A stretch of DNA of 64,000 bases, from NCBI GenBank assembly GCA_965247815.1, contig CBDFHW010000025.1:89058-153057 (forward strand), given 5' to 3'. The translations under genes and the position numbers were made by a program. Shown piece after piece: positions 1 to 64,000 of this stretch. This DNA comes from Tepidisphaeraceae bacterium (GTDB lineage Bacteria > Planctomycetota > Phycisphaerae > Tepidisphaerales > Tepidisphaeraceae). Numbering within the stretch: the first letter of the stretch is position 1; every line of letters begins with the position of its first letter. Below the pieces are notes generated by a model. That model was given only the letters and a program-made list of their open reading frames with translations. It made no database searches and was not told where the DNA came from.

Positions 1-2
1 TC

Positions 3-362
3 ATGTCCGAGTCACTTCAGCCTTTCGCGCTTTCGACATTCAAAGACATCGCGGTTGTTGAATTTACGAACAACAAGATTCTCGACGAGTCGGTTCTGGA
101 AGACATCCGCAACGCTCTAAGCCGGCTGGTCGAGGCGGCAATCGCCCCCAAGCTGCTGCTCGATTTCAGCAACGTCGACCACATGAGCTCGGCCGCGTTG
201 GGAATGCTGATCAACGTGAATAAATCAATCCGCGACAAGAACGGACAACTTCGGCTGGCGAACATCAAGCCGCAGATTTTCGAAGTCTTTGTCACGACTA
301 AACTGAATAAGGTGTTCAAGGTGCTTGGGGACCGAAACGCGGCGATCGAAAGCTTTATTTAG
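3..362 (+). CDS. STAS-domain anti-sigma factor antagonist (SpoIIAA/RsbV-like)
   Basis: 119 aa, ATG at 3. STAS/SpoIIAA fold signature (conserved Ser region ...DHMSSAALGMLINV...). Followed 89 nt later by an RsbW-like kinase. Confidence 0.8.
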   Translation: MSESLQPFALSTFKDIAVVEFTNNKILDESVLEDIRNALSRLVEAAIAPKLLLDFSNVDHMSSAALGMLINVNKSIRDKNGQLRLANIKPQIFEVFVTTKLNKVFKVLGDRNAAIESFI

Positions 363-450
363 TCGTGAAGCGTTCCATCGACGTGAATGGCATGGCGCGG
401 ACGAACTGACGGTGACAGTCGTGCATGGGTGGTTATAAGATTCGTGAACC

Positions 451-942
451 GTGAGAGTTTCGGAACAGGGACCGTGTGGTAAGTTCGAATCGGCCCAAGG
501 CGAATGGGAAGGCACTGCGGTGGATAAGCCCGTCAAGCTGACGATTACCTCCGAAACCGCGCACGTCCCGGACATTCAGGACCGCATCCTCGCCGAGGTG
601 GCGCGACACGGCTTTACCCAGCAGAGCTATTTCGCGATCAAGCTGGCGCTCGAGGAAGGTCTGGTCAACGCGATCAAGCACGGTAACAAGATGGACAAGA
701 GCAAGTCCGTCCGGGTCGAGTACAAAGTCACGCCGAAGCAGTTTGAAATCACGATAGAAGATCAGGGTCCCGGGTTTCACCGGAACGGCGTGCCGGACCC
801 GACGCTGGAAGAGAACATTGAAAAATGCAGCGGCCGCGGGATTCTTCTGATGGAAGCGTACATGAATAGCGTCCGCTGGAGCCGGGGCGGTCGCCGCGTC
901 CGAATGATCAAGAAAAACGAACCCGACCCGATGCCGCAGTAA
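451..942 (+). CDS. Anti-sigma regulatory factor Ser/Thr kinase (RsbW/SpoIIAB-like, GHKL ATPase)
   Basis: HATPase_c-like motifs (EEGLVNAIKHGN, DQGPGF). Pairs with the upstream STAS gene. The true start may be the in-frame GTG at 520. Confidence 0.7.
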   Translation: MRVSEQGPCGKFESAQGEWEGTAVDKPVKLTITSETAHVPDIQDRILAEVARHGFTQQSYFAIKLALEEGLVNAIKHGNKMDKSKSVRVEYKVTPKQFEITIEDQGPGFHRNGVPDPTLEENIEKCSGRGILLMEAYMNSVRWSRGGRRVRMIKKNEPDPMPQ

Positions 943-1014
943 GGGATGCCGGGCCGGACCCGGAAGCTTGTCCGCGTTATACGTTCTCCCGCCGTGCAAA
1001 CCTGAATCGCTTCA

Positions 1015-2148
1015 ATGTTTCTTCCGATCAGCACCGACACCTCGCTCCGCCGAACGCCTTACGCGAACTGGGCGCTGATCATTTTGAACGTGCTCGCGTA
1101 CGTGGCCCAGCACGCCTTTCACGCGGTCGACACGCACCTGATCCTGAACCCCGAATCCCCGCACTGGTATTCGTTTTTCTCGTACCAGTTCGCGCACGCC
1201 GACGCGCTGCACATCGGCGGAAACATGCTGTTTCTGTACATCTTCGGGAACACCGTCAACGACAAGATGGGGCAGCTCGGCTATCTCGCATTCTACCTGG
1301 CCGGGGGCGTGTTCGCCGGGACCTGCTACGTTTTCACGGAACAAAACGGGCTTCCCATGGAGGGCGCGAGCGGGGCGATCGCGGCCGTCACCGGCGCGTA
1401 TCTGATCCTGTCCCCGCGGTCGAACATCACCGTTTTCTACATGTTCTTCTACATCGGGAAGTTCGAGATCCAGAGCATGTGGGTGATCCTGTTCTACTTC
1501 GTTCAGGACCTGGTCCTCAACGGCGGGCAGGACGGCGTGGCGCATATCGCGCACATCGGCGGGACGCTGTTCGGAATCTCGATCTGCCTGACATTCCTTG
1601 CGACGCATCTTCTTCCGCGCGATCAGTGGGACGTTTTAGCGCTCATGACCCGGTGGAATAAGCGTCGGCAGTACCGCGACTTGGTTTCCAAGGGGTTTAA
1701 CCCGTTCGATTACACCAAGGCCTCGGGCTCGAGCCACCGGCGCGCGAACGACGCCGTCGCCGAGCAGGTGCAGGACATGCGGGAGCGGATCAACGCGGCG
1801 GTCGGTATGCAGCAGATAAACGTCGCGGCCGATCTTTACGTCCAGCTGAAAATGCTGGACGCCGACCAGGTGTTGTCACGGACGTCGCAGCTGGACATCG
1901 CCACGCAACTGCACCACGACGGCCGCCACGCCGACGCCGCCGAGGCGTACGAATCGCTGCTCCGGGCATACCCCAAGCTCGAGCGAATCGAGCAGATTGA
2001 ACTGGCGCTGGGGTTGATTTATGCCCGCGACCTTCACCAGTACGCGCGGGCGCGGCAACTGCTGTCGCGCGTGGTCGACCGCGTCCACGAAGGCCGGGTT
2101 CTTGAGATGGCTCGCGAAGAACTGAGCCTAATGCCCGCCGCCAATTGA
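1015..2148 (+). CDS. Rhomboid-family intramembrane serine protease with C-terminal TPR-like extension
   Basis: Catalytic GASGAI (GxSG) and HIAHIGG His motifs, multiple TM helices. C-terminal roughly 130 aa are helical and TPR-like. ATG at 1015. Confidence 0.8.
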   Translation: MFLPISTDTSLRRTPYANWALIILNVLAYVAQHAFHAVDTHLILNPESPHWYSFFSYQFAHADALHIGGNMLFLYIFGNTVNDKMGQLGYLAFYLAGGVFAGTCYVFTEQNGLPMEGASGAIAAVTGAYLILSPRSNITVFYMFFYIGKFEIQSMWVILFYFVQDLVLNGGQDGVAHIAHIGGTLFGISICLTFLATHLLPRDQWDVLALMTRWNKRRQYRDLVSKGFNPFDYTKASGSSHRRANDAVAEQVQDMRERINAAVGMQQINVAADLYVQLKMLDADQVLSRTSQLDIATQLHHDGRHADAAEAYESLLRAYPKLERIEQIELALGLIYARDLHQYARARQLLSRVVDRVHEGRVLEMAREELSLMPAAN

Positions 2149-2931
2149 TTTGAGCAATCCGCCCACCTGGTCCGGCAGCTTGACGCTGTTCAGCTGCTTC
2201 TTTGCCGTTTCGGTGAGTTTATCTTTCACACCGTCCAGGTTCCCGCTGAGCAACGCCTGCACGTCGACCGGAATGCCCGCCGACTTCGATGCCTGCGACG
2301 CGAGCTGACTTAGTATCGTTGTCGCGACGTCTTTCAACTCGACTCCCTTCTGCTGCCCGTCGGCGTTGCCGAGATCCTTGATGCTCGTCGTCGGGATCGT
2401 GACGTCGAACCGTTTCTTGATGCCGGCGATGTCGGCCTGAAGCAGCACGTGTGCGTTGCTGATCGTTATGGTGTCGATGATCAAGCGGATCGGTTTGCTG
2501 GTGGTCGGCGTCGACGGGGTGGTCGTTTTTTCGGGATTCTTGGGCAGGCCGTCGATCAGTGCCTTGAAGTTGAACTTCTGGCCCTTCTGCTCGACGACCA
2601 TCTGCGTGCCGTCGAGTTCGATTGTCGAGATGTGAATCGGCTCGTTCCGCAGCTTCATCAGACCGCCGGTGTCGACCTTCAGCCCGGCGACCGACAACAT
2701 CTGGGGCGCGGAAAATCCCGGCGGGGATGCGATCGCCAGATTTTTTAGACCGAGCGTCCCGCCGAACAGCCCGAGGTCGACGCTGCCCAGCGTCGTCGCG
2801 ACTTTCAGCTGTTCCGTGGCCTGCGTCTGCACCTGCGACTTCACGATCCCGTTCAGGCTGAAGTACAAGGCGACCAGCGCCCCGATCACGAGAACCACAA
2901 TGCCTGCGACAATTCGGATGGCGATTTTCAT
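2128..2931 (-). CDS. Membrane-anchored hypothetical protein (AsmA/DUF748-like architecture)
   Basis: Internal ATG at 2931 gives an N-terminal TM anchor (MKIAIRIVAGIVVLVIGALVALYF), then a Thr/Pro linker and a soluble domain. The long-ORF start at 3048 is unlikely. Confidence 0.5.
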   Translation of the reverse strand: MKIAIRIVAGIVVLVIGALVALYFSLNGIVKSQVQTQATEQLKVATTLGSVDLGLFGGTLGLKNLAIASPPGFSAPQMLSVAGLKVDTGGLMKLRNEPIHISTIELDGTQMVVEQKGQKFNFKALIDGLPKNPEKTTTPSTPTTSKPIRLIIDTITISNAHVLLQADIAGIKKRFDVTIPTTSIKDLGNADGQQKGVELKDVATTILSQLASQASKSAGIPVDVQALLSGNLDGVKDKLTETAKKQLNSVKLPDQVGGLLKSIGGGH

Positions 2932-3155
2932 GCGAGCGACTCCTGGTAGTAAATCATCTATCGACCGACGCGGGTCATCGATCGGGCCGATTCGACCGTT
3001 TTCACCGGTGACTGTTAAAGTTCGACCGGTCGAATCCCGATTTGACACTAGGCAGGGGCCATGCCACTATGCCACACCCGCCCGTTGCGGGGAAAAATGT
3101 AGCCGGAAAAAGCGGATTCCGGCTTGAGTTCAAACATCTCCGGAGACAGCACATC

Positions 3156-3473
3156 ATGCTCTTGACCAAGCACGAGAACGAAACTTTCCTGAACCAAACC
3201 GTCTATATCAGCGGTCAGGCGTTTGTGCGCTGCAATTTTATTGCATGCACCCTGATCCTGCGTGAGACCGTTTACCACCTCGAAGGATGCACCTTCGAGC
3301 GTTGCAACTGGCACGTCGACTGGGTCCTCATGTGGGGCAGCCCCGAGTCCATCCGCGAGATTAAAGCGCTGGTGAGCCTGATCGAAACCGCTCAGCTTTC
3401 GCAGCTCCCGGCCGACCAGCTGACCCCCGCAGGCGCGACCCCGGTCACCCCCGGCGGTCAGACCGCCCGGTAA
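3156..3473 (+). CDS. Small hypothetical protein
   Basis: ATG at 3156 preceded by GGAGACAGC (SD-like). 105 aa, no recognisable domain. Confidence 0.35.
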   Translation: MLLTKHENETFLNQTVYISGQAFVRCNFIACTLILRETVYHLEGCTFERCNWHVDWVLMWGSPESIREIKALVSLIETAQLSQLPADQLTPAGATPVTPGGQTAR

Positions 3474-3635
3474 GCGACCAGCCCCCATTCATCAACTAAT
3501 TGGACCGAAGACCACAAGCCCGCGTGGTCTTCGGTCTTTTGCGTTGGCCCGCCGGCCGCCTTCGCTGCCGGTCCTTGATCATCCGAAATCAACCGAGCCT
3601 CGATCTTCGCGCGTCGACCCTTTATTCTCCACTCG

Positions 3636-4655
3636 ATGCCGAACTTCCAGCCGATGCTCGATGCCCTGTCCCGGGCCAAGCGTGTATTAGTGACGACGCA
3701 CGTGCGCCCCGACGGGGACGCACTGGGCAGCACCGCCGCGATGGTGATGGGGTTGCGGTCCAAGGGGATCGACGCGCAGGTGCTGTTGCTCAGCCACTTG
3801 CCCGGCAAGTACGCATTCATTTTTCACGACCTCGGCATCGACCACATTGATGTAGAAACCGGCTGGCCGGCCACGTTCGAGATCGCCTCGTTCGACACGC
3901 TGCTGGTAGTCGACACCGGCACCTGGTCGCAACTCCCCGGGATGAAAGAACGCCTCTCGGGATTCAGCGGGCAGAAACTCGTCGTCGATCATCATCTGAC
4001 GCAGGAGGACTGGGCCGACCTGAAGCTCGTCGTCACCGACGCGGCCGCGGCAGGGGAGATCGTCGAAGGACTATTAAACCAATGGCAGGTCGGCCTGACC
4101 AAACCAATCGCCACCGCGCTGTTCGTTGCCGTCGTCTCCGACACCGGCTGGTTTCAATACTCGAACACCACCCCGCACACGTTCCGCATGGCCGCCCGGT
4201 TGATGGAGGCCGGCGTCGACACCGACCGCGTCTACCAGCTGCTGTACCAGAACGAACGCGCCGAACGGCTCGCGATCCAGTCACGCGTGCAGCAATCCCT
4301 TGAAATGCTCTGCGACAATCGGCTCGCGGTGATGCGCGTTCGTAAAACCGATTACACCGCGACCGGCAGCACCTCCGGCGATACAGAAGGGTTGATCAAT
4401 CTTCCTCTGCAGGTACGAACCATTCAGGTGTCGCTGATGTTCACCGAACCGAACGATGCCGGCCCCATCCGCGTGAGCTTGCGCAGCAAGGGGCAGGTCG
4501 ACGTCGCGCGGTTCGCTCAGCAGTTCGGCGGGGGTGGGCACGCCCGCGCGGCGGGGCTGAAACTGACCGGCACCCTCGACCAGGTCCGCGACACCGTCGT
4601 CGCACGGATGACCGAAGCGCTGAACGAGAACGCCGCGACCGCTGTGTCGAAGTAG
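3636..4655 (+). CDS. nrnA: DHH/DHHA1 phosphoesterase, NrnA-like bifunctional oligoribonuclease/pAp phosphatase
   Basis: DHH motif context (TTHVRPDGDALGS ... VVDHH) and C-terminal DHHA1 GGGH motif (FGGGGHARAAG). Confidence 0.85.
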   Translation: MPNFQPMLDALSRAKRVLVTTHVRPDGDALGSTAAMVMGLRSKGIDAQVLLLSHLPGKYAFIFHDLGIDHIDVETGWPATFEIASFDTLLVVDTGTWSQLPGMKERLSGFSGQKLVVDHHLTQEDWADLKLVVTDAAAAGEIVEGLLNQWQVGLTKPIATALFVAVVSDTGWFQYSNTTPHTFRMAARLMEAGVDTDRVYQLLYQNERAERLAIQSRVQQSLEMLCDNRLAVMRVRKTDYTATGSTSGDTEGLINLPLQVRTIQVSLMFTEPNDAGPIRVSLRSKGQVDVARFAQQFGGGGHARAAGLKLTGTLDQVRDTVVARMTEALNENAATAVSK

Positions 4656-4689
4656 CCCTGAACCGACTTGTCGACCGCCGGCATCTGCG

Positions 4690-5217
4690 TCAGATGCCCA
4701 GATCCACGGTCGTAAACAGGCTTTCAAACACGTACCCGGCGGCTTCGATGTTCTGCCGCGCGCCTTCGAGCCGGTCGATCGTGCCGACGATCTTTTTTAC
4801 CTTCAACCCCGCGGCCTCGATCGTCTTTGCCGCTTCCACCACCTGCCCGCCGGTGGTCATGATGTCTTCAATAATGACCACGGTCTCGCCAGGATTGAAG
4901 ATGCCTTCGATCTGCTTGTTCGACCCGTAGTCCTTCTTCTGGTTCCGGATAAAGATCGCCGGCTTGCCCGACGCCATCGCCGTCGCCGCCGCCAGCGGCA
5001 CCGCGCCGAGCTCCGGCCCGGCAATTCGGTCCACGTCCGCGGTGATGTGTGCCGCGAACATCCTCCCGAGCTCCAGCAAGATGTCCGGCTGGGTCTCGAA
5101 CCGGTACTTGTCCAGATAGTAATTACTCTTCCGCCCGCTGCGGAGCGTGAACTCCCCACGCAGCAACGCAACCTCGCCAATCCGTTTCGCTAGTTGTTCC
5201 CGCGTCATCGTTCCCAT
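4690..5217 (-). CDS. pyrE: Orotate phosphoribosyltransferase
   Basis: PRPP-binding motif VVIIEDIMTTGGQ. Full-length similarity to PyrE (175 aa). Confidence 0.9.
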   Translation of the reverse strand: MGTMTREQLAKRIGEVALLRGEFTLRSGRKSNYYLDKYRFETQPDILLELGRMFAAHITADVDRIAGPELGAVPLAAATAMASGKPAIFIRNQKKDYGSNKQIEGIFNPGETVVIIEDIMTTGGQVVEAAKTIEAAGLKVKKIVGTIDRLEGARQNIEAAGYVFESLFTTVDLGI

Positions 5218-5699
5218 GCCCCGTAAATATCACGGCATCGGCATCAGGGTCAAACCATCTCAGGGCCGCTCGACTTGTTGGCACCGCTGGTCGTTGTTTT
5301 GAGTCCGATGAAGTTACCGGAAAATCAGCAATACCGGCCTTCTCGCTAGGTGAAATACCGGTACATTGCAGGATCAAACCCGCCATAATCTAACATAACC
5401 TAACATATTTTTGATCTTTTTATCATTACATTGCTTAAAACTGGCAAGTGGCGTTCGTTCGAGACGGCGGTCGATGTCACGCGCAATTCGCCGCCTGAAT
5501 TACAGAAGCCGTCCCGCCGCCAAAACCCAGCGAGTCTCGGTTGACGAACCAACGGGTGCCGAGATCGTACGCCAGCTCCGCGAACCCGAATCGCGGCAGC
5601 ACCGCCGCCGCCGTGCCGGTCAGGCTGGCTACGTTTCTGTAGCCGCGCGGACGATAATTTGCGCGCGACCCAGATCACTATCCCTTACGCCCAAATAGC

Positions 5700-5879
5700 T
5701 CAAGGGGCGTGCAAACCTCTCTCACCCGTATGCCCCAGCTCCGAGGGATGCAACCATTTCCCGTGCGCCGTCGCACTCAACCGTAGGAACTGCTTGACCC
5801 ACAGTGAATAACATTCCATGGTCGATTCCGCCATGCCCCGCTGCTTCGCCACGACGCTGAGTTTTCCAAGCAATCGCAT
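5700..5879 (-). pseudogene. Remnant of tyrosine recombinase (integron-integrase / phage-integrase N-terminal SAM-like domain), 60 aa then stop
   Basis: Minus-strand ATG at 5879 encodes MRLLGKLSVVAKQRGMAESTMECYSLWVKQFLRLSATAHGKWLHPSELGHTGE... This resembles the IntI/Xer N-terminus (EQAYVHWVRAFIRFHG.RHP..LG..EVE). No catalytic domain follows. Confidence 0.4.
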
Positions 5880-6014
5880 GAACCAAACAAATACCAAACT
5901 TTGCTGCGGTGCGTCAACAATATAATATTTCGTTGACAGGCGTCTCAGCAGAGGGCAATCTGGCATTTGCCGATGCGACGCTATGTTGCACCGTCGGTTA
6001 ATTAATCGATAGTT

Positions 6015-6347
6015 ATGTGCCTCCGCCAACTGCCGATCGAAGCATTTGGACCGTTGTGTGACGCCACCTTGCAATCGGTCGCGTGGGTCGACAGCGGTGC
6101 CGACGTGCCGCCGCCGCTTATGGTCACGTTGAAGCTCTGCGGCGGCAACGTCCTTGCATACACCTTCACGTGGGTATCGCACCTTCGCATTTCTCTCGCC
6201 CAGAAGGAACGCGGGTTTTGTCAGCCGTTCAGTTGGGAGTGCAGCGCCCGCCGGCTGGAGGACGGACGCGTTGACGTCCTGTTCGACTTCGCCGGTAACG
6301 GGGCGATCACATTCCAGTGCCAGGACATCTGCGTACCCGGCACATAA
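6015..6347 (+). CDS. Orphan Cys-rich small protein (110 aa)
   Basis: ATG at 6015 in a lower-GC islet. No homology recognised. Could be island cargo. Confidence 0.25.
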   Translation: MCLRQLPIEAFGPLCDATLQSVAWVDSGADVPPPLMVTLKLCGGNVLAYTFTWVSHLRISLAQKERGFCQPFSWECSARRLEDGRVDVLFDFAGNGAITFQCQDICVPGT

Positions 6348-6454
6348 CCCGCCATGCTGTGGACGGCCCCGCGTCGCGTCGAACGTTTGTCCTTGGTATA
6401 GTGTCCCTTGGCGCGTCGCGTTGGCCGCCACAGATTGTCATCCGTTATCCCGCC

Positions 6455-6865
6455 ATGGCAGCGGCTTTGTATAAATTTCGTCTGGGCGACTACCAATCGA
6501 TCACCCTCACATGCGACTCGTACGTCGGCGGCCTCCGGTGCCGAGCGCGTGGGCGGCTCGGGCGGGTCAGTTGGGCGACGGAGACTCAAGTGGCCGCCTC
6601 CGAAATCGAAGCTTTCGCAACGGCTGTCGAGGCGGTGGTTGCCACACTCGTGGGTACCGCGGTGCTCGACCTTCACGGAGACAACCGGATTTGGATCAGC
6701 GTTTCTGTTAATACGTACGGGAGCGTTCGAACGGACTACGAAGTCTCCGGCAACTCCGGCGGGCTGAGCCGAACGGGTTGGCACGCCGGCGGCGCATACG
6801 ACTGCTGGCATCTCCACTACTTGAAACAGTTCCCGTTCCGCAGTTCGGCGGCGGGATTCGAATAA
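6455..6865 (+). CDS. Orphan hypothetical protein (136 aa)
   Basis: ATG at 6455 (MAAALYKF...) in the islet. No recognisable domain. Confidence 0.25.
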   Translation: MAAALYKFRLGDYQSITLTCDSYVGGLRCRARGRLGRVSWATETQVAASEIEAFATAVEAVVATLVGTAVLDLHGDNRIWISVSVNTYGSVRTDYEVSGNSGGLSRTGWHAGGAYDCWHLHYLKQFPFRSSAAGFE

Positions 6866-6953
6866 GGGGGCATCACTCGAACTGGTCGTTAGATTCTAAG
6901 GCTTTGTTCCTGCGGGCTCGCTTTTCGATTTGGAATTCGGGCGTTTTGATCCT

Positions 6954-7079
6954 GTCGGCTGGCGTTTCAACTTCAAATACCGGCATTTCAAACCTCTCGG
7001 CTGGCATTTCAACTTCGAATACTGGCATTCCGATCGGGTCGGCTGGCATTTTGACTTTAAATGCTGGCGTTTCTCCACC
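6954..7079. repeat. 42-bp tandem repeat x3 (each with an internal 21-bp half-repeat)
   Basis: Units at 6954-6995, 6996-7037 and 7038-7079 (gtcggctggcRtttcaacttcRaatacYggcatt...). Spanned by three overlapping ORFs in different frames. Confidence 0.85.
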
Positions 7080-7425
7080 GCTTTCTTCGTTCATTCGGGG
7101 AACTACTCTTTTAAAGCGGGTTGTATCTGACCCATAAAGAATAAGAAGGGGCCATTCCTAATTTTATTATCTGTCTAGGCCTCGTACGACTGACGTACTC
7201 TTAGCGAAGATCAACGAACGCCGGTTCATAGGAATGCCCGGCTTAAGGACTGCGTTGAACGAGTGCTGTTGACCGCCGCCCAATGCTGCCGAATGACTCA
7301 CTATGATTGATGATCATCGTCTCCGATTCATTCGGATTATCGAAAAGAACCCGGGACGAGTCGACTGCTCTGCTGACGACGGACCTGACTCTGAGATTGA
7401 TGATTAATACGCGGCGCTATTTTTA

Positions 7426-8556
7426 ATGGTAACAGTCAGTCAGCGAATCTCGCTTCGCGGCAGATTGTCATGGCACGCTTGCTTGTCCGGTTCTTACGCT
7501 GCGATTATTCTATTACTCGTGGCCAAACCCTTGAAAATCGGATCGGTGCAGTTGCGGAACAACCTGCTTCTTGCGCCCATTGCCGGGTATTGCGATCTGG
7601 CGTTTCGGCTGGTCGCGCGGGCGTGCGGCGACGTCGGGCTGGCCTGCACGGAACTGCTCTGCCCGCACGGGGTGCTCCGCGAGAATCGCAAGTCGATGGA
7701 ACTGGCCATGACCTGCGAGGCGGACGCTCCGCTGTGCATGCAGCTGTACGGCGGGAATGTCGAACTGCTTTGCGAGGCGGCGCGGTGGGCCGAGGACCGC
7801 GGGGCTCATGTCATCGACATCAACATGGGTTGCCCGGTCGATAAGGTGACCAAGCTGGACGGCGGCAGCAAGCTGCTCTGCAACCCCGATCATACGTTGA
7901 AAATGGTCGAGCGGATCGCGGGGGTGCTGCGCAATGTTCCGCTGACGGCCAAGCTGCGATTGGGCTGGGACGACACGTGTCTGGTGGCCCCGTATCTCGC
8001 GGCCCGGCTCGAAGAGACTGGCGTCAAGCTGGTCACTATTCACGGTCGAACCACCGCGATGAAATTCACTGGTCAGGCCCGGCTCGACGGCATCGCCGAA
8101 GTCGCCGCTGCGGTGAAGAACATCCCGGTCATCGGAAACGGCGACATCCGCACGCCGCAGGACGCGAAACACATGATCGGCACGACCGGCGTTGCCGGCG
8201 TGATGATCGGCCGGGGAGCGTTGTCCACGCCGTGGATCTTCCGCGACACCTGGAGCTACCTCACGACAGGAACCATCCCGCCGCCGCCGACGGTCGAAGA
8301 GATCTGCGACCTGATGCGAATGCATTTTATGGGGATGGTGCAATATCGCTGCGAACGGGCGGCCGTGTGCGAGTTCCGCAAGCGGATCAGCTGGTATGCC
8401 AAAAATCTGAACCCCTGTTCGCACCTGAAGGCCGAGATGCGGACGATCGAATGCGTCGCTGATTTCGAGGCCGCGATCGGCCGGTTCCTCGAGTTCCGTC
8501 GAACCCGGGCCGGAACACCGGTCGAAGAATCCGTCGCCGAGTTGGTCCTCGCCTAG
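7426..8556 (+). CDS. tRNA-dihydrouridine synthase (Dus family, DusB-like)
   Basis: Dus signature (LLLAPIAGYCDLAFR ... DINMGCPV ... KLRLGWDD). The true start is possibly the GTG at 7519, because the region upstream of it is AT-rich. Confidence 0.85.
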   Translation: MVTVSQRISLRGRLSWHACLSGSYAAIILLLVAKPLKIGSVQLRNNLLLAPIAGYCDLAFRLVARACGDVGLACTELLCPHGVLRENRKSMELAMTCEADAPLCMQLYGGNVELLCEAARWAEDRGAHVIDINMGCPVDKVTKLDGGSKLLCNPDHTLKMVERIAGVLRNVPLTAKLRLGWDDTCLVAPYLAARLEETGVKLVTIHGRTTAMKFTGQARLDGIAEVAAAVKNIPVIGNGDIRTPQDAKHMIGTTGVAGVMIGRGALSTPWIFRDTWSYLTTGTIPPPPTVEEICDLMRMHFMGMVQYRCERAAVCEFRKRISWYAKNLNPCSHLKAEMRTIECVADFEAAIGRFLEFRRTRAGTPVEESVAELVLA

Positions 8557-8676
8557 CCGCGCTCGAATGCTGCCGAGTGTTCCGACGGCCTTCGAACTTC
8601 GCCCGACCGTGTGAAGCCCGGCCGTGTGAACGCTTGTACGCCGGCCGCGCCCGGTTTAAAGTCTCTGCCGCCAACC

Positions 8677-9627
8677 ATGAATGTGCCTTCGTTTTTAACG
8701 GCCGTCCCGACCACGCTTCGAGAACTGGGCGCGCTCCCGCTTCCGGACTGGGTCCATCGGGTGTCCGGGCTCGCTTCGCCGGTCGGGATTCGCTGGGGCG
8801 ACGGCATCGGGGTCGGAGCGTGCAACTCGCGCGATTTTGCCCGAGTTTCTGTGAAGATTGCGAACGCCATCGACCTTGGCGGCGATGCGTTACAAAAATC
8901 GGTTCGGCTGGCGTATCGAAAACTTTTTGAACAGCTCGCGGCGACCACCGGTTTCTATCCGGTGCGATTCTGGAACTTTATTCCGGGCATCAACGACTCG
9001 CTCGAACGGCAGCAGACCCGTTACATGATTTTCAACGCGGGGCGGTTCCTGGCATTTAAGGGGCACTACGGGGAGGTTGACCTTTTCGACCGAAATGTTG
9101 CCACGGCATCGGGCGTCGGGCACCGCGGGAACGACCTGTGGATTCACTGTCTCGCGTCGCAGGTTCCGGGCGTCCATCTCGGTAATCCCCGGCAGTTGTC
9201 GCCTCATAATTATTCCGCGCGGTTCGGGCGGATGCCGCCTTGTTTCGCGAGGGCGACCCGGCTCCGCGATCAGATATTTATCGCCGGTACCGCGAGCATC
9301 CGCGGCGAGGAATCGCTGCACGACGAGCTGGGAAATCAGCTGGCGGAAACGCTGACGAATCTCGCCTGTGTCACCGAGGCCGCGTCGGTCGTCGGTCCCG
9401 CGGCGTGCCGATCGCAGGCCAACTGGCTGGCGAAACTGACTGACGTCCGGGTCTACCACCCGCGCCCGGCGGACGCGCCGATCATCAGCCAACGTCTGCG
9501 TGAACGACTCGGTGGACGGCCGCGCCTGGAATTTATCCATGCGGATTTGTGTCGGTCAGAACTACTGGTCGAGATCGAGGCGCTGGCGGACCTGTCCGAG
9601 CGAACCAAGCAAGGAGTTTTGCAGTGA
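8677..9627 (+). CDS. Chorismatase-like protein (FkbO/Hyg5/XanB2 family) with C-terminal RidA/YjgF-like domain
   Basis: C-terminal RidA-like motifs (FIAGTASIRGEE...ETLTNL...LLVEIEALA) plus an N-terminal extension of about 150 aa, as in hydroxybenzoate-forming chorismatases. The stop overlaps the next gene (GTGA). The alternative GTG start at 8611 is also possible. Confidence 0.5.
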   Translation: MNVPSFLTAVPTTLRELGALPLPDWVHRVSGLASPVGIRWGDGIGVGACNSRDFARVSVKIANAIDLGGDALQKSVRLAYRKLFEQLAATTGFYPVRFWNFIPGINDSLERQQTRYMIFNAGRFLAFKGHYGEVDLFDRNVATASGVGHRGNDLWIHCLASQVPGVHLGNPRQLSPHNYSARFGRMPPCFARATRLRDQIFIAGTASIRGEESLHDELGNQLAETLTNLACVTEAASVVGPAACRSQANWLAKLTDVRVYHPRPADAPIISQRLRERLGGRPRLEFIHADLCRSELLVEIEALADLSERTKQGVLQ

Positions 9628-10949
9628 ATACCGGCTCCCCGCAGTTCGACGTGATCGTGATCGGCGGGGGGCCCGCCGGGTCGACCGCGGGGCTGGTGCT
9701 CGCAAGCGCCGGCCTGAAGGCGGTCGTTCTCGAGAAAGCCGTTTTCCCGCGCTTCCATATTGGCGAATCGATTCTGCCGTTTAACTTGCCATTGATTCAA
9801 CAACTGGGACTCGAGCCCGAGCTGAGGAAGCTGCCGCACGTTCCCAAGCTGGGAGCCGAGTTCGTGATGGGCGACGATCCGGAAAGCTCGGTCCGATTCG
9901 GCTTCAACCAGGGCCTGTTGCCCGGTTCACCGACGTTTAACATCGAGCGCGCCGGGTTCGACGACATGTTGCTGAAAGCCGCTGCCAAGGCAGGCGCCGA
10001 CGTCCGACAGGACGCCCCAGTTGAGCGCGTCGTTCGCTTGTCCGACGGAGACGTTGCCGTGATGGCCGGGGGGAAGGAAATCACCGGGCGTTACATCCTC
10101 GACGCCAGCGGGCACGGCACCGTAATCGGCAAGCACCTGGGCACTCGCAAAAATATCTCCGACGAACAGCTGAAAAAGGTCGCCTACTTCGCCCATTTCG
10201 AAAATGTGCAGCGGCTCGCCGGTGATGAGGCCGGGCACCCCGGCATCGTGCTTACCAAGGAAGGCTGGTTCTGGTTGATCGGCGTCACCGATCAAAAGAC
10301 CAGCGTGGGGTTCGTGACCTGGCCCCATTTCGCCAGGACGATCAATGTGCCGCCGAACCGCCTGTTGCAATGGGCGATCGCCCGCTGCCCGGTCGTCCGC
10401 CAGCGCATGCAGAACGCGACCGGTCCGACGACCAACGAAGTGCTCGCGGACTTCAGCTACAAGTGCAAACCGTACGCGGGCCCCGGGTATTTTCTGATCG
10501 GTGACGCGGCCGCATTCCTGGACCCGATCTTTTCCACCGGCGTCACACTGGCGATGACCAGCGCGGTCGAGGCATCGCGAAAGATCGTTGCCGTTCTCAA
10601 GGGACAGCTGTCACCGCACAAGGCACAAAGGCAGTACGCGAAATTCGTTCACGACAGCACCTATGTTTTCTGGCGTTTGATCCGCGGGTCTTACAAGCAT
10701 TCCTTCCGCGAACTGTTCCTGAACGGCTCGGGCCCGCTTCAGATGCACAGCGCGGTGATTTCGATCCTGGCCGGCAATGTGTTCCCGAAACCCATTTTCG
10801 AGCTTCGCTGGCGCATGCGTGTCTTTGAGCTCTGCGTGTTCCTGAATCAATACCTGCCGCTGGTTCCCCGGCGGAAGGAATTCTCGCTCGTCTCCCAGGC
10901 CGACACCGAACCGCTGCCGACCAACACCGCCCAACCCAGCATGGCATGA
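9624..10949 (+). CDS. FAD-dependent oxidoreductase, flavin-dependent halogenase-like
   Basis: GTG at 9624 with an AAGGAG RBS at 9611. Rossmann motif VIVIGGGPAGS plus HIGESILP, and a WFWLI segment reminiscent of the halogenase WxWxIP motif. 4-nt overlaps on both sides. Confidence 0.65.
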   Translation: MNTGSPQFDVIVIGGGPAGSTAGLVLASAGLKAVVLEKAVFPRFHIGESILPFNLPLIQQLGLEPELRKLPHVPKLGAEFVMGDDPESSVRFGFNQGLLPGSPTFNIERAGFDDMLLKAAAKAGADVRQDAPVERVVRLSDGDVAVMAGGKEITGRYILDASGHGTVIGKHLGTRKNISDEQLKKVAYFAHFENVQRLAGDEAGHPGIVLTKEGWFWLIGVTDQKTSVGFVTWPHFARTINVPPNRLLQWAIARCPVVRQRMQNATGPTTNEVLADFSYKCKPYAGPGYFLIGDAAAFLDPIFSTGVTLAMTSAVEASRKIVAVLKGQLSPHKAQRQYAKFVHDSTYVFWRLIRGSYKHSFRELFLNGSGPLQMHSAVISILAGNVFPKPIFELRWRMRVFELCVFLNQYLPLVPRRKEFSLVSQADTEPLPTNTAQPSMA

Positions 10950-12391
10950 CGCATTCGACTCGGTTCCTGGAACGCCTTTCTCGTCACGCGACGGAACGAC
11001 CCGACGTGCCCGCGTTCGTCGATTCCGCCAGCGGGCTCGCCCTCACTTGGAAGTCGCTCGCCACGCAGGTCACCGAGCTCGCCGATCGTCTTCGTCGTTC
11101 ATTTCGGCCCGATTCCGTCGTACTGATCCGGTGCCCCAACGGCATCGATTTTCCAGTCGCGTTTCTGAGCGTTTTAGCCGCTGAGTGTGCCGCGTTCCCG
11201 CTTTCGGTCGACAGCCCGGAAATGGAAATTGAAACTCTCGGCAAACGTGTGAAGGCAGACGCGCTGCTGACCTGCGGCGGGGTAGCGGGCGCCGCGACCG
11301 GTTCGCACATCGATCTCCGCATTCTTGCAACGAGCAATCGTGACACTGCACCGGATGTCTCAGCGAGAACCCGCCTGATGCTGCTCAGTTCGGGTTCTAC
11401 CGGTGATCCGAAAATCGTCTGCCGGTCTGATAATTCGCTCGACGCGGTATGCGATCAGATGTGCCAAAGCATCAAAATCGGTCCCGACGATCGGATTCTG
11501 GCGACCGTCCCGCTCTGCCATTCCTACGGCATCGAACACGGCCTGCTCGCGCCGGTCTGGGCCGGCGCGACAGTTTACCTCTGCCGCGGACTCGACCTGC
11601 CTCTGATCAAGCGAGAGCTCACGCATTGCCGGATCACGCATTTACCGGGTGTGCCGTCCATGTACGAGATGCTGGCCAATCATGCCGAGCGCGGTGAACA
11701 GTATACAGAGCTTCGGGCGGCTTACTCCGCCGGCGCGCCGTTACCGCTCGGCGTTTTTGAAGCGGTGTCGAACCGCTGCGGTATCAAAGTCGGCCAGCTC
11801 TACGGCGCGAGTGAGATCGGGTCGGTGACCTATGCCGACCCGACGCTGCCGAACTTCGACCCGTCGAGCGTGGGCCGGGCCATGCCCGGTGCCCAAGTCA
11901 GAGTCACCGCCGGGACCGACCCAAAGCTCTCGCTAGCCGCGGGCGAAGTCGGCCACGTGTGGGTCTCCGCCGCGTCTCAGTTCAGCGGTTACTTTGACGA
12001 ACATGCTTCGCCGTTCGCCGACGGGTTTTATCCGACCGGTGACCTCGGCCGGCTCGATTCGTCGGGCAACCTGTTCGTCACCGGCCGCGTCAAGCTTCTG
12101 ATCGACGTCGGCGGGTTGAAGGTCAACCCGCTGGAAGTCGAAAACGTACTCATGCAACACCCCAGCGTCGGCGACTGTGTCGTTCTTCCGGTGCGGCAAA
12201 GCGCGACGATTCATCGACTGAAGGCGGTCATTACCGCCCGCGACCTTTATAACCCACCCCACATTGAAGAGCTCCGGCAATTCGCACGCGACCGCCTGGC
12301 GACCTATAAAGTCCCCCGCGTGTTCGAAATTCGCGACAGCCTCCCGCGGTCGGCGACCGGGAAGCTCATTCGACACTTGGTGGAAGCATGA
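10946..12391 (+). CDS. Aryl-acid AMP-ligase / adenylate-forming enzyme (XanA2/ApeH-like)
   Basis: AMP-binding motifs LSSGSTGDPK, YGASEIG, GDLGRLDSSGNLFVTGR and KVPR...SATGKL. ATGA overlap with the upstream gene. Confidence 0.85.
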   Translation: MTHSTRFLERLSRHATERPDVPAFVDSASGLALTWKSLATQVTELADRLRRSFRPDSVVLIRCPNGIDFPVAFLSVLAAECAAFPLSVDSPEMEIETLGKRVKADALLTCGGVAGAATGSHIDLRILATSNRDTAPDVSARTRLMLLSSGSTGDPKIVCRSDNSLDAVCDQMCQSIKIGPDDRILATVPLCHSYGIEHGLLAPVWAGATVYLCRGLDLPLIKRELTHCRITHLPGVPSMYEMLANHAERGEQYTELRAAYSAGAPLPLGVFEAVSNRCGIKVGQLYGASEIGSVTYADPTLPNFDPSSVGRAMPGAQVRVTAGTDPKLSLAAGEVGHVWVSAASQFSGYFDEHASPFADGFYPTGDLGRLDSSGNLFVTGRVKLLIDVGGLKVNPLEVENVLMQHPSVGDCVVLPVRQSATIHRLKAVITARDLYNPPHIEELRQFARDRLATYKVPRVFEIRDSLPRSATGKLIRHLVEA

Positions 12392-13152
12392 AACGCGTGC
12401 GGACGACATTCCATTTTCAGATGAGCAAACTCGTCTGGTCCGCAGGTCTGGCGCTGGCGTGCGGTTGTCACCCGGCCCACCCCGAGCACCTGGCGAAATA
12501 CTCGGCGATGGACGAGTCGTCCGAGGTTCGCACGCTCGCGCGGCGGTCCGCGCTGGTCAAAACCGTCTCGGGAACCGGCACCCTGGAACTCAGCCAGCCG
12601 AACGGCGACGGCGTCGTTCTCGACGTGGCCGTGGTGTTGCAGATGCCGAACCACGCCCGGCTCCGCGCCTGGAAGATGGGGCAGGCCGTGTTCGACTTGA
12701 CCGTTTCTCCCGAGGGGGTTTGGCTCGAGACGGGGCAGCAGGGTTCCAGAAAACAGCAGATCACGTCCGCCGGCGATAATGCCGCGCGGGTGACGCGGGG
12801 GCTGTCGCTGCTGAGCGGAGGTTTCTTCGACGACCCGACGCTGACCGGGTTCGACGAGGGCAATCAATTGATCCTTCGTCAGCAGCACCCCAACGAACCT
12901 GCCATCACGTGCCGGGTCGACCGTGACACGCTGACTCCCCGGCAGTTCCGGATGGTCGATTCGACCGGCGTCGAGCGATTCTCACTCACGCTCGGAGAAT
13001 ATGCCGATTCCGCAGGGCTGCTTTGGCCCCGGAAAGTGACCGCCGTTAGTTCCGTCGGCACGATCGTCGTCGCGCTCGACGACTTGGAATTGAACGGCGA
13101 AACCGCCGAAGGTGCTTTCGTCCCGCCGCCGCGTGCGGAGAAATTGCCGTGA
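12388..13152 (+). CDS. Secreted/lipoprotein of unknown function (LolA-like position upstream of an MMPL exporter)
   Basis: Signal peptide with Cys (LALACGC). ATGA overlap upstream and GTGA overlap downstream. Its position mirrors the LolA-like gene of aryl-polyene clusters. Confidence 0.55.
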   Translation: MKRVRTTFHFQMSKLVWSAGLALACGCHPAHPEHLAKYSAMDESSEVRTLARRSALVKTVSGTGTLELSQPNGDGVVLDVAVVLQMPNHARLRAWKMGQAVFDLTVSPEGVWLETGQQGSRKQQITSAGDNAARVTRGLSLLSGGFFDDPTLTGFDEGNQLILRQQHPNEPAITCRVDRDTLTPRQFRMVDSTGVERFSLTLGEYADSAGLLWPRKVTAVSSVGTIVVALDDLELNGETAEGAFVPPPRAEKLP

Positions 13153-15665
13153 CCGAAGGGGGCGATTTATCACTGCCCGCCCTTCCCGCGCGACGCTGGA
13201 AAACGGTCCTCGGGCTGGTCCTTACCGCAGGGGTGCTGTCGTACGCATTCATCAGCCGGATGTCCGCCGACCCGTCGCTGCAGAATATGTTCCCCAGGGG
13301 TGACGCTTCGGCGGCGGCGATGGTGCACGTGCTCAACAATTTTTCAGCCGCCGATGATCTGCTCGTGCTGGCCACTCTTCCCGACCCTCTGGACAAAGCG
13401 CGGCAACACGACCTGACCGACTTCGCGGCCCGGCTCGAAAAATCCATTCACGATTCACCGGAAGCGTCGCAACTGGTCGAAGCGTTCGCCTACCGACCGG
13501 ACGCCGAGTCCCGCGCGTTCATCGCCGGGAATGTAGTGCCCGCCGGGATCTACTACTTGAGCGACGAAAAATATGCCGCGGCGAAGCAGCGTCTGACCAA
13601 AGACGAAATGCGCCGTCAACTCCGGCAGGACGAGGCGATGCTTTCCGCGCCCGGTCCCGCGGCGGGGGCGCTGGCGTCGGTGTTTCTCAAAGACCCGCTG
13701 CGATTGCATGAATTTCTGGTCGACGAACTGAACGCGAGGAAGCCCGCCGGGTTCGGTGATTCGAGCGACGGTTTCTTCTCTCCCGACGGACGAAGCCTGC
13801 TGATCCGCGTCATCGGGAAACGATCGCTCAGCGATCTGGCCTACGCCCGGCAGTTGACCGACGTGATTACCACCCTGGCCGACCGCGTGAAAGAGTCCGT
13901 GCAGGTCGACATCAGCGGCGGGTACGCGATCGCGTCGACCAGCGAGCGGGCGATCCGCGGCGACATGATCGTCAGCGTCGTCTCGTCGGTCGTTCTGCTC
14001 CAATTGCTTTTCGTGCTCGCGTACCGGCGGCCGATTCGATATTTCATTCTGGCGTTTCTTCCCGTCGCGCTGGGCTTGCTCTACGGGTTCGGGGTCCGCG
14101 GCGCGATCTCGTCGACCATCTCGCCCGCGGCGGCGGTCGTCGGCGCCGTGCTGGCGGGCATGGGCATCGACTACACGGTGCTCTACCTTCCGCATTACCA
14201 CACCGCCCGCGACGCGCGCCTGTCTACCGTGGCAGCCGTGGGCCGGACGACCCGGCAACTCGCGTCCCCGCTTCTCGCGGCGTGCCTGACTTCGGTCATC
14301 GGTTTCCTGGCCGTCGGTTGGTCGAGCGTCCCCGCGTTGAAAGATTTCTCGCTGGTCGGATCGCTCGGTCTGATCGGATCGCTGCTGGCCGCGGTCGTGA
14401 TCCTTCCGGCGCTGTTGGCGTCGAACGACCGAGGCCCGGCCTCCGGCGCGCGGCCGCGGGTCAGACTCGAACCCTTGCTCGGTTGGGTCACCCGCCATCG
14501 CAGGCAGGTGCTCTGGGGATGGGCTGGTTTTCTGACATCGTTGGTCATTGTCGTCGCCGCCGTCCCGGGCCCACTACTGGCGATGGAATCAGACCTCACC
14601 GTCATGCACCCCCGGCCGAACAAGCCGTTGGACGCCGAGGCAAAGATTGCCAAACGCATGGGAACAGACCCGGGCGCGATGGCCGTCTTTTTGAAAGCGG
14701 ACACCGACGATCAGCTGATCCAGTTGGCGTACGACGTCCAGCGCAGGCTCTCGGATGCCGCGGTAAAACAGGCCGGGGTGGTCGACGTTTACGGCCTGTC
14801 GACTTTGTTGCCCGACCCGAGAGTCGTCGCAAATCGCCGTGGTCAAGTGTCGGCCGGCGAGACCGATCGCATCCTCGCCGATTTTCGATCCGCGGTTTCA
14901 GAAACGTCTTTCGACCCGGCCGCCTTTTCGGGGTACGAGACGTTTCTGCGATACACGCTCGACGGGCCCGCGACACCGACGATCGCCGACCTTCACCGCA
15001 GCCCCCGGCTGGCCGAAACGCTGCTGGGGCGAGTCCCCGGCGAAGCAATGACGCAGATTTTCTTCGCCGACCCGCTGGACACCCGGGCCCGGCGCGTCGC
15101 CGCAGTCGAGGCCATTCGACACGCGCTGGCGGGCTTGCCCGGCGTGACCCTGACCGGGCTCGGGGTGATCGGTCTCGACACGGAAACGGCGATCCAGCAC
15201 GACCTCCCGCGACTGCTCGCCGCCGCGGTCGGGTTGAACGTGGTTTATCTATTGATTCACTTCCGCCGGATTTCGTCAGTGCTGCTGTCGTTGATTCCCG
15301 CCGCCGTCAGCCTGCTCTGCCTCACCGCGGTCGTCCGGGTCACGGGCATGAAACTGAACCTGGTGAACTTGGTCGCACTGCCGCTGCTGATCGGCATTGA
15401 TGTGGACTACGGGATTTATCTCGTGAGCCTCGCGCGTCCGCGAGTGCCCATCGCGGGGGCCGAAGCGCGGCGGCGGGTGACGACCAGCGTGTACTCGGTG
15501 ATGATCTCGGCGGCGGCAAACGTGCTCGGCTTCGGCTCGCTGGTCACAACCAGCGTCCCGGCGATCCGGTCGCTCGGCTGGGCCGTCGGCGTCGGTGTGC
15601 TGGCCTGTTTTGCGGCAACGATCTTTCTGCTGGTGCCCCTGTTGATACGCGAGGCCGGCGAATGA
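13149..15665 (+). CDS. MMPL/RND-superfamily exporter (two 6-TM bundles with periplasmic domains)
   Basis: 838 aa with two hydrophobic blocks (about 270-430 and 690-830). Similar to HpnN, the ApeM exporter of aryl-polyene clusters and the xanthomonadin exporter. GTG start overlaps the previous stop. Confidence 0.8.
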   Translation: MTEGGDLSLPALPARRWKTVLGLVLTAGVLSYAFISRMSADPSLQNMFPRGDASAAAMVHVLNNFSAADDLLVLATLPDPLDKARQHDLTDFAARLEKSIHDSPEASQLVEAFAYRPDAESRAFIAGNVVPAGIYYLSDEKYAAAKQRLTKDEMRRQLRQDEAMLSAPGPAAGALASVFLKDPLRLHEFLVDELNARKPAGFGDSSDGFFSPDGRSLLIRVIGKRSLSDLAYARQLTDVITTLADRVKESVQVDISGGYAIASTSERAIRGDMIVSVVSSVVLLQLLFVLAYRRPIRYFILAFLPVALGLLYGFGVRGAISSTISPAAAVVGAVLAGMGIDYTVLYLPHYHTARDARLSTVAAVGRTTRQLASPLLAACLTSVIGFLAVGWSSVPALKDFSLVGSLGLIGSLLAAVVILPALLASNDRGPASGARPRVRLEPLLGWVTRHRRQVLWGWAGFLTSLVIVVAAVPGPLLAMESDLTVMHPRPNKPLDAEAKIAKRMGTDPGAMAVFLKADTDDQLIQLAYDVQRRLSDAAVKQAGVVDVYGLSTLLPDPRVVANRRGQVSAGETDRILADFRSAVSETSFDPAAFSGYETFLRYTLDGPATPTIADLHRSPRLAETLLGRVPGEAMTQIFFADPLDTRARRVAAVEAIRHALAGLPGVTLTGLGVIGLDTETAIQHDLPRLLAAAVGLNVVYLLIHFRRISSVLLSLIPAAVSLLCLTAVVRVTGMKLNLVNLVALPLLIGIDVDYGIYLVSLARPRVPIAGAEARRRVTTSVYSVMISAAANVLGFGSLVTTSVPAIRSLGWAVGVGVLACFAATIFLLVPLLIREAGE

Positions 15666-17203
15666 TCGCTATCGTTGAAAGCCTATTCCGAGCTCGGCAC
15701 CGCTCACGCGAACAGTTTCGCGCGGTAGTGGCCTGTGCAATTTTGTCGCTTGCGTTTACAACGTTCTGCGGGTGCGGCGCACCGACCGCCCGGCTGCGGT
15801 TTCCGATCGGCCCGCTGGAGCAGAACCACAGCGTCGTCTGGTATGCGGCGGGACACGCGGGCCGGCCCGGATTCGGGACGTCGCTCGACGAGACGGGGAC
15901 GCTGGACAAGATTTATTACGCGGACAAGGAGAACGGGAAACCGGACCGCATCTACCGGCTCGACGACTATGCCGACGACGAAGTCCCGCATGTTCTGATT
16001 CTGCTGGACTCGATCCCCTTCGACGCGATTACGGCATTTTATCGCGCGGGACACCTGCGATTTCTCGGCCCGCCGCAGAAGGTGATCGCGCCCTTCCCGT
16101 CATTGACAGAAATCTGTTTCAGCGACGTGCTCCGCGCGCCGCCGTTGCCGGGCATGATCGATCAGAGCTACGACCCGCGGACGAATCAAGTCCGCAGCGC
16201 GTTCTGGGATCGGGTCGAAGGCGACTGTGCGCCGTGGCAATGCCGGCTCGATTATCATGCCGCGTTCTGGGAAGACGGCATGTCGTTTCTCGAGCCCCGG
16301 GCTTGGTACGGGGCCGAGCTGGAACGCGCCCGCGGCGTAAGCGAGAAGAGCGGCTCACACGTTACGATCGTTTACCTGGGCAGCTCGGCGTCGATGGTTT
16401 GCAAGTACGGACGGCGGGGAATTGCCGAAACCTTGGAGCGGGCCGAGCAGCTTTGCCTCGAAATTCTTTACGAGCGCCACGGCGCGGTGAAGCTGTCGCT
16501 CATGGCCGACCACGGGCATAACCTGGTCCATTCGATCAATCTGCCGTTGGCCGACTACCTGAAGCAGGCCGGATTTCATCCGAAGGATTCGATCGACGGC
16601 CCGGACGACGTCGTGCCGGAGATCAACGGCCTCGTAACCTACGCCGGCGTGCAGACGTCGCAACCCGGGCGGGTCGCCGACGCGTTGCTGAATCACCCGC
16701 ACATCCAGTTGGTCATGTATCAGCACGGCGAGCGGATCTTCGTGCGAAGCAGCAAGGCCTCTGCCGAGATCGAATGCCGTGGGACGAAATTTCGGTACGC
16801 CCAAATCGCTGGCGACGTATTTAATTACAAGGCTGTGATCGGCAAGCTCGCGGCCGCGGGGTCCGTCGGCGCCGACGGATTCATTTCGGACCACGACTGG
16901 TTCAGCGCGACCGTGGACCATGAATGGCCCGACGCGGTCCGGCGAGTCTGGGACGCGTTCCACCGCAACGCGGTCTATCCGCCCCGGGTGATGCTCACGG
17001 TCGACGACGGGTATTGCGTGGGTCTTCCGGAATATGAGAAATACATCGACATGGCTTCCACGCACGGTTCGCTGAACCAGTTGAACAGCGCGAGCTTTGT
17101 GATGACGATGAACCGCAGCAAACCAATGGGCGCGATGCGGTCTCGCGAGGTTTTGCAATGGCTCGAACCGGGCTTCGAGCCCCACATCAGGACGAATCAG
17201 TGA
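15662..17203 (+). CDS. Alkaline-phosphatase-superfamily type I phosphodiesterase/nucleotide pyrophosphatase-like lipoprotein
   Basis: Lipobox-like FCGCG. NPP-family motifs VLILLDSIPFDAI (compare LDGFR) and LMADHGHN (compare DHGM). ATGA overlap with the exporter gene. Confidence 0.6.
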   Translation: MIAIVESLFRARHRSREQFRAVVACAILSLAFTTFCGCGAPTARLRFPIGPLEQNHSVVWYAAGHAGRPGFGTSLDETGTLDKIYYADKENGKPDRIYRLDDYADDEVPHVLILLDSIPFDAITAFYRAGHLRFLGPPQKVIAPFPSLTEICFSDVLRAPPLPGMIDQSYDPRTNQVRSAFWDRVEGDCAPWQCRLDYHAAFWEDGMSFLEPRAWYGAELERARGVSEKSGSHVTIVYLGSSASMVCKYGRRGIAETLERAEQLCLEILYERHGAVKLSLMADHGHNLVHSINLPLADYLKQAGFHPKDSIDGPDDVVPEINGLVTYAGVQTSQPGRVADALLNHPHIQLVMYQHGERIFVRSSKASAEIECRGTKFRYAQIAGDVFNYKAVIGKLAAAGSVGADGFISDHDWFSATVDHEWPDAVRRVWDAFHRNAVYPPRVMLTVDDGYCVGLPEYEKYIDMASTHGSLNQLNSASFVMTMNRSKPMGAMRSREVLQWLEPGFEPHIRTNQ

Positions 17204-17234
17204 GTCGATCCGGTTTGACCACGAGGGTTCAGCA

Positions 17235-18044
17235 ATGAACGACATTGCTCTGAGGGCAGGGCCGGCGCTGGGCCTCGCGTTGAACGCCCCGGCAACAGTC
17301 TGGGCGGGGTCGGGGGTCGCAATTGCAACGATGGCCATTGGCGGAGTGATCTGGGCTTCCTGTGACCCGCGGGCCGGGGTGTGGGGGCCGGTCCGATGGC
17401 GGGGGGCTGACCTGAGCCGCAAACGCGTCGCGCTGACTTTCGATGACGGCCCGACGCCGGGCGCGACCGACGCCGTGCTGGAAGCGCTCGCTGATCTGCA
17501 CGTACCGGCCGCTTTTTTTGTGATCGGCGAGAACGGCCGCCGGCACCCGCAACTGTTACAGAAGATTCGCGACCAGGGACACCTGATCGGCAATCATTCT
17601 TTCGACCATTCGCGAACGGGTTATCTCCGAGGCGGCGTGTATTGGGACCGGCAGCTGGCCGACACCGACCGGGCGGTGCTGGAAGCGACAGGTGAACGAC
17701 CGATGTTCTTCCGCGCCCCGATCGGGGTCCGAACCCCTCGGCTGACGGCAGCGGTCCGACGTGCCGGTAAAACGCAGGTGACGTGGTCGCGGCGCGGACT
17801 GGACGGCGTCGAGCGATCCCCGGAATATATTCGGGACCGGCTGGTCTCCGGGACCGAAGCCGGGGATATTCTCGTCCTTCACGACGGGGTCGAACCGGGC
17901 CGGCAACGCGACCCGACGTCGACGATCAAGGCCATCCCGATGCTGGTAGCCGGCCTGCGTGAACGCGGGTTCGAATTCGTCCGGCTCGACCAGCTGCTGG
18001 AACTTTCAGGCAGCGCCCCGGCGGCCGTAAGTCAGACGAGGTAA
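17235..18044 (+). CDS. Polysaccharide deacetylase (NodB homology domain, CE4)
   Basis: ALTFDDGP motif, HSFDHS His motif and LVLHD. N-terminal TM/signal region. Confidence 0.8.
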   Translation: MNDIALRAGPALGLALNAPATVWAGSGVAIATMAIGGVIWASCDPRAGVWGPVRWRGADLSRKRVALTFDDGPTPGATDAVLEALADLHVPAAFFVIGENGRRHPQLLQKIRDQGHLIGNHSFDHSRTGYLRGGVYWDRQLADTDRAVLEATGERPMFFRAPIGVRTPRLTAAVRRAGKTQVTWSRRGLDGVERSPEYIRDRLVSGTEAGDILVLHDGVEPGRQRDPTSTIKAIPMLVAGLRERGFEFVRLDQLLELSGSAPAAVSQTR

Positions 18045-18052
18045 GCAACCCA

Positions 18053-18655
18053 ATGAGACGACCGATCCAGATTTGTATCGCGGCCGTTTTGATCGAACTC
18101 GTTGTCTCCGCAATCTCCGTCGCAGGCACCATCGAGTTTCGGCCGACCACGATGGACGCTCCGAAATATCCGACGACCTTCGTCGACGACCGCCGGTGGG
18201 ACGTCGAAGTGCTCGGCACCGGGCTGGCGGACGTGACCCATCGGCACGTGGCCATGGGCGGTGTAACCGTCGGGGTCGGGTATTACGTTTTGCAAAACCT
18301 GGCGATTCAACTCGACGTCAGCGGGTACGGCTTTAACGAAGGGCACGTGAATGGTCCCGCCGCGGGAGTCACGATCGGGCTTCGGCATCATGTGTTGAGC
18401 GTCGGGAAGTCGTCGATTTTTTTCGACATCTCGTTCGGAGAGATCTGGGCCGACCATGATTTGCCCGTTCACGGAACGCACCGCAACAATACGTTCGAGT
18501 TCGGGGTCGGCGTGTCGTACCCGATCGGCGACAATGTTTACCTGATCGGCGGGCCCCGGTTTTTTCATCTCTCGAACGCCAACGACGGGGGCAGCGATCG
18601 GAATCCGAGCATCAACGCAGTGCAGGGCGTCCTGGGCGTGATGTGGAAGTTCTAG
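18053..18655 (+). CDS. Outer-membrane beta-barrel, PagL-like lipid A 3-O-deacylase / acyloxyacyl hydrolase family
   Basis: 200 aa with signal peptide and alternating beta-strand pattern. C-terminal FHLSNA (His-x-Ser catalytic dyad motif as in PagL). Confidence 0.5.
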   Translation: MRRPIQICIAAVLIELVVSAISVAGTIEFRPTTMDAPKYPTTFVDDRRWDVEVLGTGLADVTHRHVAMGGVTVGVGYYVLQNLAIQLDVSGYGFNEGHVNGPAAGVTIGLRHHVLSVGKSSIFFDISFGEIWADHDLPVHGTHRNNTFEFGVGVSYPIGDNVYLIGGPRFFHLSNANDGGSDRNPSINAVQGVLGVMWKF

Positions 18656-18820
18656 GGTAGACGGATTTCCCTGAGACCCGCCGATTGTTCTCGGTCGCAA
18701 TTTGGTCATGCGGCGTCGGCCCGCGGTGGTCTAAAACAGCGCTACGATCCGAGGGCCGTTTGCGAGCTGAAGCCGAACGGCTGCAATGTTGTCTAGCGTT
18801 CGAGTTGAGGTCGGACCGCA

Positions 18821-19411
18821 TCAGAGTCGGCAAGCCCAGACGAACAGGCCGACGATCGCGGCTTCGGCGCAGACGATGACGAGCAGGTTTCCGAGCCAGC
18901 CCGCCGGGTTGTCTTTGATCTGGCTCGGGGTGACGCGGGCCGGGTCGAGGCGGTGTTGCTCGAGCGCGAGAATGAGGTTGGCACGAAACCGCGGGATGCC
19001 GAGTTGCTGGGCCCGGGACAAAAGCCGGGCGCGATCGGAGAACGTGAATGCGGCGGACTGTAAGCTCGCGGCCGCGTGATCGGCGAACCCCCGTTCCACC
19101 GCCGAGGTTGCCGATCCCGGCTCGGCCGGGAGATATCTTGCTGATGTCGTCGCTGTCGTTGTTGCCAGTGGAGGGACACGCCGCGCGGAAGTTTTAATGG
19201 ATCTGGCGGAAAGAAGAGACGTGGCTCGACCTGTCGACACACCAGCGGAGGCGACGACCGAGCCCGCCGCTGCGTCGCGACGGTGAGCCAGACCGGTGAG
19301 CGCGTGGTGCCTGAGCAGCGGGTCGCGGGCGAAGCTCGCGCGAATTCTCCGTGCCTGCCGACGGTACTCGTCGCTCGACACGGGCCGGGATGAAACAAGA
19401 ATTGCGGACAC
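18821..19411 (-). CDS. Hypothetical tail-anchored membrane protein
   Basis: ORF downstream of egtD on the same strand. Single C-terminal TM (GWLGNLLVIVCAEAAIVGLFVWA). Low complexity, weakly supported. Confidence 0.3.
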   Translation of the reverse strand: MSAILVSSRPVSSDEYRRQARRIRASFARDPLLRHHALTGLAHRRDAAAGSVVASAGVSTGRATSLLSARSIKTSARRVPPLATTTATTSARYLPAEPGSATSAVERGFADHAAASLQSAAFTFSDRARLLSRAQQLGIPRFRANLILALEQHRLDPARVTPSQIKDNPAGWLGNLLVIVCAEAAIVGLFVWACRL

Positions 19412-19470
19412 CGCCGGTAATATACCACCCGGGCGGAAACGCCGGATTAGATTCGTTCACCCGCGCCAGG

Positions 19471-20481
19471 TCATTGACAAGTCTGTGCGGTAAGCAGTTG
19501 CAGCGAGAACAGCTTTTGTTCGTCGGTCCAGACGTTTCGGACGCGGTACCCCGCCGATGCCGCGAGCGTTTCGAACTGCGGGAGCGTGTATTTGCAGCAG
19601 CTTTCGGAGTGGATGCTTTCCCCGACTTCGAAGCTGAAACTGCGGCCCGCAATGCTTACCGACTGCTCGGCGAGGCTGACCAGGTGCATTTCCATTCGGC
19701 CGGTCGACGGAAAGAACGGGGCGTAGTGCGCGAAAGCGTCTGTCTGAAAGTTTCCACCGAGTTCGCGATTGATTCGATGCAGCAGGTTTAAGTTGAACTC
19801 GGCCGTGACTCCTTTCGAATCGTTGTAAGCAGTGTGCAGTCGGACGGGGTCTTTTTTCAGATCCACGCCGATGAGCAGGCCGCTCCCCGCCCCGCACGAT
19901 TCTCGAATGCTCCGTAGGAAGTTGGCGGCATCCGCCGGTTCAAAATTCCCGATCGTCGATCCGGGAAAGTAAGCGACGACATTGGACCGGTTGGTCTTGG
20001 AAACCGGCAGCTCGAACGCGGTGGTGTAATCAGCACAGACCGGCGAGATCTGAATCTGCGGGTATCGGACCGCGAGCGAACGGGCGGACGTCATCAGGTG
20101 TTCACGCGAAATGTCGATCGGCACGTAGCCGGCCATCGTTTGCAAATGGTCCAGCAACACGCGGGTCTTCAGACTGCTTCCGCTGCCGTACTCGACCAGC
20201 AGACAATCAGGCCCGATCCGCCTGGCGATCGATTTTGCGTTCACCGACGTGATGCGGAGTTCGGTCCGTGTCGGGTAGTACTCGTCAAGCTCACAGATGC
20301 GGTCGAACAGCTGCGAACCCCGTTGGTCGTAAAAAAATTTACACGGCAAACGCTTGCGCGGCTGTGAAAGTCCTTGAAGCACTTCAGCGCGGAAGTCAGA
20401 CACCGCGGGCTCGTAATCGGTCAGCAACGGTTCCGGGTAGACGGCGCGGCTGTCGGCGATGGCGGGTGAAGAAAAGATCAT
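19471..20481 (-). CDS. egtD: L-histidine N-alpha-methyltransferase (ergothioneine biosynthesis)
   Basis: Methyltransf_33 / EgtD-like (FYDQRGSQLFDRICELDEYYPTRTE ... LVEYGSGSS). ATG at 20481 (MIFSSPAI) with GGAG upstream. Adjacent to egtB. Confidence 0.85.
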   Translation of the reverse strand: MIFSSPAIADSRAVYPEPLLTDYEPAVSDFRAEVLQGLSQPRKRLPCKFFYDQRGSQLFDRICELDEYYPTRTELRITSVNAKSIARRIGPDCLLVEYGSGSSLKTRVLLDHLQTMAGYVPIDISREHLMTSARSLAVRYPQIQISPVCADYTTAFELPVSKTNRSNVVAYFPGSTIGNFEPADAANFLRSIRESCGAGSGLLIGVDLKKDPVRLHTAYNDSKGVTAEFNLNLLHRINRELGGNFQTDAFAHYAPFFPSTGRMEMHLVSLAEQSVSIAGRSFSFEVGESIHSESCCKYTLPQFETLAASAGYRVRNVWTDEQKLFSLQLLTAQTCQ

Positions 20482-20589
20482 GAAACTGACTCCAAAAGAA
20501 TCCGCCTGACACGCTCCGCGCGTCTGGACGCAAAAACAAATGACCGGCCGCTTCATGCTCCTGGACGTGTTACCGCAGCGACTCGAGTG

Positions 20590-21900
<1,311 letters not shown>

Positions 21901-22105
21901 CGGATCTCCTTGTCTGCGGGCCCATTCTTCTGCAGGATCGGACCGGCGCTAACCCTTGAAACATTGATTGTCGGCTCTGCCATAGGACGGTCGCATTTTG
22001 TCAAAATTCGGTTCGAGATTTGGCGCTCCCTCGGCCGTAATGTCGTGCGATAGTATGCACGGTCCGGTTGAGACGTCGGACAGAACATAATTTTATGAGG
22101 TAGAC

Positions 22106-22705
22106 ATGTCGGCAGTAGAACAATTCAATCGGATCGAGACCCGGATCGAAGAAACATGGGACACGATCGCCAAGACTTCGGTCCGAACGCTTCGGGGAAC
22201 CGTAGCCGGGTTTATCGGCGGCGCGATCGCGTCCTGGGTGATGAACCAGTATTCAGAAATCGAGAGCAAGCCGGCGAAGGTCCGGCGTGAAGAGCGGAGC
22301 AAGCCGGTAGCTCAGCAGGCGCAGGGTGATCAGAAGTCGGGTCCTGATCAGGACGATGCGACGGTCAAAACCGCTCAGGCGATTTCGACCCGGGTTCTGG
22401 ACCACGATCTGTCGGACGGCGAGAAGAAGGTTGCCGGTCCCGCGGTTCACTATGGCTATGGTGCAATGGTCGGGGCGTTATATGGCGGCTTGTCGGAACT
22501 GGTACCGACCGTCGGCATTGGTCTGGGTATCCCGTACGCCACCATTTTGTTCCTTGCCGGGGACGAAATTGCAGTGCCCGCACTGGGTCTGTCGAAACCG
22601 CCGAGTAAAACTCCTGCAGAAGATCATGCGTCCGCTCTGGCTACTCATTTCGTTTACGGCGTCACGTTGGACATCTCACGCAGAATCCTCCGACGGCTGA
22701 TCTAA
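22106..22705 (+). CDS. Membrane protein, DUF1440-like
   Basis: 199 aa with two hydrophobic segments and a charged linker. ATG at 22106 with upstream GAGGTAG. Confidence 0.45.
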   Translation: MSAVEQFNRIETRIEETWDTIAKTSVRTLRGTVAGFIGGAIASWVMNQYSEIESKPAKVRREERSKPVAQQAQGDQKSGPDQDDATVKTAQAISTRVLDHDLSDGEKKVAGPAVHYGYGAMVGALYGGLSELVPTVGIGLGIPYATILFLAGDEIAVPALGLSKPPSKTPAEDHASALATHFVYGVTLDISRRILRRLI

Positions 22706-22912
22706 TTTTTGCTCGGGGAATTACCCGGCTTCTTTCCAATGAAAGCCAGCGGCTCGACGAAATTCGTCGAGCCGCTGGCTTTTTATTGGACGCTATTCGA
22801 CTCCAACGTCTGCCAATAGCCCTCGTCTTGGTTCTGTTAACTATTTCTTGACGCAGGCTCCGATAAGCAAATTCGGAGAAACGAAGTGTTAAAGTCAAAC
22901 GGAGCATGGTCC

Positions 22913-23929
22913 ATGAAGAAAATGATTCGAATCGTCGCAGCGGCCGCTTTAGCTGTCGGGGCGGTCTCCACCGCACGGGCCGACGAAGTATTTACCAACG
23001 TGGGTGACCAGCTGAGCGGAACGATAAAGAGCGTCGACGGCGGTAAAATGACGTTCCATTCCGACACGGTCGGCGACGTCGAAATCCCGATGGCAAAAGT
23101 CCGGACGTTTTCGACCTCGGGTCCGATCGAGATCCATCTTGCGGACGGGACCGTCATTCAACGGCAGGTAAAGTCGGCCGGGCCGGGTGAAGTCGCACTC
23201 GCCGCCGGCGGCATCGTGCCGGCCCAGACCGTCCCGCTGACGGCGGTCGACCAGATCAACCCGGCAGTTTTCTTCGGGACGCTTCGGCTGGGGGGCACAC
23301 TGACGCGGGGCAATACCAACACCGAGACGCTCGCCGCCGGTTTTAACCTCGGGGTCAACGTCAACCGCCATGATCGCATCGACTTCGCAGGCGAATACGA
23401 CTACGGCCGGCAGAAGACCAAAGGGGTCGCCACCACGACCGTGGACCATTGGACGCTGGACGCCAAATACGACCACTTTTTCTCACAGAAATTTTACGGT
23501 TACATCGAAGCCGAAGTCGCCAAGGACCGAATCGCGTCTCTCGATCTCAGGTTTACGCCGTCGGCCGGCGTCGGATATCAGTGGTACGACACCTCGCCGT
23601 TTAAATTCGCGACCGAGGGAGGCATCGCGTGGCTGTACGAAAGGTACACCAATGGCACTCCGACCGTCGAGGACGTGGCCTTGAAGCTGTCCTACCACTT
23701 GACGTACGACTTCAACGAGAAAGTCAGTCTGTTCAACAACGTGACCTATATTCCGAGCTTGCAGAATGGGAACCGGTTCCTCCTGCTCACCGACCTGGGT
23801 CTGCATGCCAAGCTGAACGACAAGCTGTTTATGGAATTGAAGGCCGAGTGGGATCACAACAACGCACCTGCGAATGGGGCGCAGCAGAATGACACTCGGT
23901 TGATCGCCAGTGTCGGTTACACGTTGTAG
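22913..23929 (+). CDS. Outer-membrane beta-barrel protein, DUF481 (YdiY-like)
   Basis: Signal peptide MKKMIRIVAAAALAVGAVSTARA. Repeated GNTNT-type motifs and alternating beta-strands. Ends in an aromatic residue. Confidence 0.65.
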   Translation: MKKMIRIVAAAALAVGAVSTARADEVFTNVGDQLSGTIKSVDGGKMTFHSDTVGDVEIPMAKVRTFSTSGPIEIHLADGTVIQRQVKSAGPGEVALAAGGIVPAQTVPLTAVDQINPAVFFGTLRLGGTLTRGNTNTETLAAGFNLGVNVNRHDRIDFAGEYDYGRQKTKGVATTTVDHWTLDAKYDHFFSQKFYGYIEAEVAKDRIASLDLRFTPSAGVGYQWYDTSPFKFATEGGIAWLYERYTNGTPTVEDVALKLSYHLTYDFNEKVSLFNNVTYIPSLQNGNRFLLLTDLGLHAKLNDKLFMELKAEWDHNNAPANGAQQNDTRLIASVGYTL

Positions 23930-24010
23930 TAAGTTAAGCCGAGTCGAACGCGGCTTCGTGAGTGCCACAACCCATTTACGAAGCCGCGCTATTCGGCCGG
24001 CCCCCGCATA

Positions 24011-24811
24011 TCAGCCTGCCGCGACCCGCTTGCCCGGCGGGAGAAACCCGACCCCGAGACAGACTGCCATCAGCCCCCAGAACGCCCAGAAAGCCGCGGC
24101 GGACGGGCTTTCGAAATCGAGTCGGTCGTGATTCGGCGGCGCGTTAAAGATCCAGTCGAGGCAAAGCTTCAACCCGACGACGCAGACCATCAGGTAACCG
24201 GACAGTTCGAACCGGGGAAACTTTTCGATCAGCTTGATCACACCGATCGCGGCGAAACGCATCATCATCACCCCGATGATGCCGCCGACGAAAATCACCC
24301 ATAGCTTGGGGTGCCAGCGCAGCTTCGGGTCGCCCGGGCCAACCAATGCGATTCCCGCCAGGATGCTGTCGATTGCGAAAGCAACATCGGTCAACTCGAT
24401 CGAGCCGACGACCATCCAGAATGCGAGCGTGCCGGGCGACTCGGCCGCGACTTCGACGCCGGTGCCGGCGGTGTTCTCGTTCGCATCCGACCCGTGCGGG
24501 TCGAGATGTTTCTTGCCTTTCGTGTGCTTCTCGAAGAACAGATGCTTGATGGCAATGTACACCAGGTAAAGCCCGCCGAGCAGCTTGACGATCCGCCATT
24601 CCAACAGCCACGCCGCCGCTACGACCGCGCCCAGCCGGAAAACGAAAGCCCCGATCAATCCGTAGCTGAGCGCCCGTGATCGCAGTTTAGGCGGCAACTT
24701 GCGGGCGAGCAGTCCGAGCACCAGCGCGTTGTCCAGCGAAAGCAGCGCTTCGAGGACAACCAGTATCAGAACCACGACGAGGTCGCGGGATTGAAAAGTT
24801 TGATTGAGCAT
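24011..24811 (-). CDS. TerC-family integral membrane protein
   Basis: TerC signature LSLDNALVLGL. Multiple TM helices. ATG at 24811, 19 nt downstream of the upp stop, with a GGGAG RBS. Confidence 0.8.
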   Translation of the reverse strand: MLNQTFQSRDLVVVLILVVLEALLSLDNALVLGLLARKLPPKLRSRALSYGLIGAFVFRLGAVVAAAWLLEWRIVKLLGGLYLVYIAIKHLFFEKHTKGKKHLDPHGSDANENTAGTGVEVAAESPGTLAFWMVVGSIELTDVAFAIDSILAGIALVGPGDPKLRWHPKLWVIFVGGIIGVMMMRFAAIGVIKLIEKFPRFELSGYLMVCVVGLKLCLDWIFNAPPNHDRLDFESPSAAAFWAFWGLMAVCLGVGFLPPGKRVAAG

Positions 24812-24830
24812 GAACTCCCGGGTGGTCGAT

Positions 24831-25454
24831 TCAGGTTCCAAAGATACGGTCACCCGCGTCGCCGAGGCCGGGTAGGATGTAGCCTTTTTCGTTTAATTGT
24901 CTGTCGATGGCAGCGCAGTAAATCTGCACCTCGGGGTGTGCCTGATGAAACGTCTGGAGCCCTTCCGGGGCGGCGACCAGGCAGACGAATTTCATATTTT
25001 CGACGCCGGCTTTTTTCAGGAACGACACCGCTGCCGCTCCGCTCCCGCCGGTTGCCAGCATCGGGTCGATCAGCAGCACTTCGGTGTCGGCAATGTCCGG
25101 TGGGAGCTTCTGGTAGTAGCTGACTGGCTCGAGTGTTTTCTCGTCGCGATAGACGCCGAGGTGCCCCATGCGGGCATCGGGCAGAAGGCGAAGAACGCCC
25201 TCTGCCATGCCGAGTCCCGCGCGAAGAATTGGCACCAACGTCACCCGCCGGGCGAGGACACGACCGGTCATTCGTTCGAGTGGGGTCTGGATCGGCCGCG
25301 CCGTCGTCGGCCAGTCGCGGGTCACTTCGTAGACCATCAACGACGCGATTTCTGTCAGCAGGCTGCGGAACTTCCAATGCTCGGTCGCGTAGTCCCGGAG
25401 CTCGGTGAGCTTGGTCTGAATCACCGGATGATCGATAACAATTAGATTGCTCAT
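24831..25454 (-). CDS. upp: Uracil phosphoribosyltransferase
   Basis: Start MSNLIVIDHPVIQTKLTELRD. PRPP-binding motif VLLIDPMLATGGS. 208 aa. Confidence 0.9.
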   Translation of the reverse strand: MSNLIVIDHPVIQTKLTELRDYATEHWKFRSLLTEIASLMVYEVTRDWPTTARPIQTPLERMTGRVLARRVTLVPILRAGLGMAEGVLRLLPDARMGHLGVYRDEKTLEPVSYYQKLPPDIADTEVLLIDPMLATGGSGAAAVSFLKKAGVENMKFVCLVAAPEGLQTFHQAHPEVQIYCAAIDRQLNEKGYILPGLGDAGDRIFGT

Positions 25455-25730
25455 AAGCAGGGGCGGAGCGTAAGCGCAAAACTGCGGCGCGTAAATCCCG
25501 GAGGCCTTGCCGTTCAGGATTCTTTCCGCGGGGTCGTTGCGTTGCGGTCCGACCGGGCGCGTGCTGCGGGACGTGCATTCGCACGGACTTTTCCCCCACC
25601 GAGACCGGGTATTTGCGATGCGCGAACCCTGCCTGTACATTTCCGCCTCACTATGGACGGCCGGTTTACGGCTGGAAACAGACGCCACGCCAACCTTTAA
25701 CATCCATCCCTACCGGGAGGAGCGCTCTTC

Positions 25731-26954
25731 ATGTCACCAGAATTTCGCCGCAGCACGCATCTTTTCACCAGTGAGTCCGTCACGATGGGTCACCCCGATA
25801 AGGTCGCCGACCAGATCAGCGACGCCATTCTCGACGCCATTCTGACTCAGGACCCCAAGGCCCGCGTCGCCTGCGAAACACTGGTCACGACGGGTCAGGT
25901 CATTCTCGCCGGTGAAGTGACCACCACCGCCTGGGTCGACCACGCCCAGATCGCCCGCGACACTATCAAAGAGATCGGTTACGTCCATGCCGACATCGGT
26001 TTCGACTACGACAGCTGCGGCGTGCTTTCCGCGATTCACAGCCAGTCGCCGGACATCGCCCGCGGCGTCGACAAAGCAGACGACGACGACAAGGAACAAG
26101 GTGCCGGCGACCAGGGCCTGATGTTCGGTTATGCAAGCAACGAAACCGACGTGCTGATGCCGCTGCCGATTTATCTCGCGCACCGCATCGTCGAGAAGCT
26201 CGCCGAGGTTCGCCAGAAGGGCAAACTGAAATGGCTCCGTCCCGACGGCAAAAGCCAGGTGACGATCGCTTACGAAGACGAACGCCCGGTCGGCGTTCAC
26301 ACCATCGTCGTCTCAACCCAGCACGATGAATCGGTCCTGGACCGCAAGCGCGACGTCATCACCGAACGGGCCAAGCAGGAGATCATCGACCTGGTGATCA
26401 AGCCGGTCATCCCCCGCAAGCTGTGGAACAACGAGATCATTTTCCACATCAACCCGACCGGCAAATTCGTCGTCGGCGGTCCGCACGGTGACACCGGCCT
26501 GACCGGTCGCAAGATCATCGTCGACAGCTACGGCGGTCGCGGCGCCCACGGCGGTGGCGCGTTCAGCGGCAAGGACCCGAGCAAGGTCGATCGCAGTGCC
26601 TGCTACATGGGTCGGTATATTGCCAAGAACATCGTCGCCGCGGGTCTGGCGACCAGCGCCGAGGTGCAGCTGGCGTACGCGATAGGCGTCGCCCAGCCGG
26701 TGTCGGTCACCGTGTCGACCGAGAATACCGCCGTCCTCCCCGAAGATCAGATCGCCGAACTGGTGAAAGCCACCTTCCCGCTGACCCCGCGCGGGATCAT
26801 CAAGCACCTGAATCTGCTCCGCCCGATCTACAAGACCACCGCCCGGCACGGGCATTTCGGCCGCATCCCCGGCGCCGACGGCAGCTTCAGCTGGGAAAAA
26901 ACCGACAAGGCCGCCGCCCTCGCCAAGGCCGCTGGGATTCCGATTAAGAAATAG
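25731..26954 (+). CDS. metK: S-adenosylmethionine synthetase
   Basis: Full-length MetK ([16 protein letters not shown] ... [16 protein letters not shown]). GGGAGGAG RBS upstream. Confidence 0.95.
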
Positions 26955-26983
26955 GAATCGGGCACCACTGTCGATAATATAAC

Positions 26984-27016
26984 GCGCCCGGGACGAAAAC
27001 GTCCCGGGCGTTCTTA
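26984..27016 (+). terminator. Rho-independent terminator after metK
   Basis: gcgcccgggacg-aaaa-cgtcccgggcg stem-loop (12-bp GC stem) followed by a ttctt run. Confidence 0.7.
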
Positions 27017-27126
27017 TGTCGGTATATAGCCGTCGGCTCTACGCGATTCAGTCACACAAACCGGTCGACGGATAATATAGTCCGGCGGTCTTGCCGGATC
27101 TGACGCTTAACGGAAATGAGTCCAGC

Positions 27127-28182
27127 GTGTTAGTCATTCGCCCGATCGCGATGGAAGATTTGACCGCGCTGGAAGCGTTGAGTCATTCGACCGGGTTCGG
27201 GCTTACGTCGCTGCCACGAGATTCAACGCTGTTGAAGCGGCGGATCCGGGCCAGCGTCCGCGGGTTCAAAAATCTCAGCGACGAAGACCCGCCGCGGGGC
27301 GAAACGTACCTGTTCGTTCTCGAGGACACCGCCACTGGGAAGATTGCCGGCACGAGCGCGATTGTTTCCAAGGTCGGCGGGTTCGACCCGTTCTATGGAT
27401 ACCGGCTCGAAACATCGGTTCATGCCTCGGCGCAGCTGAACGTCCGCAAGGAGATTCGCGTTCTTCATTTGGTCGAGGAACACGACGGGCCGTGCGAAAT
27501 CGGCAGCCTGTTTCTGTCCCCGGAATATCGTGGCGGGGGCAACGGCCGGCTGCTGTCGCTGTGCCGATTTTCATTCATGGCCGACCACCTCGATTACTTC
27601 GACCCGGTGGTGATCTCCGAGCTCCGCGGTGTGGTTGATGCGACGGGCGGGTCGCCGTTCTGGGACGCCGTCGGACACCATTTCTTCGACATCGATTTCC
27701 CGAGCGCTGATTACCTCAGCATGGTGGATAAGAAGTTCATCGCGGACTTAATGCCCGAGCACCCGATTTACATCCCTCTGCTGCCGTACAGCGCCCAGGC
27801 TGTGATCGGGAAGGTTCAACCCGATACCGAACCGGCGCTTGCGATGTTGACCGGGGAGGGATTCGAATCGAATCAGATGGTTGATATTTTCGACGCCGGC
27901 CCGGTGGTGCGGTGCCCCCTTCGGCGGATCCGCGCGATTCGCGAATCGTCGACGGCCGTCGTGCGCGAGATTGGTGAATGCTCCGGTGCGGACATGATTC
28001 TGACTAATACCCGCCACGAGTTTCGCGCCTGCCTGGGGGCCGTGGAACTCATTACCGACGGCGTCAGACTAAACGCAGAAACCGTCACGGCGTTAAAAAT
28101 AAAAGTCGGCGACTCGGTCCGTTTCGTCGCCCCGAAGCCACCCTTGTCGAAAGCGGGACACGATGCCCCCGATTCAATCTGA
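27127..28182 (+). CDS. astA: Arginine N-succinyltransferase
   Basis: GTG start giving VLVIRPIAMEDL... (compare E. coli MMVIRPVERSD...). Conserved LTSLP, HAS, EIGSLFL and IFDAGP blocks. Overlaps astD by 20 nt. Confidence 0.8.
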   Translation: MLVIRPIAMEDLTALEALSHSTGFGLTSLPRDSTLLKRRIRASVRGFKNLSDEDPPRGETYLFVLEDTATGKIAGTSAIVSKVGGFDPFYGYRLETSVHASAQLNVRKEIRVLHLVEEHDGPCEIGSLFLSPEYRGGGNGRLLSLCRFSFMADHLDYFDPVVISELRGVVDATGGSPFWDAVGHHFFDIDFPSADYLSMVDKKFIADLMPEHPIYIPLLPYSAQAVIGKVQPDTEPALAMLTGEGFESNQMVDIFDAGPVVRCPLRRIRAIRESSTAVVREIGECSGADMILTNTRHEFRACLGAVELITDGVRLNAETVTALKIKVGDSVRFVAPKPPLSKAGHDAPDSI

Positions 28183-29614
28183 TCGAGTGTTTCAATCGAT
28201 CAATCCCGCCACGGGTGAGATGCTCTGGCGGGGGGCCGAGGCGTCACCGGCCCTCATCGAGACAGCAGTCGCAACGGCGCGAAACGCGGCCGGGGACTGG
28301 GCCGCTCTGCCGGTCGAACAGCGCATTGAAGTGTTCAATCAGTTTGCCGCCCGCCTGAAAGGCAATCGAGCCGGCCTTGCGGAAATGATTTCAAAGGAAG
28401 TCGGCAAGCCGAGATGGGAAGCGCTGACCGAAGTCGACGCGATGATCAACAAAATTCCGCTGTCGATCCAGGCGTTCGGTGAACGCCGAAGGCCGACCGT
28501 GACCGAGTCGGCCGGGGTGCGGGCGGCGACGCGGTTCAAGCCCCACGGGGTTGTGGCCGTGCTCGGTCCGTTCAACTTCCCGGGGCACCTTCCGAACGGT
28601 CATATCGTGCCGGCGTTGCTGGCCGGGAACGCGGTCATCTTCAAGCCCAGCGAGCTCGCGCCGGGCGTGGCCGAAGCCACGATCACCTGCTGGCGCGAAA
28701 CCTCGATCCCGGACGGCGTCATCCAATGTCTGCAGGGTGGCCGCACGGTAGGAGAAGCGCTGGTTACCCACCGTGAGATCAACGGGATCTTCTTCACCGG
28801 CAGCTCCCACGTCGGGAAAGCGATGCGGCAGACGCTGGCGGATCGTCCGGAAAAGATCCTCGCGATCGAGATGGGCGGTAATAACCCGCTCATTGTTCAC
28901 GAAGCGTCGAACGTATCGGCGGCCGTTTACCATACGATCCAGTCTGCATTCATCACGGCAGGACAACGTTGCACCTGTGCACGGCGGTTGATCGTGCCTG
29001 CCGGTTCCGCGGGCGACACGTTTATCGCCGCGCTCACCGTCGCAGCGCGCGCCATTCGAGTCGGACCGCCGTCGCTCGATCCCGAGCCGTTCATGGGACC
29101 GGTGATCAACGACGGTGCCGCGTACAAACTTTTGGCTTCGCAAGCTGAACTTCAACGCGTCGGCGGGCTTAGTTTGTTGGAAATGAAAACCGTCGGAGAT
29201 CGCCCGGCGTTGTTATCGCCCGGGTTGATTGACGTGACGGCAATCGCTGATCGAAGCGATTGCGAGATTTTCGGACCGCTTCTGCAGGTCATCCGAGTCG
29301 CCGACTTTGATGCCGCGATGATCGAGGCGAATCGCACGGCGTACGGACTGGCCGCCGGATTACTCAGCGATAAACAGGAACTGTTCGACCTGTTTTTTCA
29401 GAAGATTAGAGCCGGGGTCGTCAGCTGGAACCGGCCAACTACCGGCGCGAGCGGGAGCCTGCCGTTCGGCGGTATCGGCGCAAGCGGGAACCACCGGCCC
29501 AGCGGATATTACGCCGCGGACCATTGTTCTTATGCCGTCGGCAGTCTCGAGTCGGAGAGACTTGAACTGCCCGCAACCCTCACGCCCGGCTTGGCGCTCA
29601 CCGCCCCGTCTTGA
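28163..29614 (+). CDS. astD: Aldehyde dehydrogenase, succinylglutamate-semialdehyde dehydrogenase-like
   Basis: ALDH family (catalytic Cys in ITAGQRCTCARR, Glu in EMGGNNP). The AstD assignment comes from coupling to astA. Confidence 0.7.
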   Translation: MPPIQSDRVFQSINPATGEMLWRGAEASPALIETAVATARNAAGDWAALPVEQRIEVFNQFAARLKGNRAGLAEMISKEVGKPRWEALTEVDAMINKIPLSIQAFGERRRPTVTESAGVRAATRFKPHGVVAVLGPFNFPGHLPNGHIVPALLAGNAVIFKPSELAPGVAEATITCWRETSIPDGVIQCLQGGRTVGEALVTHREINGIFFTGSSHVGKAMRQTLADRPEKILAIEMGGNNPLIVHEASNVSAAVYHTIQSAFITAGQRCTCARRLIVPAGSAGDTFIAALTVAARAIRVGPPSLDPEPFMGPVINDGAAYKLLASQAELQRVGGLSLLEMKTVGDRPALLSPGLIDVTAIADRSDCEIFGPLLQVIRVADFDAAMIEANRTAYGLAAGLLSDKQELFDLFFQKIRAGVVSWNRPTTGASGSLPFGGIGASGNHRPSGYYAADHCSYAVGSLESERLELPATLTPGLALTAPS

Positions 29615-30692
29615 GTGCCGCCGCTGCGGCGGCAACGGCAGGGTCCTTGTCCAACTGTGTTTCGATCTGGTGCAGCTTCGACGAAGCGGCCAACTCTTTC
29701 GTGTGTGAGTCGATTAGTTCCTGGCTGGACGGGCTGAAGTCGATCTTCGCCTTTTCATAGTCGGCCATCGCGGCGGTCTCGGCTAACTTTGCAGCGAAGT
29801 AATCAACGCCCAATCGCGTTGCCGCCGCAGAACGCGCCGCTTCGAGATTGGCGATCGCCGTTGCCCGGTCGATCGATGGAACCTGCGGCGTGACCACCGG
29901 TGAAGGCGATGGTGCGACGGACTTCTCGGGCGATTTGATATCGTCGGGCTTCTGCCAACCGCCCGAGCCGTCCCCGAAAATGCTGTGGTCGGCCGAACGG
30001 TGCGGAGCCGGCGTGGGGGTTGGGCCGACACCGACCGGGTTCGCGACCGACGGGACGGCCGGTGACGCCGAACGATTCAGGGTCCCGGGCGTCTGCGGGG
30101 TGGTCTTCGAAAGGTCGACCGCCGGCAACCGGTCGCCCGACTGTTTGCGAATCTGATCGTACTGCGACTGCAACTGCCCGGTGCGGCTGAGCCAGATTGG
30201 AAACGCAATCAGCGACGCCATGATGCCCAAAGCCGGCATTCCGCGCCCGACCCGGTGAAAAAGAGTCGCGAGCAGGAAGCCGAACGCGCCCAGCCCCAGC
30301 CCGGTCAACGCCGTCGGTTTCACGTAATCGACAAACTGCTGGACGTACGCCATCCCGCAGGCGATCAGACCGACGACGACCGCCAGCGATCCAAAGAAGC
30401 TGGTTCCTTTCTCGGACCGTCTGCGTTTAAGCGGCTCGTAATTGTTGGTCGTATGATAATGTACTTCCTGCGGCGGGGTCGTCGGCGGTGTCGCGGCCGG
30501 CTGGCCCTGCGGCGCGACGACGTAAACGATATTTTGCGTCGTGCCCGGTTGCGCCTGCGGCACCACCGGAACGGCCTGGCCCCCGGGAACCTGAATGACA
30601 ATCTGATCCGGCGGGTTCGTCGCGCTCAGATCTTGCGCTGCGCGGCGCGCCTGCACTGGTATGTTTTGGTTCCGCCGAGAGAGATCGCCCAT
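29598..30692 (-). CDS. Pro/Thr-rich membrane protein, hypothetical
   Basis: ATG at 30692 (MGDLSRRN). Pro-rich N-region, two TM helices, and Pro/Thr/Ser-rich low-complexity segments. Confidence 0.45.
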   Translation of the reverse strand: MGDLSRRNQNIPVQARRAAQDLSATNPPDQIVIQVPGGQAVPVVPQAQPGTTQNIVYVVAPQGQPAATPPTTPPQEVHYHTTNNYEPLKRRRSEKGTSFFGSLAVVVGLIACGMAYVQQFVDYVKPTALTGLGLGAFGFLLATLFHRVGRGMPALGIMASLIAFPIWLSRTGQLQSQYDQIRKQSGDRLPAVDLSKTTPQTPGTLNRSASPAVPSVANPVGVGPTPTPAPHRSADHSIFGDGSGGWQKPDDIKSPEKSVAPSPSPVVTPQVPSIDRATAIANLEAARSAAATRLGVDYFAAKLAETAAMADYEKAKIDFSPSSQELIDSHTKELAASSKLHQIETQLDKDPAVAAAAAALKTGR

Positions 30693-30911
30693 CGTGACCG
30701 CCTTTCGTGTGACAACTGCTCCGACGATTCTATCACGGCTGAGTGATCCTCTCGCGGATTGCCGCATTTCGACACTGGCAATCGATTATTTGGCCGCTTT
30801 TTCGCCCGTTTCGCAATCGCTCATCGGCTATACGTTTTGACGTATTTATAATCGCGAGCCGTCGACTCAGTGATACGCTGATTCTTTCAGACCCATAGAA
30901 GGAGTCACGTC

Positions 30912-33089
30912 ATGCTGCTCGGATTGCTCGCGTCGGTGTCCCCGTGGACGGTCGTGCTGGGGATGTTTTTGTTTGTGATCTTCGGAACCCTTTACACGAT
31001 CGGCGTTCGGTACATTCCCAACAACCGCGTCGGTGTGGTGGAAAAGCTCTGGTCCATACGCGGCTCCGTGCCGGCTGGGGGCATCCTCGCTTTGCACGGT
31101 GAAGCGGGATACCAGGTCCATCTGCTCCGCGGCGGCCTGCACTTCGGGTATTGGCGTTGGCAATACCGGATTCACCCGATCACCCTGGTGACCGTCCCGC
31201 AGGGGAAACTGGCCTACGTCTATGCCCGGGACGGCGAACCGCTCACGGCAAGCCAGACGCTGGGCAGGGACGTGCTATGTAACAACTTTCAGGACGCGGC
31301 CGCGTTTCTTGCAGGCACCGCGACGGGCGTCGGTCAGCGGGGCCGCCAGCGTGCGATCCTTCGCGAAGGTGTCTATGCCATCAACCTCGCGCTGTTCGTT
31401 GTCATCACTGAAGACATGGTCTATCAACTCGAGGTGCAGGGCCGGCGCGAAAGCGAAAGCCTAAGCGACTGGCAAAAGGAGTTGGCCGAGGTGGAGGGCT
31501 TTGATCCTGTCGTGGTCGGCGCGCCGATGGAAACGGTCGACCCATTGAAGCCGGAGACGACGCTGCTTGTCGACTCGATCGGCATCCTGACGATCCACGA
31601 CGGGCCGAGCCTCGCGCCGGGCGAGATTATCGCGCCCAGCGTTGGCAATGATTCCAGCGACGCGAACTTTCACAACAACTACCAGGACCCCGACGCGTTC
31701 CTCCGCGCCGGCGGCCGACGGGGCCGGCAGTACGTGCCGCTGACCGATGGCACGTATTTCATTAACCGCTGGTTCGCGTCGGTGCAGATGATGCCCAAGA
31801 CGGTCGTGCCGATCGGGTACGTCGGTGTCGTCGTCAGTTATTACGGCCCGATCGGGAACGACATTTCCGGCGACAGCTTCCGCCACGGCGAACGGGTCGC
31901 CCGCGGTGAACGCGGCGTTTGGGAGAAACCGTTCGGTCCTGGCAAATATCCGTTCAACACGTATGCCGGGCAGATCGTTTTCGTGCCCACGACCAACTTC
32001 GTGCTGCATTGGATCAGCGGCCGGACCGAGTCGCACCGGTACGACGAGAATCTGAACTCGATCGAACTGGTCACCAAGGACGCGTACGAAAGCCGGCTGC
32101 CGCTGAGCGTCGTCGTGCACATCGACTACCAGAAGGCGTCGGCCGTCATCCAACGGTTCGGTGACGTCAAACGGCTGATTACACAAACGCTGGACCCGAT
32201 GCTCAGCGCGTTCTTCCGAGACGTGGCGCACCGCAAGACCATGCTCGAGCTGCTGCACGATCGCGACCAGATTCAGCACGAGGCCAAGGTCGAACTGCAA
32301 CGGCGGTTCGCCGAGTTCGACATTCAATGCGTCGATGTGTTGATCGGCAAGCCCGACACGGCCGAGGCGGGCGGGAAGATCGAGCAGCTGCTCGAACAGT
32401 TACGAACCCGGCAGCTGAGCATCGAGCAGTTGGAAACGTATGAACGGCAGCGTGCCGCGGCCGAGCGACTGCGGACGCTCAAAGAAGCCGAGGCGATCGC
32501 CGCCAAGCAGCCGGAACTGACCGCGTCACACGTGCAGATTCAGATCGCGCAGAACCAGGCCGACGCCGAGCTGGCCAAAGCAAGGAAGCAGGCGGAACAG
32601 GCGATTGTTATGGCGGACGCGGAGCTGGAAAAGAGTCGAAGAAACGCCGAGCAGATGGTGGTGACCGCCCAAGCCGAAAGCGAGCAGCGGGTGCTGGCCG
32701 GTAAAGGCGAAAGCACGCGGACTATGCAGGTTGGCTTGTCCGAAGCGGCAGTGCTGACTCGCAAGATCACCAGCTTCGGCGACCCGCGGTTGTACGCGCT
32801 GTCGCTTGTCGCCGAACACCTAAGCCGCAGCACGCAACCGCTGGTGCCCGAACGGATGTTCGTCACCGGCGGGTCAAGTACCAGCGACAACAACCCGGCC
32901 AACAGCGGATTGTTCGGCACGCTGATTGGCTTATTGGTTGCGGAGAAGTCAGGGTTCGAACCTGCGGGGACAACCGAGTCGGCCGAGATGAAAGAGTTCG
33001 GCGACCGGATGAGCAGGCAAATTATGGATTCGATGCGGGAGACCCAACCGCCACCCGCGGTCACCAACGGTCAGTCGGTCGCGAGGTAG
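30912..33089 (+). CDS. Flotillin-like SPFH/Band-7 domain protein with long C-terminal coiled coil
   Basis: N-terminal TM, SPFH start (IPNNRVGVVEKLW) and EA-rich coiled coil (about residues 480-620). AGGAG RBS. Confidence 0.7.
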   Translation: MLLGLLASVSPWTVVLGMFLFVIFGTLYTIGVRYIPNNRVGVVEKLWSIRGSVPAGGILALHGEAGYQVHLLRGGLHFGYWRWQYRIHPITLVTVPQGKLAYVYARDGEPLTASQTLGRDVLCNNFQDAAAFLAGTATGVGQRGRQRAILREGVYAINLALFVVITEDMVYQLEVQGRRESESLSDWQKELAEVEGFDPVVVGAPMETVDPLKPETTLLVDSIGILTIHDGPSLAPGEIIAPSVGNDSSDANFHNNYQDPDAFLRAGGRRGRQYVPLTDGTYFINRWFASVQMMPKTVVPIGYVGVVVSYYGPIGNDISGDSFRHGERVARGERGVWEKPFGPGKYPFNTYAGQIVFVPTTNFVLHWISGRTESHRYDENLNSIELVTKDAYESRLPLSVVVHIDYQKASAVIQRFGDVKRLITQTLDPMLSAFFRDVAHRKTMLELLHDRDQIQHEAKVELQRRFAEFDIQCVDVLIGKPDTAEAGGKIEQLLEQLRTRQLSIEQLETYERQRAAAERLRTLKEAEAIAAKQPELTASHVQIQIAQNQADAELAKARKQAEQAIVMADAELEKSRRNAEQMVVTAQAESEQRVLAGKGESTRTMQVGLSEAAVLTRKITSFGDPRLYALSLVAEHLSRSTQPLVPERMFVTGGSSTSDNNPANSGLFGTLIGLLVAEKSGFEPAGTTESAEMKEFGDRMSRQIMDSMRETQPPPAVTNGQSVAR

Positions 33090-33175
33090 TCGCACGTCGA
33101 CACCCAGCGCCGGTCGGACGTGGCCGGTGCTGGTCTCGCCGAAGAGGTTGCGGCTTACTCCCGTGTCGGCGCAAA

Positions 33176-35854
33176 ATGTCGACCATGCCGAACAGGATTT
33201 TTTTCTCCGCCGGGTGCGTCTGCAAAGTGATCTTCCTGTCCTCGGTCGCCGTCGCCGCGGCGACCCGTCCGACGTCCCAACCGACCGACTCGGACTTGCC
33301 TCCGATGGCCGTCCGCCGGCTCGGTGACGTCCGCTACGCGTGTGAGGGAAAGACGGCCAGCTTCTCGGCCGACAATCACCGCCTCGCGGTGTCGGGAAAA
33401 ATGCTCCACGTCATGGACGTCAAGACCGGTTCGGAGCTAACCAGCTTCAGTCGGCCGGACTACGTACCGGTGGGCGCCGCCTACATCGGGGAGCACCGGC
33501 TCATGGTCGCGTGGACCGGAATGAACCTTCCGACGCTGATCGACGTGCTCGACGATCGCACCGGAGACGCGGTTCGCAGCTTGACCGCTCGAACCACCGG
33601 CCTGCTTACCGACTTCGCGGTCGCACCGGATGGTTCGGCGTTCGCCATCTCGGCGGATCAGAATTTGTTGTGTGACGGACGCACGGGCGAGGTTCGCAAA
33701 GATTTCGGCCTCGGCGAGTTACCGCACGCAATGTGGTACGACGGCCCAAGGTTTGGTTTTTCAGCCGACGGAACTGTGCTGGCCGTCGTCGGATTTGATT
33801 CTCAGGCAATGATCGTGGACGCGAAAACGGGAGCCGAGAAGCTCCAGAAGCATTTCGAAGCCACCGGCGGGGCGGTCCTCTCTGCCAGTGGATGGCTGCT
33901 CGCGACGGTGCACGCCGACCGCCAGTTACGGCTATACGACCTTAAGACCGGTGAAGAGCTGGCAGTGCCCGAAGCGGAGATCAAGCCGGGTGACCCGGGG
34001 TACCCCGCGCGTGACCATGGCGCGGTCTCGAGCTTCGCCTTCTCGGGCGCCGGTGAGGACCTTGTCGTTTCAAAGACTCCGCTCCGCTGGATCACGATTC
34101 AGGACACAAGTCAGCGGCCGCTCGCGCCGCCGAAGCGGATTCTCGACCTCAAGCCTGAAATCGTTGATCGAATGACGTGGTCGCGAGACGGGTCGCTCAT
34201 CGCCGTTGCCGAGGCAGAGGGCCACCGCGTGATCGTCGACGCACGTGCCGGGAAGGTGCAGTCGACCCGGTCTATCGCGATGGCCGCGATCAGCGCCATG
34301 TCCGTGTCGCCGTCCGGCAACGAACTGTTGGCGGGCACCGAAACTGGCGAGGTGTACCGCTGGGACCTGGAACATGGGGCTCTGTTGGCGCGCCGCGACC
34401 ACGACACGGTTACCGACCTTCAGTTCGGGGAAGTTGCTTCGCTGGCGCATTCAGAAGACGGTCGCGTGGTACACGTGTCCGGTCCGGCTGACGTTCGCGT
34501 GTGTGATTCGGTCACCCTGCAAAACGTTTACTCGCCACCGCCAAAGGCGGTGATCGGCCTCGCGCGAAGGCTCGCGTTCGTGACGCCGGACGGGCGGTTC
34601 TGTCTCAGCGCGGCCGACGTGGATCTCACGATGACCGAAATTGCCACCGGGCAATCCAGCGTTTTGATTCACATGGATCGAAATGACCCGAGTTTCAAAC
34701 AGTGGAGATTGCCGCAGCCGGCCGCGTGCTCGCCCGACGGGAAGCTCCTCGCGGTGGTGTCGAGAGAGGGATTGCGGTTTGTGGACACCGAGGCCAGGCG
34801 CCTAGGTCCGCTCGCGCGGACGCACCCGGTCGGCACGACGCCGGAGACGGAATCGACCGAGTCGGTCTTCTCGTCCGACGGCAAATGGGCGATGGTCCTA
34901 TCGTGGAATCAGGCGGGGTTGTTCGAGTCCCGGCAGTTGGTCGATCCCGCCGCCAGCGATGCCGCCGCGGCGGCGGAAAAAGCGTTGCGTCCGACGGCTC
35001 AGGTGATCATTCTGCCCAACCGGCTGACCGATCCGCTGCCGCACGTCGAACCGGCCTGGACCCTGCCTGTGCATTTGCAGAGTGCCAAGGCCGGCTTCAG
35101 CCACTGCGGGGAGCTTGTCGCCGTCGTAAGCCGGGACGTTGATGCGTCGGTGACGGTTCTGGAAACACGGTCCGGGAGTGTGCTGACAACCATTACCGAA
35201 CCGACAGGCCACGCGGACATTCCCACGTTCGTGCCCGGAAAGCCGTTGCTGGCGACGTCCCTGACGGACGGCACGATCCTGCTTTGGGATCTGCTGAGTG
35301 CGATTCGGTCGGGCAAGGGTCAGAGCGTTACGAAAGACAGAACGAACGCACAGCTTTGGTCGAACCTGTCAGCCGACGACGCATCGGTCGCTTACTGTTC
35401 CGGGCTGGAACTCTATCACCGGGGGCACCTGCTCGACCACGCCGCCGGCGTTTCCGCATTTCCGTCCGTCGCAGCGGACAGCGGTAACGTTGCACGCAAA
35501 TGGGTCTCAGATCTCTCCTCGCAAAAGCCGGCCGATCGGGAGAAAGCCCATAAGGCGCTCGAAGCGATGGGTGCCGCGGCCGGATCCGAGGTTCGCGCCG
35601 CGCTCGACAAACATCCGGGCGGCGAGATCGAGGCCCGGCTTGCAAGTATTGCCGAGGTGATCGGGGCGAAAGAGGATAAGGTAGACGCTTCAGAAAAGCC
35701 GATTAAAGTGCCAGACCGCGAAGCCGACCGAAGAGAAATGCTTACTTCGCGATTCGTGCAGCTATTGGAATGGTCGACTGACCCCCGGTCGAAGGCCGAA
35801 TACGAGCGACTCACGGCAATCGCTACACCCACGCCGCCGACCACCCGGCGATGA
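33176..35854 (+). CDS. Secreted WD40/beta-propeller repeat protein
   Basis: Signal peptide, many repeat units of roughly 40 aa containing DG/SxDG/LWD-like motifs, and a C-terminal helical region. Confidence 0.55.
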   Translation: MSTMPNRIFFSAGCVCKVIFLSSVAVAAATRPTSQPTDSDLPPMAVRRLGDVRYACEGKTASFSADNHRLAVSGKMLHVMDVKTGSELTSFSRPDYVPVGAAYIGEHRLMVAWTGMNLPTLIDVLDDRTGDAVRSLTARTTGLLTDFAVAPDGSAFAISADQNLLCDGRTGEVRKDFGLGELPHAMWYDGPRFGFSADGTVLAVVGFDSQAMIVDAKTGAEKLQKHFEATGGAVLSASGWLLATVHADRQLRLYDLKTGEELAVPEAEIKPGDPGYPARDHGAVSSFAFSGAGEDLVVSKTPLRWITIQDTSQRPLAPPKRILDLKPEIVDRMTWSRDGSLIAVAEAEGHRVIVDARAGKVQSTRSIAMAAISAMSVSPSGNELLAGTETGEVYRWDLEHGALLARRDHDTVTDLQFGEVASLAHSEDGRVVHVSGPADVRVCDSVTLQNVYSPPPKAVIGLARRLAFVTPDGRFCLSAADVDLTMTEIATGQSSVLIHMDRNDPSFKQWRLPQPAACSPDGKLLAVVSREGLRFVDTEARRLGPLARTHPVGTTPETESTESVFSSDGKWAMVLSWNQAGLFESRQLVDPAASDAAAAAEKALRPTAQVIILPNRLTDPLPHVEPAWTLPVHLQSAKAGFSHCGELVAVVSRDVDASVTVLETRSGSVLTTITEPTGHADIPTFVPGKPLLATSLTDGTILLWDLLSAIRSGKGQSVTKDRTNAQLWSNLSADDASVAYCSGLELYHRGHLLDHAAGVSAFPSVAADSGNVARKWVSDLSSQKPADREKAHKALEAMGAAAGSEVRAALDKHPGGEIEARLASIAEVIGAKEDKVDASEKPIKVPDREADRREMLTSRFVQLLEWSTDPRSKAEYERLTAIATPTPPTTRR

Positions 35855-35892
35855 GAACAGCGGCGTCGTATACTGTCGGTGACGCGCCGGAA

Positions 35893-36486
35893 TCATTTTC
35901 CGTCGTCACCGGGCAGCGCGTTTTCCGAAAGTTCGCGCCAGTTCGCCTTGCCGTTGTCGAAGGTGATTTGCCATACTCGGTCAAACACGGCCGGATCCCA
36001 CCGCCCGGGGGCGTCATGAGCGCCCAAGGCGTGAGCCAATTCCGGAAGCTTTCCGTGATGCCAGGCAATCATCACGGTTTTGCCGGAATATTTCGGGTCG
36101 GTCAGCACCTCGTGCGCGAGTTCGGCGAAATCGCCGTCCTTGTAGGTCGCGTCGATGCCGAGTTGTAGAGACTTGGCGAGCGGTTCGAGCGTTTCGACCG
36201 GCCGGTTACTGTGAGCCGACCGCTTGGTGGCGATCAGAAAATCGGGGCGCGCGAAACGCGTGGGAAATAGAGTCGGTAACGCGGCCGCCCGTTCGAACCC
36301 GCGCGGGGACAGGTCGGGGCTTTTTTCCGTGCCGGTGTTGTCAGGTTTTTCGGCGTGTCGAATCAGAAGCACGACCCGCGGGCCAGCGACAGGGCGGGTC
36401 GTAGGCACGCCCGGGGTTTCGCCGTGGCTAGACAATGTCTGAAATAAGACCAGCAACAGCGTGTAGAGCTCGACCCGCCTTCGCAT
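35893..36486 (-). CDS. Secreted histidine-phosphatase-superfamily protein (phosphoglycerate-mutase-like)
   Basis: Signal peptide. LLIRHAEK (an RHG-type motif variant) near the mature N-terminus and a second His (MIAWHHGK). Confidence 0.65.
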   Translation of the reverse strand: MRRRVELYTLLLVLFQTLSSHGETPGVPTTRPVAGPRVVLLIRHAEKPDNTGTEKSPDLSPRGFERAAALPTLFPTRFARPDFLIATKRSAHSNRPVETLEPLAKSLQLGIDATYKDGDFAELAHEVLTDPKYSGKTVMIAWHHGKLPELAHALGAHDAPGRWDPAVFDRVWQITFDNGKANWRELSENALPGDDGK

Positions 36487-36686
36487 TATCCAATCTCCGC
36501 TCGTAAAACCTTCCGAAGCGTTCACCGCCATTGATGCATGCGAGCGTACTGCGAGTCGGCGCCGCGGCGAAGTGCTTCACACAACTTTCACAATCACCCC
36601 TTTTATCGCGGGCGTCGTTCCGTATGATCCGATCTCAGCCGGTGACCAACGACCGGCCAGCAGCTTGCGGTCAATCAGGTGACAAG

Positions 36687-38180
36687 ATGATTCGAACTAA
36701 AATTGTGGCGACGATGGGTCCGGCGTGTGGTGACGTGGAAACGTTGCTGAGACTTTTCGAAGCCGGGGTCGACGTCTGCCGGCTGAATTTCTCACACGGC
36801 ACGCTCGACGGACACCTGCTGACCCTGCGAAACATTCACGAAGCGGCGAGCCGATACCACGAACCCATTGCCGTGCTCGGCGATCTGTGCGGGCCGAAGA
36901 TTCGGCTCGGTTCGATCAAAGACGTCGACGGGCTCGGCGGGATGCCGATCAGCGTCGGCGACACGCTGGTTATTCAGCGTGACCCGACCGTCGGTGAAAA
37001 AGGCCGGGTGTCGTCGATCTATAAAGAATTTGTCGACGAGGTTTGTGTCGGGCAGCGGGTGTTGGTCGAAGACGGGCTGTTGCGATTCGTCTGCACGGAG
37101 AAAAAGCCGAACGAAATTATCTGTAACTGCACCGCCGGCGGGGTGCTGAAAAGCTCCAAGGGGATCAACCTCCCGGACACGGCGATCAATACGCCGTCGA
37201 TGACCGACCGCGACTGGGAATGCGTCGACTGGGCGGTCGACCAGCGGCTCGATTACCTGGCATTGTCGTTTGTCCGCAAGGCGGAAGACCTCACCGAATT
37301 GCGGTCGTATCTGCAGGACAAGGTCAGCGATATTCACTTGATTGCGAAGATCGAAAAGGCCGAGGCGATCGACCAGATCGACGGGATCATCGACGCGAGC
37401 GACGGCCTGATGGTCGCCCGCGGCGACCTTGGTGTGGAACTTGACGTCGCGATGGTGCCGATCATCCAGAAGGATTTGATCCGCCGGTGTCAGGCGGCGG
37501 GCAAGCCGGTCATCGTGGCGACGCAGATGCTGCAGAGCATGATCGAGCAGAGCTCGCCGACCCGCGCCGAGGTCAGCGACGTTGCTAACGCGATCTTCGA
37601 CGGGACTGATGCCGTCATGCTCAGCGGTGAAACCAGCGTCGGGAAGTTCCCGGTGATCACGGTGCACACGATGTCGCACATCGCCGACGTGACCGAAGAA
37701 TATCTGACCCGGGCCGACACGGCCTCGACGCCGCCGCCGATGGTGAAAACGTCGCTGCACGCCGGGGCGCTCGCCCGGGGCGCGCTGCGGATCGTGCAGG
37801 ACCTCAAAGCCAAGCTGGTTATCATCTGGACCCAGACCGGCACCACCGCGCGGGTGTTCAGCAAGCATCACTTCCCGGTGCCGATCATCGCGTTGTCACC
37901 GGACCACCGGACGTTGCGGCGGATGGCGTTGCACTACGGCGTGATCCCGCAGGAAATGGCCGGTGCACCTGACATGACATTGTTGATCGCGAAGGTCGAC
38001 GAGTTCGTGGCCCAGCAGAAATACGCCGAACGGGGCGACCGCATTCTCATCGTCGCCGGATGGTCACCGGGCACCCCGGGCACGATGAACGGCCTGGTCA
38101 TCCACACCGTCGGCGACACCTGGACCCCGGTCCCCACCGCACAAATGATGCGGCAGATGGTGAAGTCTGAACGAGATTGA
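36687..38180 (+). CDS. pyk: Pyruvate kinase
   Basis: MIRTKIVATMGPA... start and the pyruvate kinase signature region (MVARGDLGVE). 497 aa from the ATG at 36687. Confidence 0.9.
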   Translation: MIRTKIVATMGPACGDVETLLRLFEAGVDVCRLNFSHGTLDGHLLTLRNIHEAASRYHEPIAVLGDLCGPKIRLGSIKDVDGLGGMPISVGDTLVIQRDPTVGEKGRVSSIYKEFVDEVCVGQRVLVEDGLLRFVCTEKKPNEIICNCTAGGVLKSSKGINLPDTAINTPSMTDRDWECVDWAVDQRLDYLALSFVRKAEDLTELRSYLQDKVSDIHLIAKIEKAEAIDQIDGIIDASDGLMVARGDLGVELDVAMVPIIQKDLIRRCQAAGKPVIVATQMLQSMIEQSSPTRAEVSDVANAIFDGTDAVMLSGETSVGKFPVITVHTMSHIADVTEEYLTRADTASTPPPMVKTSLHAGALARGALRIVQDLKAKLVIIWTQTGTTARVFSKHHFPVPIIALSPDHRTLRRMALHYGVIPQEMAGAPDMTLLIAKVDEFVAQQKYAERGDRILIVAGWSPGTPGTMNGLVIHTVGDTWTPVPTAQMMRQMVKSERD

Positions 38181-38197
38181 GGGGGGGGGAAGTGGGG

Positions 38198-38322
38198 AAA
38201 GGATGAATGATGAACGATGAATGATGAACGAAGAAAGACAGGCGGACAATTCATCGTTGGGGTAGACAAGGCTAAGAATTCTTTGTCTTCATTCATCATT
38301 CATCATTCATCATTCATCGTTC
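38198..38322. repeat. Inverted arrays of heptanucleotide tandem repeats (GATGAAY)x4 ... (ATTCATC)x3 with a 17-bp perfect inverted core
   Basis: Left array 38202-38229 and right array 38290-38315. The perfect 17-mer gaacgatgaatgatgaa (38212-38228) matches its reverse complement at 38299-38315. The whole structure lies directly after the pyk stop. Confidence 0.85.
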
Positions 38323-38912
38323 TCTTCCTCCTCGCCGGGTGCATTACTGGCAAAGCCAATCCCGCGGCGACGCAGCCAGTGACGTATGTTCCGCAGAAGC
38401 AGGCGACGCCGGAGTATTGGTGGAACCAGCCGGGGGTGGTGCGCGTTCCGAATGCCGACTTTCAGAAGCTGTGGGACGCGTGCGAAGGGGAGTTATACGT
38501 CCGGCTGTTTCCGGTGGACCGCCGGCAATACCGAACCGGGTTGTTGACCAGCGAGCCGGTGGTGTCCAAACAATTTTTTGAACCCTGGCGGACCGATGCC
38601 GTTTCGTTTCACGACGTCGGTGAGTCGTCGCTGGCAACCATTCGGCGCACCATTCATTTCGAAGTGACCCGCCAGCCCGACGGCAGCTACGATGCCGTCC
38701 CAAAAGTGCTGGTCGAACGCCACGCCGCTACGGAGCGCCGGCTGACATCGATCGTGCAGTTTCGCCAGGCGTTCAACGGCACGCGTACTGATGCGACGCC
38801 GGATCAGTCCAACACACCGGCACCCGAAGACGAATACTGGTACGCGCTGCGGCGAGACACGGACCTGGAAAAAGATATGGCCGTTTCGATCCGGCATCGT
38901 CTCGCCGACTAA
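38217..38912 (+). CDS. Lipoprotein, hypothetical
   Basis: Lipobox LLAGC. The start is uncertain because the N-terminal codons lie inside the heptamer repeat. No domain recognised. Confidence 0.45.
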   Translation: MNDERRKTGGQFIVGVDKAKNSLSSFIIHHSSFIVLFLLAGCITGKANPAATQPVTYVPQKQATPEYWWNQPGVVRVPNADFQKLWDACEGELYVRLFPVDRRQYRTGLLTSEPVVSKQFFEPWRTDAVSFHDVGESSLATIRRTIHFEVTRQPDGSYDAVPKVLVERHAATERRLTSIVQFRQAFNGTRTDATPDQSNTPAPEDEYWYALRRDTDLEKDMAVSIRHRLAD

Positions 38913-38941
38913 GGCCAAGTTGGCGCCGAATGGGTGAATTT

Positions 38942-39424
38942 TTACTGTTTCCGTGACAAGGCATCGTATTTGGTCGCCAGATCGTTGAAACTTTTTATAG
39001 CCTGATCTCGCTCGGCTTCGACTCGTGAGATCACATCGTGTTGCTTGTTCAGCGCAACGGACTGTGCCTCGACTATCTTGTCCCGGGCCGATATCCCCTC
39101 GACGAACTTGCTCGTTAGCTCGTTCAACTTCTGATTGCGTGAACTCAACCTTTGGTTCTCAGTACGGACCGAGGTCAGCAGATTCTGCACCTTTTTAAGC
39201 TGATCTTCAGCCATCGCGAGACGGGTCCCGCGGTCGGCGCTTTCGGCTTCACTATCTTTAATTGTCGCCTCCTGAGTCGCGATCAACCTGGACTGCGAGG
39301 CATCCTTTTCGCGCGCCGCGACGATCGCACGGTCTAGATCACCATTGGTTTTCGATTGGACGAGGCACACCGCTGACAACGCCAGCAGGCCCGTTAGATT
39401 TAGATATTGGACGAGCTTGTTCAT
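38942..39424 (-). CDS. Periplasmic coiled-coil protein, hypothetical
   Basis: Signal peptide followed by Q/E/K-rich heptad repeats. Last gene of the exb/tonB strand block. Confidence 0.45.
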   Translation of the reverse strand: MNKLVQYLNLTGLLALSAVCLVQSKTNGDLDRAIVAAREKDASQSRLIATQEATIKDSEAESADRGTRLAMAEDQLKKVQNLLTSVRTENQRLSSRNQKLNELTSKFVEGISARDKIVEAQSVALNKQHDVISRVEAERDQAIKSFNDLATKYDALSRKQ

Positions 39425-39858
39425 CGACCGACCCGCTCGGCGGGGGGCCGGACGTCGAACCCGACTTTGTCGATTCCCGCTCCTCGGATCAGATCGAGAA
39501 CGCGTATAACGTCGCCGTTGCGTGCGTCGCGGTCGCCGTCGATGACCACACGCACGGCGGGGTTGCGTTCCCGGCTGGCTGCCAATTGTTGTCGAAGTTC
39601 GAGGTCGGTCACGCGCTTTCTGTTGAAGTACGTTAGCCCCGATTTGTCGACGGCAACGGTGACGACGTTTTTCATATCATCGCTTCGGGCCGTCCCCGCG
39701 ACGGGAAGATTTACCTTTAACGTCAGCGCGTGAACCATGCTCAGGCTCACGAGCATGAAAGACGCCAGCAAGAAAAACATGATGTCGATCAGCGGGACAA
39801 TTTCGATCCGCGCTTCGGCCGACTCGGTCAGCGACCGGGTGCTCAGCTTAATGGGCAT
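39421..39858 (-). CDS. exbD: Biopolymer transport protein ExbD/TolR
   Basis: ExbD signature ([19 protein letters not shown]) and periplasmic domain. ATG at 39858. Confidence 0.8.
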
Positions 39859-40561
39859 GTGCTGCCTCCCCGGTCGGCCGAGTCGCCCGCAGTCGGGCAA
39901 ACTGTTCGAGGTCGTGCCCGTGATGTTTCGCAGACTCTGCCAGCAGTTCAAAGTGGTTGATCGTGGTTTCGAGGCGCGACCGAAAGACGGACACCCGGCG
40001 GTTAAAATAGTTGTAGGGAATCAAACAAAAGATCGCGATGCCCAATCCGCACGCGGTCGCAATGAGCGCCTCTGCGATCCCGCCGCTGACTTTAGCCGCC
40101 GCGAGTTGCTCGTCACCGACGAAGCTAAATGATCGCATGATACCGGTGACGGTGCCGAGCAATCCCAGCAGTGGCGCTAGCGTGATGAGCGTGCCGAGCA
40201 CCCATTGAAGGCGTTCACCGCCTTCCAATTCCTTCGTGGCTTTCAACTGCATCGCGCCCAGAAACGAACTGTGTTCGTGCAGCAGGCCGGTTTTAACCGT
40301 GGCGACGAACGGGTCGTCGGACCGGTTCGAGAGTTCTAATGCCGCTGCGAAATCTCCCGTTGCGGCGGCTTCCAGGACCCGGTCGAGCAGACCCGGGTCC
40401 GAACGAATCCGCAGCGCCAACCACCAGAGGGATCGTTCGACGATTGCCGTTACGGCGAACAGCAAGGCGACTGCGATCGGCCACATTACCGGCCCGCCTT
40501 TTTGGAAGGTGTCCAGAATTATATTCGCGAGCGGGAGTGTCATCGGCTGGTCCAAGGTCAT
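39848..40561 (-). CDS. exbB: MotA/TolQ/ExbB proton-channel protein
   Basis: Three TM helices with conserved [17 protein letters not shown] at 40561. Confidence 0.8.
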
Positions 40562-41208
40562 CGGTGTCTTTGTTGATAGGTAATTGAGATTTCGTAATGG
40601 CGTTCCGGGCCGGGGGGGTACGTCCAGTTCTCCTTGATGCTTCGCTCCGCCGCCTGATCGAGCAGCGGCCACTGACATTTCCTGGAGACTTCGGCCGAAG
40701 TGACGGCGCCGTCTTCGCGAACGACGAACCGGACGACGACGGTTCCCTCCTGCCCCGCGAGTTGCGACTCGATCGGGTAGTCCGGCCGAGGCTGCTTACC
40801 GGCACCTGATCCGTAGGCGATCTTCCGGTAAGACGTCGTCGGGCCGGACGTCGCAGGCCGAGGCGGAGCGCGAGACGCGAAGTCGATCTGTTTCAGTGAG
40901 GCAGACAGACGCACTGGCACGACCGCCGGGAAGAAATCCGACACGAGCGGCAATGGTGGCACTGTCGGAAGCGGCACGTCATAGCCGGATGCCCGCGTTT
41001 CTGCGACCGACGCGGGCGAGACCCGCGCGTTGATCAATGAGACGTCAACGAATCGCACGTCTGTCCGAGCTTCGAACGGAACAGGTCGCGATGTCGGAGC
41101 AACAGACCGCCAGTAACCGGCGAGTCCGACGGTCAGGCAAGCGAGCCAGAGCACGAATGTCAGGACCGGTAGCAAGTCGATTCGGTGGGGTTCCGCATCA
41201 GAACGCAT
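40558..41208 (-). CDS. TonB-family energy transducer (C-terminal TonB domain)
   Basis: N-terminal TM anchor, Pro-rich spacer and a C-terminal block ([23 protein letters not shown]) typical of TonB_C. The start may alternatively be the GTG at 41262. Confidence 0.6.
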
Positions 41209-43339
41209 AGGCCAGACCCCCGAAGATAGCGCGGTGCGGTCCGTACTGGGCGGCGGCGACACCGACGCCCGAGCCGTCCCGGATCTGATAGTGTTCGTCG
41301 AACATGTTCAGTTCGTCGACCCGCAGCGTGACGTAATTGCGTTTCGAACCGTCGACGTGGAACCGCTGTTGAAAACCGACATTGACCGGGAAGTACTGCG
41401 GTTCTTTCTGCGAATTCGCGAACCCGCGGCGGAGCCCCGACCCGTAGAGCGCGTCGATGTAAACCAGCGTGTCCTTCCACGCGTACGACACGCCGAGAGA
41501 GGCGGTGTACTCCCCCTCATGGTCAAGTTTGATGTAGTGATTGTGGATGTACGCGAGCTCGTCATTTTCGAACAGGTACTGTTGAGAGATGATGTCTTTG
41601 CCCAGCGTGTTGACGTAAGAGAAATTACCGAACGCCGAGATCGGGCCCAGGGTGTATGTGCTGCTCAGTTCCGCGCCGAAGACTTGACCGAGCCGATAAT
41701 TGAACGGCGTGATGATGACTGCGTCGCCGAAGTGCCCGTTGTCCACGAGGTCGTGTGCGTCCTTGTAAAATCCGTCCACGCTGACCTTCCAAGCCTTGGT
41801 GACGTCACGGGAAATGCCGAGGTCGTAATAATTCGACCGCTCGACTTTCAACTGGCTGGAAATACGATTCTGCGACGCATTGGTCGTATTCTGGAAGCGG
41901 TCGACGGTCCCGATTCCGACGTACTGTAGGGGCGGCGGTACGAAATACCGGGAATAGCCTGCGTGCAAGGTCGTGGCTTCGTCGAGTTTGTAGACGAGAT
42001 TCACGCGGGGGCTCAGTTGTCCGCTGTCGGCGAAGTTCGTGTCGAAACGGTCGTAACGCAGGCCATAATTCAACGTCAATTTTTTGGTGAGCCGCCATTC
42101 GTCCTGAAGGTAAACACCTGCGGAAACGCCGTGATTCCCCGAGTCGTCGGCGAGATTAAGAGGCGTTGTTGATTGCTGTTGCCCTGCGACCGGGTCGACG
42201 GGAAAAACACCGGTGTTGGTCCGAAGCCGCTCGTTCGTAAAATCGGCCAGCACGCCTGCACGAATTGTGTGCTGATCGTTCAGGATGTATGAGCTGTCGA
42301 TCTGAAGGCCGTTGGTAAAGAAATCATTGCGGACTTCTCCCGCGACGCCTTGAAAGATCAGGTCGTTGGTCGAATCGGGCGTGAAATGAACCTGGCCGTA
42401 GCGTGTGAATGCGGCCGCTTGTACCGAAAAAGAGCCGGACGTCTTCTGGTAGGCGAGCACTGAGTAGTACTGCTGTTCGTTCTGATTTTCGTCGATCGAG
42501 ATCGAGTCGACCAACACCGCCTTGGGGCGCCCCGCGAGTGCGAACGCCGGCGGAAGCCCGGGCGTGTTCGGAATTTGAAAATCGGCATTCGAGGCGTTCA
42601 CCAACAGGCTGACCCGGCTGGTATCGTCGATGTGATAAGAGAGATACGTGAAAATCTTTTGCTGATTCGTTCTGTCGTGAAGCGCCTGGTAACCGGGTGT
42701 CGGGTTGTCGATTCCCAGGTCGTTGTGCAGTAGTGAACCGGTGACGAAATAGTCCAGTTTCCCGACAGTGCCGCCGGTCTCGAACGACGGCTCGTACGTC
42801 TGGTTGCTCCCGCCGTACAGAGAAATCTCTGTTTGATCGAGGGACTCCCCCGACTTGGTCTGTACGTCGACGATGCCGGCCGTGCGGAACCCGAACTGCG
42901 CGGGGAGGCTTCCGTCGATCAGCGTGATGGATCGGATCAGGTGCGAATCGAGTTCCTGGCCGAACCCGTTTAGGCCTTCGGGAAGAGTGACCCCATTTAA
43001 CCGATAAGTTAGATTCGCGTGTTCGCCGCGGACGTGCTCCTGCCCGTAGGAATCCTGCACGACCCCGGGCGCGCGGAGCAGAACCTGCTGTCCGGTGGCG
43101 TTCGCGCCGCCCGGCGTTGCAGCGATCTGCTGAGCGCCGATGGTGTAAGTCTGCGCGCCGAGCGGGGGCGCGATGTTGCTCCGAGCCGCGTCGAGGTCCG
43201 AGTCGACGATCACGCTTCCCTGGTCGGTTCCTCCGGGAACGGCGTCGGGGATCGAGGGTCGGGTGTCACCAATGCCCGCGCTGCTGGCTGGCGAGACTTC
43301 TGTCGACGCCTGGGCGATGGCGGGCATCGTGGAATGCAT
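41198..43339 (-). CDS. TonB-dependent outer-membrane receptor (plug + 22-strand barrel). Signal peptide lies upstream of an in-frame TGA.
   Basis: Plug-domain motifs and C-terminal ...FGGLAYAF. In the same frame, 43561-43460 encodes MLMHTHGNRWVLAVAGLCTPALGQTLPTSQPFGT followed by TGA (43459-43457). Confidence 0.8.
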   Translation of the reverse strand: MHSTMPAIAQASTEVSPASSAGIGDTRPSIPDAVPGGTDQGSVIVDSDLDAARSNIAPPLGAQTYTIGAQQIAATPGGANATGQQVLLRAPGVVQDSYGQEHVRGEHANLTYRLNGVTLPEGLNGFGQELDSHLIRSITLIDGSLPAQFGFRTAGIVDVQTKSGESLDQTEISLYGGSNQTYEPSFETGGTVGKLDYFVTGSLLHNDLGIDNPTPGYQALHDRTNQQKIFTYLSYHIDDTSRVSLLVNASNADFQIPNTPGLPPAFALAGRPKAVLVDSISIDENQNEQQYYSVLAYQKTSGSFSVQAAAFTRYGQVHFTPDSTNDLIFQGVAGEVRNDFFTNGLQIDSSYILNDQHTIRAGVLADFTNERLRTNTGVFPVDPVAGQQQSTTPLNLADDSGNHGVSAGVYLQDEWRLTKKLTLNYGLRYDRFDTNFADSGQLSPRVNLVYKLDEATTLHAGYSRYFVPPPLQYVGIGTVDRFQNTTNASQNRISSQLKVERSNYYDLGISRDVTKAWKVSVDGFYKDAHDLVDNGHFGDAVIITPFNYRLGQVFGAELSSTYTLGPISAFGNFSYVNTLGKDIISQQYLFENDELAYIHNHYIKLDHEGEYTASLGVSYAWKDTLVYIDALYGSGLRRGFANSQKEPQYFPVNVGFQQRFHVDGSKRNYVTLRVDELNMFDEHYQIRDGSGVGVAAAQYGPHRAIFGGLAYAF

Positions 43340-43671
43340 CGTCTGCGAGGTCGCGGGAAGTCGAGCCGACCTCGCGACTTGTTCTTTTGCCGCTTGAACT
43401 TCCGAATTACTCCGGTCGAGAAAGTCTTCGTATTGCCGGAGTGAGGAGTCGGGTTGTCATGTTCCGAATGGTTGCGAGGTGGGCAGAGTCTGGCCGAGTG
43501 CCGGCGTGCATAGGCCGGCGACAGCCAACACCCAGCGATTGCCGTGTGTGTGCATGAGCATTCTCCAAATTCAGAGGTTAATCGGCTGTGAAAGGTGCAG
43601 ACGCCGAGTACTCGCGCGTTACCGTGGGCGCTAATTGCGTATAGGTTTCGCTGAGGAATCGGCGTCAGATA

Positions 43672-44013
43672 TCAGGCGGGAATGATCACAGGCGGACCCC
43701 GGCAGTCGACGCGAAGCGTTGACAGTCGAGGAACCGGAGTTGTGGCAAACTGGGTTAAGAACGCGATGAGTAATCCGAGACTGATAAGGATCGGAATCCA
43801 GCCGATGACCGCAAATGGCAGGTGCAGCTGGGCATGGATAGCGCAGTTGGAATCGTCATGGTGGAGGGGGTGAGTGGGCTCACCGGTCACAGAAGCTGCC
43901 GCGTCTTCGCGCCTGTCGTCAGCGGTGTGCTGCAGATTGTGTACGTACTCAGCAGCCCCCGAACCCAAGGCGAGGAAAACGATCACCAGAAAAGAGGCTA
44001 CACTGCGATTCAT
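43672..44013 (-). CDS. Small membrane protein with His-rich motif (HPLHHDD), first gene of the TBDR operon
   Basis: ATG at 44013. Signal/TM segment, conserved Cys and His, and a second TM. Resembles small DUF2946-type proteins found upstream of some TonB-dependent receptors (low confidence). Confidence 0.4.
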   Translation of the reverse strand: MNRSVASFLVIVFLALGSGAAEYVHNLQHTADDRREDAAASVTGEPTHPLHHDDSNCAIHAQLHLPFAVIGWIPILISLGLLIAFLTQFATTPVPRLSTLRVDCRGPPVIIPA

Positions 44014-44135
44014 CGAGACGGCTTCTCCAATCAGCACAACCAATTTCGAACCTGACTTATTTCAGCCTACAAATTTTTTCTCGACTTGCGGCATTTCGAC
44101 TGACGCCCGAGAAGGGTGTCATGCGAGGCGTCTGC

Positions 44136-45077
44136 TCAAGTTCCGGCGTCGACGAAACGCTTGGTGATGTCGCCGTAGGCGTCGATTCTGCGGTCACGCA
44201 GGAACGGCCAGTGGGTTCGGCTGAACTCGACCTTCTCCAGGTCGCAGGGGACGATCATCACTTCTTCTTTGTCGACCGACGCCTTCTGGGCGATCTGTCC
44301 ATTGGGCGCGCTGACAAAGGACTGGCCCCAGAATTCGATGCCGTCGGCGCTCACCGGTTTGCCGGTCGCGTCGAGGATGTGCTCGACGCCGATGCGGTTG
44401 GGCGAGCAGGTGTAGCACCCGTTGGCGACGGCGTGGCTGCGCTGGATCAGTTCCCAGCTGTCGTGCTGGGCATGGCCGTACTCCTGCTTTTCCGACGGAT
44501 GCCAGCCGATGGCGGTGGGGTAAAAAAGGATTTCCGCGCCCTGCAACGCGGTGAGCCGTGCGCCTTCGGGATACCACTGGTCCCAGCAGATCAGCACGCC
44601 GATCTTGGCGTACGTCGTGTCCCATGCTTTGAACCCTGTGTCACCCGGGGTGAAATAAAACTTTTCGTAATAAAGCGGGTCGTCGGGAATGTGCATCTTG
44701 CGGTAGATGCCTTTGATTGATCCGTCCGTCTCAATAATCGCGGCCGTGTTGTGGTAGAGCCCAGCGGCCCGCTTCTCGAACAGGCTGGCGATGATCACGC
44801 ACTTATATTTCTTAGCGATCTTTCCCAACGCATCGGTGCTCGGCCCGGGGATGGTCTCGGCGAGTTTGAAAAATCGGTGGTCTTCCACCTGGCAGAAATA
44901 CTGCGACGCGAACATCTCCTGTGTGCAGATGATTTGCGCCCCTTCGCGGGCCGCCTTTTCGACAAGCCGAATTTGATTGCGGCGGTTCACGGCCGGGTCG
45001 GCGACGCAGGCCATCTGCGTCAGCCCTACCTGCACCACACGGTCCGATTTTTCAGCGACAGCGCGACGTTGTTTCAT
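44136..45077 (-). CDS. aguB: Carbon-nitrogen hydrolase, N-carbamoylputrescine amidase-like
   Basis: Nitrilase-superfamily catalytic triad context (E in CTQEMF, K in IYRKMHIP, C in VLICWDQWYPE). ATG at 45077. Confidence 0.75.
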   Translation of the reverse strand: MKQRRAVAEKSDRVVQVGLTQMACVADPAVNRRNQIRLVEKAAREGAQIICTQEMFASQYFCQVEDHRFFKLAETIPGPSTDALGKIAKKYKCVIIASLFEKRAAGLYHNTAAIIETDGSIKGIYRKMHIPDDPLYYEKFYFTPGDTGFKAWDTTYAKIGVLICWDQWYPEGARLTALQGAEILFYPTAIGWHPSEKQEYGHAQHDSWELIQRSHAVANGCYTCSPNRIGVEHILDATGKPVSADGIEFWGQSFVSAPNGQIAQKASVDKEEVMIVPCDLEKVEFSRTHWPFLRDRRIDAYGDITKRFVDAGT

Positions 45078-45303
45078 GGGCAAGTCGGTATAGCCGGACC
45101 GATTGAACAGGGCAACCGGCCGGGCGTTTATTGTCCACTTGAAACTGTCGCCCGGAAACGCACCCGCTTCACTTCTTAAAGTGGCGAAACTTTTTGATCG
45201 GGTCTGCGTCTCACAAAACATCGTCCAACAGAACATCGCATCCCGCACGAGCGAAGAGTGAAGGAGATCAGATCGGGAAGTAATCCTTTTCGGAGCCGAC
45301 TCG

Positions 45304-45816
45304 ATGGCGAATCAAATTCCTCTCGAAGTGTTGCAAATCCCCACCCCGTGCCCGGCTGATTGGGACGCGATGGCGGGGGACCAGCAGGTGAGGTTCTGCA
45401 CGCATTGCTCGCTGCAGGTGTTCAACCTGTCGGCCATGGACCGGCGGTCGGCCGAGCGTTTGATGGCCGAACAGGCGGGTGAATTATGCGTTCGGCTTTT
45501 GAAGGAATCAGACGGGACCGTTGTCACGGCCGACCCCGGCGGGTGGCGGAGTTCGATCAAGAAGTTGCGGGTCCGGGGCGGCGCGATCGCGGCGGCGATG
45601 GTCGCCGTCGTTGCGGGATTGATAGGGGTCGACAAACAAGCCGTCGCGGAACCCGCAGCGACCACTCCGACGTTTCGTGAGTCGTTGATGGGGGGTCCTC
45701 GTTACCCTGGGCCGACCACCGCCCCGGTGACGCAGCCGACGGTCGCGCCGCTCATGGGGGCGATCCGTCCTCCGAGCACGCAGCCGACGACACCACCGGC
45801 GGATGGCACTAACTGA
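45304..45816 (+). CDS. Membrane-anchored protein with N-terminal Cys motif (C-x14-C-x2-C) and Pro/Thr-rich periplasmic tail
   Basis: CPADWDAM...RFCTHCS motif, one TM (AIAAAMVAVVAGLIGV) and a PT-rich C-terminus. The topology is anti-sigma-factor-like. Confidence 0.45.
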   Translation: MANQIPLEVLQIPTPCPADWDAMAGDQQVRFCTHCSLQVFNLSAMDRRSAERLMAEQAGELCVRLLKESDGTVVTADPGGWRSSIKKLRVRGGAIAAAMVAVVAGLIGVDKQAVAEPAATTPTFRESLMGGPRYPGPTTAPVTQPTVAPLMGAIRPPSTQPTTPPADGTN

Positions 45817-45868
45817 CGCTGACAAACCAAGCCAGCGTGTTCACGTCGCGGCACCGACCCAGCGAGCG

Positions 45869-46675
45869 TCAAAGCTCTGGGGCGGTAAAGGCGATGTACT
45901 CGCCGATTTTCTCAAAGCCGAGCGATGACAGTGTCGATTTGACGGGGCAGTCTGCGGGGACGGCGATCATCACCGAGCGCAGCGTGGCCCGACCGCAAAG
46001 GTCGATTGTCTGCTCGAGCATCGACCGCCCGATCCCCCGCCGACGCTGCGGTTCGGCAACGTACCATTGTCGAACAGTCCCGATTTCCCCGGAAGTCAGT
46101 AACCCGATCGTCGCGACGGCCTTGCCGTCCTGAAGCGCGAGCGACGCTTCGAAATGGGAATCATCAAGATGCAACATCGCGGCTTCGACCGCCTGCCGGT
46201 CGCCGGGGAACGCGAGCGTCATCAGTTTTTCATACTGCTGGAACGCCGCGCGTGCGGGAATGACGGTGAGCCCCACAGGTTTGAACCGCCTCGTTTGGTA
46301 CCGACGGAGCAAAAGGATGTCCTGCAACTGCGTTTGCCAACCGCGGCGGGCCAGCGCGTCTGCTAGCGATTGATCCTGCTCGGAAGACAGCGCGGGGCTC
46401 AGCGTCAACAGCCGTACGGCCGATCCCAATTCGCGCGCGATTGAATCCGCGTCATTCAGAAGTTGCTCCGGAAGAGTCCCCGGCAGGATCCTCGCTTCCA
46501 GAAAACAGTTGGCGTCCGGAACATCCGGCCGGTCTTTCGAGTGGATGAACGTCCCGGCATCGTGAACGAACTCGGTGCCGACGTGCCGGCACCATTCGAG
46601 TTGCGACTGATGAAACAACCGGACAAGGCTCTGAGGAGTAGCGGAAGTCGCGTGTGGCAAAACGGGCAAGGGCAT
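45869..46675 (-). CDS. GNAT-family N-acetyltransferase (two-lobed)
   Basis: Acetyl-CoA motif A in the C-terminal half (VAEPQRRRGIGRSMLE). Confidence 0.7.
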   Translation of the reverse strand: MPLPVLPHATSATPQSLVRLFHQSQLEWCRHVGTEFVHDAGTFIHSKDRPDVPDANCFLEARILPGTLPEQLLNDADSIARELGSAVRLLTLSPALSSEQDQSLADALARRGWQTQLQDILLLRRYQTRRFKPVGLTVIPARAAFQQYEKLMTLAFPGDRQAVEAAMLHLDDSHFEASLALQDGKAVATIGLLTSGEIGTVRQWYVAEPQRRRGIGRSMLEQTIDLCGRATLRSVMIAVPADCPVKSTLSSLGFEKIGEYIAFTAPEL

Positions 46676-47036
46676 TGCCGCATCTTATTCGACTGACGCG
46701 GGCTTGGCATTTCGATTGCTCGGAATCGTTCTCAGCATGAATAGCTTTTTACCTGAACAGGTGGACATCATGGCTATCAAAAGTGTGTTCGACCGCGGCG
46801 GGGATGGCATGACGACAGGCGGGCTGGACCGGTTTTTAGCCCCGCCAGCTCAAGATCATTCGAACCTTCCGGACCGAATCACCGAGCCGGTCGCGAAAGA
46901 CGAGGGTGCGTCGGTCGTGAACTGCGGGGGAGCGGACAAGGATCAGTCTGTCTGCCAGCTGGCCGAGGCAGAGCGGGCGAAAGGAGTCGCTAATTCTGGG
47001 GAGAAGCCGGGCTGATGCCTGCCGGGTTTTGCCGAA

Positions 47037-47426
47037 TCAGCCGGCCGATCCGAGCGCCTTCATTTCCCGTTCGATAAGCTCCCGCAATAACGATCGGTGG
47101 CACCTTGCCTCGCGTTCGCATTGTGACGAACAGAGCAGCACAATTGTTTCGCCAGCCAATACGCGACGGGCAAGCTCTGCAATCCATCCGGCCTGCTGTC
47201 TCATCTCTGATAGATACCTGACTCGATAGGTGGCCCAGTCGATCCCGGTGCCAATCTTTCCGTAGACCAAAGCATGCAGTTCCTTGCTGGGGCCGAGTTC
47301 AGGCATCCAGACGTCCCAGGTCTCATTGGTCTTCGAAACACCCCGCGGGCGGTATCGGGTAATCAAAAGATGTGTTGCGCCAATATTTTTTGGCGAATCG
47401 TCCCAACGTCTGGTAATAATGGGCAT
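47037..47426 (-). CDS. DUF488 family protein (YeaO-like)
   Basis: HLLITRYRPRGVSK ... WMPELGPSKEL ... LLCSSQCE pattern of DUF488. Confidence 0.65.
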   Translation of the reverse strand: MPIITRRWDDSPKNIGATHLLITRYRPRGVSKTNETWDVWMPELGPSKELHALVYGKIGTGIDWATYRVRYLSEMRQQAGWIAELARRVLAGETIVLLCSSQCEREARCHRSLLRELIEREMKALGSAG

Positions 47427-47631
47427 CGGTCGTAACGGTTAACTGTTATCGGACGGGTCGCCGGCGAAACTGAAGACTGAAGTTCGCGTCGGCTGTTTTT
47501 AATCTTCCCATCCCGCATAGCCGAAAAAATCAGTACAGGTTCCGCTCGACCGCTGTCGGCAACTGAAGGTCTCGTCCTTCGGCGATGGTGTTAGTGTTTG
47601 GAATTCGTCTAGCCGTTCACCGGAGCATTCC

Positions 47632-48120
47632 ATGTCGCAGGAAATGTCGTTCGCCCAGGCCCTGACTGAAGCCCGCCAGATCATTGTGCAGCAGTCGAAC
47701 CGAATCAAGGGCGACTTGGATCGGATCAAGACGATGCAGGAAACGATCGCCGCGCAAACGTCCACCATTAGTGACGGCGACCGCAACCTGCGCCAGAAGT
47801 CCGCCGAACTCGACGCGATGAACGAGCAGGTGAAGACGCTGACGGCAAAGCTCGACGAGACGCGGATCGCCAAGGAGCAGGCCGAGGCAGTCATGGACCG
47901 GCAGGGACAGCGCCTGACTCAGATGCAGGAGTCGATTGCCGGCCTCGAAAAACAGGTCAACGATTTGGGTATACAGTTGAGCGGTGCCTTGGCGAGCGCG
48001 CCAACGCAGGAAGACGCCGAGGCACTCGCCGCGTTATCGCAACTGCTGGCGGCCAAGAAGGGTGGCAGTAAGTCGGCGTCCAACCCCGGTGAAGAATCGG
48101 CCGCCGCTGCCGCGGCTTGA
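47632..48120 (+). CDS. Coiled-coil protein, hypothetical
   Basis: ATG with a GGAG RBS. Heptad-rich, Q/E/A composition and an Ala-rich tail. Confidence 0.45.
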   Translation: MSQEMSFAQALTEARQIIVQQSNRIKGDLDRIKTMQETIAAQTSTISDGDRNLRQKSAELDAMNEQVKTLTAKLDETRIAKEQAEAVMDRQGQRLTQMQESIAGLEKQVNDLGIQLSGALASAPTQEDAEALAALSQLLAAKKGGSKSASNPGEESAAAAAA

Positions 48121-48388
48121 TAACACGGCTTGTTTGTTGCGAACTTCACCGGATTCCGCTCCGTCGCGATCGACGCTGGCGAAACCCGATGCGTTGTCCC
48201 GGATGCAGCCGCCACCATTAGCCACGTCGCGTCATCCCGTCCTCTTTCGACCCCCGCAAAGTTGAAATCGACCGTTTTCGAAAAGCCCGGCGATTCACGG
48301 CGTCCCTCTTACCGGCTAGCATAGGCGTTCGGCTGGACCCCCGGGCGCACGCCCCACGGACAGCCGGACGCTAAAACCCGAGGACTAG

Positions 48389-49096
48389 ATGTCATTGTCG
48401 GCTATTGAATCGCTCGAATCCCGCCGTTTGTTTTCTGGTATCGCCATTCAGGGACACACGCTTCGAATCGTGGGGGCCGCGGGCTCTTCTAATCTCATCA
48501 CCTACGGCTTGAGCAGTGACGGTCAAGGCGTCGACGCCACTTTGTCGTTTCCCACGAAAGCGGGACTGCAGTCGGTCACCCGCACGTTTCCACTTTCCAA
48601 AGGGCTGCATCTGGTGAGTGTCAGCGGTGGTAACAAAGGCGACTCGATCACCTGCGACGAAAGCCGGGGCGTGTTCCTCGTCAACGCCGTCATTAACGGA
48701 AACGGCGGCGACGACACGATCATTTCCGGTTCGGGTGACGACAAAATCTACGGCGGGGCCGGGGCCGATTCCATCAACGGCGGTGCCGGCAGCGACCGGA
48801 TTTTCGGCGACCCGGGCAAGGATACTCTCCTCGGTGGGGACGGCGACGACTACCTCAAGGGCGGTCAGGACCGCGATTCTCTTGAAGGCAATGCCGGTGA
48901 CGACACGCTGATCAACGCGTTCGGTGACGACACAATGGTAGGCGGCACCGGCAGCGATCTGTTCATCCGCAGCGTTACAGCCAGGAAGGCCTCTGACTTT
49001 GTTCAAGGCGTTGATCGGATCAAAATCGTCACTCCTTCGACCAACAATTCTTCGTCGCTCTTGAACACGATCTTCCCCATCACCTCACTGTTTTAA
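48389..49096 (+). CDS. RTX-type calcium-binding repeat protein
   Basis: Tandem nonapeptide repeats GGxGxDxUx (GGAGADSINGGAGSDRIFGDPGKDTLLGGDGDDYLKGG...). Confidence 0.65.
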   Translation: MSLSAIESLESRRLFSGIAIQGHTLRIVGAAGSSNLITYGLSSDGQGVDATLSFPTKAGLQSVTRTFPLSKGLHLVSVSGGNKGDSITCDESRGVFLVNAVINGNGGDDTIISGSGDDKIYGGAGADSINGGAGSDRIFGDPGKDTLLGGDGDDYLKGGQDRDSLEGNAGDDTLINAFGDDTMVGGTGSDLFIRSVTARKASDFVQGVDRIKIVTPSTNNSSSLLNTIFPITSLF

Positions 49097-49246
49097 TCCG
49101 ACCGACAAGCGGAAGACGTCTGATTTAATCCGGAACTTGTCATCCCATGGCACGCGGCTTGTATGGTTGCACGGCGAGCCGAGCAACTGCGACATCGCAG
49201 CTCTTGGTCCTGTTCTTACCCAACTAAAAGTTGGAAGGAGTCTACC

Positions 49247-49840
49247 GTGAAAGCCGCCAAATTATGCCTCGCCCTTTTGTTCGTTCCCGCTACCGCAGGC
49301 CTCATGACTATGACCGGCTGCGCGACCGCCCCGGCGACTGAGTCAGAAAAAGCCGACCTTGCCGTTCAGGGTAAAACGGATCTCACTGTGATCGAGCACG
49401 ACGACCCGTCCATCAAAAGCCTGATCGATCAGTCGTACGGATATGCAATATTCCCAGACATCGGTAAGGGCGGGATCGGTATCACCGGCGGTGGTGGTGC
49501 GGGCTCTGTCTATGAACGCGGCCAATACTACGGAACCTCGCAGTTGACCCTCGGAGGCGGCGGTCTAGCCGTGGGTGGCGAGACCTATACCGAATTGCTT
49601 GTCTTCAAGGACAAAGCGGCGTTCGACAACTTCACCAACTCCGGGCTAAAGTTTGACGCGAAAGCCTCGGCAGTGGCCATCCACGCGAACGCTGCCGCGA
49701 CGCCTAGCTTCGCGAATGGCATCGCCGTCTTCACATACAACACCAAGGGCTTGATGCTCGACGCCTCGATTGGTGGTCAGCAGTTCACCGTCAAACCCGC
49801 CAAGACGATGACGACTGATGCGCCAACGATTCAACAGTAA
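49247..49840 (+). CDS. SYLF (Ysc84-like, DUF500) domain lipoprotein
   Basis: GTG at 49247 preceded by GGAAGGAG. Signal with Cys (MTMTGC). SYLF-like motif GYAIFPDIGKGGIGITGGGGAGSVYERG. Confidence 0.6.
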   Translation: MKAAKLCLALLFVPATAGLMTMTGCATAPATESEKADLAVQGKTDLTVIEHDDPSIKSLIDQSYGYAIFPDIGKGGIGITGGGGAGSVYERGQYYGTSQLTLGGGGLAVGGETYTELLVFKDKAAFDNFTNSGLKFDAKASAVAIHANAAATPSFANGIAVFTYNTKGLMLDASIGGQQFTVKPAKTMTTDAPTIQQ

Positions 49841-49862
49841 TCCGGCGTTCCAAAAAAAGTTC

Positions 49863-49898
49863 AAGGGATCGGCATTTTGTTCTTGCCGGTCCCTTTTT
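49863..49898 (+). terminator. Rho-independent terminator after the SYLF gene
   Basis: aagggatcggc ... gccggtccctt stem (one mismatch) followed by ttt. Confidence 0.55.
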
Positions 49899-50116
49899 CC
49901 ATGCGCGTGTGGTTCAAAGCTGATTCCGATCCAAACGGTTCAGCCGAACGATTAGTATCCATCAGGGTGAAGAATTGCTTGCAGGGTCCGCCGAGTTGTC
50001 GCGACCGCCCTTCCAAAATGACGGTTTTTTAAACTGTAAAAAGTCAAACCTGCGTTTCGATTTCAGATGAGTTGGCTACACTTCGGTCGTTCTAAACCGT
50101 GCGTGCCGACTGAAAA

Positions 50117-51454
50117 ATGAAACTAGTTCATCGATACTTCATTCTGTTGATCACATCGGCCGGGCTGACCGGTTGTGGCAATCCGCCGAAGCCGTCGCAG
50201 TCAGTCGACGAACTGGTTGTCCATCGAGTAGGGCTCCAAGTTCAACATGCCGGGGAGCAGCCGCAAAGCGTCCGGGATGTGATTGCCCAGCTGATCGCGC
50301 GTCCTCTGTCGGCCGAGTCGGCCAGCCGGATAGCGCTGCTGAACAACCGCGAGCTTGCCGTCCAACTCGAAGAAGTCGGGATCGCCGAAGCCGACTATAT
50401 CGCCGCGGGGCAGATCAAAAACCCCGCGATCTACGCCGACTTTCGCCCGCCCGATCGCCGTCCCCCCAGTGGCGTCGACATTGAAGCTTCGATCACAGAA
50501 GACGTTCTCGACATCCTGCTGCTTCCGCTGCGGAAGCGAATCGCTCAGCAGCAGCTCGACCGCGTGGCAGTCCTTTCCGCTGATGTCGCGTTGCAGCTGG
50601 TTCTCGATGTTCGAGTCGCATTCTACGGTATGGTGACGCACGGCCAGGATTTGAAACTGCAACAGCAGCTAAACGCGGCCGCCGAGGCGTCGGCGGACTT
50701 CGCCCGCCGCCAGCACGACGCGGGAAACATCAACGACCTGGACTGGGCCAACCAGCAGGCCAATTATTCGGAAACTCAAATCCAGACGATCCACGCCGAA
50801 GCGATCCTGTCAGCCGACCGCGAAAAGTTAAATCGGCTTTTAGGTTTGACCGGCGACCAGACCCATTGGACGGCCGTCGACTCGCTCGACGCGATTCCCG
50901 ATCAGGACCCGGCAGAGCAGATTGATTTCGAGACCGCCGCGGCCCAGCGGCTCGACATCGCCGCCGCCTCCGGACAAGTGTTGCTCGCCGAGCAGGCATT
51001 GACCTACACGCAGAAGGGGCTGCTGACCGAGGTGCGGGTCGGTGCGAGTCTGGAGCACCAGACCGATCATCAGACCGTTGTCGGGCCTTCACTGTCGCTC
51101 GAGTTGCCGATCTTTAATCAGCACCAGGGACAGATCGCCCGCGCGGAGGCGGAGATCCGCCAGGCGAAGCGAAAGCGGGACGCGAGCCGGGTGCAGATGG
51201 AAGCCGAACTGCGTCTCGCCGCCGCACAAGTTCGCCAGGCAAGGTCCGCCGCGACGCTCGCCGAAAAAAGTTTGCTCCCGCAACGGAAAGCCGTGACCGC
51301 CGCCGCCCAGCTGCAATACAATGGAATGCTGATCGGGATTTATGCTCTGCTGGCTGCGAAGCAAAACGAATTGTTGTCGGCCCGCGAAGCGCTCGAATCC
51401 CGCCAGGACTACTGGGTCGCCAGGGCGCAACTTGACCGTGCCTCGGGAAAATAA
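50117..51454 (+). CDS. TolC-family outer membrane efflux lipoprotein (outer membrane factor, CusC-like)
   Basis: Lipobox LTGC. Two OEP repeat halves and coiled-coil helices. Directly precedes the multicopper oxidase gene. Confidence 0.75.
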   Translation: MKLVHRYFILLITSAGLTGCGNPPKPSQSVDELVVHRVGLQVQHAGEQPQSVRDVIAQLIARPLSAESASRIALLNNRELAVQLEEVGIAEADYIAAGQIKNPAIYADFRPPDRRPPSGVDIEASITEDVLDILLLPLRKRIAQQQLDRVAVLSADVALQLVLDVRVAFYGMVTHGQDLKLQQQLNAAAEASADFARRQHDAGNINDLDWANQQANYSETQIQTIHAEAILSADREKLNRLLGLTGDQTHWTAVDSLDAIPDQDPAEQIDFETAAAQRLDIAAASGQVLLAEQALTYTQKGLLTEVRVGASLEHQTDHQTVVGPSLSLELPIFNQHQGQIARAEAEIRQAKRKRDASRVQMEAELRLAAAQVRQARSAATLAEKSLLPQRKAVTAAAQLQYNGMLIGIYALLAAKQNELLSAREALESRQDYWVARAQLDRASGK

Positions 51455-51502
51455 GTCACCGCCGGAGACTACCGTACGCCGGGGCTGTCTGGAGGGATCA
51501 CC

Positions 51503-52801
51503 ATGATGACTCGCAGAGACCTGATGACCGCTGCCGCGCTTGCGGGCGGTACCGCGTTGTTGCCCGGCGTGTCCACCGCATTCGCCGGTGACCCCTCCAC
51601 GCCACTGACGACGCAACCGACGACTCGGCCGTCTGATCCGAAGCTCCAGTACACGCCGGTGCACACTCCCAACGGCGTCACGCTGCCGTTCAAACTCGTC
51701 GACGGCGTGAAAGTGTTTCATCTGGTCTGCGAAGAGATTGAACACGAATTTATGCCCGGCCTGAAATCGCATTGCTGGGGATACAACGGCCGCACCAGCG
51801 GGCCGACGATCGAGGCCGTCGAAGGCGATCGCGTCCGCATCTACGTCACCAATCGCCTGCCCGAAGCCACCACCACGCACTGGCACGGCCTGCGAATTCC
51901 CAACGGAATGGACGGTGTCAACGGCATGACCCAACCCGCCATTCAGCCCGGGGAAACCTTCAGATACGAGTTCACGTTGCCCGACCCCGGCACGTTCATG
52001 TACCACCCGCACCTGGACGAAATGACCCAGCAGGCGATGGGCATGATGGGCATGTTTGTCGTACATCCGAAGGTGACGACGGCAGAAAACCGGGTCGACC
52101 GTGACTACGCGATCATGTTGTCCGAATGGCGCATCGTGCCCGGCACCGCCCGGCCGGTGACGACCGAAATGCTCGACTTCAATGTCCTGACCATGAACAG
52201 CAAGTCCTACCCGGCAACTGCGCCGCTGGTCGCCCGTACCGGTGAGCTAGTCCGCATCCGGTTCGGGAATCTTTCGGCCATGGACCACCACCCGATCCAC
52301 CTGCACGGCTTTCAAACCGTGCTCACCGAAACCGACGGCGGGCTGGTCCCCAAGTCTGCCCGGTATTCTGCCAACACGACACTGGTCCCCGTCGGCGCGA
52401 CCCGGGTGATCGAATTCGTCGCCGACAACCCCGGCGACTGGGCCATGCACTGTCACATGACTCACCACGTGATGAACCAGATGGGCCACGACGTGCCCAA
52501 CGTCATCGGTATGAACAACAAGGGCCTGACCTCCAAAGTGCGTCCGCTGCTGCCGGGTTTCATGAGCATGGGTGAGAGCGGCATGGGCGACATGATGCAG
52601 ATGGAAACTCCGGCAAACAGCGTCCCGATGATGGGCGGCAAAGGCCAGTTCGGGCTCATCGACATGGGCGGGATGTTCACCGTCGTAAAAGTCCGCGACC
52701 AAATTACCGGCTACGAAGATCCCGGTGATTACCAGCACCCCGAGGGCACGGTCGCCTCGCTGGCCAGTACCGACGAACTGCGTCGCGACGGCATTCTGTG
52801 A
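51503..52801 (+). CDS. Multicopper oxidase (CopA/CueO-like) with Tat signal and Met-rich segment
   Basis: Twin-arginine signal TRRDLMTAAALAG. Copper ligand motifs HWHG, HPH, HPIHLHG and HCHMTHH. The Met-rich loop is MSMGESGMGDMMQM...MMGG. Confidence 0.9.
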   Translation: MMTRRDLMTAAALAGGTALLPGVSTAFAGDPSTPLTTQPTTRPSDPKLQYTPVHTPNGVTLPFKLVDGVKVFHLVCEEIEHEFMPGLKSHCWGYNGRTSGPTIEAVEGDRVRIYVTNRLPEATTTHWHGLRIPNGMDGVNGMTQPAIQPGETFRYEFTLPDPGTFMYHPHLDEMTQQAMGMMGMFVVHPKVTTAENRVDRDYAIMLSEWRIVPGTARPVTTEMLDFNVLTMNSKSYPATAPLVARTGELVRIRFGNLSAMDHHPIHLHGFQTVLTETDGGLVPKSARYSANTTLVPVGATRVIEFVADNPGDWAMHCHMTHHVMNQMGHDVPNVIGMNNKGLTSKVRPLLPGFMSMGESGMGDMMQMETPANSVPMMGGKGQFGLIDMGGMFTVVKVRDQITGYEDPGDYQHPEGTVASLASTDELRRDGIL

Positions 52802-52826
52802 TTGATCTTTTGTGCTGTTGTGTGCC

Positions 52827-53378
52827 ATGAACGAAACCAAGAAACCGATCAGCGATTGCAACGACCTCGCGACTCCCGTCGTCGAAGCCGACCACCAGCT
52901 CGGCCCGGCCGACGCGCCGGTCACGCTGGTGGAGTACGGCGATTACGAATGCCCGGACTGCCTGAACAGCGAGCCGATCGTAAAGCAGCTTCGCGATCAA
53001 CTCGAAGACCGGTTGCGGGTGGTGTTCAGGCATTTTCCCAGAAACTCCATCCACCCACGCGCCAGCGCCGCTGCCGAAGCGGCCGAAGCCGCCGCGGCAC
53101 AAGGCCGGTTCTGGGACATGCACGAAGCCCTGTTCAAGCACCAGCAAGAGCTGGTCGACGTGGACCTGACACACTTGGCGTTGCTGCTCGGCCTGGACGT
53201 TTACAAGTTCCAACAGGATCTCGATTCGCCGACGTCTCGTCGCCGGGTGCGTGACAACTACGACGACGCCGTCCGCAGCGGCGTCACCCGCACGCCGACG
53301 TTCTTTATCAACGGCTGCAGGCACGACGGGCCGAACGATTTCGACACGCTGCTCGCTGCGATCAACAGGTACGTCTGA
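52827..53378 (+). CDS. DsbA-family thioredoxin-fold oxidoreductase
   Basis: CPDC active-site motif in a thioredoxin-like context. ATG at 52827. Confidence 0.7.
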   Translation: MNETKKPISDCNDLATPVVEADHQLGPADAPVTLVEYGDYECPDCLNSEPIVKQLRDQLEDRLRVVFRHFPRNSIHPRASAAAEAAEAAAAQGRFWDMHEALFKHQQELVDVDLTHLALLLGLDVYKFQQDLDSPTSRRRVRDNYDDAVRSGVTRTPTFFINGCRHDGPNDFDTLLAAINRYV

Positions 53379-53415
53379 CGTAATTTGTTAGAACCACGAT
53401 TTTTCTCACCGCGGA

Positions 53416-53558
53416 GACGCGGAGGCGCAGAGAAACACCATCTGCGTGCCATTTTTTTCCAAGTAATCCATTCGTTCTTCTGACTGATAGGCGAAATTGG
53501 AACGCGACTGCGGTGCTCTTGGCTGATTCTCTTCTCGGCGACTCTGCGCCTCCGCGGT
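53416..53558. repeat. Long inverted repeat (15-17 bp arms, about 110-nt spacer) between convergent genes
   Basis: Left arm acgcggaggcgcagag (53417-53432) and right arm ctctgcgcctccgcg (53542-53556). The right arm is followed by taaaaaat. Confidence 0.7.
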
Positions 53559-53589
53559 AAAAAATCCGTCAGCATTGTCGCCCGGGCTC

Positions 53590-56500
53590 TCAATGAAAAT
53601 CGCGCGACCCCACACCGCCGTCCGAAATCAGATGGCTCAGGTCCGTCATCCGCATCACCATCACGTGAACGACCTTGTCCTGTCGTTCGACGTACCCCTC
53701 GGCCTGCACGAGCGTCGAATGTCTCGCGGCCTTTCGGTACCGATCGAACACCACCGGGCGGATGATCAGGTTCGCGATCCCCGATTCGTCTTCCAACGTC
53801 TCGAACACGATGCCGGACGCCGTCCCGGGCCGCTGACGGATCAGCACCAGCCCGGCGACACGGACCCATTTGCCGTGGGTCATGGTTGATAAATCCGCCG
53901 CCGGTGTGACGCGCATCTGCTTTAACTGCTGGCGGATCAACGCGACCGGGTGCCGCTTCAGCGACAGCCCCGCCGTGCGGTAATCGATCGTGACCTCCTG
54001 TGACATCGGCATCGTCGGCAGCGATACCCCGACCTCGGGCGCGGTGTCCTCGGTCAACCAGTCGAACAAAGGCATCGGTTCGCTGTGACATTTCATCACG
54101 TCCCACAACGCCTGCCTGCGGGACAACCCGAGCGAGCCGAAACCGTCGGCCTCGGCCAACGTCCGCAGCGCGTGTGGTGGCAAACCCGTCCGTCGGGCGA
54201 ACTGGTCGACGGACGTAAACGGGCCTCGTGTTCTAACTTCGATAACGCGGTCGGCGTGCGCCCGCCGTAGCCCCCGCACGCGGTTGAAACCGAGCTGCAC
54301 GACCGGCCCGCCGTGCCCCCAGTCCCAGGTGCGGCCGAAATCCGCGACGATCTCCGAATCACCGTGTGAATCATTTTCCGAAGATTCGGCTGTGACCAAA
54401 TCATTCTCGTCCAGTTCATAGCTGTGACCCCGAACACCAAGTGCATGCAGCGTGCATTCCCAACTGCTCTGATTCACGTCGACCGCCAGCACGATCACGC
54501 CGTGCGCCTGCGCGTCGCGGACGATCTGCGCCGGCGCGTAGAACCCCATCGGCTGGCTGTTCAGCAAACCGCAGCAGAAGACCGCCGGGTGGTGCCGTTT
54601 GATCCAGCAGGAGACATAAACCAGCAGCGCGAAACTGGCGGAATGACTTTCGGGGAAGCCGTATTCGCCGAACCCTTTGAGCATGTTGAAACATTGGTCC
54701 GCATATTCCGGCGTGTACCGCTTGGCGAGCATGCCGGCCAGGATCTTCTTGCGGAATTCCTCGACCGCGCCCCCGCGCTTCCACGCCGCCATCGCGCGCC
54801 GGAACCGGTCCGCCTCGTCCCCGGAAAACCCCGCCCCCTTCATCGCGATCTGCATCGCCTGTTCCTGAAACAACGGCACGCCCAGCGTCCGCTTCAGCAC
54901 CTCTTCCAGTTCCGCGCTCGGGTACACGACCGGTTCCAGCCCCCGCCGGCGGCGCAAATACGGGTGCACCATGTCCCCCTGGATCGGGCCCGGGCGCACG
55001 ATCGCGACTTCAATTACAAGGTCGTAAAACGTCCGGGGTCGCAGCCGGGGCAGCATCGTCATCTGCGCCCGCGATTCGATCTGGAACACCCCGACCGTGT
55101 CGGCGTCACAGATCATGTCGTAAACCAACTGGTCTTCCTGCGGGATCGTGTGCATCGCCAGCGGCGGGGTGCTCGGGTAAACCTGGTTGATCATCGTCAC
55201 GCACTTGGCGATGCACGTCAGCATCCCCAGCGCGAGCAGGTCGACTTTGAGAATTTTTAAATCGTCGATGTCCTGCTTGTCCCATTCGATGACGGTGCGG
55301 TCGGCCATCACGGCGTTTTCCACCGGCACCATCTCGCACAGCAGCCCGCTGGTCATGACCATCCCGCCGACGTGTTGACCCAGGTGCCGTGGGAACCCCA
55401 GCAACTGTTCGGACAAGTCGACGATCGTCCGCACCGTGCGGTCGTCGGGGTCGAGCCCGACCTCGGTCAACTTCTCCGGTGTCAGCGTGCCGCGGTCCCA
55501 CCAGTCGAGCCGCTTGGCCATCTGCTCGATCGTGTCCAGGCCGAGCCCCATCACTTTCCCCACGTCGCGCACGGCCGAGCGCCCGCGATACGTAATCACC
55601 TCGGCCGTCATCCCCGCCCGGTCCCGGCCGTATTTTTCGTACACATACTGAATCACTTCTTCGCGGCGTTCGTGCTCGAAATCGACGTCAATGTCCGGCG
55701 GTTCGTTCCGGGCCGCACTGACGAACCGTTCGAACAGGACGTTGATCTGGTCCGGGTTTACCGACGTGACGCCGATGCAATAACAGACCGCGCTATTGGC
55801 GGCCGACCCCCGGCCCTGGCACAAAATGTCGCGCGACCGCGCGAACCGGACGATGTCCTGCACGGTCAAAAAATACGCCTCGATCTGCAACTCGCCGATC
55901 AGTTTCAATTCCCGCTCGATCAGCGTTTTGACTTTCGGCGGAATTCCCTGCGGGTATCGCCCGGCCGCCCCTTCCCAGGCGAGCTCGGTCAGGTATTGCA
56001 GCTGCGTCTTCCCCGGTGAAGTCAGCTCGTGCGGGTATTCGTATTTCAGCTGGTCGAGATTGAATTGACATTGCTCGGCGATATCGAGCCCGCGCTGGAT
56101 GGCTGGCAAATAATCATCGAACAGCACGTGCATCTGCAGCGGCAATTTGAGATACCGTTCGCCATTTTGGAACAATCGGTATCCCGCCTCGTGGATCGTG
56201 CAGCCGTGCCGGACGCACGTCAGCACGTCCTGCAACCGCCGGCGGTCGGGGTGGTGAAAGTGCACGTCATTAGTCGCCAGCATCGGCACGCCGAACGCCC
56301 GGCTCAGCCAGTTAAGGTTCGACAACCGGGTCTGGTTGTCACTTTCATATACACACGACGCCGCGATCGACAACGATTTTCCGAACACGTCTTTCAACTG
56401 CCCCAGGTCCCGGGCGAACGTTTCCGGCACCGGGTCGGGCGGGACCACCGCAACGAGCAGGCCTTTGCCGTGATCGAACAGGTCGTGGATAGATAGATCG

Positions 56501-56883
56501 CATTCACCTTTGATCGTCCGCCGTTTGCCCAGCGTGAGCAGCTGGCACAGTCGCGCGTACGCCGCCCGGTCGGTCGGCCAGACCAATACATCAGGGTGAT
56601 TCGCCAGCACGAGCCGGGCGCCGACCACCAGTTTCAGCCCGACCTCTTTCGCCTTCACGTGCATGCGGACGATGCCGGCTACTGAATTGATATCGGTGAT
56701 GCCGATCGCGCGGTAACCCAGGTGGGCCGCCTGGATCACCAGTTCGTCCGGGTGCGACGCGCCACGCAGGAACGAAAAATTGGTCGTCACCGCCAGCTCG
56801 GCGTACTCGTACGGGCAGGCCCGCACCGTGATGTTCGACGGGGCCGCGGCGTCACGAAGTTTTGGATTAGGATGTTCGGGCAT
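53590..56883 (-). CDS. dnaE2: Error-prone DNA polymerase III alpha-like, DnaE2 (ImuC)
   Basis: 1097 aa. N-terminal PHP domain (AELAVTTNFSFLRGASHPDEL) and Pol III alpha core. Located downstream of imuA-imuB. Confidence 0.9.
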   Translation of the reverse strand: MPEHPNPKLRDAAAPSNITVRACPYEYAELAVTTNFSFLRGASHPDELVIQAAHLGYRAIGITDINSVAGIVRMHVKAKEVGLKLVVGARLVLANHPDVLVWPTDRAAYARLCQLLTLGKRRTIKGECDLSIHDLFDHGKGLLVAVVPPDPVPETFARDLGQLKDVFGKSLSIAASCVYESDNQTRLSNLNWLSRAFGVPMLATNDVHFHHPDRRRLQDVLTCVRHGCTIHEAGYRLFQNGERYLKLPLQMHVLFDDYLPAIQRGLDIAEQCQFNLDQLKYEYPHELTSPGKTQLQYLTELAWEGAAGRYPQGIPPKVKTLIERELKLIGELQIEAYFLTVQDIVRFARSRDILCQGRGSAANSAVCYCIGVTSVNPDQINVLFERFVSAARNEPPDIDVDFEHERREEVIQYVYEKYGRDRAGMTAEVITYRGRSAVRDVGKVMGLGLDTIEQMAKRLDWWDRGTLTPEKLTEVGLDPDDRTVRTIVDLSEQLLGFPRHLGQHVGGMVMTSGLLCEMVPVENAVMADRTVIEWDKQDIDDLKILKVDLLALGMLTCIAKCVTMINQVYPSTPPLAMHTIPQEDQLVYDMICDADTVGVFQIESRAQMTMLPRLRPRTFYDLVIEVAIVRPGPIQGDMVHPYLRRRRGLEPVVYPSAELEEVLKRTLGVPLFQEQAMQIAMKGAGFSGDEADRFRRAMAAWKRGGAVEEFRKKILAGMLAKRYTPEYADQCFNMLKGFGEYGFPESHSASFALLVYVSCWIKRHHPAVFCCGLLNSQPMGFYAPAQIVRDAQAHGVIVLAVDVNQSSWECTLHALGVRGHSYELDENDLVTAESSENDSHGDSEIVADFGRTWDWGHGGPVVQLGFNRVRGLRRAHADRVIEVRTRGPFTSVDQFARRTGLPPHALRTLAEADGFGSLGLSRRQALWDVMKCHSEPMPLFDWLTEDTAPEVGVSLPTMPMSQEVTIDYRTAGLSLKRHPVALIRQQLKQMRVTPAADLSTMTHGKWVRVAGLVLIRQRPGTASGIVFETLEDESGIANLIIRPVVFDRYRKAARHSTLVQAEGYVERQDKVVHVMVMRMTDLSHLISDGGVGSRDFH

Positions 56884-56934
56884 AGCGCACGGGTCGGTGT
56901 CTCACGGTGTGACGATGTCACGGTGTCGCGCGGG

Positions 56935-58635
56935 TCAACATTTTCCGTGCAGGTACCACTTCCGCGTCTCGTCCACCTGGAACAGCCAGAACCGCTGCCC
57001 CGACTGGTCTTCGACGTCGAAATAGTCCCGCGTTTTATTCCGGCCCTCCCACCACGACCCGGTGATCCGTTCCGGCCCGTTGCGGTGAACCAGGTTGAAC
57101 GCCTCGCCGGCGTGGGTGAACGAAATCGGCAGGTCTTCGCCCAGTTCGTTGGACATCATCGCGCACCCGATTTCGATCGGCTCGGGCAACAGGTGCAGCG
57201 GCCGCGATTTGATCTCCCTGTGGGTTGATTCGACCGGCGTCGGGGGGACCAATTTGAATGCCGGGTTGGACACCGGCAATAGCGAGCTGGTTTGCGCCGT
57301 CGCCTGCCGTGGTTTTTTCTTCTGTACTGCCGGCCGTTTGTGCGTCGCGAAGCTGACCGCCTTTTCCGGCAGATGCGATTCCACCGGGGTCGGGAACGCC
57401 ACCGCCGCTTCCCCGAGCCGCACCCGAAGCCGTTCGATCAGGTAATCGATTTCCCCCTCGGCCAGCTGCGCTTCGCGGTCCAGCAGGTGCAGTTGCTCGA
57501 GCGTCAGCCGTTCGAACACCGGCACCGAAAGCCGAAGACCGGCAAACCCGTCGTTGCCGCATTTCACCGTCTCGGTCGCACACCGCAGCAGGTTCCAAAG
57601 GCCCGTCAGGTCGACGGTGGGGCGCGACAGCTGAATCGTTTTCGTCACCGGCGGCAGACCATTCAGAAGAAACTCGGCCACCAGCGTCCGGGCCCCGCAC
57701 CCCCGCTGATGAAGCTCGTGCAGAACGTCTTTCAGCAGATGTTTGCACGCCTGCCAGAGATCGGTCAGCGAATCGACACCCCCTTCGAATTCCATCCCGG
57801 CAACGACCGGTTGAAAATGCGCGATCGGCAACAACGGTTCGGGCGTCCGCCCCAGCGCCTGGTCCAATCGTTTCAACACCGTCGTGCCGAACCGCGCGGG
57901 CAGCGTTTCGCGGGGCAATCGCACCAGTTGCCCGATGGTTTCAATGCCCAGTGAATGAAAAGTCCGCACGAGATCGTTACCCAACCGCAGAAAAGAAACC
58001 GGCAACGGCGCGAGCGCGGCGGGAAGCTGATCAAGATCGAAAATACGCGCGCCCCGAGATCCCGAAGAACTCTCCGAGCGATGTTGCGCCCGGCTCTTTC
58101 CCGGATCAGAAGGTCGTGACGCCAGCGCCCACGCCGCACCGGGCGTCGGCGCGATCGCGATGCCGTGACGCAGTTTCAACCGGCTGAGCGATTCGGTCGC
58201 CAGCCCCAGCAACCGGTCCATGCCCGAAAAAAGCCGTTCGCTGCCGGTCACGTCCAGGAACAAAGCATCCGGCGGTTCGACCGCAACCACCGGGCTGAAT
58301 CGCACCATCCACCGCGCCAACGCCTGCAGCGCCTGCAGATCTTTATCGGGCCGATGATCCAGATGCGCGAGCCCCGTACACAACGCCCGAGCCTCGGCCA
58401 GCGACATGCCCGGGACCACCCCCGCGGCCGTCGCGTTCGCACAAGCAAACGTCACCAATTGCCGCGCCGCCACCGTCCGAATCAACACCAAGGACGGACC
58501 CGATATCGAACCAACAGACCCCGAGGTCTTCAGACTTCTTTCGGATTTCGGATTTCGGATTTCGGATTTACAACTAGCCTGTCGCTGTTTTCGGTTGACC
58601 CGGTCGATGGGCCATTGGTTCAACCGCACGCACAT
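56935..58635 (-). CDS. imuB: ImuB, Y-family polymerase-like mutasome component
   Basis: ImuB-type N-terminus (MCVRLNQWPIDRV ... VPGMSLAEARALC). Sits between imuA and dnaE2. The start overlaps the imuA 3' end. Confidence 0.75.
   Translation of the reverse strand: MCVRLNQWPIDRVNRKQRQASCKSEIRNPKSERSLKTSGSVGSISGPSLVLIRTVAARQLVTFACANATAAGVVPGMSLAEARALCTGLAHLDHRPDKDLQALQALARWMVRFSPVVAVEPPDALFLDVTGSERLFSGMDRLLGLATESLSRLKLRHGIAIAPTPGAAWALASRPSDPGKSRAQHRSESSSGSRGARIFDLDQLPAALAPLPVSFLRLGNDLVRTFHSLGIETIGQLVRLPRETLPARFGTTVLKRLDQALGRTPEPLLPIAHFQPVVAGMEFEGGVDSLTDLWQACKHLLKDVLHELHQRGCGARTLVAEFLLNGLPPVTKTIQLSRPTVDLTGLWNLLRCATETVKCGNDGFAGLRLSVPVFERLTLEQLHLLDREAQLAEGEIDYLIERLRVRLGEAAVAFPTPVESHLPEKAVSFATHKRPAVQKKKPRQATAQTSSLLPVSNPAFKLVPPTPVESTHREIKSRPLHLLPEPIEIGCAMMSNELGEDLPISFTHAGEAFNLVHRNGPERITGSWWEGRNKTRDYFDVEDQSGQRFWLFQVDETRKWYLHGKC
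58541..58568. repeat. Heptanucleotide microsatellite (TCGGATT)x4 in the imuA/imuB junction
   Basis: Four perfect tandem copies at 58541-58568, 5 nt from the imuA stop (58574-58576) and inside the 5' coding region of imuB (encodes KSEIRNPKSE). Confidence 0.9.
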
Positions 58636-59314
58636 GATTTGTCTCACGGCAGACCTCCAGAAGAACGTTTTTCCCCACACGTCCTCCGTGACCGTGAATC
58701 AATTCCACCGACACCCGCTGGAGCATCCGCTCCCCGCGGGCCGGGGTTACTTTCCATCGCGTGGCGGCGGCGTAGGGCCACGCGACGGCCTCCGCCGGGC
58801 GCAGCAACACACCGATCCCGCCCCCGCGCTCGGCCGCCAACTGCAACCGCCTCGCCTGCACCCGCGTCAACCGGCCCGCCGGGGTAATGCACGCGGCCAC
58901 GCCCCGGCACCGAAGACACTCGGTCACCGCCCAGAGCCCTTCCGCCATCGTCGCCGGCCGCAACACCAGCAGGCGTTCCATCGGGATGCCCAGCGCCAAT
59001 AACGCCGGCGGATACAGGTCCCGGTCGAAATCGCACCAGACGATCATGCCAACCCGCGACTCCGACTGAATCGCCGATCGCGCCAGCAAGGCAGGCAACA
59101 AGAACGGCATCCGCGCCGCCTGCGATTTCACACCGCCTACGCCGTTGAGCACCTCGTGCACGGCCCCGCGGACGAACGCCCCCTCGGGCAACATCTCGTC
59201 CAAAGCCGACAACCCGGTAACCAGCTTCCGCGACCCGCCACCCGCGCGACCGGGCAAATGCCCGAGCCCGGGCAGCGTCCGCAACAACCCACCGACAGAC
59301 GTAATGACATGCAC
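58574..59314 (-). CDS. imuA: ImuA (SulA/RecA-like) mutasome component
   Basis: RecA-fold-like P-loop region. First gene of the imuA-imuB-dnaE2 cassette. GTG start at 59314. Confidence 0.7.
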   Translation of the reverse strand: MHVITSVGGLLRTLPGLGHLPGRAGGGSRKLVTGLSALDEMLPEGAFVRGAVHEVLNGVGGVKSQAARMPFLLPALLARSAIQSESRVGMIVWCDFDRDLYPPALLALGIPMERLLVLRPATMAEGLWAVTECLRCRGVAACITPAGRLTRVQARRLQLAAERGGGIGVLLRPAEAVAWPYAAATRWKVTPARGERMLQRVSVELIHGHGGRVGKNVLLEVCRETNHVRAVEPMAHRPGQPKTATG

Positions 59315-59683
59315 GCACCTTCCCTTGTTTGTACTTTGTTAGGGTACCTGACAAGGCCGCGTCCGGTCAATCCTGTTTTAATTTGGCGACAGGAAGGGAC
59401 GTCCTGACTTTAATGGACCCGTTGGCGGGATAACGATCTATTGGAACCTCTGCACTGCGGCCGAGGTGAAAAATTGTACTCGACCCCAAAACCCACGCGG
59501 TTGCTAAACACACCCACAAAAGGTTGTGGTTTTATGAATTGGGTTATTATCAGCGAATTAGTTACTGGGAGGGAGCGGATAAAGGGTCGAGCGGATAAAG
59601 GGTCGGGAGTCGTTGATTAGACTCCCGACCCTTTAGAATTTCCCGGCGAAGATCAGTCGCGGTCCTCTACCAAAGGAGATTGC

Positions 59684-60768
59684 ATGAGCTATCAGACAAT
59701 TGTGGCTATCGATCTGGGCAAGTTCAAGTCTGTTTTGTGCGTGATGGACGTCGCCACCCGGACGCATCGGTTTACCACCATCGAGTCTTCGCCGACCGCG
59801 ATCCGCGATGCGATTGCTCAGCAGGTCTCGACCGATCCGGCTTTGACCCTGGTGGTCTTTGAGACCTGCGACACCTGCGGCTGGGTGCATGATCAACTCG
59901 CGCCCCTGGGCGTGAAGATCACCATCGTCAACGCCAACGATGAACGCTGGCGCTGGCAGCGGGTGAAGCGAAAGACCGATCAGGATGATGCACTGAAAAT
60001 GGCCAGGCTGGCGCTATTGGATCAATTGCCCACGGTACATCTGCCCGATCCACAGCAGCGGCAGAGACGGCGGTTGATGATTCACCGGCGATCAATCGTG
60101 AGCCGGCGAACGCAGTGCCGCAACGCCATTCGCTCCATTTTCAGCCATCCTTCGACTTCGCTCAGGAGGGTATCGCGCTGGCCAGAGGACAAAAGCAGTG
60201 GACACGCGCCGGCCTAGAGCAACTGCAAAGCCATGCCGCCCCGATCGAGAACTGCGACGTGGACGATCTGTGGAAGGGAAGGCTCAACAGCGAACTGCTG
60301 CTGATGGCGTCGATCAACCAGCAGCTCAAAGCGCTCGATGCCAAGCTGGACGAACTGGCCGACCCGCGCATGAAACTATTGCAGAGCCTGAAGGGCGTTG
60401 GCCCGCGCACCGCAGAGACAGTGGTGCTGTACATCGATGATCCCAAACGATTCAAAACCGGCGAAGAACTGGCCAGCTACGCCGGTCTGGTGCCCAAGCA
60501 ACTGCAAAGCGGTGAAATGAACCGCATGGGCCACATCACCCATCGCGGGCCGGGTCTCTTGCGTGCGATGCTGGTCGAGTCGGCCTGGACAATCTATCGC
60601 CACAACCCCTGGGCACAGGCGTTTGTGAACAAGATCAGCCACGGATCAAAGGCCAGGCGAAAGCTGGCGATCGTCGCGCTGGCCAAAAAGGTGCTGATCA
60701 TTTTGTGGGGCATGCTCAAGAGCAATACGCCGTTCCGACAACCGTCGTCTGTCGCGCTGGTGAGTTGA
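59684..60768 (+). mobile_element. IS110-family transposase gene, disrupted by a frameshift (frames 59684..60217 and 60115..60768)
   Basis: N-terminal DEDD/RuvC-like part (IVAIDLGKFKS ... VFETCDTCGW) in one frame. C-terminal part (GVGPRTAETVVLYIDDPKRF ... YAGLVPKQLQSGE) in another. The shift is near a TTTT run around 60140-60150. Confidence 0.8.
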
Positions 60769-61135
60769 GAGAGAGGAACTGAAAAACAAGCCAGACCTGT
60801 TGCTTTGAAGAAGGATGTTGTGCGACACGCCGGTGACCTTGGCTAACCAGCTGCATGCCGTTGACATGTGGAGCATCGAATAAGGCCCAGTGTTTGTTTT
60901 GGGTGAATGAGGCTCTCGTAAAAAAACCAAACGGCAACGAGATGACCATCGAATAGTCGGCTGAAGCGCACGGCTCTTTGCATCAGCAGCAGATTTGCTT
61001 CGCGACCGGGGCTCCGCCCCAGGCCCCGCCTCCTAAACCTCTTCCGCCTGCGTGGGCCGAATGAGAAAATCGAGCGATCAGACATTCCGCGCAAAAGATT
61101 GTGCTTGACGGCGAAAGGGATTCATAGTTGGCTGG

Positions 61136-61417
61136 TTATCCGGCACTTCCGGGTAGCGAAGCAAAGAAAGTTCGAAAGTGCATCAAGACCTTGGCCACAT
61201 CTTCTTCGCCAATGAACTCCTCCTCGCCAACGAACATGTGCGCGGTCACCAATCGGTAGCATAGGTGACGCGCTTCCTCGATCCGCTGGTAAGGCAACGC
61301 TTCGAGCGCCTCCATGTGGAATGAGATTGAGCGTTCCACGTCATCCGGCCGAATGCGGCCAGCCTCATAGTCGTCGAGGATAGCACCCATTCGAACAATG
61401 ATGTCGCGGTTCGCCAT
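61136..61417 (-). CDS. Small hypothetical protein, possibly truncated by the IS3 insertion
   Basis: The long ORF frame runs to 61549, across the IS3 left end. The first ATG is at 61417. Confidence 0.3.
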   Translation of the reverse strand: MANRDIIVRMGAILDDYEAGRIRPDDVERSISFHMEALEALPYQRIEEARHLCYRLVTAHMFVGEEEFIGEEDVAKVLMHFRTFFASLPGSAG

Positions 61418-61600
61418 GTGCCGGATAACTACTATTCTGCTGCGCACCGCCATAAAAGCCGCGTTTGGCGGTGATCGGTGCTCGTTCCCTAAACTACTTT
61501 CACAGCAACCGGGGGGAAGATTAAGGGGACGTAGTTTGGGCTTCCCCACTAAGCACGGGCGCGGCAGAGGGCAGAGTAGAATCTGTCTGAAGGAGTGTCC

Positions 61601-61882
61601 ATGGCACGAAGAAAGTACACGCGGGAGTTCAAGATTTCAGCAGTCAAGCTGGTCAATCAACAGGGGTATTCAGTGGTTGACGCGGCCAAGAGCCTGGGCG
61701 TCGATCCCAACAGCGTTCGGGGGTGGGTCGGCAAGTTTGGAGCCGAGGCCGGCTTGGCGCCGACTGGCGACGGAGCGATGGCGGCAGAGCTGCGGCGGCT
61801 GCGCAAGGAGAACGCCCGGCTTTTGATGGAGCGCGAGATTTTAAAAAAAGCAGCTCAGTTCTTCGCAAAGGAGCAGCTGTGA
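61601..61882 (+). CDS. IS3 OrfA (helix-turn-helix transposase N-terminal part)
   Basis: MARRKYTREFKISAVKLV... ending at the AAAAAAAG slippery run (61844-61851), where a -1 frameshift would fuse it to orfB. Confidence 0.85.
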   Translation: MARRKYTREFKISAVKLVNQQGYSVVDAAKSLGVDPNSVRGWVGKFGAEAGLAPTGDGAMAAELRRLRKENARLLMEREILKKAAQFFAKEQL

Positions 61883-62739
61883 AGTTTGCCTTCATCGAAG
61901 AACACCTCCGTGACTTTCCGGTTGAGGTTTCGTGCCAGGTGCTGGATGTCAGCCGCTCGGGTTACTACGACTGGATCAACCGGCCTGCGAGCGAGCGGTA
62001 CAAACGCCGGGAGGAACTGACGGCCAAGGTCAGAACCGCCGCCGTGGAAGGGCGCGGCGTCTACGGCAGCCCGCGGATCTATAAAGCCCTGGTGGCCCGG
62101 GGCGAAAGCGTGTGTGAAAACACGGTGGCAAAAGTGATGAAAGCGGCCGGAATCCGGGCGAAACAAAAGAAAAAATTCGTGCCGACCACCACCGACAGCG
62201 ACCACCCCAACCCGGTGGCCGGCAACGTGCTGGACCGGCAGTTCGCCGCCGAACTCCCGAACCAGAAATGGGCGGTGGACATCACTTACATTCCGACCGA
62301 CCAGGGATGGATGTACCTGGCGGGGGTGATTGATTTGTGCAGCCGGATGATCGTCGGCTGGTCGATGGCGGATCACATGCAAACCGATCTGGTGAGTGAT
62401 GCGCTGCAGATGGCGATCGCGCGAAGAAGCCCCGAGAAAGGCCTGCTGCACCACAGCGACCGCGGCGTTCAATACGCGAGTGATAATTACCAGCAGCTGC
62501 TGGAATCGCATGAAATGAACCAGAGCATGAGCGGCAAGGGAGACTGCTGGGACAACGCCGTAATGGAAAGCTTCTGGTCCACGCTCAAGACCGAGTTGGT
62601 GCATCACCAGAAGTTCGCCACACATGACCAGGCCCGGGCGTCGATCTTTGAGTACATCGAGGTGTTTTATAATCGCAGACGTCTGCACAGTTCGTTAGGC
62701 TATGTCAGCCCCGAGATGTTCGAGGCAAGCCTGAATTAG
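61879..62739 (+). CDS. IS3 OrfB (DDE integrase-core / rve domain)
   Basis: -1 frame relative to orfA. DDE motifs (WAVDITYI ... HHSDRGVQY ... ESFWSTLKTE). The frame is open from 61723. Confidence 0.85.
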   Translation: MKFAFIEEHLRDFPVEVSCQVLDVSRSGYYDWINRPASERYKRREELTAKVRTAAVEGRGVYGSPRIYKALVARGESVCENTVAKVMKAAGIRAKQKKKFVPTTTDSDHPNPVAGNVLDRQFAAELPNQKWAVDITYIPTDQGWMYLAGVIDLCSRMIVGWSMADHMQTDLVSDALQMAIARRSPEKGLLHHSDRGVQYASDNYQQLLESHEMNQSMSGKGDCWDNAVMESFWSTLKTELVHHQKFATHDQARASIFEYIEVFYNRRRLHSSLGYVSPEMFEASLN

Positions 62740-63391
62740 CCCTCTGCAGCGCCCGTGCTTAGTGGGGAAGCCCAGAAGGCCGGGTGACACTTCTATTTCG
62801 GCTAAGAGGGTGACATTTCTACTTCTGTACAACAACGGCCCAATATACGTTTAGGAAACACGAACTGCGGCAGATTGGCCTCGGGCGTTTCTCTCACCAG
62901 ACGCCGCGTTGATCGGAGTTTAGAACATCGCGAGCAGACGCTTAACTAGTTCAAATCCAGTGCGTAACTCAATCCGAGTGACCTGTCGTTGGCAGATTCG
63001 GACCGAAGTCTCTTTGACACCAAATGTTAAACGAGCTTGTCGGTTATCCGCTGACCTTGGCTCCGGATCCGGAGAGTTCTGCGGCAGGTGAGTTTCAATT
63101 CACAATATCAAATTTTTCACCGGTCTACGTCAGGAGCTACGTGCTTTGACTTCGGAGAATTACGTCGATTCGTGCAGGTGGTGTACCACCGCGGCCGGCA
63201 CCACGAGATGTGGGAAAACCATCAGAATTGGCAAGTTAAAGTAAGCAGATTGGCGACCCAATTTCGACCTCGTTGCGGCCTTTCGGCGGTTCCATATGCA
63301 ACATCCAAACCGATTGTAAAAGTGATGTAAATAACTATTATATATGTGCTTATGTGCATTCGATTATTTGGACTCAAGATCAAAGCTACGA

Positions 63392-63420
63392 TTGACACGT
63401 TTTCTATATCCAGTTATAGT
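63392..63420 (+). promoter_or_regulatory. Near-consensus sigma70-type promoter TTGACA-17nt-TATAGT
   Basis: TTGACA at 63392-63397, a 17-nt spacer, and TATAGT at 63415-63420. Located in AT-rich sequence. Confidence 0.55.
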
Positions 63421-63426
63421 TCGAGA

Positions 63427-63553
63427 CGTCGCAGAGAGGCTTAAAATCGATCACCGAGGAGTCTCTGCGAGCTCTCAGGACAAGTTAAGCGGCTTTCGAG
63501 CCGTGGCGCACTTCCGGAGGTGGTAGGAGCCACCCCTCCGGAAGTTCTTTTTT
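63427..63553 (+). ncRNA. Candidate small RNA or 5' leader (about 125 nt) with two internal hairpins and an intrinsic terminator
   Basis: No ATG in the transcript. Hairpins cgcagaga...tctctgcg (63430-63468) and cggct-ttcg-agccg (63490-63503). Terminator cttccggagg...cctccggaag (63511-63544) followed by TTCTTTTTT. Confidence 0.45.
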
Positions 63554-63661
63554 GCGCTTCACCTTATTTTCCCTTGCCCACATTTGGGGCGCAGTTTCAC
63601 TGACCAATCTGTCTACAACTATTGTCTTGACCGCATTACAGTCGGGACTGATAATTAGGCG

Positions 63662-64000
63662 ATGGCGAAATTCAGGCTCGACGTCATCGCCGATCTCGCA
63701 CGCCAGCTAACATTCACCCCGCTTTCAACCCGATTCGGTCAGACTACCGCCGCCGAAAAGCTGCTCCACGATCTTGATCCGCACACCGCCTATCCGCTGG
63801 ACTACATCATCTACCGCATTACCGGCTACCAGCCGAAGGTCACCGCGGAGCAAGATCTTCTGACCGGGCTGGCACTTCAACACGACCTCGGGCTGCTGAT
63901 CGAACTCGTGAGCGACACGCTCAAGCTCGAGGCGGCTGCCATGAGCGAGCCGATTCTGTCGATCGGCGACGTAACCCTGCGTTTCGAGGTCACGAGTAAA
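63662..64000 (+). CDS. Hypothetical protein, 5' partial (continues beyond the window end)
   Basis: ATG at 63662, open to the window end (113 codons). Not in the ORF track because no stop lies inside the window. Confidence 0.4.
   Translation, partial: MAKFRLDVIADLARQLTFTPLSTRFGQTTAAEKLLHDLDPHTAYPLDYIIYRITGYQPKVTAEQDLLTGLALQHDLGLLIELVSDTLKLEAAAMSEPILSIGDVTLRFEVTSK

What the first reader, a model, noticed from the sequence alone, without database searches (positions are those of the whole stretch)
38198..38322. Inverted arrays of GATGAAT heptamer repeats forming a long potential hairpin just after pyk
Four tandem heptamers (GATGAAT/GATGAAC) at 38202-38229 face three to four copies of the reverse complement (ATTCATC) at 38290-38315. 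This gives a perfect 17-bp inverted core and about 28 bp of slippable pairing around a roughly 60-nt loop. It begins 18 nt after the pyk stop, and its right arm is read as SSFIIHHSSF inside the annotated N-terminus of the downstream lipoprotein ORF. Heptamer tracts on both arms allow several pairing registers and slipped-strand length variation. This is not a normal intrinsic terminator. It resembles a MITE-like or phase-variable element.
Basis: seen in the sequence. Interest (0 to 1): 0.5.

Follow-up and report, generated by a model that had tools for sequence, protein, structure and literature searches.

The report
Inverted heptamer-repeat hairpin after pyk
Two opposed runs of a 7-base repeat between the pyruvate kinase gene and a lipoprotein gene form a real, very stable hairpin. 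It belongs to a kind of repeat already described in other bacteria and common in this bacterial group, so it is a tidy example, not a new kind of element.

Summary
GATGAAY x4 (38199-38234) faces ATTCATC x4-5 (38286-38321): 36-nt arms, 92% complementary, a perfect 17-bp core, a 51-nt loop, and RNA folding at -70 kcal/mol (z = -6.3).

It is not a dispersed MITE. GATGAA arrays occur only at this pyk-lipoprotein junction in the window and in about 0.95 Mb of related Planctomycetota loci.

It is an old element fixed at this site. Four close relatives carry a heptamer hairpin at the same place with altered units, and both arms usually change together (14 compensated pairs). One relative has non-complementary arms.

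Heptamer arrays dominate tandem repeats in these genomes (67 unique arrays, against 8 or fewer for any other period). About a third of them form inverted pairs. Inverted heptamer repeats of this kind are already described in Xanthomonas and Nostoc.

Most likely the arrays arise by replication slippage, and template switching between arms keeps them complementary. Stem mismatches show no G-U bias on the sense strand (15 G-T against 18 A-C).

The right arm is certainly translated as part of the lipoprotein signal peptide, and the hairpin buries both candidate start codons. It probably insulates pyk from the lipoprotein gene.

Phase variation is mechanically possible but unsupported: the tracts are short and no copy-number differences were seen.

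The parts
36684..38180 (+). Pyruvate kinase gene (pyk). The stop codon is TGA 38178-38180.
   Evidence: Pfam PK (E = 1.4e-109) and PK_C (E = 1e-24). ORF listed. pyk lies directly upstream of the lipoprotein gene in the relatives as well.
38181..38198 (+). Purine-rich outer 5' strand of the stem (GGGGGGGGGAAGTGGGGA), including a G9 run.
   Evidence: It pairs with 38322-38335 in the minimum-energy folds. Purine-rich flanks are also present in the orthologs.
38199..38234 (+). Left arm: AAG + GATGAAT GATGAAC GATGAAT GATGAAC + GAAGA. It contains ATG codons in all three frames, including ATG 38217.
38217..38219 (+). Candidate start codon 1. This ATG, in the third repeat unit of the left arm (GATGAAT, 38216-38222), is the only in-frame ATG, and the frame stays open from it to the lipobox Cys.
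   Evidence: In orthologs L140 and L138 an ATG in the left arm (in its last repeat unit in L140) is likewise the only in-frame ATG (L140 also has an in-frame TTG just before the right arm; L138 has no other in-frame start).
38235..38285 (+). Loop of 51 nt. It holds a small inner stem and an extra ATTCATCGTT copy (38249-38258) that can pair with the left arm as an alternative.
   Evidence: (I9, I11, D2). Loops cannot be aligned between orthologs, apart from TTGTCTT just before the right arm.
38283..38285 (+). Candidate start codon 2 (TTG), 3 nt before the right arm. It would give a 19-residue signal peptide, MSSFIIHHSSFIVLFLLAG|C.
   Evidence: A TTG or ATG sits at the equivalent position in L140, L136 and L143.
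38286..38321 (+). Right arm: TCTTC + ATTCATC x4 + GTT. It is translated as SSFIIHHSSFIV within the signal peptide.
38322..38335 (+). Pyrimidine-rich outer 3' strand of the stem (CTCTTCCTCCTCGC). It encodes the hydrophobic LFLLA stretch before the lipobox Cys.
38217..38912 (+). Conserved lipoprotein gene with no Pfam family. The lipobox Cys codon is TGC 38340-38342.
   Evidence: 199 homologs, all from Planctomycetota-type sources, for example Fontivita pretiosa. G41 and C42 are invariant. No Pfam hit.

Best explanation
**What it is.** The element is a site-specific, vertically inherited pair of opposed heptanucleotide simple-sequence repeats, in effect an imperfect palindrome of about 125-155 bp. 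It belongs to the class of inverted heptamer arrays that is abundant in Planctomycetota and already described in Xanthomonas and Nostoc.

**Origin and maintenance (inferred).**
- Replication slippage creates each arm, keeps its units alike, and changes its length.
- Occasional template switching between the arms restores Watson-Crick complementarity at the DNA level.
- As a result the units drift between lineages while the palindrome persists.

**Why it is tolerated here.** It fills a short spacer and runs into a signal peptide that is later cleaved off and has loose sequence requirements. The purine-rich arm reads as charged residues and the pyrimidine-rich arm as hydrophobic ones.

**Consequence (inferred, not shown).** On any pyk read-through transcript the RNA folds into a hairpin of about -70 kcal/mol. 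This hairpin starts 18 nt after the pyk stop codon and buries both candidate start codons and the first 13-35 codons of the lipoprotein gene. It should therefore act as an intercistronic insulator:
- it forms a structured 3' end or processing site for pyk mRNA;
- it blocks independent translation initiation of the lipoprotein gene.
For: - **Real and non-random.**
- **Single copy.** There is one copy in the window. GATGAA arrays in about 0.95 Mb of related loci occur only at the orthologous junction.
- **Orthologs at the same site.** Relatives at about 70% protein identity carry heptamer hairpins between pyk and the lipobox with related units: GATGAAG/CTTCATC in L143, ATGCAGA/TCTGCAT in L140, and a degenerate form in L138.
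- **Arms change together.** 87.5% of cells are paired, against 40-58% when the partner is slid. 14 pairs changed on both sides, a value reached by 0 of 500 shuffles.
- **Arms are homogenised separately.** L136/L137 have GCAGAAT x4 on the left and ATTCATC x3 on the right. Only 5 of 7 positions pair, and the fold gives z = -1.4. L138 gives z = -2.2. So the hairpin is not indispensable.
- **Unit-sized indel.** The near-identical contigs L094 and L095 differ by one unit in a sister element that L093 lacks.
- **No wobble bias.** In 18 junction hairpins the sense strand has 15 G-T against 18 A-C mismatches. This fits complementarity kept at the DNA level better than selection on a sense-strand RNA.
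- **Period 7 dominates.** There are 67 unique arrays of at least 20 nt, against 2, 7, 8, 2, 1 and 1 for periods 5, 6, 8, 9, 10 and 12. Block-shuffled loci give about 1.
- **Inverted partners.** 24 of 75 heptamer arrays have an inverted partner within 300 nt.
- **Depleted inside open frames.** 27% of arrays lie deep inside long open frames, against 73% of random positions.
- **Varied contexts.** Comparable hairpins sit after stop codons and between convergent genes.
- **Literature.** Rehm et al. 2015 (PMC4692102) report 70-75 inverted GGGAATC pairs in Xanthomonas. The arrays lie between the same genes in two species but vary in length and sequence. The authors cite the polymerase-slippage idea for heptamers.
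- **Start codons and right arm.** Both lie inside the stem-loop.
Against: - No expression, RNA-end or read-level data exist for this organism, so the insulator role is inference only.
- Compensated changes and persistence down to an ortholog at 40% identity (L109, TTCATCC) would also fit selection for the structure.
- The G-T against A-C test rests on only 33 mismatches.
- Units are homogenised within arms, so the 14 compensated pairs reflect only a few independent events.
- Template switching was not observed directly.
- Why seven bases is favoured remains unexplained.
Confidence: 0.6

Rival explanations
1. The hairpin is a selected cis-regulatory RNA and exists because of its function. On this reading it works like the H. 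influenzae hmw 5'-UTR hairpin, or like a terminator or translational-coupling device without a U-tract. It would control how much lipoprotein is made from the pyk transcript, for example through RNase III cleavage or through unwinding by ribosomes that terminate at the pyk stop codon 18 nt upstream.
For: - The fold is very stable in three of five close orthologs, with z from -6.7 to -9.2.
- There are compensated changes.
- A hairpin of some kind (7-, 8- or 9-nt units) sits between pyk and the lipobox in about 20 of about 100 unique orthologous loci.
- In several lineages a start codon overlaps the pyk stop codon: ATGA in L077, L009 and L125, and TGATG in L059.
- hmw is an experimental precedent.
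- This genome region lacks canonical terminators.
Against: - L136/L137 and L138 have lost most of the pairing yet keep the arrays and the gene.
- Most orthologous loci have no hairpin at all.
- There is no G-U over A-C bias on the sense strand.
- The same kind of hairpin occurs in unrelated contexts.
- Loops are not conserved.
Confidence: 0.2
2. The element is a phase-variation switch. Slipped-strand gain or loss of one 7-nt unit in the translated right arm would turn the lipoprotein gene off or on.
For: - The repeat unit is not a multiple of 3 and lies inside the ORF.
- After a +/-7 shift, no start codon remains in frame with the Cys (my reading).
- A unit indel between near-identical contigs occurs in a sister element.
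- L070 has its only good start codon out of frame across an 8-nt array.
- Precedents are hmw and, from my own knowledge, the Neisseria opa CTCTT repeats within a signal peptide.
Against: - There are only 4-5 units.
- Tracts are identical in independent contigs of three orthologs: L136 = L137, L138 = L139, and L140 = L141 = L142.
- Cluster members differ only in which start codon was called.
- 83 of 85 unique orthologous loci have an in-frame start codon.
- Such hairpins also occur in non-coding 3' positions.
- This is a soil or free-living lineage with no evident need for antigenic switching.
Confidence: 0.1
3. The arrays are binding sites for a protein that recognises 7-nt units on single-stranded RNA or DNA, for example a cold-shock-domain protein with one monomer per heptamer. 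The inverted layout would then be secondary.
For: - Period 7 dominates strongly.
- MacGregor 2015 notes that CspB binds heptamer repeats.
- The Nostoc work proposes an unidentified heptamer-binding factor.
- G..GAA is invariant within the unit across the five orthologs.
Against: - Unit sequences differ widely between sites and genomes, so no single sequence-specific binder fits.
- Arms of 8, 9 and 10 nt occur in otherwise similar hairpins.
- No candidate protein is linked to the locus.
Confidence: 0.05
4. The element is a mobile non-autonomous element of the MITE, REP or REPIN kind that inserted between pyk and the lipoprotein gene.
For: - It has an inverted-repeat architecture.
- A sister element shows presence/absence polymorphism (L093 against L094).
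- A different, 8-nt-unit hairpin family with conserved ACC...GGT ends does recur at several sites.
Against: - There is one copy in 64 kb, and none away from the orthologous junction in about 0.95 Mb.
- There is no target-site duplication.
- There is no GTAG or CGTC tag.
- Orthologs carry diverged versions at the same site.
Confidence: 0.03

Closest known systems
Inverted pairs of heptameric simple-sequence repeats in Xanthomonas (GGGAATC) and Nostoc (GGGGAYT), Rehm et al. 2015, PMC4692102
   Same: - Tandem 7-nt units, mostly about four per array.
- Mostly intergenic.
- 70-75 cases per genome of two arrays in convergent orientation that can form stem-loops.
[quoted passage not shown]
- Function unknown; polymerase slippage is invoked.
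   Different: - Those units are G-rich, form G-quadruplexes, and one unit dominates the genome.
- Here units differ from site to site, the unit is AT-rich in a genome of about 60% GC, and one arm is translated.
H. influenzae hmw1A 5'-UTR (ATCTTTC)n hairpin processed by RNase III, PMC12721329
   Same: - A heptamer repeat transcribed upstream of a surface-protein gene.
- It forms a long hairpin that controls expression.
- It is flanked by a G-rich partner region, comparable to the G9 tract here.
   Different: - In hmw only the left arm is repetitive, with at least 10-11 units, and the repeat lies in the untranslated leader.
- Copy number there is demonstrably variable and RNase III cleavage is shown.
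- Here both arms are repeats of 4-5 units, one arm is coding, and nothing has been tested.
Cyanobacterial STRR heptanucleotide repeats (Calothrix, Anabaena, Nostoc); TAACTGA repeats of Beggiatoaceae, PMC4679880
   Same: - Abundant intergenic tandem heptamers, often right next to start or stop codons.
- Function unknown.
- From my own knowledge, one STRR unit (TTGGTCA) is a rotation of the GTCATTG unit seen in L007-L009.
   Different: - They are mostly direct arrays of a few genome-wide units. TAACTGA has only one inverted case.
- They occur in different phyla.
REP / BIME / REPIN elements
   Same: Intergenic palindromes proposed to stabilise upstream mRNA, to terminate transcription, or to structure DNA.
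   Different: - REPs are 20-40 bp, high in copy number, tagged with GTAG or CGTC, and mobilised by RAYT transposases.
- This element is single-copy, untagged and built of tandem units.
- True GTAG-type REPs do exist in some related loci (L020, L006, L054) and look different.
Neisseria opa CTCTT repeats (from my own knowledge, not checked here)
   Same: A repeat whose unit is not a multiple of 3, lying inside the signal-peptide coding region of an envelope protein gene.
   Different: - opa tracts are longer, have a single orientation, and their switching is demonstrated.
- No hairpin partner is involved.

Membership tests
Heptameric SSR inverted pairs (Rehm 2015 type; STRR-like) | Tandem array of 7-nt units, at least 2-4 copies | tested here: met
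   3.9 and 4.9 copies at 90-96% matches.
Heptameric SSR inverted pairs (Rehm 2015 type; STRR-like) | A second array of the reverse-complement unit close by on the other strand | tested here: met
   36-nt arms, 92% complementary, 51 nt apart.
Heptameric SSR inverted pairs (Rehm 2015 type; STRR-like) | Period 7 over-represented among tandem repeats of the lineage | tested here: met
   67 unique heptamer arrays against 8 or fewer for any other period in 0.92 Mb of related loci; about 1 in shuffles. Within the window itself there are only three arrays.
Heptameric SSR inverted pairs (Rehm 2015 type; STRR-like) | Same intergenic site occupied in relatives, with varying length and sequence | tested here: met
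   L143, L140, L138, L136 and L109.
Heptameric SSR inverted pairs (Rehm 2015 type; STRR-like) | Intergenic location | tested here: inconclusive
   The element fills the pyk-lipoprotein spacer, but its right arm, and perhaps part of its left arm, is inside the ORF.
Intrinsic (Rho-independent) terminator | Short GC-rich stem, loop of 3-8 nt, followed by a U-tract | tested here: not met
   The stem is AT-rich and 36 bp or longer, the loop is 51 nt, and it is followed by CGTTCTCTTCC. The scan did not list it.
MITE | Multiple dispersed copies with terminal inverted repeats and target-site duplications | tested here: not met
   Single copy in the window and none at other sites. The flanks are complementary to each other and are not direct repeats. 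The complete source genome could not be searched.
REP / REPIN | Palindrome of 20-40 bp with a GTAG or CGTC tag, high copy number | tested here: not met
   No tag and single copy.
Phase-variable contingency locus | Repeat tract whose unit is not a multiple of 3, in an ORF or promoter | tested here: met
   The right arm is in frame inside the signal-peptide codons.
Phase-variable contingency locus | Copy-number polymorphism at the locus between strains or reads | tested here: not met
   Tracts are identical in 2-3 independent contigs for each of three orthologs, and no variant cluster members were found. Reads of the source genome were not available, so this test is weak.
Phase-variable contingency locus | Tract long enough for high slippage rates | tested here: not met
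   4-5 units here. The hmw system has at least 11 in nature (section title).
Any Rfam family | Score at or above the family's gathering threshold | tested here: not met
   Only generic hairpin hits to plant and animal microRNA precursor models, at 27-34 bits against thresholds of 73-99.
hmw-type RNase III-processed 5' hairpin | RNase III cleavage and an expression change that depends on repeat number | not testable with these tools
   This needs RNA work in the organism or a heterologous host.

The most novel reading that the evidence does not exclude
In Tepidisphaerales and Phycisphaerae, hairpins built from opposed short tandem repeats (units of 7, 8, 9 or 10 nt) could be a general, selected way to punctuate operons in a lineage without canonical terminators. 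At the pyk-lipoprotein junction such a hairpin would double as the coding sequence of the signal peptide: the purine arm would encode the charged N-region and the pyrimidine arm the hydrophobic core. This would couple or gate lipoprotein synthesis to pyk translation, possibly with RNase III as in hmw, and repeat slippage would give a slow on/off switch.
Probability: 0.12. Interest if true: 0.6.

Novelty: new member of a known kind. Interest (0 to 1): 0.35.

Why it matters
- **Annotation.** The element explains the odd repeat-derived N-termini (FIIHHSS, MQNAECRM, IADCRLQI and the like) that gene callers attach to this lipoprotein family and probably to many other Planctomycetota proteins. It also flags real uncertainty about start codons at such sites.
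- **Biology.** This is a clean orthologous series in which both arms of a repeat-built palindrome change together. One relative is caught in a mismatched state. That makes it a useful natural example for telling DNA-level concerted evolution (slippage plus template switching) apart from selection on RNA structure.
- **Distribution.** It extends the poorly understood excess of heptamer repeats, known from cyanobacteria, Xanthomonas and Beggiatoaceae, to Planctomycetota.
- **Limits.** It does not reveal a new type of system, and no function is demonstrated.

Tried and rejected
- **Rfam.** A permissive search gave only sub-threshold generic hairpin matches.
- **Consensus terminator and promoter scan.** Nothing at the element, and no enrichment of canonical terminators.
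- **Copies elsewhere.** None in the window or in related loci.
- **Source contig.** An exact look-up of the window protein found nothing. The rest of the source genome and its name therefore stayed out of reach, and the taxonomic placement rests on homologs alone.
- **Cluster members.** Examined for copy-number variants in the N-terminus. The differences turned out to be alternative start calls on identical DNA.
- **Home-made gene caller.** My crude GC3-based gene caller was unreliable, for example around 33-36 kb. I replaced the context statistics with a test based only on open reading frames.
- **Partner for the TTTCGGA array.** The array at 58539-58569 has no inverted partner.
- **Literature.** Mrazek et al. 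2007 was not held in the library, so its slippage idea is cited through Rehm 2015. No paper describing such hairpins in Planctomycetes was found.
- **Promoter inside the loop.** Considered and judged unconvincing. The hexamer matches I found by eye are weak, and the loops of the orthologs are only 32-51 nt.

Full report
**1. The observation**

The sequence at 38178-38345 reads: TGA (pyk stop), a purine tract with a G9 run, GATGAAT GATGAAC GATGAAT GATGAAC GAAGA, a 51-nt loop, TCTTC ATTCATC x4 GTT, and then a CT-rich tract that runs into GCC GGG TGC.

- Tandem Repeats Finder finds both period-7 arrays.
- The repeat finder gives 36-nt arms at 92% complementarity, plus seven alternative registers shifted by multiples of 7 nt.
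- The longest perfect inverted match is 17 bp.
- The 13-mer pattern hits only here in 64 kb: 8 hits against 1.1 expected.
- The RNA folds at -70.4 kcal/mol (z = -6.3), the opposite strand at -64.9 (z = -9.7), and the DNA at -37 (z = -6.7).
- The stem continues outward into the G-rich and CT-rich flanks.
- Local GC falls to 0.40-0.43 in a background of about 0.6.

**2. The flanking genes and the start codon**

- The upstream ORF is pyruvate kinase (Pfam PK and PK_C).
- The downstream ORF has 199 detectable homologs and no Pfam family. Named sources are Tepidisphaerales or Phycisphaerae genomes, including Fontivita pretiosa.
- In an alignment of 26 homologs, Gly41-Cys42 is invariant and preceded by a hydrophobic stretch, which is a lipoprotein lipobox.
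- Upstream of the Cys codon (38340), the only in-frame ATG/GTG/TTG codons are ATG 38217, inside the left arm, and TTG 38283, 3 nt before the right arm.
- Any workable signal peptide therefore includes the right arm.
- Orthologs do not settle which start is used:
  - L136 has an ATG in the loop that gives a textbook MRSLSLFIIHHSSLIILFLLFLLSGC.
  - L140 and L143 have a TTG or ATG at the position equivalent to 38283.
  - L140 and L138 also need a left-arm ATG if the basic residues encoded in the loop are to be translated.
- Either way, the initiation region is inside the stem-loop.

**3. The same site in relatives**

I fetched 135 loci around homologs and the contigs of the four closest proteins. 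The pyk-lipoprotein order is conserved.

The four closest relatives, at 69-73% protein identity, all have opposed heptamer arrays in the spacer:

| Locus | Left unit | Right unit | Note |
|---|---|---|---|
| window | GATGAAT | ATTCATC | complementary |
| L143 | GATGAAG | CTTCATC | complementary |
| L140 | ATGCAGA | TCTGCAT | complementary |
| L138 | degenerate GGATGAA | TTCATCC | degenerate |
| L136/L137 | GCAGAAT | ATTCATC | not complementary, 5 of 7 pair |

- On the five-sequence alignment, RNAalifold predicts 41 pairs, of which 14 changed on both sides.
- 87.5% of cells pair, against 40-58% when the partner is slid. No shuffle out of 500 reaches the observed values of four of the five measures (4 of 500 do for the count of further pair types).
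- Units are homogenised within arms, so these 14 pairs represent only a few independent events.
- Fold stability is high in the window, L143 and L140 (z from -6.7 to -9.2). It is largely lost in L138 (z = -2.2) and L136 (z = -1.4).
- More distant orthologs carry hairpins at this junction built of other units: 7-nt units (L056, L125, L109), 8-nt units (L059, L070), and the GCGAAGNN type in L003, L007, L009, L077 and L081. Most loci have none.

**4. The wider class**

- In 0.92 Mb of these loci, unique tandem arrays of at least 20 nt number 67 for period 7. Periods 5, 6, 8, 9, 10 and 12 have 2, 7, 8, 2, 1 and 1. Block-shuffled sequence gives about 1.
- 24 of 75 heptamer arrays have an inverted partner within 300 nt.
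- Among long hairpins, 21 unique ones have period-7 arms.
- The arrays avoid long open frames: 27% lie inside them against 73% of random positions.
- Units differ widely from site to site.
- Such hairpins lie just after stop codons (L094, L007-L009) and between convergent genes. The window's second example is at 53408-53558.
- The near-identical contigs L094 and L095 differ by exactly one GGCCAGA unit, and L093 lacks that element altogether.

**5. Mechanism**

Shown:
- the arrays, their complementarity and the fold;
- an orthologous site with co-varying arms;
- separate homogenisation of each arm (L136);
- a unit-sized indel (L094 against L095);
- translation of the right arm, if the protein is a lipoprotein.

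Inferred:
- Slippage generates and homogenises each arm. This idea is cited for heptamers by Rehm et al..
- Template switching between arms restores complementarity. The mechanism is established for quasi-palindromes, which I state from my own knowledge; it was not observed here.
- The mismatch spectrum supports maintenance at the DNA level over selection on a sense-strand RNA. In 18 junction hairpins there are 15 G-T and 18 A-C mismatches, whereas functional RNA stems normally tolerate G-U far better than A-C. The sample is small.

Consequence for expression, by inference only:
- The hairpin begins 18 nt after the pyk stop codon and encloses both candidate start codons.
- It should give pyk transcripts a structured 3' region and should block free initiation on the lipoprotein gene.
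- Start codons that overlap the pyk stop codon in other lineages hint at translational coupling at this junction. These are ATGA in L077, L009 and L125, and TGATG in L059.

**6. The rivals**

- **MITE or REP.** Rejected. The element is single-copy, has no target-site duplication and no tag, and is inherited at a fixed site.
- **Phase variation.** Mechanically possible. After a +/-7 nt change in the right arm, the other two frames have stop codons in the loop and no start codon before the Cys (my reading). The hmw system is a close precedent. Against it:
  - the tracts are short;
  - no polymorphism was found in independent contigs or cluster members;
  - 83 of 85 unique orthologous loci are in frame.
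- **Selected regulatory RNA.** A real possibility that I cannot exclude. It is weakened by L136 and L138, by the many orthologs without a hairpin, and by the symmetric mismatch spectrum.
- **Heptamer-binding protein.** Does not fit the diversity of units or the 8-10-nt variants.

**7. Comparison with what is known**

- Opposed heptamer repeats that can form stem-loops, at conserved intergenic sites with variable content, are described for Xanthomonas and Nostoc (PMC4692102).
- Heptamer direct repeats next to start codons are described for Beggiatoaceae, cyanobacteria and Bacteroidetes (PMC4679880) and for Nostoc DNA-repair genes (bioRxiv 10.1101/2022.06.06.494920).
- I found no description for Planctomycetes in the held library.
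- The element is therefore a new member of a known, functionally unresolved kind. It has two noteworthy features: the arms co-evolve across an orthologous series, and one arm serves as signal-peptide codons.

**8. Verdict**

The feature is real and its structure is well understood. Interest is moderate to low, at 0.35.

Noticed in passing
window 53408-53434 and 53532-53558: A second hairpin built of tandem repeats. The units are 8 nt (GCGGAGNN), the ends are ACC...GGT, the loop is 97 nt, and it is flanked by T5 and A6. It lies between a convergent DsbA-like ORF (52812-53378 +) and a DnaE2-like ORF (53590-56883 -). The same architecture (ACC + GCGRAGNN units ... GGT) recurs in L003, L007, L009, L077, L081, L011 and L027, so this looks like a dispersed and possibly mobile family.
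   Followed up: partly
window 58539-58569: A perfect TTTCGGA x4.4 heptamer array with no inverted partner. It sits at or just upstream of the 5' end of the minus-strand ORF 56935-58680, next to the dnaE2-like gene.
   Followed up: partly
window 38183-38191: A G9 homopolymer run starting 3 nt after the pyk stop codon. It forms the outer 5' strand of the stem and is itself prone to slippage. It is absent from the four closest orthologs.
   Followed up: partly
window 6951-7073: A 42-nt tandem repeat, 2.9 copies at 79% matches, with an internal 21-nt sub-period. Only short ORFs overlap it.
   Followed up: no
window 59573-59635: A perfect 16-nt direct repeat, 2.1 copies (GAGCGGATAAAGGGTC), overlaps a perfect 16-bp palindrome (59596-59611 with 59620-59635, loop of 8 nt). 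It lies about 50 nt upstream of the ORF that starts at 59684.
   Followed up: no
L070 931-1059: In this metagenome contig the only plausible start of the lipoprotein ortholog (GTG/ATG giving MVAGRRARALLF...) is one base out of frame with the lipobox Cys, and a 4-unit 8-nt array (TCACCTTG) lies between them. Gain of one unit would restore the frame. This could be an off allele, a pseudogene or an assembly error.
   Followed up: partly
L077 2826-3024 and L009 5680-6006: An ORF whose ATG overlaps the pyk stop codon (ATGA) encodes MK(T/P)SLL(M/F)SSRLCYAG... Six of the ten nucleotide differences between the two loci are synonymous. The frame stays open through the whole hairpin to the lipobox Cys. 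Either a conserved leader peptide exists or the hairpin is fully translated there.
   Followed up: partly
L094 2400-2551, L095 2232-2378 and L093: A heptamer hairpin with arms of about 62 nt (GGCCAGA / TCTGGCC and variants) lies directly after the lipoprotein stop codon. The two near-identical contigs differ by one 7-nt unit, and the more distant L093 lacks the element.
   Followed up: yes
L020 826-897, 6643-6718, 7589-7663; L006 2227-2288; L054 518-586: Classical GTAG-tagged REP-like palindromes (for example GTAGGGTGCGCTTCAGCGCACC) occur in several copies per locus in some related genomes. They are clearly distinct from the tandem-repeat hairpins.
   Followed up: no
L012 5743-5962, L056 1157-1271, L059 2095-2209, L093 1134-1246, L105 874-998: Another recurrent palindromic family, CCCTCTCCCGG(T/A)A(T/C)TCCGGGAGAGGG followed by GGGTGAGGG-like tails, is present in several genomes.
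   Followed up: no
Alignment A1 (homolog N-termini): Many database proteins of this family carry N-termini that are translated repeats, for example MQNAECRM, MTNDEIRMT, IADCRLQI, SSFVLRPSSLIRHSNF and ICILQSAICNL. Gene callers disagree on the start codon for identical DNA (P0002/P0121 and P0005/P0122).
   Followed up: yes

What the first reader, a model, noticed from the sequence alone, without database searches (positions are those of the whole stretch)
43457..43561. TonB-dependent receptor split from its own signal peptide by an in-frame TGA
In the same frame as the 713-aa receptor (41198..43339), positions 43561-43460 encode a canonical signal peptide, MLMHTHGNRWVLAVAGLCTPALG-QTLPTSQPFGT, which then hits TGA (43459-43457). 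The frame is open again through to the receptor. Without this segment the receptor has no signal peptide. Possible explanations are a recent nonsense mutation (pseudogene), a sequencing error, or stop-codon readthrough.
Basis: seen in the sequence. Interest (0 to 1): 0.55.

Follow-up and report, generated by a model that had tools for sequence, protein, structure and literature searches.

The report
Receptor gene broken by one stop codon
A gene for an outer-membrane nutrient receptor is cut off from its own export signal by a single premature TGA stop codon, most likely an ordinary recent knock-out mutation or less likely a base-calling error, and not a special decoding mechanism.

Summary
On the minus strand, one frame encodes a ribosome-binding site, a start codon and a signal peptide (43555..43493). 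It continues into a short linker, hits TGA at 43459..43457, stays open for 39 more codons that contain no start codon, and then enters the 713-aa TonB-dependent receptor ORF (41198..43339).

The signal peptide is not a chance ORF. It aligns without gaps to residues 1-32 of the closest ortholog (50% identity, E = 2e-8), and the closest orthologs cover the whole read-through protein. In about 155 homologous loci with complete upstream sequence, the stretch from signal peptide to plug is always uninterrupted.

The codon aligned to the TGA is Ser or Thr (TCG, ACA, ACG). One C>G change from TCA would explain it.

Nothing points to recoding:
- No ortholog has Cys at this position.
- There is no Rfam/SECIS hit and no unusually stable RNA fold.
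- TGA, including TGA-C, is the normal stop codon in this window.

The rest of the receptor and its operon look intact, so the change is recent or an artefact. I found no sequence from the same species, so a real null allele (about 0.6) cannot be separated from a consensus error (about 0.3). This is ordinary and of low interest.

The parts
43562..43566 (-). Shine-Dalgarno-like GGAGA, 6 nt upstream of ATG 43555
   Evidence: Sequence. The same GGAGA/GGAAA-N6-ATG CAC arrangement is present in orthologous loci L001, L082 and L083.
43553..43555 (-). Probable true start codon (MHTHGNRW...).
   Evidence: Orthologs start MHTR/MHAR at the aligned ATG.
43493..43555 (-). Signal peptide coding segment, MHTHGNRWVLAVAGLCTPALG. 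Predicted signal-peptidase I cleavage is ALG|Q.
   Evidence: Ungapped alignment to residues 1-32 of P0002, E = 2e-8. The same M-H-x-R...A-x-A|Q pattern occurs in most of the 120 listed family members. The cleavage site is inferred from the A-x-A/G rule.
43460..43492 (-). First part of the Ser/Thr/Pro-rich linker after the signal peptide (QTLPTSQPFGT)
   Evidence: Aligns to QTAPTTNPAAT of P0002.
43457..43459 (-). Premature in-frame TGA, followed by C at 43456
   Evidence: The aligned codons in orthologs are TCG (Ser), ACA (Thr) and ACG (Thr). One C>G change from TCA (plus-strand position 43458) is the most parsimonious origin.
43340..43456 (-). 39 open codons of linker downstream of the TGA, with no ATG/GTG/TTG. 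Contains the family's short conserved 'L-x-x-S-N/D-x-x-L' segment.
   Evidence: Alignment with P0002, P0121, P0004, P0009, P0017, P0027 and P0040. 'CAA CCC GAC' directly after the TGA matches 'CAA CCC GAT' of P0004.
41198..43339 (-). TonB-dependent receptor body (713-aa ORF as listed). Public gene calls start 4 codons further in, giving 709 aa (P0001).
   Evidence: PF00593 at 1.2e-28 and PF25183. 70-73% identity to full-length orthologs. Deviates at only 4 of 215 highly conserved family columns, which is within the family range.
43199..43219 (-). TonB-box-like strand GSVIVDS at the start of the plug (orthologs: GNVVVTS)
   Evidence: Alignment. Calling it a TonB box is an inference from its position and its resemblance to the known consensus.
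43672..44043 (-). Conserved upstream 123-aa His/Cys-motif membrane protein (weakly DUF2946-like), first gene of the cluster
   Evidence: 43% identity, E = 8e-30, to the ORF upstream of P0002. A small ORF sits in the same position in L082-L085. DUF2946 hits are below threshold, E = 0.002-0.02.
40558..41262 (-). TonB (start codon uncertain; the listed ORF overlaps the receptor's 3' end)
   Evidence: PF03544 at 6e-16. Same gene order in orthologous loci.
39848..40678 (-). ExbB
   Evidence: PF01618 at 6.3e-27.
39421..39951 (-). ExbD
   Evidence: PF02472 at 1.1e-26.
38942..39424 (-). 160-aa coiled-coil-like protein, last gene of the conserved cluster
   Evidence: An unannotated 140-166-aa ORF follows ExbD in L082-L085. 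No Pfam family and only weak coiled-coil NCBIfam hits.

Best explanation
A single-base substitution turned a Ser/Thr codon in the variable linker just after the signal peptide into TGA. The most parsimonious change is TCA to TGA, a C>G on the coding strand at window position 43458. I think the change is most likely real, meaning a recent loss-of-function allele of an otherwise intact TonB-dependent receptor gene.

Expected consequences:
- Translation starts at the conserved SD and ATG (43555) and ends after 32 codons.
- No start codon exists before ATG 43339, and that ATG has no SD. Any product made from it would lack a signal peptide and could not reach the outer membrane.
- Full-length receptor could arise only from background near-cognate read-through of UGA. 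That would place a tolerated residue in a non-conserved linker.
- The long untranslated stretch may also lower expression of the downstream tonB-exbB-exbD genes through polarity.

Shown here: the interruption, the homology on both sides of it, its uniqueness among homologs, the lack of decay, and the lack of recoding signals. Inferred: that the base is real, the ancestral codon, the fate of the products, and polarity.
For: - Homology on both sides of the TGA to uninterrupted orthologs.
- Orthologous codons at the site are TCG, ACA and ACG.
- Every homologous locus with complete upstream sequence has an unbroken ORF from signal peptide to plug: 140 by an automatic test plus 15 checked by eye. 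Short public gene calls (P0025, P0091) are start miscalls, not interruptions.
- The conserved SD-ATG sits at 43555, and no start codon lies between the TGA and 43339.
- The receptor body shows no excess of changes at conserved columns: 4 of 215, against a family median of about 3.
- The neighbouring operon genes and 10 other large genes in the window give full-length domain matches, and operon-style 4-nt gene overlaps are preserved. The assembly therefore looks clean here, which makes a random base error less likely than a real allele.
- From general knowledge: TonB-dependent receptors are frequent phage and bacteriocin receptors, and null alleles of them are commonly selected.
Against: - No reads and no sequence from the same species were available, so the base call at 43458 is unverified.
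- The complete lack of other damage is equally what a sequencing error would give.
- The ortholog in a long-read MAG (L002) carries two frameshifts, which shows that assemblies of this lineage can contain errors.
Confidence: 0.6

Rival explanations
1. The TGA is a base-calling or consensus error. The organism has a sense codon (probably TCA, Ser) there and makes a normal 785-aa precursor with its signal peptide.
For: - The gene is otherwise perfect: no decay at conserved columns, and intact SD, start and signal peptide.
- The operon is intact.
- One base explains everything.
- The genome is known from a single contig in a single assembly.
- A related long-read MAG has obvious frameshift errors in its ortholog.
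Against: - No other broken gene was seen among the genes checked in the 64-kb window, so the local error rate appears low.
- Substitution errors that create a stop are much rarer than real nonsense alleles in a typical genome. This is a prior argument from general knowledge, not measured here.
Confidence: 0.3
2. The UGA is functionally decoded. Either selenocysteine is inserted, as in the recently described Sec-containing TonB-dependent receptors, or read-through is programmed or efficient, so that full-length receptor is made at a set, possibly regulated, level.
For: - Sec-containing TonB-dependent receptor families exist (NCBIfam NF049944/5/6; PMC12013277 and PMC13188914).
- UGA is intrinsically leaky in E. 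coli K-12, about 2-4% with a reporter (PMC10570021).
- The stop is followed by C, which I recall as a weak termination context in E. coli.
- A 7-bp inverted repeat begins 14 nt after the UGA.
- The linker would tolerate any inserted residue.
Against: - Orthologs have Ser or Thr at the site, never Cys.
- The protein scores 30-52 bits against Sec-type receptor models whose cut-offs are 700-850.
- No Rfam family, SECIS models included, matches at E <= 10.
- The fold after the UGA is no more stable than shuffled sequence (z = 0.04).
- None of about 155 homologous loci has a stop there.
- TGA ends 29 of 42 likely genes in the window, 9 of them as TGA-C, so this context terminates normally here.
Confidence: 0.05
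3. The receptor natively starts at ATG 43339 or 43327, as public gene calls have it. The upstream 34-codon ORF would then be a separate leader peptide or a chance ORF.
For: Public annotation calls a 709-aa protein from ATG 43327 (P0001).
Against: - The upstream ORF is homologous to the N-terminus of the orthologs (E = 2e-8), and so is the stretch after the TGA.
- The downstream ATGs have no SD and are not conserved Met positions.
- The resulting protein has no signal peptide, which an outer-membrane barrel requires.
Confidence: 0.02

Closest known systems
Nonsense-mutation pseudogenes or null alleles of TonB-dependent receptors (e.g. phage- or colicin-resistant fhuA, btuB and fepA mutants of E. 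coli; general knowledge)
   Same: A single premature stop near the 5' end of an otherwise intact receptor gene. The signal peptide is translated but the barrel is not.
   Different: Here the allele is seen only once, in an uncultured Planctomycetota-type genome. No phenotype, selection history or read support is known.
Selenocysteine-containing TonB-dependent receptors (NCBIfam NF049944 PUIUD-type, NF049946 CU-type, NF049945 FCYXU-type; PMC12013277, PMC13188914)
   Same: A TonB-dependent receptor ORF containing an in-frame TGA.
   Different: In those families the U sits in a conserved Cys-containing motif and has Cys homologs and a SECIS. Here the TGA lies in a variable linker aligned to Ser/Thr, the protein is far below the family cut-offs, and no SECIS-like signal was found.
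Background UGA read-through by Trp-tRNA in bacteria (E. coli reporter and native nudL; PMC10570021)
   Same: This could yield a few percent of full-length product from this UGA. The inserted residue would sit in a tolerant linker.
   Different: Nothing shows that read-through is raised or selected here. The read-through rate in this lineage is unknown.

Membership tests
TonB-dependent receptor | C-terminal 22-strand beta-barrel domain (PF00593) | tested here: met
   PF00593 E = 1.2e-28, 101.6 bits against a cut-off of 27; PF25183 at 42 bits.
TonB-dependent receptor | N-terminal plug domain with a TonB box | tested here: inconclusive
   Pfam Plug (PF07715) was not reported at E <= 0.01. The plug region is still strongly conserved with orthologs (GSVIVDSDLD...VRGEHANLTY) and includes a TonB-box-like strand.
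TonB-dependent receptor | Cleavable Sec-type signal peptide contiguous with the mature protein | tested here: not met
   The signal peptide is present and homologous, but a TGA separates it from the body.
TonB-dependent receptor | Genomic association with TonB-ExbB-ExbD | tested here: met
   The three genes lie directly downstream. The same order is seen in L082-L085.
Recent nonsense pseudogene / null allele | Orthologs are uninterrupted across the site, and sequence on both sides of the stop is homologous to them | tested here: met
Recent nonsense pseudogene / null allele | The stop is real in the organism (read support) | not testable with these tools
   No reads. No sequence from the same species: the P0001 cluster has 1 member on 1 contig, the DNA pattern scan gave 0 hits, and the best relatives are 68-72% identical.
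Recent nonsense pseudogene / null allele | Further decay (extra stops, frameshifts, loss of conserved residues) | tested here: not met
   No further interruption. 4 of 215 conserved columns deviate, a typical value for the family. If the allele is real, it is therefore young.
Bacterial selenoprotein (Sec-type TonB-dependent receptors NF049944/5/6) | Score above the family cut-off | tested here: not met
   52.2, 29.5 and 42.2 bits against cut-offs of 850, 825 and 700.
Bacterial selenoprotein (Sec-type TonB-dependent receptors NF049944/5/6) | UGA aligned with Cys (or Sec) in homologs | tested here: not met
   The aligned residues are Ser or Thr, or a gap.
Bacterial selenoprotein (Sec-type TonB-dependent receptors NF049944/5/6) | SECIS hairpin just downstream of the UGA | tested here: inconclusive
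   No Rfam hit at E <= 10, and the fold has z = 0.04 against shuffles. A 7-bp stem 14 nt downstream exists, and the very loose bacterial SECIS pattern would not exclude it.
Bacterial selenoprotein (Sec-type TonB-dependent receptors NF049944/5/6) | selA/selB/selC/selD present in the genome | not testable with these tools
   Only 64 kb is available. No tRNA genes were found in the window.
Programmed stop-codon read-through | The stop codon is conserved at the site in related genes | tested here: not met
   0 of about 155 homologous loci have it.
Programmed stop-codon read-through | A special context or structure distinguishes it from ordinary stops | tested here: not met
   TGA-C ends 9 of 29 TGA-terminated likely genes in the window. 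No significant structure was found.

The most novel reading that the evidence does not exclude
The UGA is decoded at a biologically useful rate, either as Trp by read-through or as Sec. A bacterium would then set or regulate the level of an outer-membrane TonB-dependent receptor, and through polarity its dedicated TonB-ExbBD system, by stop-codon read-through placed right after the signal peptide.
Probability: 0.04. Interest if true: 0.6.

Novelty: already known. Interest (0 to 1): 0.12.

Why it matters
It matters little beyond annotation. Public gene calls give a 709-aa 'receptor' with no signal peptide. The correct description is an interrupted gene (pseudogene or null allele) whose ancestral form is a roughly 785-aa precursor starting at 43555.

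If the allele is real, this population has recently lost, or almost lost, one uptake channel. That would fit the common pattern of receptor loss under phage or bacteriocin pressure.

The survey also shows that several shorter orthologs in public databases are start-codon miscalls. Their N-terminal signal peptides are simply not annotated.

Tried and rejected
- **Riboswitch or other RNA element in the 5' region.** Rfam gave nothing at gathering thresholds over the whole window or at E <= 10 on 43250..43750.
- **SECIS or read-through-stimulating hairpin.** The fold is no better than shuffles.
- **Recurrent interruption in the family.** I suspected this from the shorter ortholog calls (P0010, P0023, P0025, P0091 and others). 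The two checked at DNA level, P0025 and P0091, have open upstream frames with signal peptides, so they are start miscalls. P0069/L002 has two frameshifts in the plug of a long-read MAG, a different kind of defect.
- **Genome-wide TGA reassignment.** Rejected, because TGA is the main genuine stop codon.
- **Other in-frame-stop genes in the window.** Three same-frame adjacent ORF pairs turned out to be normal gene boundaries.
- **+1 or -1 frameshifting at the site.** Rejected, because homology continues in the zero frame directly after the TGA (QPD matches QPD of P0004) and there is no slippery sequence.
- **Search for alleles from the same species.**
  - Exact look-up of P0001 returned no contig, and its cluster has one member.
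  - A 23-base pattern around the site gave 0 hits in the metagenome contigs.
  - Protein-guided scans found best relatives of only 68% (genomes) and 72% (metagenomes).
  - A protein search with the N-terminal 150 aa alone returned nothing, not even the self hit, so it was uninformative.
- **Promoter and terminator consensus scan of 43300..44200.** Nothing found.

Full report
**Observation**

The layout, in order, is:
- GGAGA at 43566..43562, then ATG at 43561 and a second ATG at 43555.
- The peptide (ML)MHTHGNRWVLAVAGLCTPALGQTLPTSQPFGT.
- TGA at 43459..43457, followed by C.
- 39 open codons (QPDSSLRQYEDFLDRSNSEVQAAKEQVARSARLPATSQT) with no ATG, GTG or TTG.
- ATG 43339, which opens the 713-aa ORF ending at 41198.

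All of this is in one frame. The downstream ORF starts MHSTMPAIAQASTEVSPASSAG... and has no hydrophobic core, so on its own it has no signal peptide.

**Is the upstream ORF real coding sequence?**

Yes. A search with the conceptual read-through protein found the public call of this gene (P0001, 709 aa, one contig of 511,555 bp). It also found many orthologs of 750-800 aa from Planctomycetota/Phycisphaerae/Tepidisphaeraceae-type metagenomic genomes. P0002, P0004 and P0009 cover 100% of the query at 64-70% identity.

Their N-termini read MHTRHALWASVVLGLCLRALAQTAPTT..., MHARNALWVAAVVCLGNVAIAQTT... and so on. The window's 32 residues align without gaps to residues 1-32 of P0002, with 16/32 identical and E = 2e-8.

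The multiple alignment continues through the TGA into a shared 'L-x-x-S-N/D-x-x-L' segment, the Ser/Thr/Pro-rich linker and the plug. At DNA level the SD-N6-ATG-CAC arrangement is shared. This points to ATG 43555 as the true start. The codons right after the stop (CAA CCC GAC) match CAA CCC GAT of P0004.

Most of the 120 listed family members begin with the same kind of signal peptide.

**What sits at the TGA position elsewhere?**

The aligned codons are TCG (Ser) in P0002, ACA (Thr) in P0004 and ACG (Thr) in P0017. TCA is one step from each of these and from TGA. The simplest history is therefore a single C>G change on the coding strand, at plus-strand position 43458. This is an inference.

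**Is the interruption a family feature?**

No. I collected 164 homologous loci from species-representative genomes and JGI metagenomes and walked upstream in frame from the plug.
- 140 loci have an obvious signal peptide in the same open stretch by an automatic test.
- The 15 non-edge loci that failed my strict test also have one when read by eye.
- The remaining failures are cut by contig ends.
- The closest JGI relative (L086, 72% identity) is also uninterrupted.
- The shorter public calls checked at DNA level (P0025, P0091) are start-codon miscalls with open upstream frames.
- Only L002, a long-read MAG, is damaged, and it is damaged differently: two frameshifts inside the plug.

**Recoding?**

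Several checks argue against it.
- No Rfam family matches, either over the whole window at gathering score or at E <= 10 on 43250..43750.
- The 86 nt around and after the UGA fold no better than shuffled sequence (z = 0.04). A 7-bp inverted repeat does start 14 nt after the stop.
- NCBIfam contains Sec-type TonB-dependent receptor models (PUIUD, CU, FCYXU), and such selenoproteins have been reported (PMC12013277, PMC13188914). This protein scores only 30-52 bits against cut-offs of 700-850, and only over the barrel.
- Sec positions normally align with Cys. Here the aligned residues are Ser or Thr.
- TGA ends 29 of 42 likely genes in the window, nine of them as TGA-C. Neither the codon nor its context is generally read through or reassigned.
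- The window has no tRNA genes. The Sec machinery cannot be assessed from 64 kb.

Background UGA leakiness is well documented, at about 2-4% in E. coli K-12 reporters (PMC10570021). It could give a trace of full-length precursor, and any inserted residue would sit in a variable linker. That would be a by-product, not a mechanism.

**State of the gene and its neighbours**

The receptor body is a TonB-dependent receptor beta-barrel (PF00593 at 1.2e-28, PF25183). Against 69 relatives it departs from the consensus at 4 of 215 columns that are at least 93% conserved. The family median is about 3 and the range is 0-10. There is no sign of relaxed constraint.

The gene sits in a conserved cluster:
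- a 123-aa His/Cys-motif membrane protein (43672..44043), 43% identical to the ORF upstream of P0002 (E = 8e-30), with only sub-threshold DUF2946 similarity;
- the receptor;
- TonB, ExbB and ExbD;
- a 160-aa coiled-coil-like protein.

All of these are intact. Ten other large genes in the window give complete domain matches, and operon-style 4-nt overlaps are preserved. Three same-frame adjacent ORF pairs are ordinary gene boundaries. The local assembly looks clean.

**Real or artefact?**

This is the one question the tools could not settle. The protein's 90% cluster has a single member on a single contig. An exact look-up found no other contig. A 23-base pattern spanning the site has no match in the metagenome contigs. 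The nearest relatives are 68-72% identical.

I favour a real, recent null allele (about 0.6) over a consensus error (about 0.3), for two reasons:
- The window shows no other sign of assembly error.
- Real nonsense alleles are, in general, much more frequent per genome than substitution errors that happen to create a stop. This is a prior from general knowledge.

Null alleles of TonB-dependent receptors are also a classic route to phage or bacteriocin resistance (general knowledge). The pristine state of the rest of the gene fits both readings equally.

**Consequences if real (inferred)**

- Ribosomes start at 43555 and release a 32-residue peptide.
- Re-initiation could occur only at ATG 43339 or 43327. 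These have no SD and would give a cytoplasmic protein that is not exported.
- More than 2 kb of untranslated mRNA could expose the transcript to Rho-dependent polarity, which would lower expression of the dedicated tonB-exbB-exbD genes.

**Verdict**

This is an ordinary single-codon interruption of a conserved gene. It is an annotation point (pseudogene or possible error), not a new mechanism. Interest is low. The only novel reading not excluded is functional UGA decoding, at about 4%.

Noticed in passing
window 43672..44043 (-); also L001:133-504, L082:3575-3913, L083:3577-3951, and upstream regions of many loci: A small membrane protein (about 110-135 aa) with conserved His/Cys motifs (window: EYVHNLQH...HHDDSNCAIHAQLH...DCRGPP; others: SPQLHxxxHxDAxxxxHxC) precedes this receptor family in Planctomycetota, Verrucomicrobiota and other phyla. 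It has no Pfam or NCBIfam family at threshold, only sub-threshold DUF2946 hits (E = 0.002-0.02). It could hint at a metal-related substrate for the receptor.
   Followed up: partly
L084:1540-2100 and L085:1590-2100 (proteins P0025, P0091; probably also P0010, P0023, P0106, P0108): Public gene calls for several orthologs start at an internal Met or Val just before the plug. The upstream frame is nevertheless open and encodes a normal signal peptide and a Pro/Thr-rich linker, so these are start-codon miscalls.
   Followed up: yes
L002:2500-3400 (OY969903.1, Phycisphaerales MAG MFD01213.bin.c.1): The ortholog in this 4.9-Mb single-contig MAG switches frame twice within about 100 nt of the plug region, which explains the truncated 599-aa call (P0069). 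It is either long-read indel errors or a true pseudogene.
   Followed up: partly
window 53590..59314 (-): A DnaE2-like error-prone polymerase (1097 aa; DNA_pol3_alpha, finger, PHP) lies next to an ImuB-like IMS-family protein (581 aa) and a further ORF of about 246 aa. The layout matches the imuA-imuB-dnaE2 SOS mutagenesis cassette.
   Followed up: no
window 50117..53378 (+): An outer-membrane efflux protein (OEP) is followed by a multicopper oxidase with a twin-arginine-like leader (MMTRRDLM...) and a further 188-aa ORF. This looks like a copper-handling cluster about 7 kb from the receptor operon.
   Followed up: no
(NCBIfam NF049944, NF049945, NF049946): NCBIfam now holds three selenocysteine-motif TonB-dependent receptor families (PUIUD, FCYXU, CU). 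An in-frame TGA in a TonB-dependent receptor is therefore not automatically a pseudogene in Sec-using bacteria. This window's protein is not a member.
   Followed up: yes
window 43385..43445 (-): A 7-bp inverted repeat (ACUCCGG...20 nt...CCGGAGU) begins 14 nt after the UGA. It is not more stable than chance. Its 3' arm lies in the conserved L-D-R-S-N coding segment, and its 5' arm lies in variable sequence.
   Followed up: yes

Follow-up and report, generated by a model that had tools for sequence, protein, structure and literature searches.

The question raised by this locus is whether a perfect heptanucleotide repeat near the 5' end of imuB acts as a phase-variation switch for error-prone repair, as a preliminary description of the DNA had proposed, or whether it is the relic of a repeat element that is dispersed in the genomes of these bacteria. 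In the window, by which we mean the whole stretch of 64,000 nucleotides analysed here, TRF identified a perfect period-7 tract of 31 nt on the minus strand (58539-58569; 4.4 copies, 100% matches, score 62); its coding strand is (AAATCCG)x4.4, its plus strand TTTCGGA/TCGGATT. The four TCGGATT units given earlier for 58541-58568 are exact in the sequence, and the chance expectation for 24 consecutive period-7 matches is 6e-10 in 64 kb of the window's composition. The imuB frame runs through the tract and translates it as K-S-E-I-R-N-P-K-S-E, placing the repeat inside the coding region, as had been described. When the exact junction was used as a DNA pattern against metagenome contigs, with 2-6 units allowed, no match was obtained, and a metagenome scan with an alignment of the ImuB N-terminus yielded a single locus, one already known.

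The repeat lies within a cassette in which imuA, imuB and dnaE2 follow each other in this order, all on the minus strand, and the same order is found in the relatives. imuA (58574-59314, 246 aa) matched the NCBIfam model ImuA_translesion with 87.5 bits, a score below the curated cutoff; the third gene of the cassette, dnaE2 (imuC; 53590-56883), which codes for an error-prone DNA polymerase, matched NCBIfam PRK05672 with 1397.6 bits, and the closest homologues of its product are 73-76% identical. The last 62-74 nt of imuA overlap the start of imuB in a different frame, and both the overlap (60-74 nt clade-wide) and the position of the imuA stop are shared with the relatives. This stop codon (TAG, 58576-58574) is 5 nt from the repeat as previously counted, or 4 nt when the count is made to the end of the TRF tract. 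Upstream of imuA, an alignment of seven lineages revealed a conserved promoter-like block on the minus strand (59331-59370), consisting of TTGACC, about 17 nt and GGTACCCTAACAAAGTAC, and a scan for the consensus sigma-70 promoter gave no site. We know of no LexA motif established for Planctomycetota.

For imuB itself (56935-58647, minus strand), delimited from its Pfam IMS domain, its homologues and a conserved start, there are two candidate start codons, GTG 58647 and ATG 58635, both of them upstream of the repeat. The ATG had been proposed as the start, and it is indeed that of the database protein: a 566-aa entry identical to the window ImuB in NCBI/ENA (P0001) begins MCVRLNQWPIDR at ATG 58635. 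The relatives, however, conserve the GTG four codons further upstream, which is kept in all of them, whereas the ATG codon is replaced by CTG, TTG or CTT in several, and on this comparison imuB probably starts at the conserved GTG rather than at the annotated ATG. A GGAGG Shine-Dalgarno sequence (58654-58658, minus strand) lies 6 nt upstream of the GTG, within the 3' end of imuA, and GGAG(G) occurs at the equivalent site in L081, L087, L088, L089, L091, L093 and L094. The N-terminus ahead of the repeat is thus the conserved one, as had been claimed, and the conservation extends to the Shine-Dalgarno sequence and the start. Initiation downstream of the repeat was excluded by the conserved N-terminal motif, the GTG, the Shine-Dalgarno sequence and the constant reading frame.

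The product is a predicted catalytically dead homologue of the Y-family polymerases. It has 1455 homologues, many of them carrying the name ImuB, and the nearest named relatives among the matches listed come from Tepidisphaerales and other Phycisphaerae; its IMS domain (palm and fingers; Pfam PF00817, 45.4 bits with the cutoff at 23.2) spans residues 50-170, equivalent to profile positions 23-145. Active Y-family polymerases have D-x-D in strand 1 and S-I-D-E-A-F-L-D as the second motif. In our reading of the ImuB sequence the catalytic acidic residues are replaced, strand 1 being C-V-R-L-N-Q-W and the second motif PPDALFLDVTG. The stretch E-Q-L-H-L-L at about 380-385, in which Q381 never varies among 30 homologues and L384 is conserved in at least 90% of them, is a candidate beta-clamp motif of the QLxLx type. 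The AlphaFold2 model has an ordered core (mean pLDDT 82.9) and, in ATG numbering, comprises a helix (8-26), then a coil of low confidence (27-48) and a strand (49-55), the low-confidence stretches as a whole being about 27-48, 181-200 and 434-478.

The array is contained in a variable linker of 36 aa (58492-58599, minus strand), which extends from WPIDR, at the end of strand 1 and the start of helix A, to LVLIRTVAARQ in strand 2. The suggestion that the repeat-encoded segment is an insertion was borne out by the homologues, since the shortest linker, which represents the base state, measures 11-12 aa in 13 out of 43 of them; in the rest it reaches up to 144 aa, and the longer linkers contain many different palindrome-type inserts. 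Twelve lineages were compared in detail (the window, L081, L084, L087, L088, L089, L091, L093, L094, L002, L003 and L007). The imuB linker spans 141-384 nt across these lineages; in all 12 its length is divisible by 3 and it has no stops, and the motifs CVRLxxWPIDR and (P)LVLVRT are in one frame, while the other two frames of the linker contain stops in each of the eight lineages given a three-frame translation. The content of the linker is wholly different in L088, L093, L003 and L007.

A gain or loss of one unit frameshifts imuB, as had been anticipated. The reading frame is ON with 1, 4 or 7 units and ImuB is truncated with 2, 3, 5 or 6, the products spanning 36-103 aa: three or six units lead to a stop at 36 or 43 aa, respectively, and two or five to about 100 aa. 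In none of its six frames does the unit itself contain a stop codon. Among the relatives, L084 and L090 share 99.34% identity over 7.7 kb and differ by 12 SNPs in imuB, with no indel in any array; identical imuB alleles were found on 6, 3 and 6 contigs. The relatives were found by exact-protein look-up, which favours unchanged alleles. Several ImuB entries in the databases are short, and as candidate OFF alleles the truncated proteins P0004-P0007, P0010 and P0012 were rejected, as the DNA is open and in frame in every case. P0122, P0123 and P0121 (611, 563 and 513 aa) were likewise rejected as repeat-number variants: P0122 reads through a linker of unchanged length with one substitution, P0121 is encoded on the contig of P0003 and starts at an internal Met, and the shorter product of P0123 reflects a different start call, since the arrays on its contig, L090, the one contig of the three that was read, match those of L084 apart from one SNP, with no indel. 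These imuB genes are routinely truncated by gene callers, several entries beginning past the linker in spite of an open frame.

In the window, L081, L084, L087, L089, L091, L094 and L002, arrays of the AAATCCG type begin 1-40 nt past the stop codon of imuA, and an inverted CGGATTT arm is also present in L081, L087, L089, L091 and L094. When the linkers were folded, strong hairpins were obtained for L081, L087, L088, L089 and L091 (z = -7.6 to -15.6), the one at this site in L088 being of unrelated sequence; the L084 and L002 linkers gave no structure, and neither did the window copy, which has no inverted partner within reach (z = +0.19 to +0.3). On this basis we rejected the idea that the window copy forms a hairpin or terminator (z = +0.19), and in the search for a known RNA family at the imuA/imuB junction the only Rfam match was a below-threshold miRNA hit to low-complexity repeat.

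At the nucleotide level the orthologues carry repeats as well, albeit degenerate ones, rather than the same peptide without nucleotide repetition: the orthologous arrays are 59-94% matched, compared with 100% over 31 nt for the window tract. This perfect homogeneity implies that slippage was fairly recent in the window lineage, and low-rate slippage may occur at the tract. Such recent slippage counts against reading the tract as a relic, as does the fact that the step from a degenerate to a homogeneous in-frame array requires either a change of 21 nt or out-of-frame intermediates.

Repeats of this kind are not spread evenly within the close clade, where heptamer arrays cover 10.0% of imuB and 0.32% of the flanking DNA, a 31-fold difference. 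The imuB genes of L081 and L089 contain perfect arrays of 4.7 and 5.1 copies. At the second imuB site the arms remain complementary even where the unit differs among lineages. Projected onto the ImuB of the window, all 31 arrays found in imuB of the relatives fall at residues 23-53, 176-212 and 428-465 (GTG-start numbering, from which 4 is subtracted to obtain the ATG numbering of the model), and these three array-bearing loops overlap the stretches where the model has low pLDDT. Loop tolerance may not fully explain the 31-fold concentration. At the junction, moreover, the AAATCCG-type unit has been kept in ImuBs that are only 54-60% identical, and this sequence pattern suggests either homogenisation or selection on the DNA or RNA itself. 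Both the concentration in imuB and this retention of the unit weigh against a mere relic.

The arrays are also found well beyond imuB. In 123 kb comprising the close clade and the window there are 37 heptamer arrays, most of those in the close clade lying inside imuB; intergenic arrays exist as well. Paired inverted arrays numbered 12 in the same 123 kb; the remaining Planctomycetota loci had 9 in 339 kb, and loci from outside the phylum had none in 1.06 Mb, these background loci being ImuB profile matches among those listed, at 43% identity or less and mostly from Alphaproteobacteria; the profile used to search genome contigs was built from a 30-sequence alignment. A full paired copy is present elsewhere in the window, at 38202-38322, downstream of pyruvate kinase (z = -7.8), and an unrelated contig carries some ten perfect AAATCCG units with an inverted arm between lpxD and lpxI. 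In addition, 21 tiny 'hypothetical proteins' are made up of KSEIRNP heptads. Where peptides such as KSEIRNP or FGFRISD turn up in predicted proteins, they derive from the repeats. The literature searched gave no description of heptamer repeats in Planctomycetes, and this dispersed family of heptamer-array hairpins, which occurs in frame within genes and is concentrated in the ImuB loops, appears to be undescribed.

How, then, should the window tract be interpreted? As a contingency switch it would, through slipped-strand mispairing, toggle ImuB, and via polarity possibly DnaE2, between the ON states (1, 4 or 7 units) and OFF, generating subpopulations with and without damage-induced mutagenesis. 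The tract has several of the expected features: it is perfect, its unit is not a multiple of 3, it occupies a 5' coding position and a change of one unit yields truncated products of 36-103 aa. With neuO (PMC13001214) there is also a real precedent for a heptanucleotide repeat at the 5' end of a coding region, and the perfect arrays in imuB of L081 and L089 together with the 31-fold enrichment of imuB point in the same direction. Set against this, the tract has 4.4 units only, compared with 3-53 (mostly about 20) or 8-38 in documented heptanucleotide switches; 12 of the 12 lineages are in frame, where about one third would be expected of a free-running repeat and where 34% of neuO alleles are ON; the two strains that are 99.3% identical show no indel in their arrays; the element is a dispersed repeat of a generic kind, present in intergenic DNA too; and a literature search on imuB phase variation found nothing. 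We therefore consider the switch put forward in the preliminary description unlikely. Slightly less likely still is a broader version, in which imuB would have been recruited in this Planctomycetota clade as a slippage-sensitive gene, its stop-free arrays concentrated 31-fold in three disordered loops (with one perfect 4-unit tract here) so that the mutasome could be reversibly inactivated and lineages could turn damage-induced mutagenesis off and on, making a contingency locus for mutability itself in which ON would dominate consensus assemblies, OFF cells being a minority. Were the switch real, it would be the first instance of stochastic on/off control over error-prone repair in a bacterium.

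The remaining explanations concern the nucleic acid, the peptide or the assembly. A cis-acting element at the imuA/imuB junction could slow ribosomes, set the ImuA:ImuB ratio, or serve as an RNase target or for protein binding, and the strong hairpins found exactly here in five lineages, that of L088 having an unrelated sequence, are consistent with it, as are the complementarity that the arms keep at the second imuB site where units differ and an array start that is invariably just past the imuA stop. This last feature, however, is explained by the end of the constraint imposed by the conserved ImuB N-terminus. The window copy lacks a partner arm and significant structure, as the L084 and L002 copies lack structure, no Rfam family matches and the elements also occur in unrelated intergenic DNA, so that a cis-acting role seems distinctly improbable. 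We give even less credence to the idea that the KSEIRNP heptads are a functional peptide repeat, serving ImuB as a charged spacer or an interaction motif, much as the NeuO heptads raise activity. Translation of the segment in every lineage, the recurrence of similar charged peptides there and the effect of repeat length on activity in NeuO (PMC13001214) speak for it, but the similarity of the peptides follows from that of the nucleotides, a 7-nt array being read in all three frames; the linker has an entirely different content in four lineages (L088, L093, L003 and L007), 13 of the 43 homologues have no insert and the segment is of low confidence in the model. An assembly or sequencing artefact, with a true unit number that differs from the assembled one, is hardly credible: assemblies can miscount short tandem repeats and this source occurs once in the databases searched, but 31 nt is far below read length, the assembled count keeps the 570-aa ORF intact and the orthologues bear arrays at the same site.

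The tract is probably a translated relic of the dispersed heptamer-array element, lodged in a tolerant loop of ImuB, and a mutational liability rather than a dedicated switch. According to this relic reading, (AAATCCG)4.4 would be the surviving left arm of a palindromic element dispersed in Planctomycetota genomes, a copy of which would have resided in the loop between helix A and strand 2 since before the clade diverged. Transcribed and translated within ImuB, the array would contribute KSEIRNPKSE to a disordered surface loop, and the tract would persist because its unit is free of stops in every frame on both strands and because the loop can accommodate every length compatible with the frame. 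The arrays would have been made and homogenised by replication slippage, probably joined in full copies by exchange from one hairpin arm to the other, and length changes that break the frame would be purged by selection, leaving the tract as a liability for imuB. We thus infer an origin by slippage, selection against out-of-frame alleles and no function of the tract's own.

Among known systems, neuO in the CUS-3 prophage of E. coli K1 is a case of translational phase variation through (AAGACTC)n in the 5' coding region (PMC13001214). Like imuB, neuO has stop-free 7-nt units at the 5' end of the ORF, gives a full-length product only in frame and has translated heptads. It carries from 3 to 53 units, with 20 the commonest; 65.6% of genomes are OFF and, within cultures, 93% have 21 units, 1.9% have 20 and 5.4% have 22 (PMC13001214), whereas the imuB tract has 4.4 units and the related lineages are in frame in 12 out of 12 cases. 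In Haemophilus influenzae heptanucleotide repeats are found in the hmw1A/hmw2A promoters and, as AACAACC, in TonB-dependent receptor genes (PMC2651432). These resemble the window tract in being 7-nt repeats that can change the expression of a gene through their copy number, but they have 8-38 units, lie mostly in promoters, vary clearly among strains and belong to surface-protein genes (PMC2651432).

The element also resembles the heptameric repeats of other bacteria, namely the cyanobacterial STRR of Calothrix/Nostoc, GGGAATC in Xanthomonas and GGGGA(T/C)T in Nostoc (PMC4692102). Like the Planctomycetota arrays, these are tandem heptamers found at many loci, over-represented relative to other unit sizes, sometimes in inverted pairs able to form stem-loops, and varying in length and sequence among close relatives (PMC4692102). 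They are described as intergenic and often G-rich, with G-quadruplex potential (PMC4692102), whereas the Planctomycetota arrays employ many different units, are usually organised as array, spacer and inverted array, and in this clade lie in frame in coding genes, chiefly imuB. In this last respect they recall the RPEs of Rickettsia, palindromic repeats that are in frame in unrelated genes, translated and compatible with folding (PMC10969869); RPEs, however, measure about 150 bp and have a family-specific conserved sequence instead of tandem heptamers, and in the window the copy no longer has its palindromic partner. The cassette itself matches the ImuA-ImuB-DnaE2 (ImuC) mutasome in its gene order, in a Y-family fold with the acidic residues replaced and in a DnaE2 of the error-prone subfamily, and differs from it in this clade by the 60-74 nt overlap of imuA and imuB and by ImuB loops that carry repeat-derived inserts.

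The error-prone cassette imuA-imuB-dnaE2 lies on the minus strand, with imuA at 58574-59314 (NCBIfam ImuA_translesion, 87.5 bits, under the curated cutoff), imuB at 56935-58635 or 58647 (Pfam IMS domain) and dnaE2 at 53590-56883 (1398 bits against 'error-prone DNA polymerase'). The heptamer tract in the 5' part of imuB occupies 58539-58569 and has a period of 7, 4.4 copies and 100% identity (Tandem Repeats Finder); the four TCGGATT units of the preliminary description (58541-58568) are exact, and a period-7 run of 24 consecutive matches has a chance expectation of about 6e-10 per 64 kb at the composition of the window. As had also been described, the tract is placed just past the imuA stop (TAG, 58576-58574; 4-5 nt away) and codes within imuB, in whose frame it translates as KSEIRNPKSE.

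NCBI/ENA contains a 566-aa protein identical to the product from the ATG at 58635, after which the top ImuB matches are just 54-59% identical. The closest clade is metagenomic sequence (DnaE2 73-76% identical), and the nearest named relatives among the matches listed, at about 40-43% identity for ImuB and about 60% for DnaE2, are Tepidisphaeraceae, Fontivita, Humisphaera and Phycisphaerales (Planctomycetota, class Phycisphaerae), an affiliation read solely from the names attached to the homologues. Upstream of imuA, seven lineages share a promoter-like block (59331-59370, minus strand) that reads TTGAC(C/G), about 17 nt, then GGTA(A/C)CCTAACAAAGTAC(G/A)AAC, and that could include a putative damage-regulation operator; we know of no LexA motif for this phylum. 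Directly upstream of the cassette, within 59573-62739, are two insertion sequences, an IS110-family transposase in two overlapping ORFs (59684-60217, DEDD_Tnp_IS110; 60115-60768, Transposase_20), probably frameshifted, and an IS3-family orfA/orfB pair (61595-61882 and 61723-62739), together with a perfect 16-nt direct repeat, GAGCGGATAAAGGGTC (59573-59605, 2.1 copies).

Orthologous DNA from the close clade (loci L081-L094) was obtained by exact-protein look-ups and compared together with the more distant Planctomycetota loci L002, L003 and L007. In 12 of 12 lineages the motifs V-K-Q-I-[LM]-C-V-R-L-x-x-W-P-I-D-R and P-L-V-L-V-R-T-V-A-S-R-Q share a frame. The spacing between them, 141 nt in the window and 189, 195, 285, ~286, 291, 333, 333, 333 and 384 nt elsewhere, is divisible by three in every lineage, and the imuB frame across the linker that joins them is free of stops in all 12, while the remaining two frames contain stops in each of the eight lineages translated in all three. 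A GTG four codons 5' of the window ATG, with GGAG(G) ahead of it (58658-58654, minus strand, in the window), is found in every lineage, whereas the ATG codon is replaced by CTG, TTG or CTT in several, and the GTG at 58647 is therefore the likely start of imuB on comparative grounds. Thus the conserved N-terminus previously assigned to ImuB stands, but its start at ATG 58635 gives way to the likelier GTG, and initiation downstream of the repeat is ruled out by the conserved N-terminal motif, the conserved GTG and GGAG(G), and the open frame.

With this start, the two genes share 60-74 nt, read in different frames, across the clade (58574-58647 in the window; same place in L081-L094), so that the imuB Shine-Dalgarno sequence and GTG are both inside imuA, whose frame always closes at the point where conservation of the ImuB N-terminus stops. 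Gene callers avoid this overlap and thereby make many database imuB entries too short. Seven proteins that begin past the linker (P0004-P0007, P0010, P0012 and P0123) were considered as frameshifted alleles and rejected, since the DNA frame is open and they reflect gene-calling choices.

The linker comprises 36 residues in the window and 11-12 in 13 of the 43 homologues in which both motifs are recognisable (maximum 144), which agrees with the earlier suggestion that the repeat-encoded segment would be an insertion relative to typical ImuB. In an AlphaFold2 model with a mean pLDDT of 82.9, strand 1 covers residues 2-5 and helix A residues 8-26, followed by low-confidence coil (27-48) and strand 2 (49-55). 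The repeat-encoded residues 23-32 (ATG numbering) are therefore predicted to run from the C-terminal end of helix A into the first part of a floppy loop. In L093 the linker (2700-2960) carries three in-frame tandem copies of a unit of ~57 nt, made of CCACTACC-type short repeats opposite a complementary GGGGTAGTGG segment; this one loop thus takes up repeat elements of very different kinds.

In most relatives an AAATCCG-type array, or a close variant, starts 1-40 nt past the imuA stop, and one is also at this site in a Tepidisphaerales MAG whose ImuB is just 40% identical. In L081, L087, L089, L091 and L094 a spacer separates this array from an inverted CGGATTT-type one downstream, the paired arrays in relatives' linkers being frequently flanked by a GGGTCGCTTCAGCGACCCC mini-palindrome; folded linkers of L081, L087, L089 and L091 give MFE z-scores of -7.6 to -15.6, and L088 has an equally strong palindrome of unrelated sequence in the same place. 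The window, L084 and L002 have the left arm only, and their linker folds show no significant structure (window z = +0.27; +0.19 with a dinucleotide-shuffle control); no Rfam family matched the window copy.

Across seven close lineages, period-7 arrays make up 10.0% of imuB bases against 0.32% of the flanks (31-fold), and 31 of 31 arrays map to window ImuB residues 23-53, 176-212 and 428-465 (GTG numbering), stretches that overlap three low-confidence regions of the model. Extra paired in-frame arrays occur at two further imuB sites in L081, L084, L087, L089 and L091. At the second site the unit varies by lineage yet the arms stay complementary (GTTCAAC/CGTTGAA, CGAACGT/GTTCGAC, AACATCC/TTCGATG, AACGTCC/TTGGACG), a compensatory or concerted change which indicates either that the arms evolve in concert or that pairing is under selection. 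The window imuB has lost every array save the orphan left arm at the first site. A paired (AACGTCC)x4.9 and (GACGTTG)x4.9 array inside dnaE2 of L089 (6453-6573), together with DnaE2 homologue lengths of 1035-1422 aa, suggests that dnaE2 may carry similar in-frame inserts.

Elements of the paired type are not confined to imuB. Inverted pairs of heptamer arrays, with varied units, number 12 for the close clade and window together (123 kb), 9 for other Planctomycetota loci (339 kb) and 0 for non-Planctomycetota imuB loci (1.06 Mb, mostly alphaproteobacterial). The window holds a complete intergenic hairpin at 38202-38322, (GATGAAT)x3.9, a spacer of ~60 nt and complementary (TCATTCA)x4.9, located 22 nt past the stop of the pyruvate kinase gene (36531-38180); its RNA MFE is -63.8 kcal/mol (z = -7.8) and it may be a terminator-like or REP-like element. 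A query of six KSEIRNP heptads returned 21 tiny 'hypothetical proteins' composed of that peptide, which are spurious ORFs over AAATCCG-type arrays; one is encoded on an unrelated metagenome contig in the lpxD-lpxI interval (L095, 2549-2770), where the same architecture recurs, with some ten perfect AAATCCG units separated by a spacer from an arm of CGGATTT type. Elsewhere in the window, a tandem repeat at 6951-7073 (42-nt unit, 2.9 copies, 79% identity) has the recurring motif GGCTGGCATTTCAACTTCAAATAC.

The tract had been proposed as a phase-variation switch, and the mechanics hold: among one to seven units ImuB is full length only at 1, 4 or 7, stopping after 36 or 43 residues with 3 or 6 and after ~100 with 2 or 5, so that gain or loss of one unit does frameshift the gene. 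Because the tract is perfectly homogeneous, slippage has acted recently, and low-rate reversible inactivation of imuB may therefore occur. However, the frame is kept in 12 of 12 lineages, where random phase would give ~(1/3)^12; a strain pair 99.34% identical over 7.7 kb differs by 12 imuB SNPs and 0 indels in four arrays; and identical alleles recur on 6, 3 and 6 independent contigs, in an exact-protein look-up biased to unchanged proteins. By these comparisons the tract does not show what would be expected of a contingency locus, and we regard a true switch as unlikely. A cis-acting RNA or DNA role of the array, weakened by the lack of structure in the window copy, is a rather improbable alternative, it is very doubtful that the repeat encodes a functional peptide, and an assembly artefact is the least credible reading.

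We consider it probable instead that the tract is one arm left over from a heptamer-array element and translated as a relic, with no selected switch involved. Such an element would sit in a tolerant ImuB loop, the window retaining one arm; units without stops in any frame (AAATCCG/CGGATTT) would be able to persist in frame within genes, purifying selection would keep the tract in frame, and the tract would be a mutational weak point of imuB.

In the literature searched, whose coverage was incomplete, we found no description of imuB phase variation or of heptamer-array elements in Planctomycetota, which is absence of evidence only. The best precedent for a switch is neuO, with 3-53 heptanucleotide units in its 5' coding region and measurable within-culture heterogeneity (PMC13001214), but neuO is OFF in 65.6% of genomes, and the tract, at 4.4 units, is below the usual lengths of documented heptanucleotide switches such as the Haemophilus tracts, which have 8-38 units and vary from strain to strain (PMC2651432). 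Heptameric repeats are over-represented among bacterial SSRs, possibly because 7 nt corresponds to the length of DNA that the polymerase active site accommodates, favouring slippage, and dispersed heptamer families, with arrays that in some cases form inverted pairs, exist in Nostoc/Calothrix and Xanthomonas (PMC4692102). The arrays of Planctomycetota resemble another such family, with the added property that stop-free units can persist in frame in genes, as Rickettsia palindromic elements do (PMC10969869). We regard the window finding as a variant of what is already known from families of heptameric SSRs and from palindromic elements inserted in frame.

Follow-up and report, generated by a model that had tools for sequence, protein, structure and literature searches.

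The window analysed here is a stretch of 64,000 nucleotides from a Tepidisphaeraceae bacterium (GCA_965247815.1, CBDFHW010000025.1:89058-153057), and all coordinates are counted from its first letter. Close to its right end lie a sigma-70-type promoter, a predicted non-coding RNA of 127 nt (63427–63553) that ends in a terminator-like hairpin and U tract, and the 5' part of a sigma-70-family gene with a promoter of its own. Upstream of the RNA are an IS110-family gene (59684–60768) and an IS3-family element with 36-nt inverted repeats (61537–62774); the earlier note had called the region IS-flanked, which holds for this upstream side, the downstream side lying beyond the window end at 64000. 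The setting is AT-rich, as that note had also said, with 51.8% GC in 63001–64000 versus about 60% elsewhere. The features, all rightwards-transcribed where transcribed, are as follows.

63310–63391, + strand: AT-rich stretch upstream of the -35 box, a possible UP element (from the GC content of homologues)
63344–63526, + strand: spurious 60-aa open reading frame over the promoter and the RNA (no family match, broken frame)
63392–63420, + strand: sigma-70-type promoter, TTGACA-17-TATAGT (score 11/12; boxes kept across homologues)
63421–63426, + strand: GC-rich discriminator, TCGAGA (from its position after the -10 box)
63429–63470, + strand: H1, the 5' hairpin, CGCAGAGAG...CUCUCUGCG (fold prediction)
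63471–63488, + strand: single-stranded linker ending in GUUAA (alignment; partly conserved)
63489–63504, + strand: H2, GCGGCU-UUCG-AGCCGU (fold prediction and alignment)
63505–63509, + strand: unpaired linker GGCGC (alignment; identical in 10 of 11 copies)
63510–63545, + strand: H3, the terminator hairpin, with a 14-bp stem, a CC bulge and the loop (A)(C/U)AGGAG (fold and alignment)
63546–63553, + strand: U tract UCUUUUUU, the predicted RNA 3' end (6–9 U in homologues)
63627–63655, + strand: separate promoter of the sigma gene, TTGACC-17-GATAAT (score 10/12; recurs in related loci)
63662–64000, + strand: 5' part of a sigma-70-family gene (protein matches; full-length in locus L009)

The promoter consists of a -35 box TTGACA (63392–63397), a 17-nt spacer and a -10 box TATAGT (63415–63420), exactly where the earlier note had placed it, and is the top sigma-70 match of the 64-kb window. 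The remark that near-consensus promoters are uncommon here is borne out, there being two sites that score at least 10/12 on both strands of the window, this one and that of the next gene (63627–63655). The arrangement (G)ATTGACA-N17-TATAGT is kept in all 11 copies of the unit described below, with L092 reading TATATT after an 18-nt spacer, and the sequence of the spacer itself is randomised between homologues in the 11-copy alignment. Ahead of the -35 box, a stretch of 130 nt has 39–46% GC in 10 of the 11 copies, versus about 60% for the genome, and in the window the AT-rich stretch at 63310–63391 may act as an UP element; what the 11 copies share upstream of the promoter is AT-richness only, with no common sequence motif of the kind expected for a regulator site. 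We also note that 63310–63391 belongs to a region which, in relatives, also serves a divergent promoter. Most homologues have a GC-rich stretch after the -10 box (e.g. CCGACG, CCGCCC, CGCCGT), and the usual spacing from the -10 box places the predicted 5' end of the RNA near 63427.

The predicted RNA folds into three hairpins with -51 kcal/mol (z = -2.95 against dinucleotide shuffles), and one in 200 shuffles folds as stably. The earlier note had described the transcript as devoid of ATG, with hairpins, one of them with a UUCG loop, and a GC-rich terminator followed by a U tract; the absence of ATG is confirmed for 63427–63553, and the structures appear in the fold prediction where that note had put them. 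The 3' end probably falls within the U tract, near 63550–63553. H3 is missing from the output of a simple terminator scan, which may not model the CC bulge to which we attribute the miss. H2 and H3 together form a module of -30.7 kcal/mol with no competitor among the lowest-energy suboptimal folds; H3 includes GGAGGUG, a perfect Shine-Dalgarno sequence, and has AGGAG in its loop. The window's H1 contains CAGAGAGGCU, a sequence that resembles a PyrR box.

A look for conservation in related genomes, as the earlier note had suggested, shows that the promoter-RNA-terminator unit recurs at ten further loci, which is the best argument against a chance arrangement. This gives 11 copies with DNA (the window and ten others, referred to by L numbers), from metagenomes and metagenome-assembled genomes of Tepidisphaerales (Planctomycetota), and five more are represented by peptides only, which are translations of spurious open reading frames that run through the RNA. 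The copies were reached by four routes. Contigs encoding close homologues of the sigma gene yielded L001, which has 97% identity to the window over the promoter boxes and the RNA's 3' 76 nt, against 65% for the sigma protein. An exact 20-mer from H2 retrieved the metagenome contigs L008 and L009 and had no match in species-representative genomes, where L017 differs from it at two adjacent bases (TCAG for TAAG). A search with nhmmer and a covariance model over 80 genome loci with the sigma gene gave L017 alone, and the RNA thus lies within 3 kb of the sigma gene at one of 80 loci in species-representative genomes. Finally, a protein database was searched with a chimeric peptide composed of six-frame translations of the conserved part, and 11 open reading frames containing translations of that part were found, six of which gave DNA (L090–L095). 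The distribution thus looks narrow or patchy, the family being either narrow or mostly placed elsewhere, e.g. upstream of pyrK, and its known range so far is Tepidisphaerales only (soil and peat planctomycetes; Phycisphaerae).

The RNA varies in length from 103 to 133 nt among the 11 copies, and its two halves behave very differently. In the 3' half, all 14 base pairs of H3 are identical in all 11 copies, with variation at one or two loop positions only, the AGGAG of the loop is kept throughout, and 6–9 U follow the stem in every copy. The stem of H2 (CGGCU/AGCCG) is likewise the same in every copy, two copies close it with A-U in place of G-U, and its loop varies (UUCG, UUA, UGCC, UCUU, UCUCA); the GGCGC linker is unchanged except in L017, which has GGCAA. 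Together these elements form a 52-nt block, AGCCGUGGCGCACUUCCGGAGGUGG(A)(C/U)AGGAGCCACCCCUCCGGAAGU, that is identical in every copy apart from the GC-to-AA change in the L017 linker and the variable loop positions, and changes in the 3' module as a whole are restricted to loops, linkers and the base preceding the U tract. Across H2 and H3, 19 of the 20 pairs are constant and none has changed on both sides; such constancy leaves no room for covariation, and the fold of this part rests on thermodynamics and on the confinement of variation to loops and linkers, not on covariation.

The 5' half is kept as a structure and not as a sequence. In 10 of 11 full-length minimum-free-energy folds a hairpin is found no more than about 4 nt from the predicted 5' end, the 5' structure of L008 being weak and shifting between folds, and the stems are unrelated in sequence (UGCAGAGC/GCUCUGUA in L001, CGACAG/CUGUCG in L009, CGCAACCG/CGGUUGUG in L017, and the stem listed above in the window). 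With a stem that differs in sequence from copy to copy, H1 is not alignable column by column, and the 5' domains have a mean folding z of about -1. The linker at 63471–63488 is weakly conserved, is A/U-rich in most copies (e.g. AAAACAAUCAACAGUUUAA), and holds no invariant seed in the 11-copy alignment.

The degree of conservation of the 3' module is best judged from what surrounds it. The sequence directly abutting the 52-nt block is randomised between copies, adjacent mutT proteins share 39–71% amino acid identity, pyrK proteins 34–53% (one close pair aside), and the first 340 nt of the sigma gene 64–75% nucleotide identity, falling to 44–52% at third codon positions. A neighbouring tRNA-Ala(GGC) is 100% identical among L001, L008 and L009, and the 3' module is conserved at this tRNA level, being frozen like tRNA-Ala while the flanking genes have diverged. 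The invariance is overstated to the extent that homologues were found partly by exact words or peptides from the block, by which divergent members are missed. H3 is nonetheless invariant in the five copies picked without it (the window, L001, L008, L009 and L017), and the H2 stem in the six picked without H2 (L090–L095), so that the two hairpins cross-validate each other against selection bias, each being invariant in copies that were not chosen on it.

The genomic context of the copies is consistent on one side of the RNA and variable on the other. Upstream there is a divergent NUDIX/mutT gene in L008, L009, L090, L094 and L095, and an adjoining tRNA gene in L001 and L017; a CsrA-family gene lies directly upstream of the RNA in L092 and at no other locus. 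Downstream, a sigma gene with its own promoter follows 88–290 nt further on in the window, L001, L009, L017 and L095, the genes pyrK-(ABM)-pyrD begin 12–50 nt past the U tract in L090–L094 (and at P0084, as seen by peptide), and an unrelated Ser/Thr-rich protein is encoded in L008, giving five to six copies with pyrK-pyrD, five with the sigma factor and one with the Ser/Thr-rich protein. The upstream synteny, mutT or tRNA, is thus kept while the downstream gene differs among homologues. Neither mutT, pyrK, pyrD, the tRNA gene nor a CsrA-like gene is found in the 64-kb window, where the ancestral upstream synteny has plausibly been broken by the IS insertions.

The downstream gene of the window starts at 63662, 108 nt beyond the U tract. 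The full-length protein of L009 has 551 aa, with an N-terminal domain, an HTH domain and sigma-70 regions 2 and 4; the window's N-terminus matches it with 67% identity over 115 aa, and its closest genome match is at 69% identity, which points to a source within Tepidisphaerales but outside the species-representative genomes. The protein family occurs in metagenome-assembled genomes of Tepidisphaerales, Tepidisphaeraceae and Phycisphaerae. Its promoter, CTTGACC-N17-GATAAT, leaves a gap of 5–6 nt ahead of the start codon (6 nt in the window, whose start codon is ATG), which implies a leaderless mRNA, and this layout recurs in most related loci whether the RNA is present or not. We therefore reject the RNA as a leader of the sigma gene, since that gene keeps a conserved promoter of leaderless type whether or not the RNA lies nearby. 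The earlier note had offered two readings, an independent small RNA or a leader for the following gene; the first is supported, as the unit is kept at 11 loci, and the second is not for the sigma gene, on account of that promoter.

Judged from sequence and its conservation, the locus is probably an independent gene whose product is a non-coding RNA of about 125 nt, belonging to a Tepidisphaerales family that we have not found described. It has the features of a stand-alone small RNA in sequence, with its own conserved promoter and, in all 11 copies, a GC-rich hairpin followed by a U tract as predicted terminator. The stand-alone reading is the most economical one because the downstream genes are unrelated, the sigma gene has its own promoter, the upstream synteny is gene-like, and there is no excess of antiterminator pairing over shuffled sequences. 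Independence from the downstream gene is seen in the context of the window and not in the relatives with pyrK, and the abutment of pyrK on the RNA in at least five relatives is equally compatible with a cis-acting leader and with a stand-alone RNA.

The strongest competitor, which we regard as unlikely though worth keeping in mind, is a cis-acting attenuator or terminator-embedded riboswitch, in which H2, the linker and H3 bind a ligand or protein and thereby set the read-through into pyrK-pyrD or the sigma gene. The pyrK context is what speaks for it. The start codon of pyrK is about 12 nt past the U tract in L091 and L094, a gap into which no promoter fits, and in these two transcription of the operon has to come from the RNA's promoter via the terminator. 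Wherever pyrK-pyrD abuts at 12–50 nt, in L090–L094 and by inference at P0084, the spacing suggests that terminator read-through would supply the operon and that the element would also be a 5' leader. Invariant nucleotides within a terminator stem moreover characterise aptamers embedded in terminators, e.g. the HMP-PP (thiS) riboswitch, and the stem of H3 could, by analogy, be of this kind.

Set against this, the downstream genes are of three unrelated types, so that the functionally coherent gene set by which a riboswitch is recognised is not seen across the 11 copies; the sigma gene is served by its own conserved promoter 75–290 nt on; and the element occurs once per locus with upstream synteny kept, which is the behaviour of a gene and not of a regulon-wide element. 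Nor is there a conserved antiterminator. Pairing of the 5' region with the 5' arm of the terminator shows no excess over dinucleotide shuffles (combined z = -1.2), the 5' part being no more complementary to it than shuffled sequence, and the invariant block adopts no other fold in its lowest-energy suboptimal structures. Folds computed without the 3' arm do suggest pairing between the 5' part and the terminator in L009, L091 and L093 individually, but with no overall excess over shuffles a classical attenuator antiterminator is rejected. A PyrR mechanism is rejected as well, since CAGAGAGGCU is conserved in no homologue and there is no match to RF00515 (PyrR) in the window or in the pyrK-context loci L091–L094, nor does the element match any other cis-regulatory Rfam model.

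A base-pairing small RNA, with the GGCGCA linker or the AGGAG-containing loop of H3 as seed and the terminator as a chaperone-binding module, appears improbable. The overall layout is that of such RNAs: an unpaired A/U-rich linker separates the 5' hairpin from an internal hairpin, and the terminator carries at least six U. Two unpaired stretches are conserved, the AGGAG loop in all copies and GGCGC in 10 of 11. However, the RNA is least conserved in its long single-stranded linker, where one would look for a seed, the conserved unpaired stretches are of 5–7 nt only, and seed pairing leaves unexplained why both strands of two stems are frozen.

We consider it very unlikely that the conserved block is a DNA-level site or a remnant of a mobile element, with the inverted repeat ACTTCCGGAGG...CCTCCGGAAGT serving as a protein-binding or recombination site, or the whole being a recently spread cassette. 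Both arms are invariant, as they would be in a palindromic protein-binding site, and IS elements lie shortly upstream in the window, but the block always lies 100–130 nt past a strong promoter, on the same strand, and is followed by a U tract. It is present in a single copy in the 64-kb window, plasmids (by blastn) and viral contigs (by pattern search) have no match to it, the other ten loci have no adjoining IS element, and the immediate flanks have diverged completely, ruling out that a larger piece was transferred recently. A bridge RNA or omega-RNA of the IS110 or IS3 elements is rejected similarly, the RNA being 0.6–2.6 kb away from them and the ten other loci lacking an adjoining IS.

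The open reading frame 63344–63526, which the earlier note took to be spurious on the ground that it spans the promoter, is indeed so, and annotation of the locus is corrected accordingly. It has no Pfam or NCBIfam match, 1-nt indels break its frame between homologues (in the window and L017 a 1-nt deletion leads to a stop codon after RRW where the other copies read on), and its codon positions are all equally invariant; these indels and this equal invariance rule out a small protein gene. That the unit is a chance promoter with a hairpin, or this 60-aa frame that can be drawn across the region, is scarcely credible for something conserved at 11 loci, with a frame that includes the promoter, matches no family and is broken in two copies.

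The Rfam/Infernal scan that the earlier note had proposed assigns the RNA to no Rfam family, in the window or at seven homologous loci. With Rfam 15 (4227 covariance models) nothing falls on the RNA within 62700–64000 at E ≤ 10, the two matches obtained, 17.9 and 12.2 bits versus gathering thresholds of 55 and 40, being chance matches that lie off the RNA, and at the seven homologous loci (E ≤ 5) the matches are tRNAs and chance matches, none on the RNA. A search of full-text literature gave nothing on small RNAs in Tepidisphaerales, and to our knowledge almost no small RNAs have been characterised in Planctomycetota. In sum, the RNA fails the tests for Rfam families, for PyrR, for Csr/Rsm sponges and for a classical attenuator with antiterminator.

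Under the favoured reading of an independent RNA gene, the parts of the unit can be arranged into a tentative mechanism. The near-consensus sigma-70 promoter, with its AT-rich upstream DNA and GC-rich discriminator, would start the RNA near 63427, and H3 with the U tract would end transcription near 63550–63553. H1, conserved in form alone, most likely shields the 5' end. Function would reside in the frozen module made up of the H2 stem, GGCGC and H3, whose AGGAG-containing loop is exposed, and a partner, most likely a protein, would read this folded module in a sequence-specific manner. A sequence-specific partner is suggested because both strands of both stems are invariant, not merely complementary, while the surrounding neutral positions are saturated. 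As a decoy or scaffold, the RNA would work in trans; it would be strongly expressed, with a terminator leaky enough to feed pyrK-pyrD where these genes abut.

The nature of the partner can be narrowed in a few directions. The GGAGGUG of H3 and the AGGAG of its loop hint at a partner that recognises Shine-Dalgarno-like or GGA sequences, or at the ribosome. A CsrA sponge is rejected, as there is a single invariant exposed GGA and a CsrA-like gene adjoins the RNA at L092 only, with none in the window. A stable, growth-rate-controlled RNA with an essential partner would fit the tRNA-level invariance, the promoter resembling those of stable RNAs and the fixed position beside tRNA or mutT genes. Speculatively, and with the odds against it, H2-GGCGC-H3 could be something other than a common regulator or terminator, namely the RNA partner of a hitherto unrecognised housekeeping ribonucleoprotein of Tepidisphaerales, or a terminator-embedded sensor that couples pyrimidine synthesis (pyrK-pyrD) to a signal.

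The locus is a cleanly bounded candidate, defined by a promoter, a terminator and an invariant module of 52 nt, and this module is usable as a probe, as a pull-down bait and as a search model. A terminator hairpin that is invariant on both strands is unusual beside proteins at 34–71% identity, and it is this disparity that suggests a sequence-specific partner. From the spacing of the genes, the pyrK-pyrD operon of some relatives would also depend on read-through of a small RNA's terminator.

Several known systems offer partial likenesses. One is to the terminator-embedded HMP-PP/thiS aptamer and the pyr-operon attenuators (PyrR binding site): the candidate has invariant nucleotides in an intrinsic terminator hairpin and, in five to six relatives, a place directly upstream of pyrK-pyrD with no intervening promoter. 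It is unlike both the HMP-PP/thiS and the PyrR attenuators in that its downstream genes are incoherent, it shows no alternative pairing in the fold and shuffle tests, and it matches no PyrR or riboswitch covariance model. A second likeness is to the Hfq-associated small RNAs Spot 42 and RyhB, to which the candidate would correspond in having its own promoter, a length of about 100–130 nt, an intergenic position and no coding function, and in the succession of 5' hairpin, A/U-rich single strand, internal hairpin and GC-rich terminator with at least six U. In Spot 42/RyhB-type small RNAs, however, conservation peaks in the seed and the stem of the terminator drifts or covaries, whereas here the linker drifts while the terminator and the preceding hairpin are frozen.

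The third group comprises CsrB, RsmY and RsmZ, GlmY and GlmZ, and 6S RNA, with which the candidate shares a strong promoter and conservation that resides in folded hairpins and not in a seed. The resemblance to the Csr/Rsm sponges extends to the GGA/AGGAG exposed in the loop of H3 and to the CsrA-family gene directly upstream in L092. These sponges carry many exposed GGA motifs, whereas here one exposed GGA is invariant and the others are paired or present in some copies only, those of the 5' part occurring, as counted by eye, in about half of the copies. The candidate differs from 6S RNA in length and fold, and has no Rfam match to the Csr/Rsm, GlmY/GlmZ or 6S families. Taken as a whole, its pattern of conservation appears closer to that of protein-binding RNAs than to that of small RNAs of the seed type.

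The sigma-70-family gene whose 5' part lies downstream of the RNA (window 63662-64000) is preceded by a promoter of its own:

Window 63627-63662: near-consensus sigma-gene promoter, TTGACC-17-GATAAT, ending 6 nt before the ATG

This short distance implies that the sigma-gene mRNA in the window would be leaderless, and the layout CTTGACC-N17-GATAAT, 5-6 nt, ATG/GTG is kept in most of about 20 related Tepidisphaerales loci inspected. The relative L010, which is without the RNA, has another near-consensus promoter, TTGACT-N17-TAGAAT, ahead of its sigma gene at a distance of about 370 nt. In two other relatives, L001 (3895-3945) and L095, short TTCGACG/TTCGAAG repeats in tandem or palindromic arrangement fill the spacer that separates the RNA from the sigma promoter; a mir-5928 match on both strands of the L095 spacer is false, and is produced by these repeats.

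At the 3' end of the RNA, a GCGC directly following the U tract (window 63554-63557) is kept in the five closest copies (the window, L001, L008, L009 and L095), and beyond it the sequences of all five have diverged. Base pairing is possible between this GCGC and the one inside the GGCGCA linker that precedes hairpin H3; in the homologue L017 both are altered, and the alignment of the homologues places no GCGC after the U tract in the copies with pyrK-pyrD directly downstream. One of the latter, L092, is the only locus in which a CsrA-like gene was seen to adjoin the RNA homologue:

L092 1268-1597, same strand as the homologue and directly upstream of it: protein of 109 aa, both halves of which are CsrA-like (Pfam CsrA at 38 bits, matched in two stretches)

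In the window, the region upstream of the RNA contains insertion sequences and a group of polymerase-related genes:

Window 61537-62774: IS3-family insertion sequence, terminal inverted repeats of 36 nt, 97% complementary
Window 61595-61882: IS3-family orfA, overlapping orfB in the usual arrangement
Window 61723-62739: IS3-family orfB, rve integrase core
Window 59684-60768: IS110-family transposase, as two overlapping ORFs (DEDD_Tnp_IS110 N-terminal part, Transposase_20 C-terminal part)
Window 53590-59314, minus strand: dnaE2-type polymerase, then IMS/ImuB-like protein, and a 246-aa ORF

About 620 nt lie between the end of the IS3-family element and the RNA promoter downstream of it, and the split IS110-family transposase is probably frameshifted or a pseudogene. 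The minus-strand genes, which include a dnaE2-type DNA polymerase III alpha subunit of 1097 aa followed by the 581-aa IMS/ImuB-like protein, look like an imuA-imuB-dnaE2 damage-inducible mutagenesis cassette.
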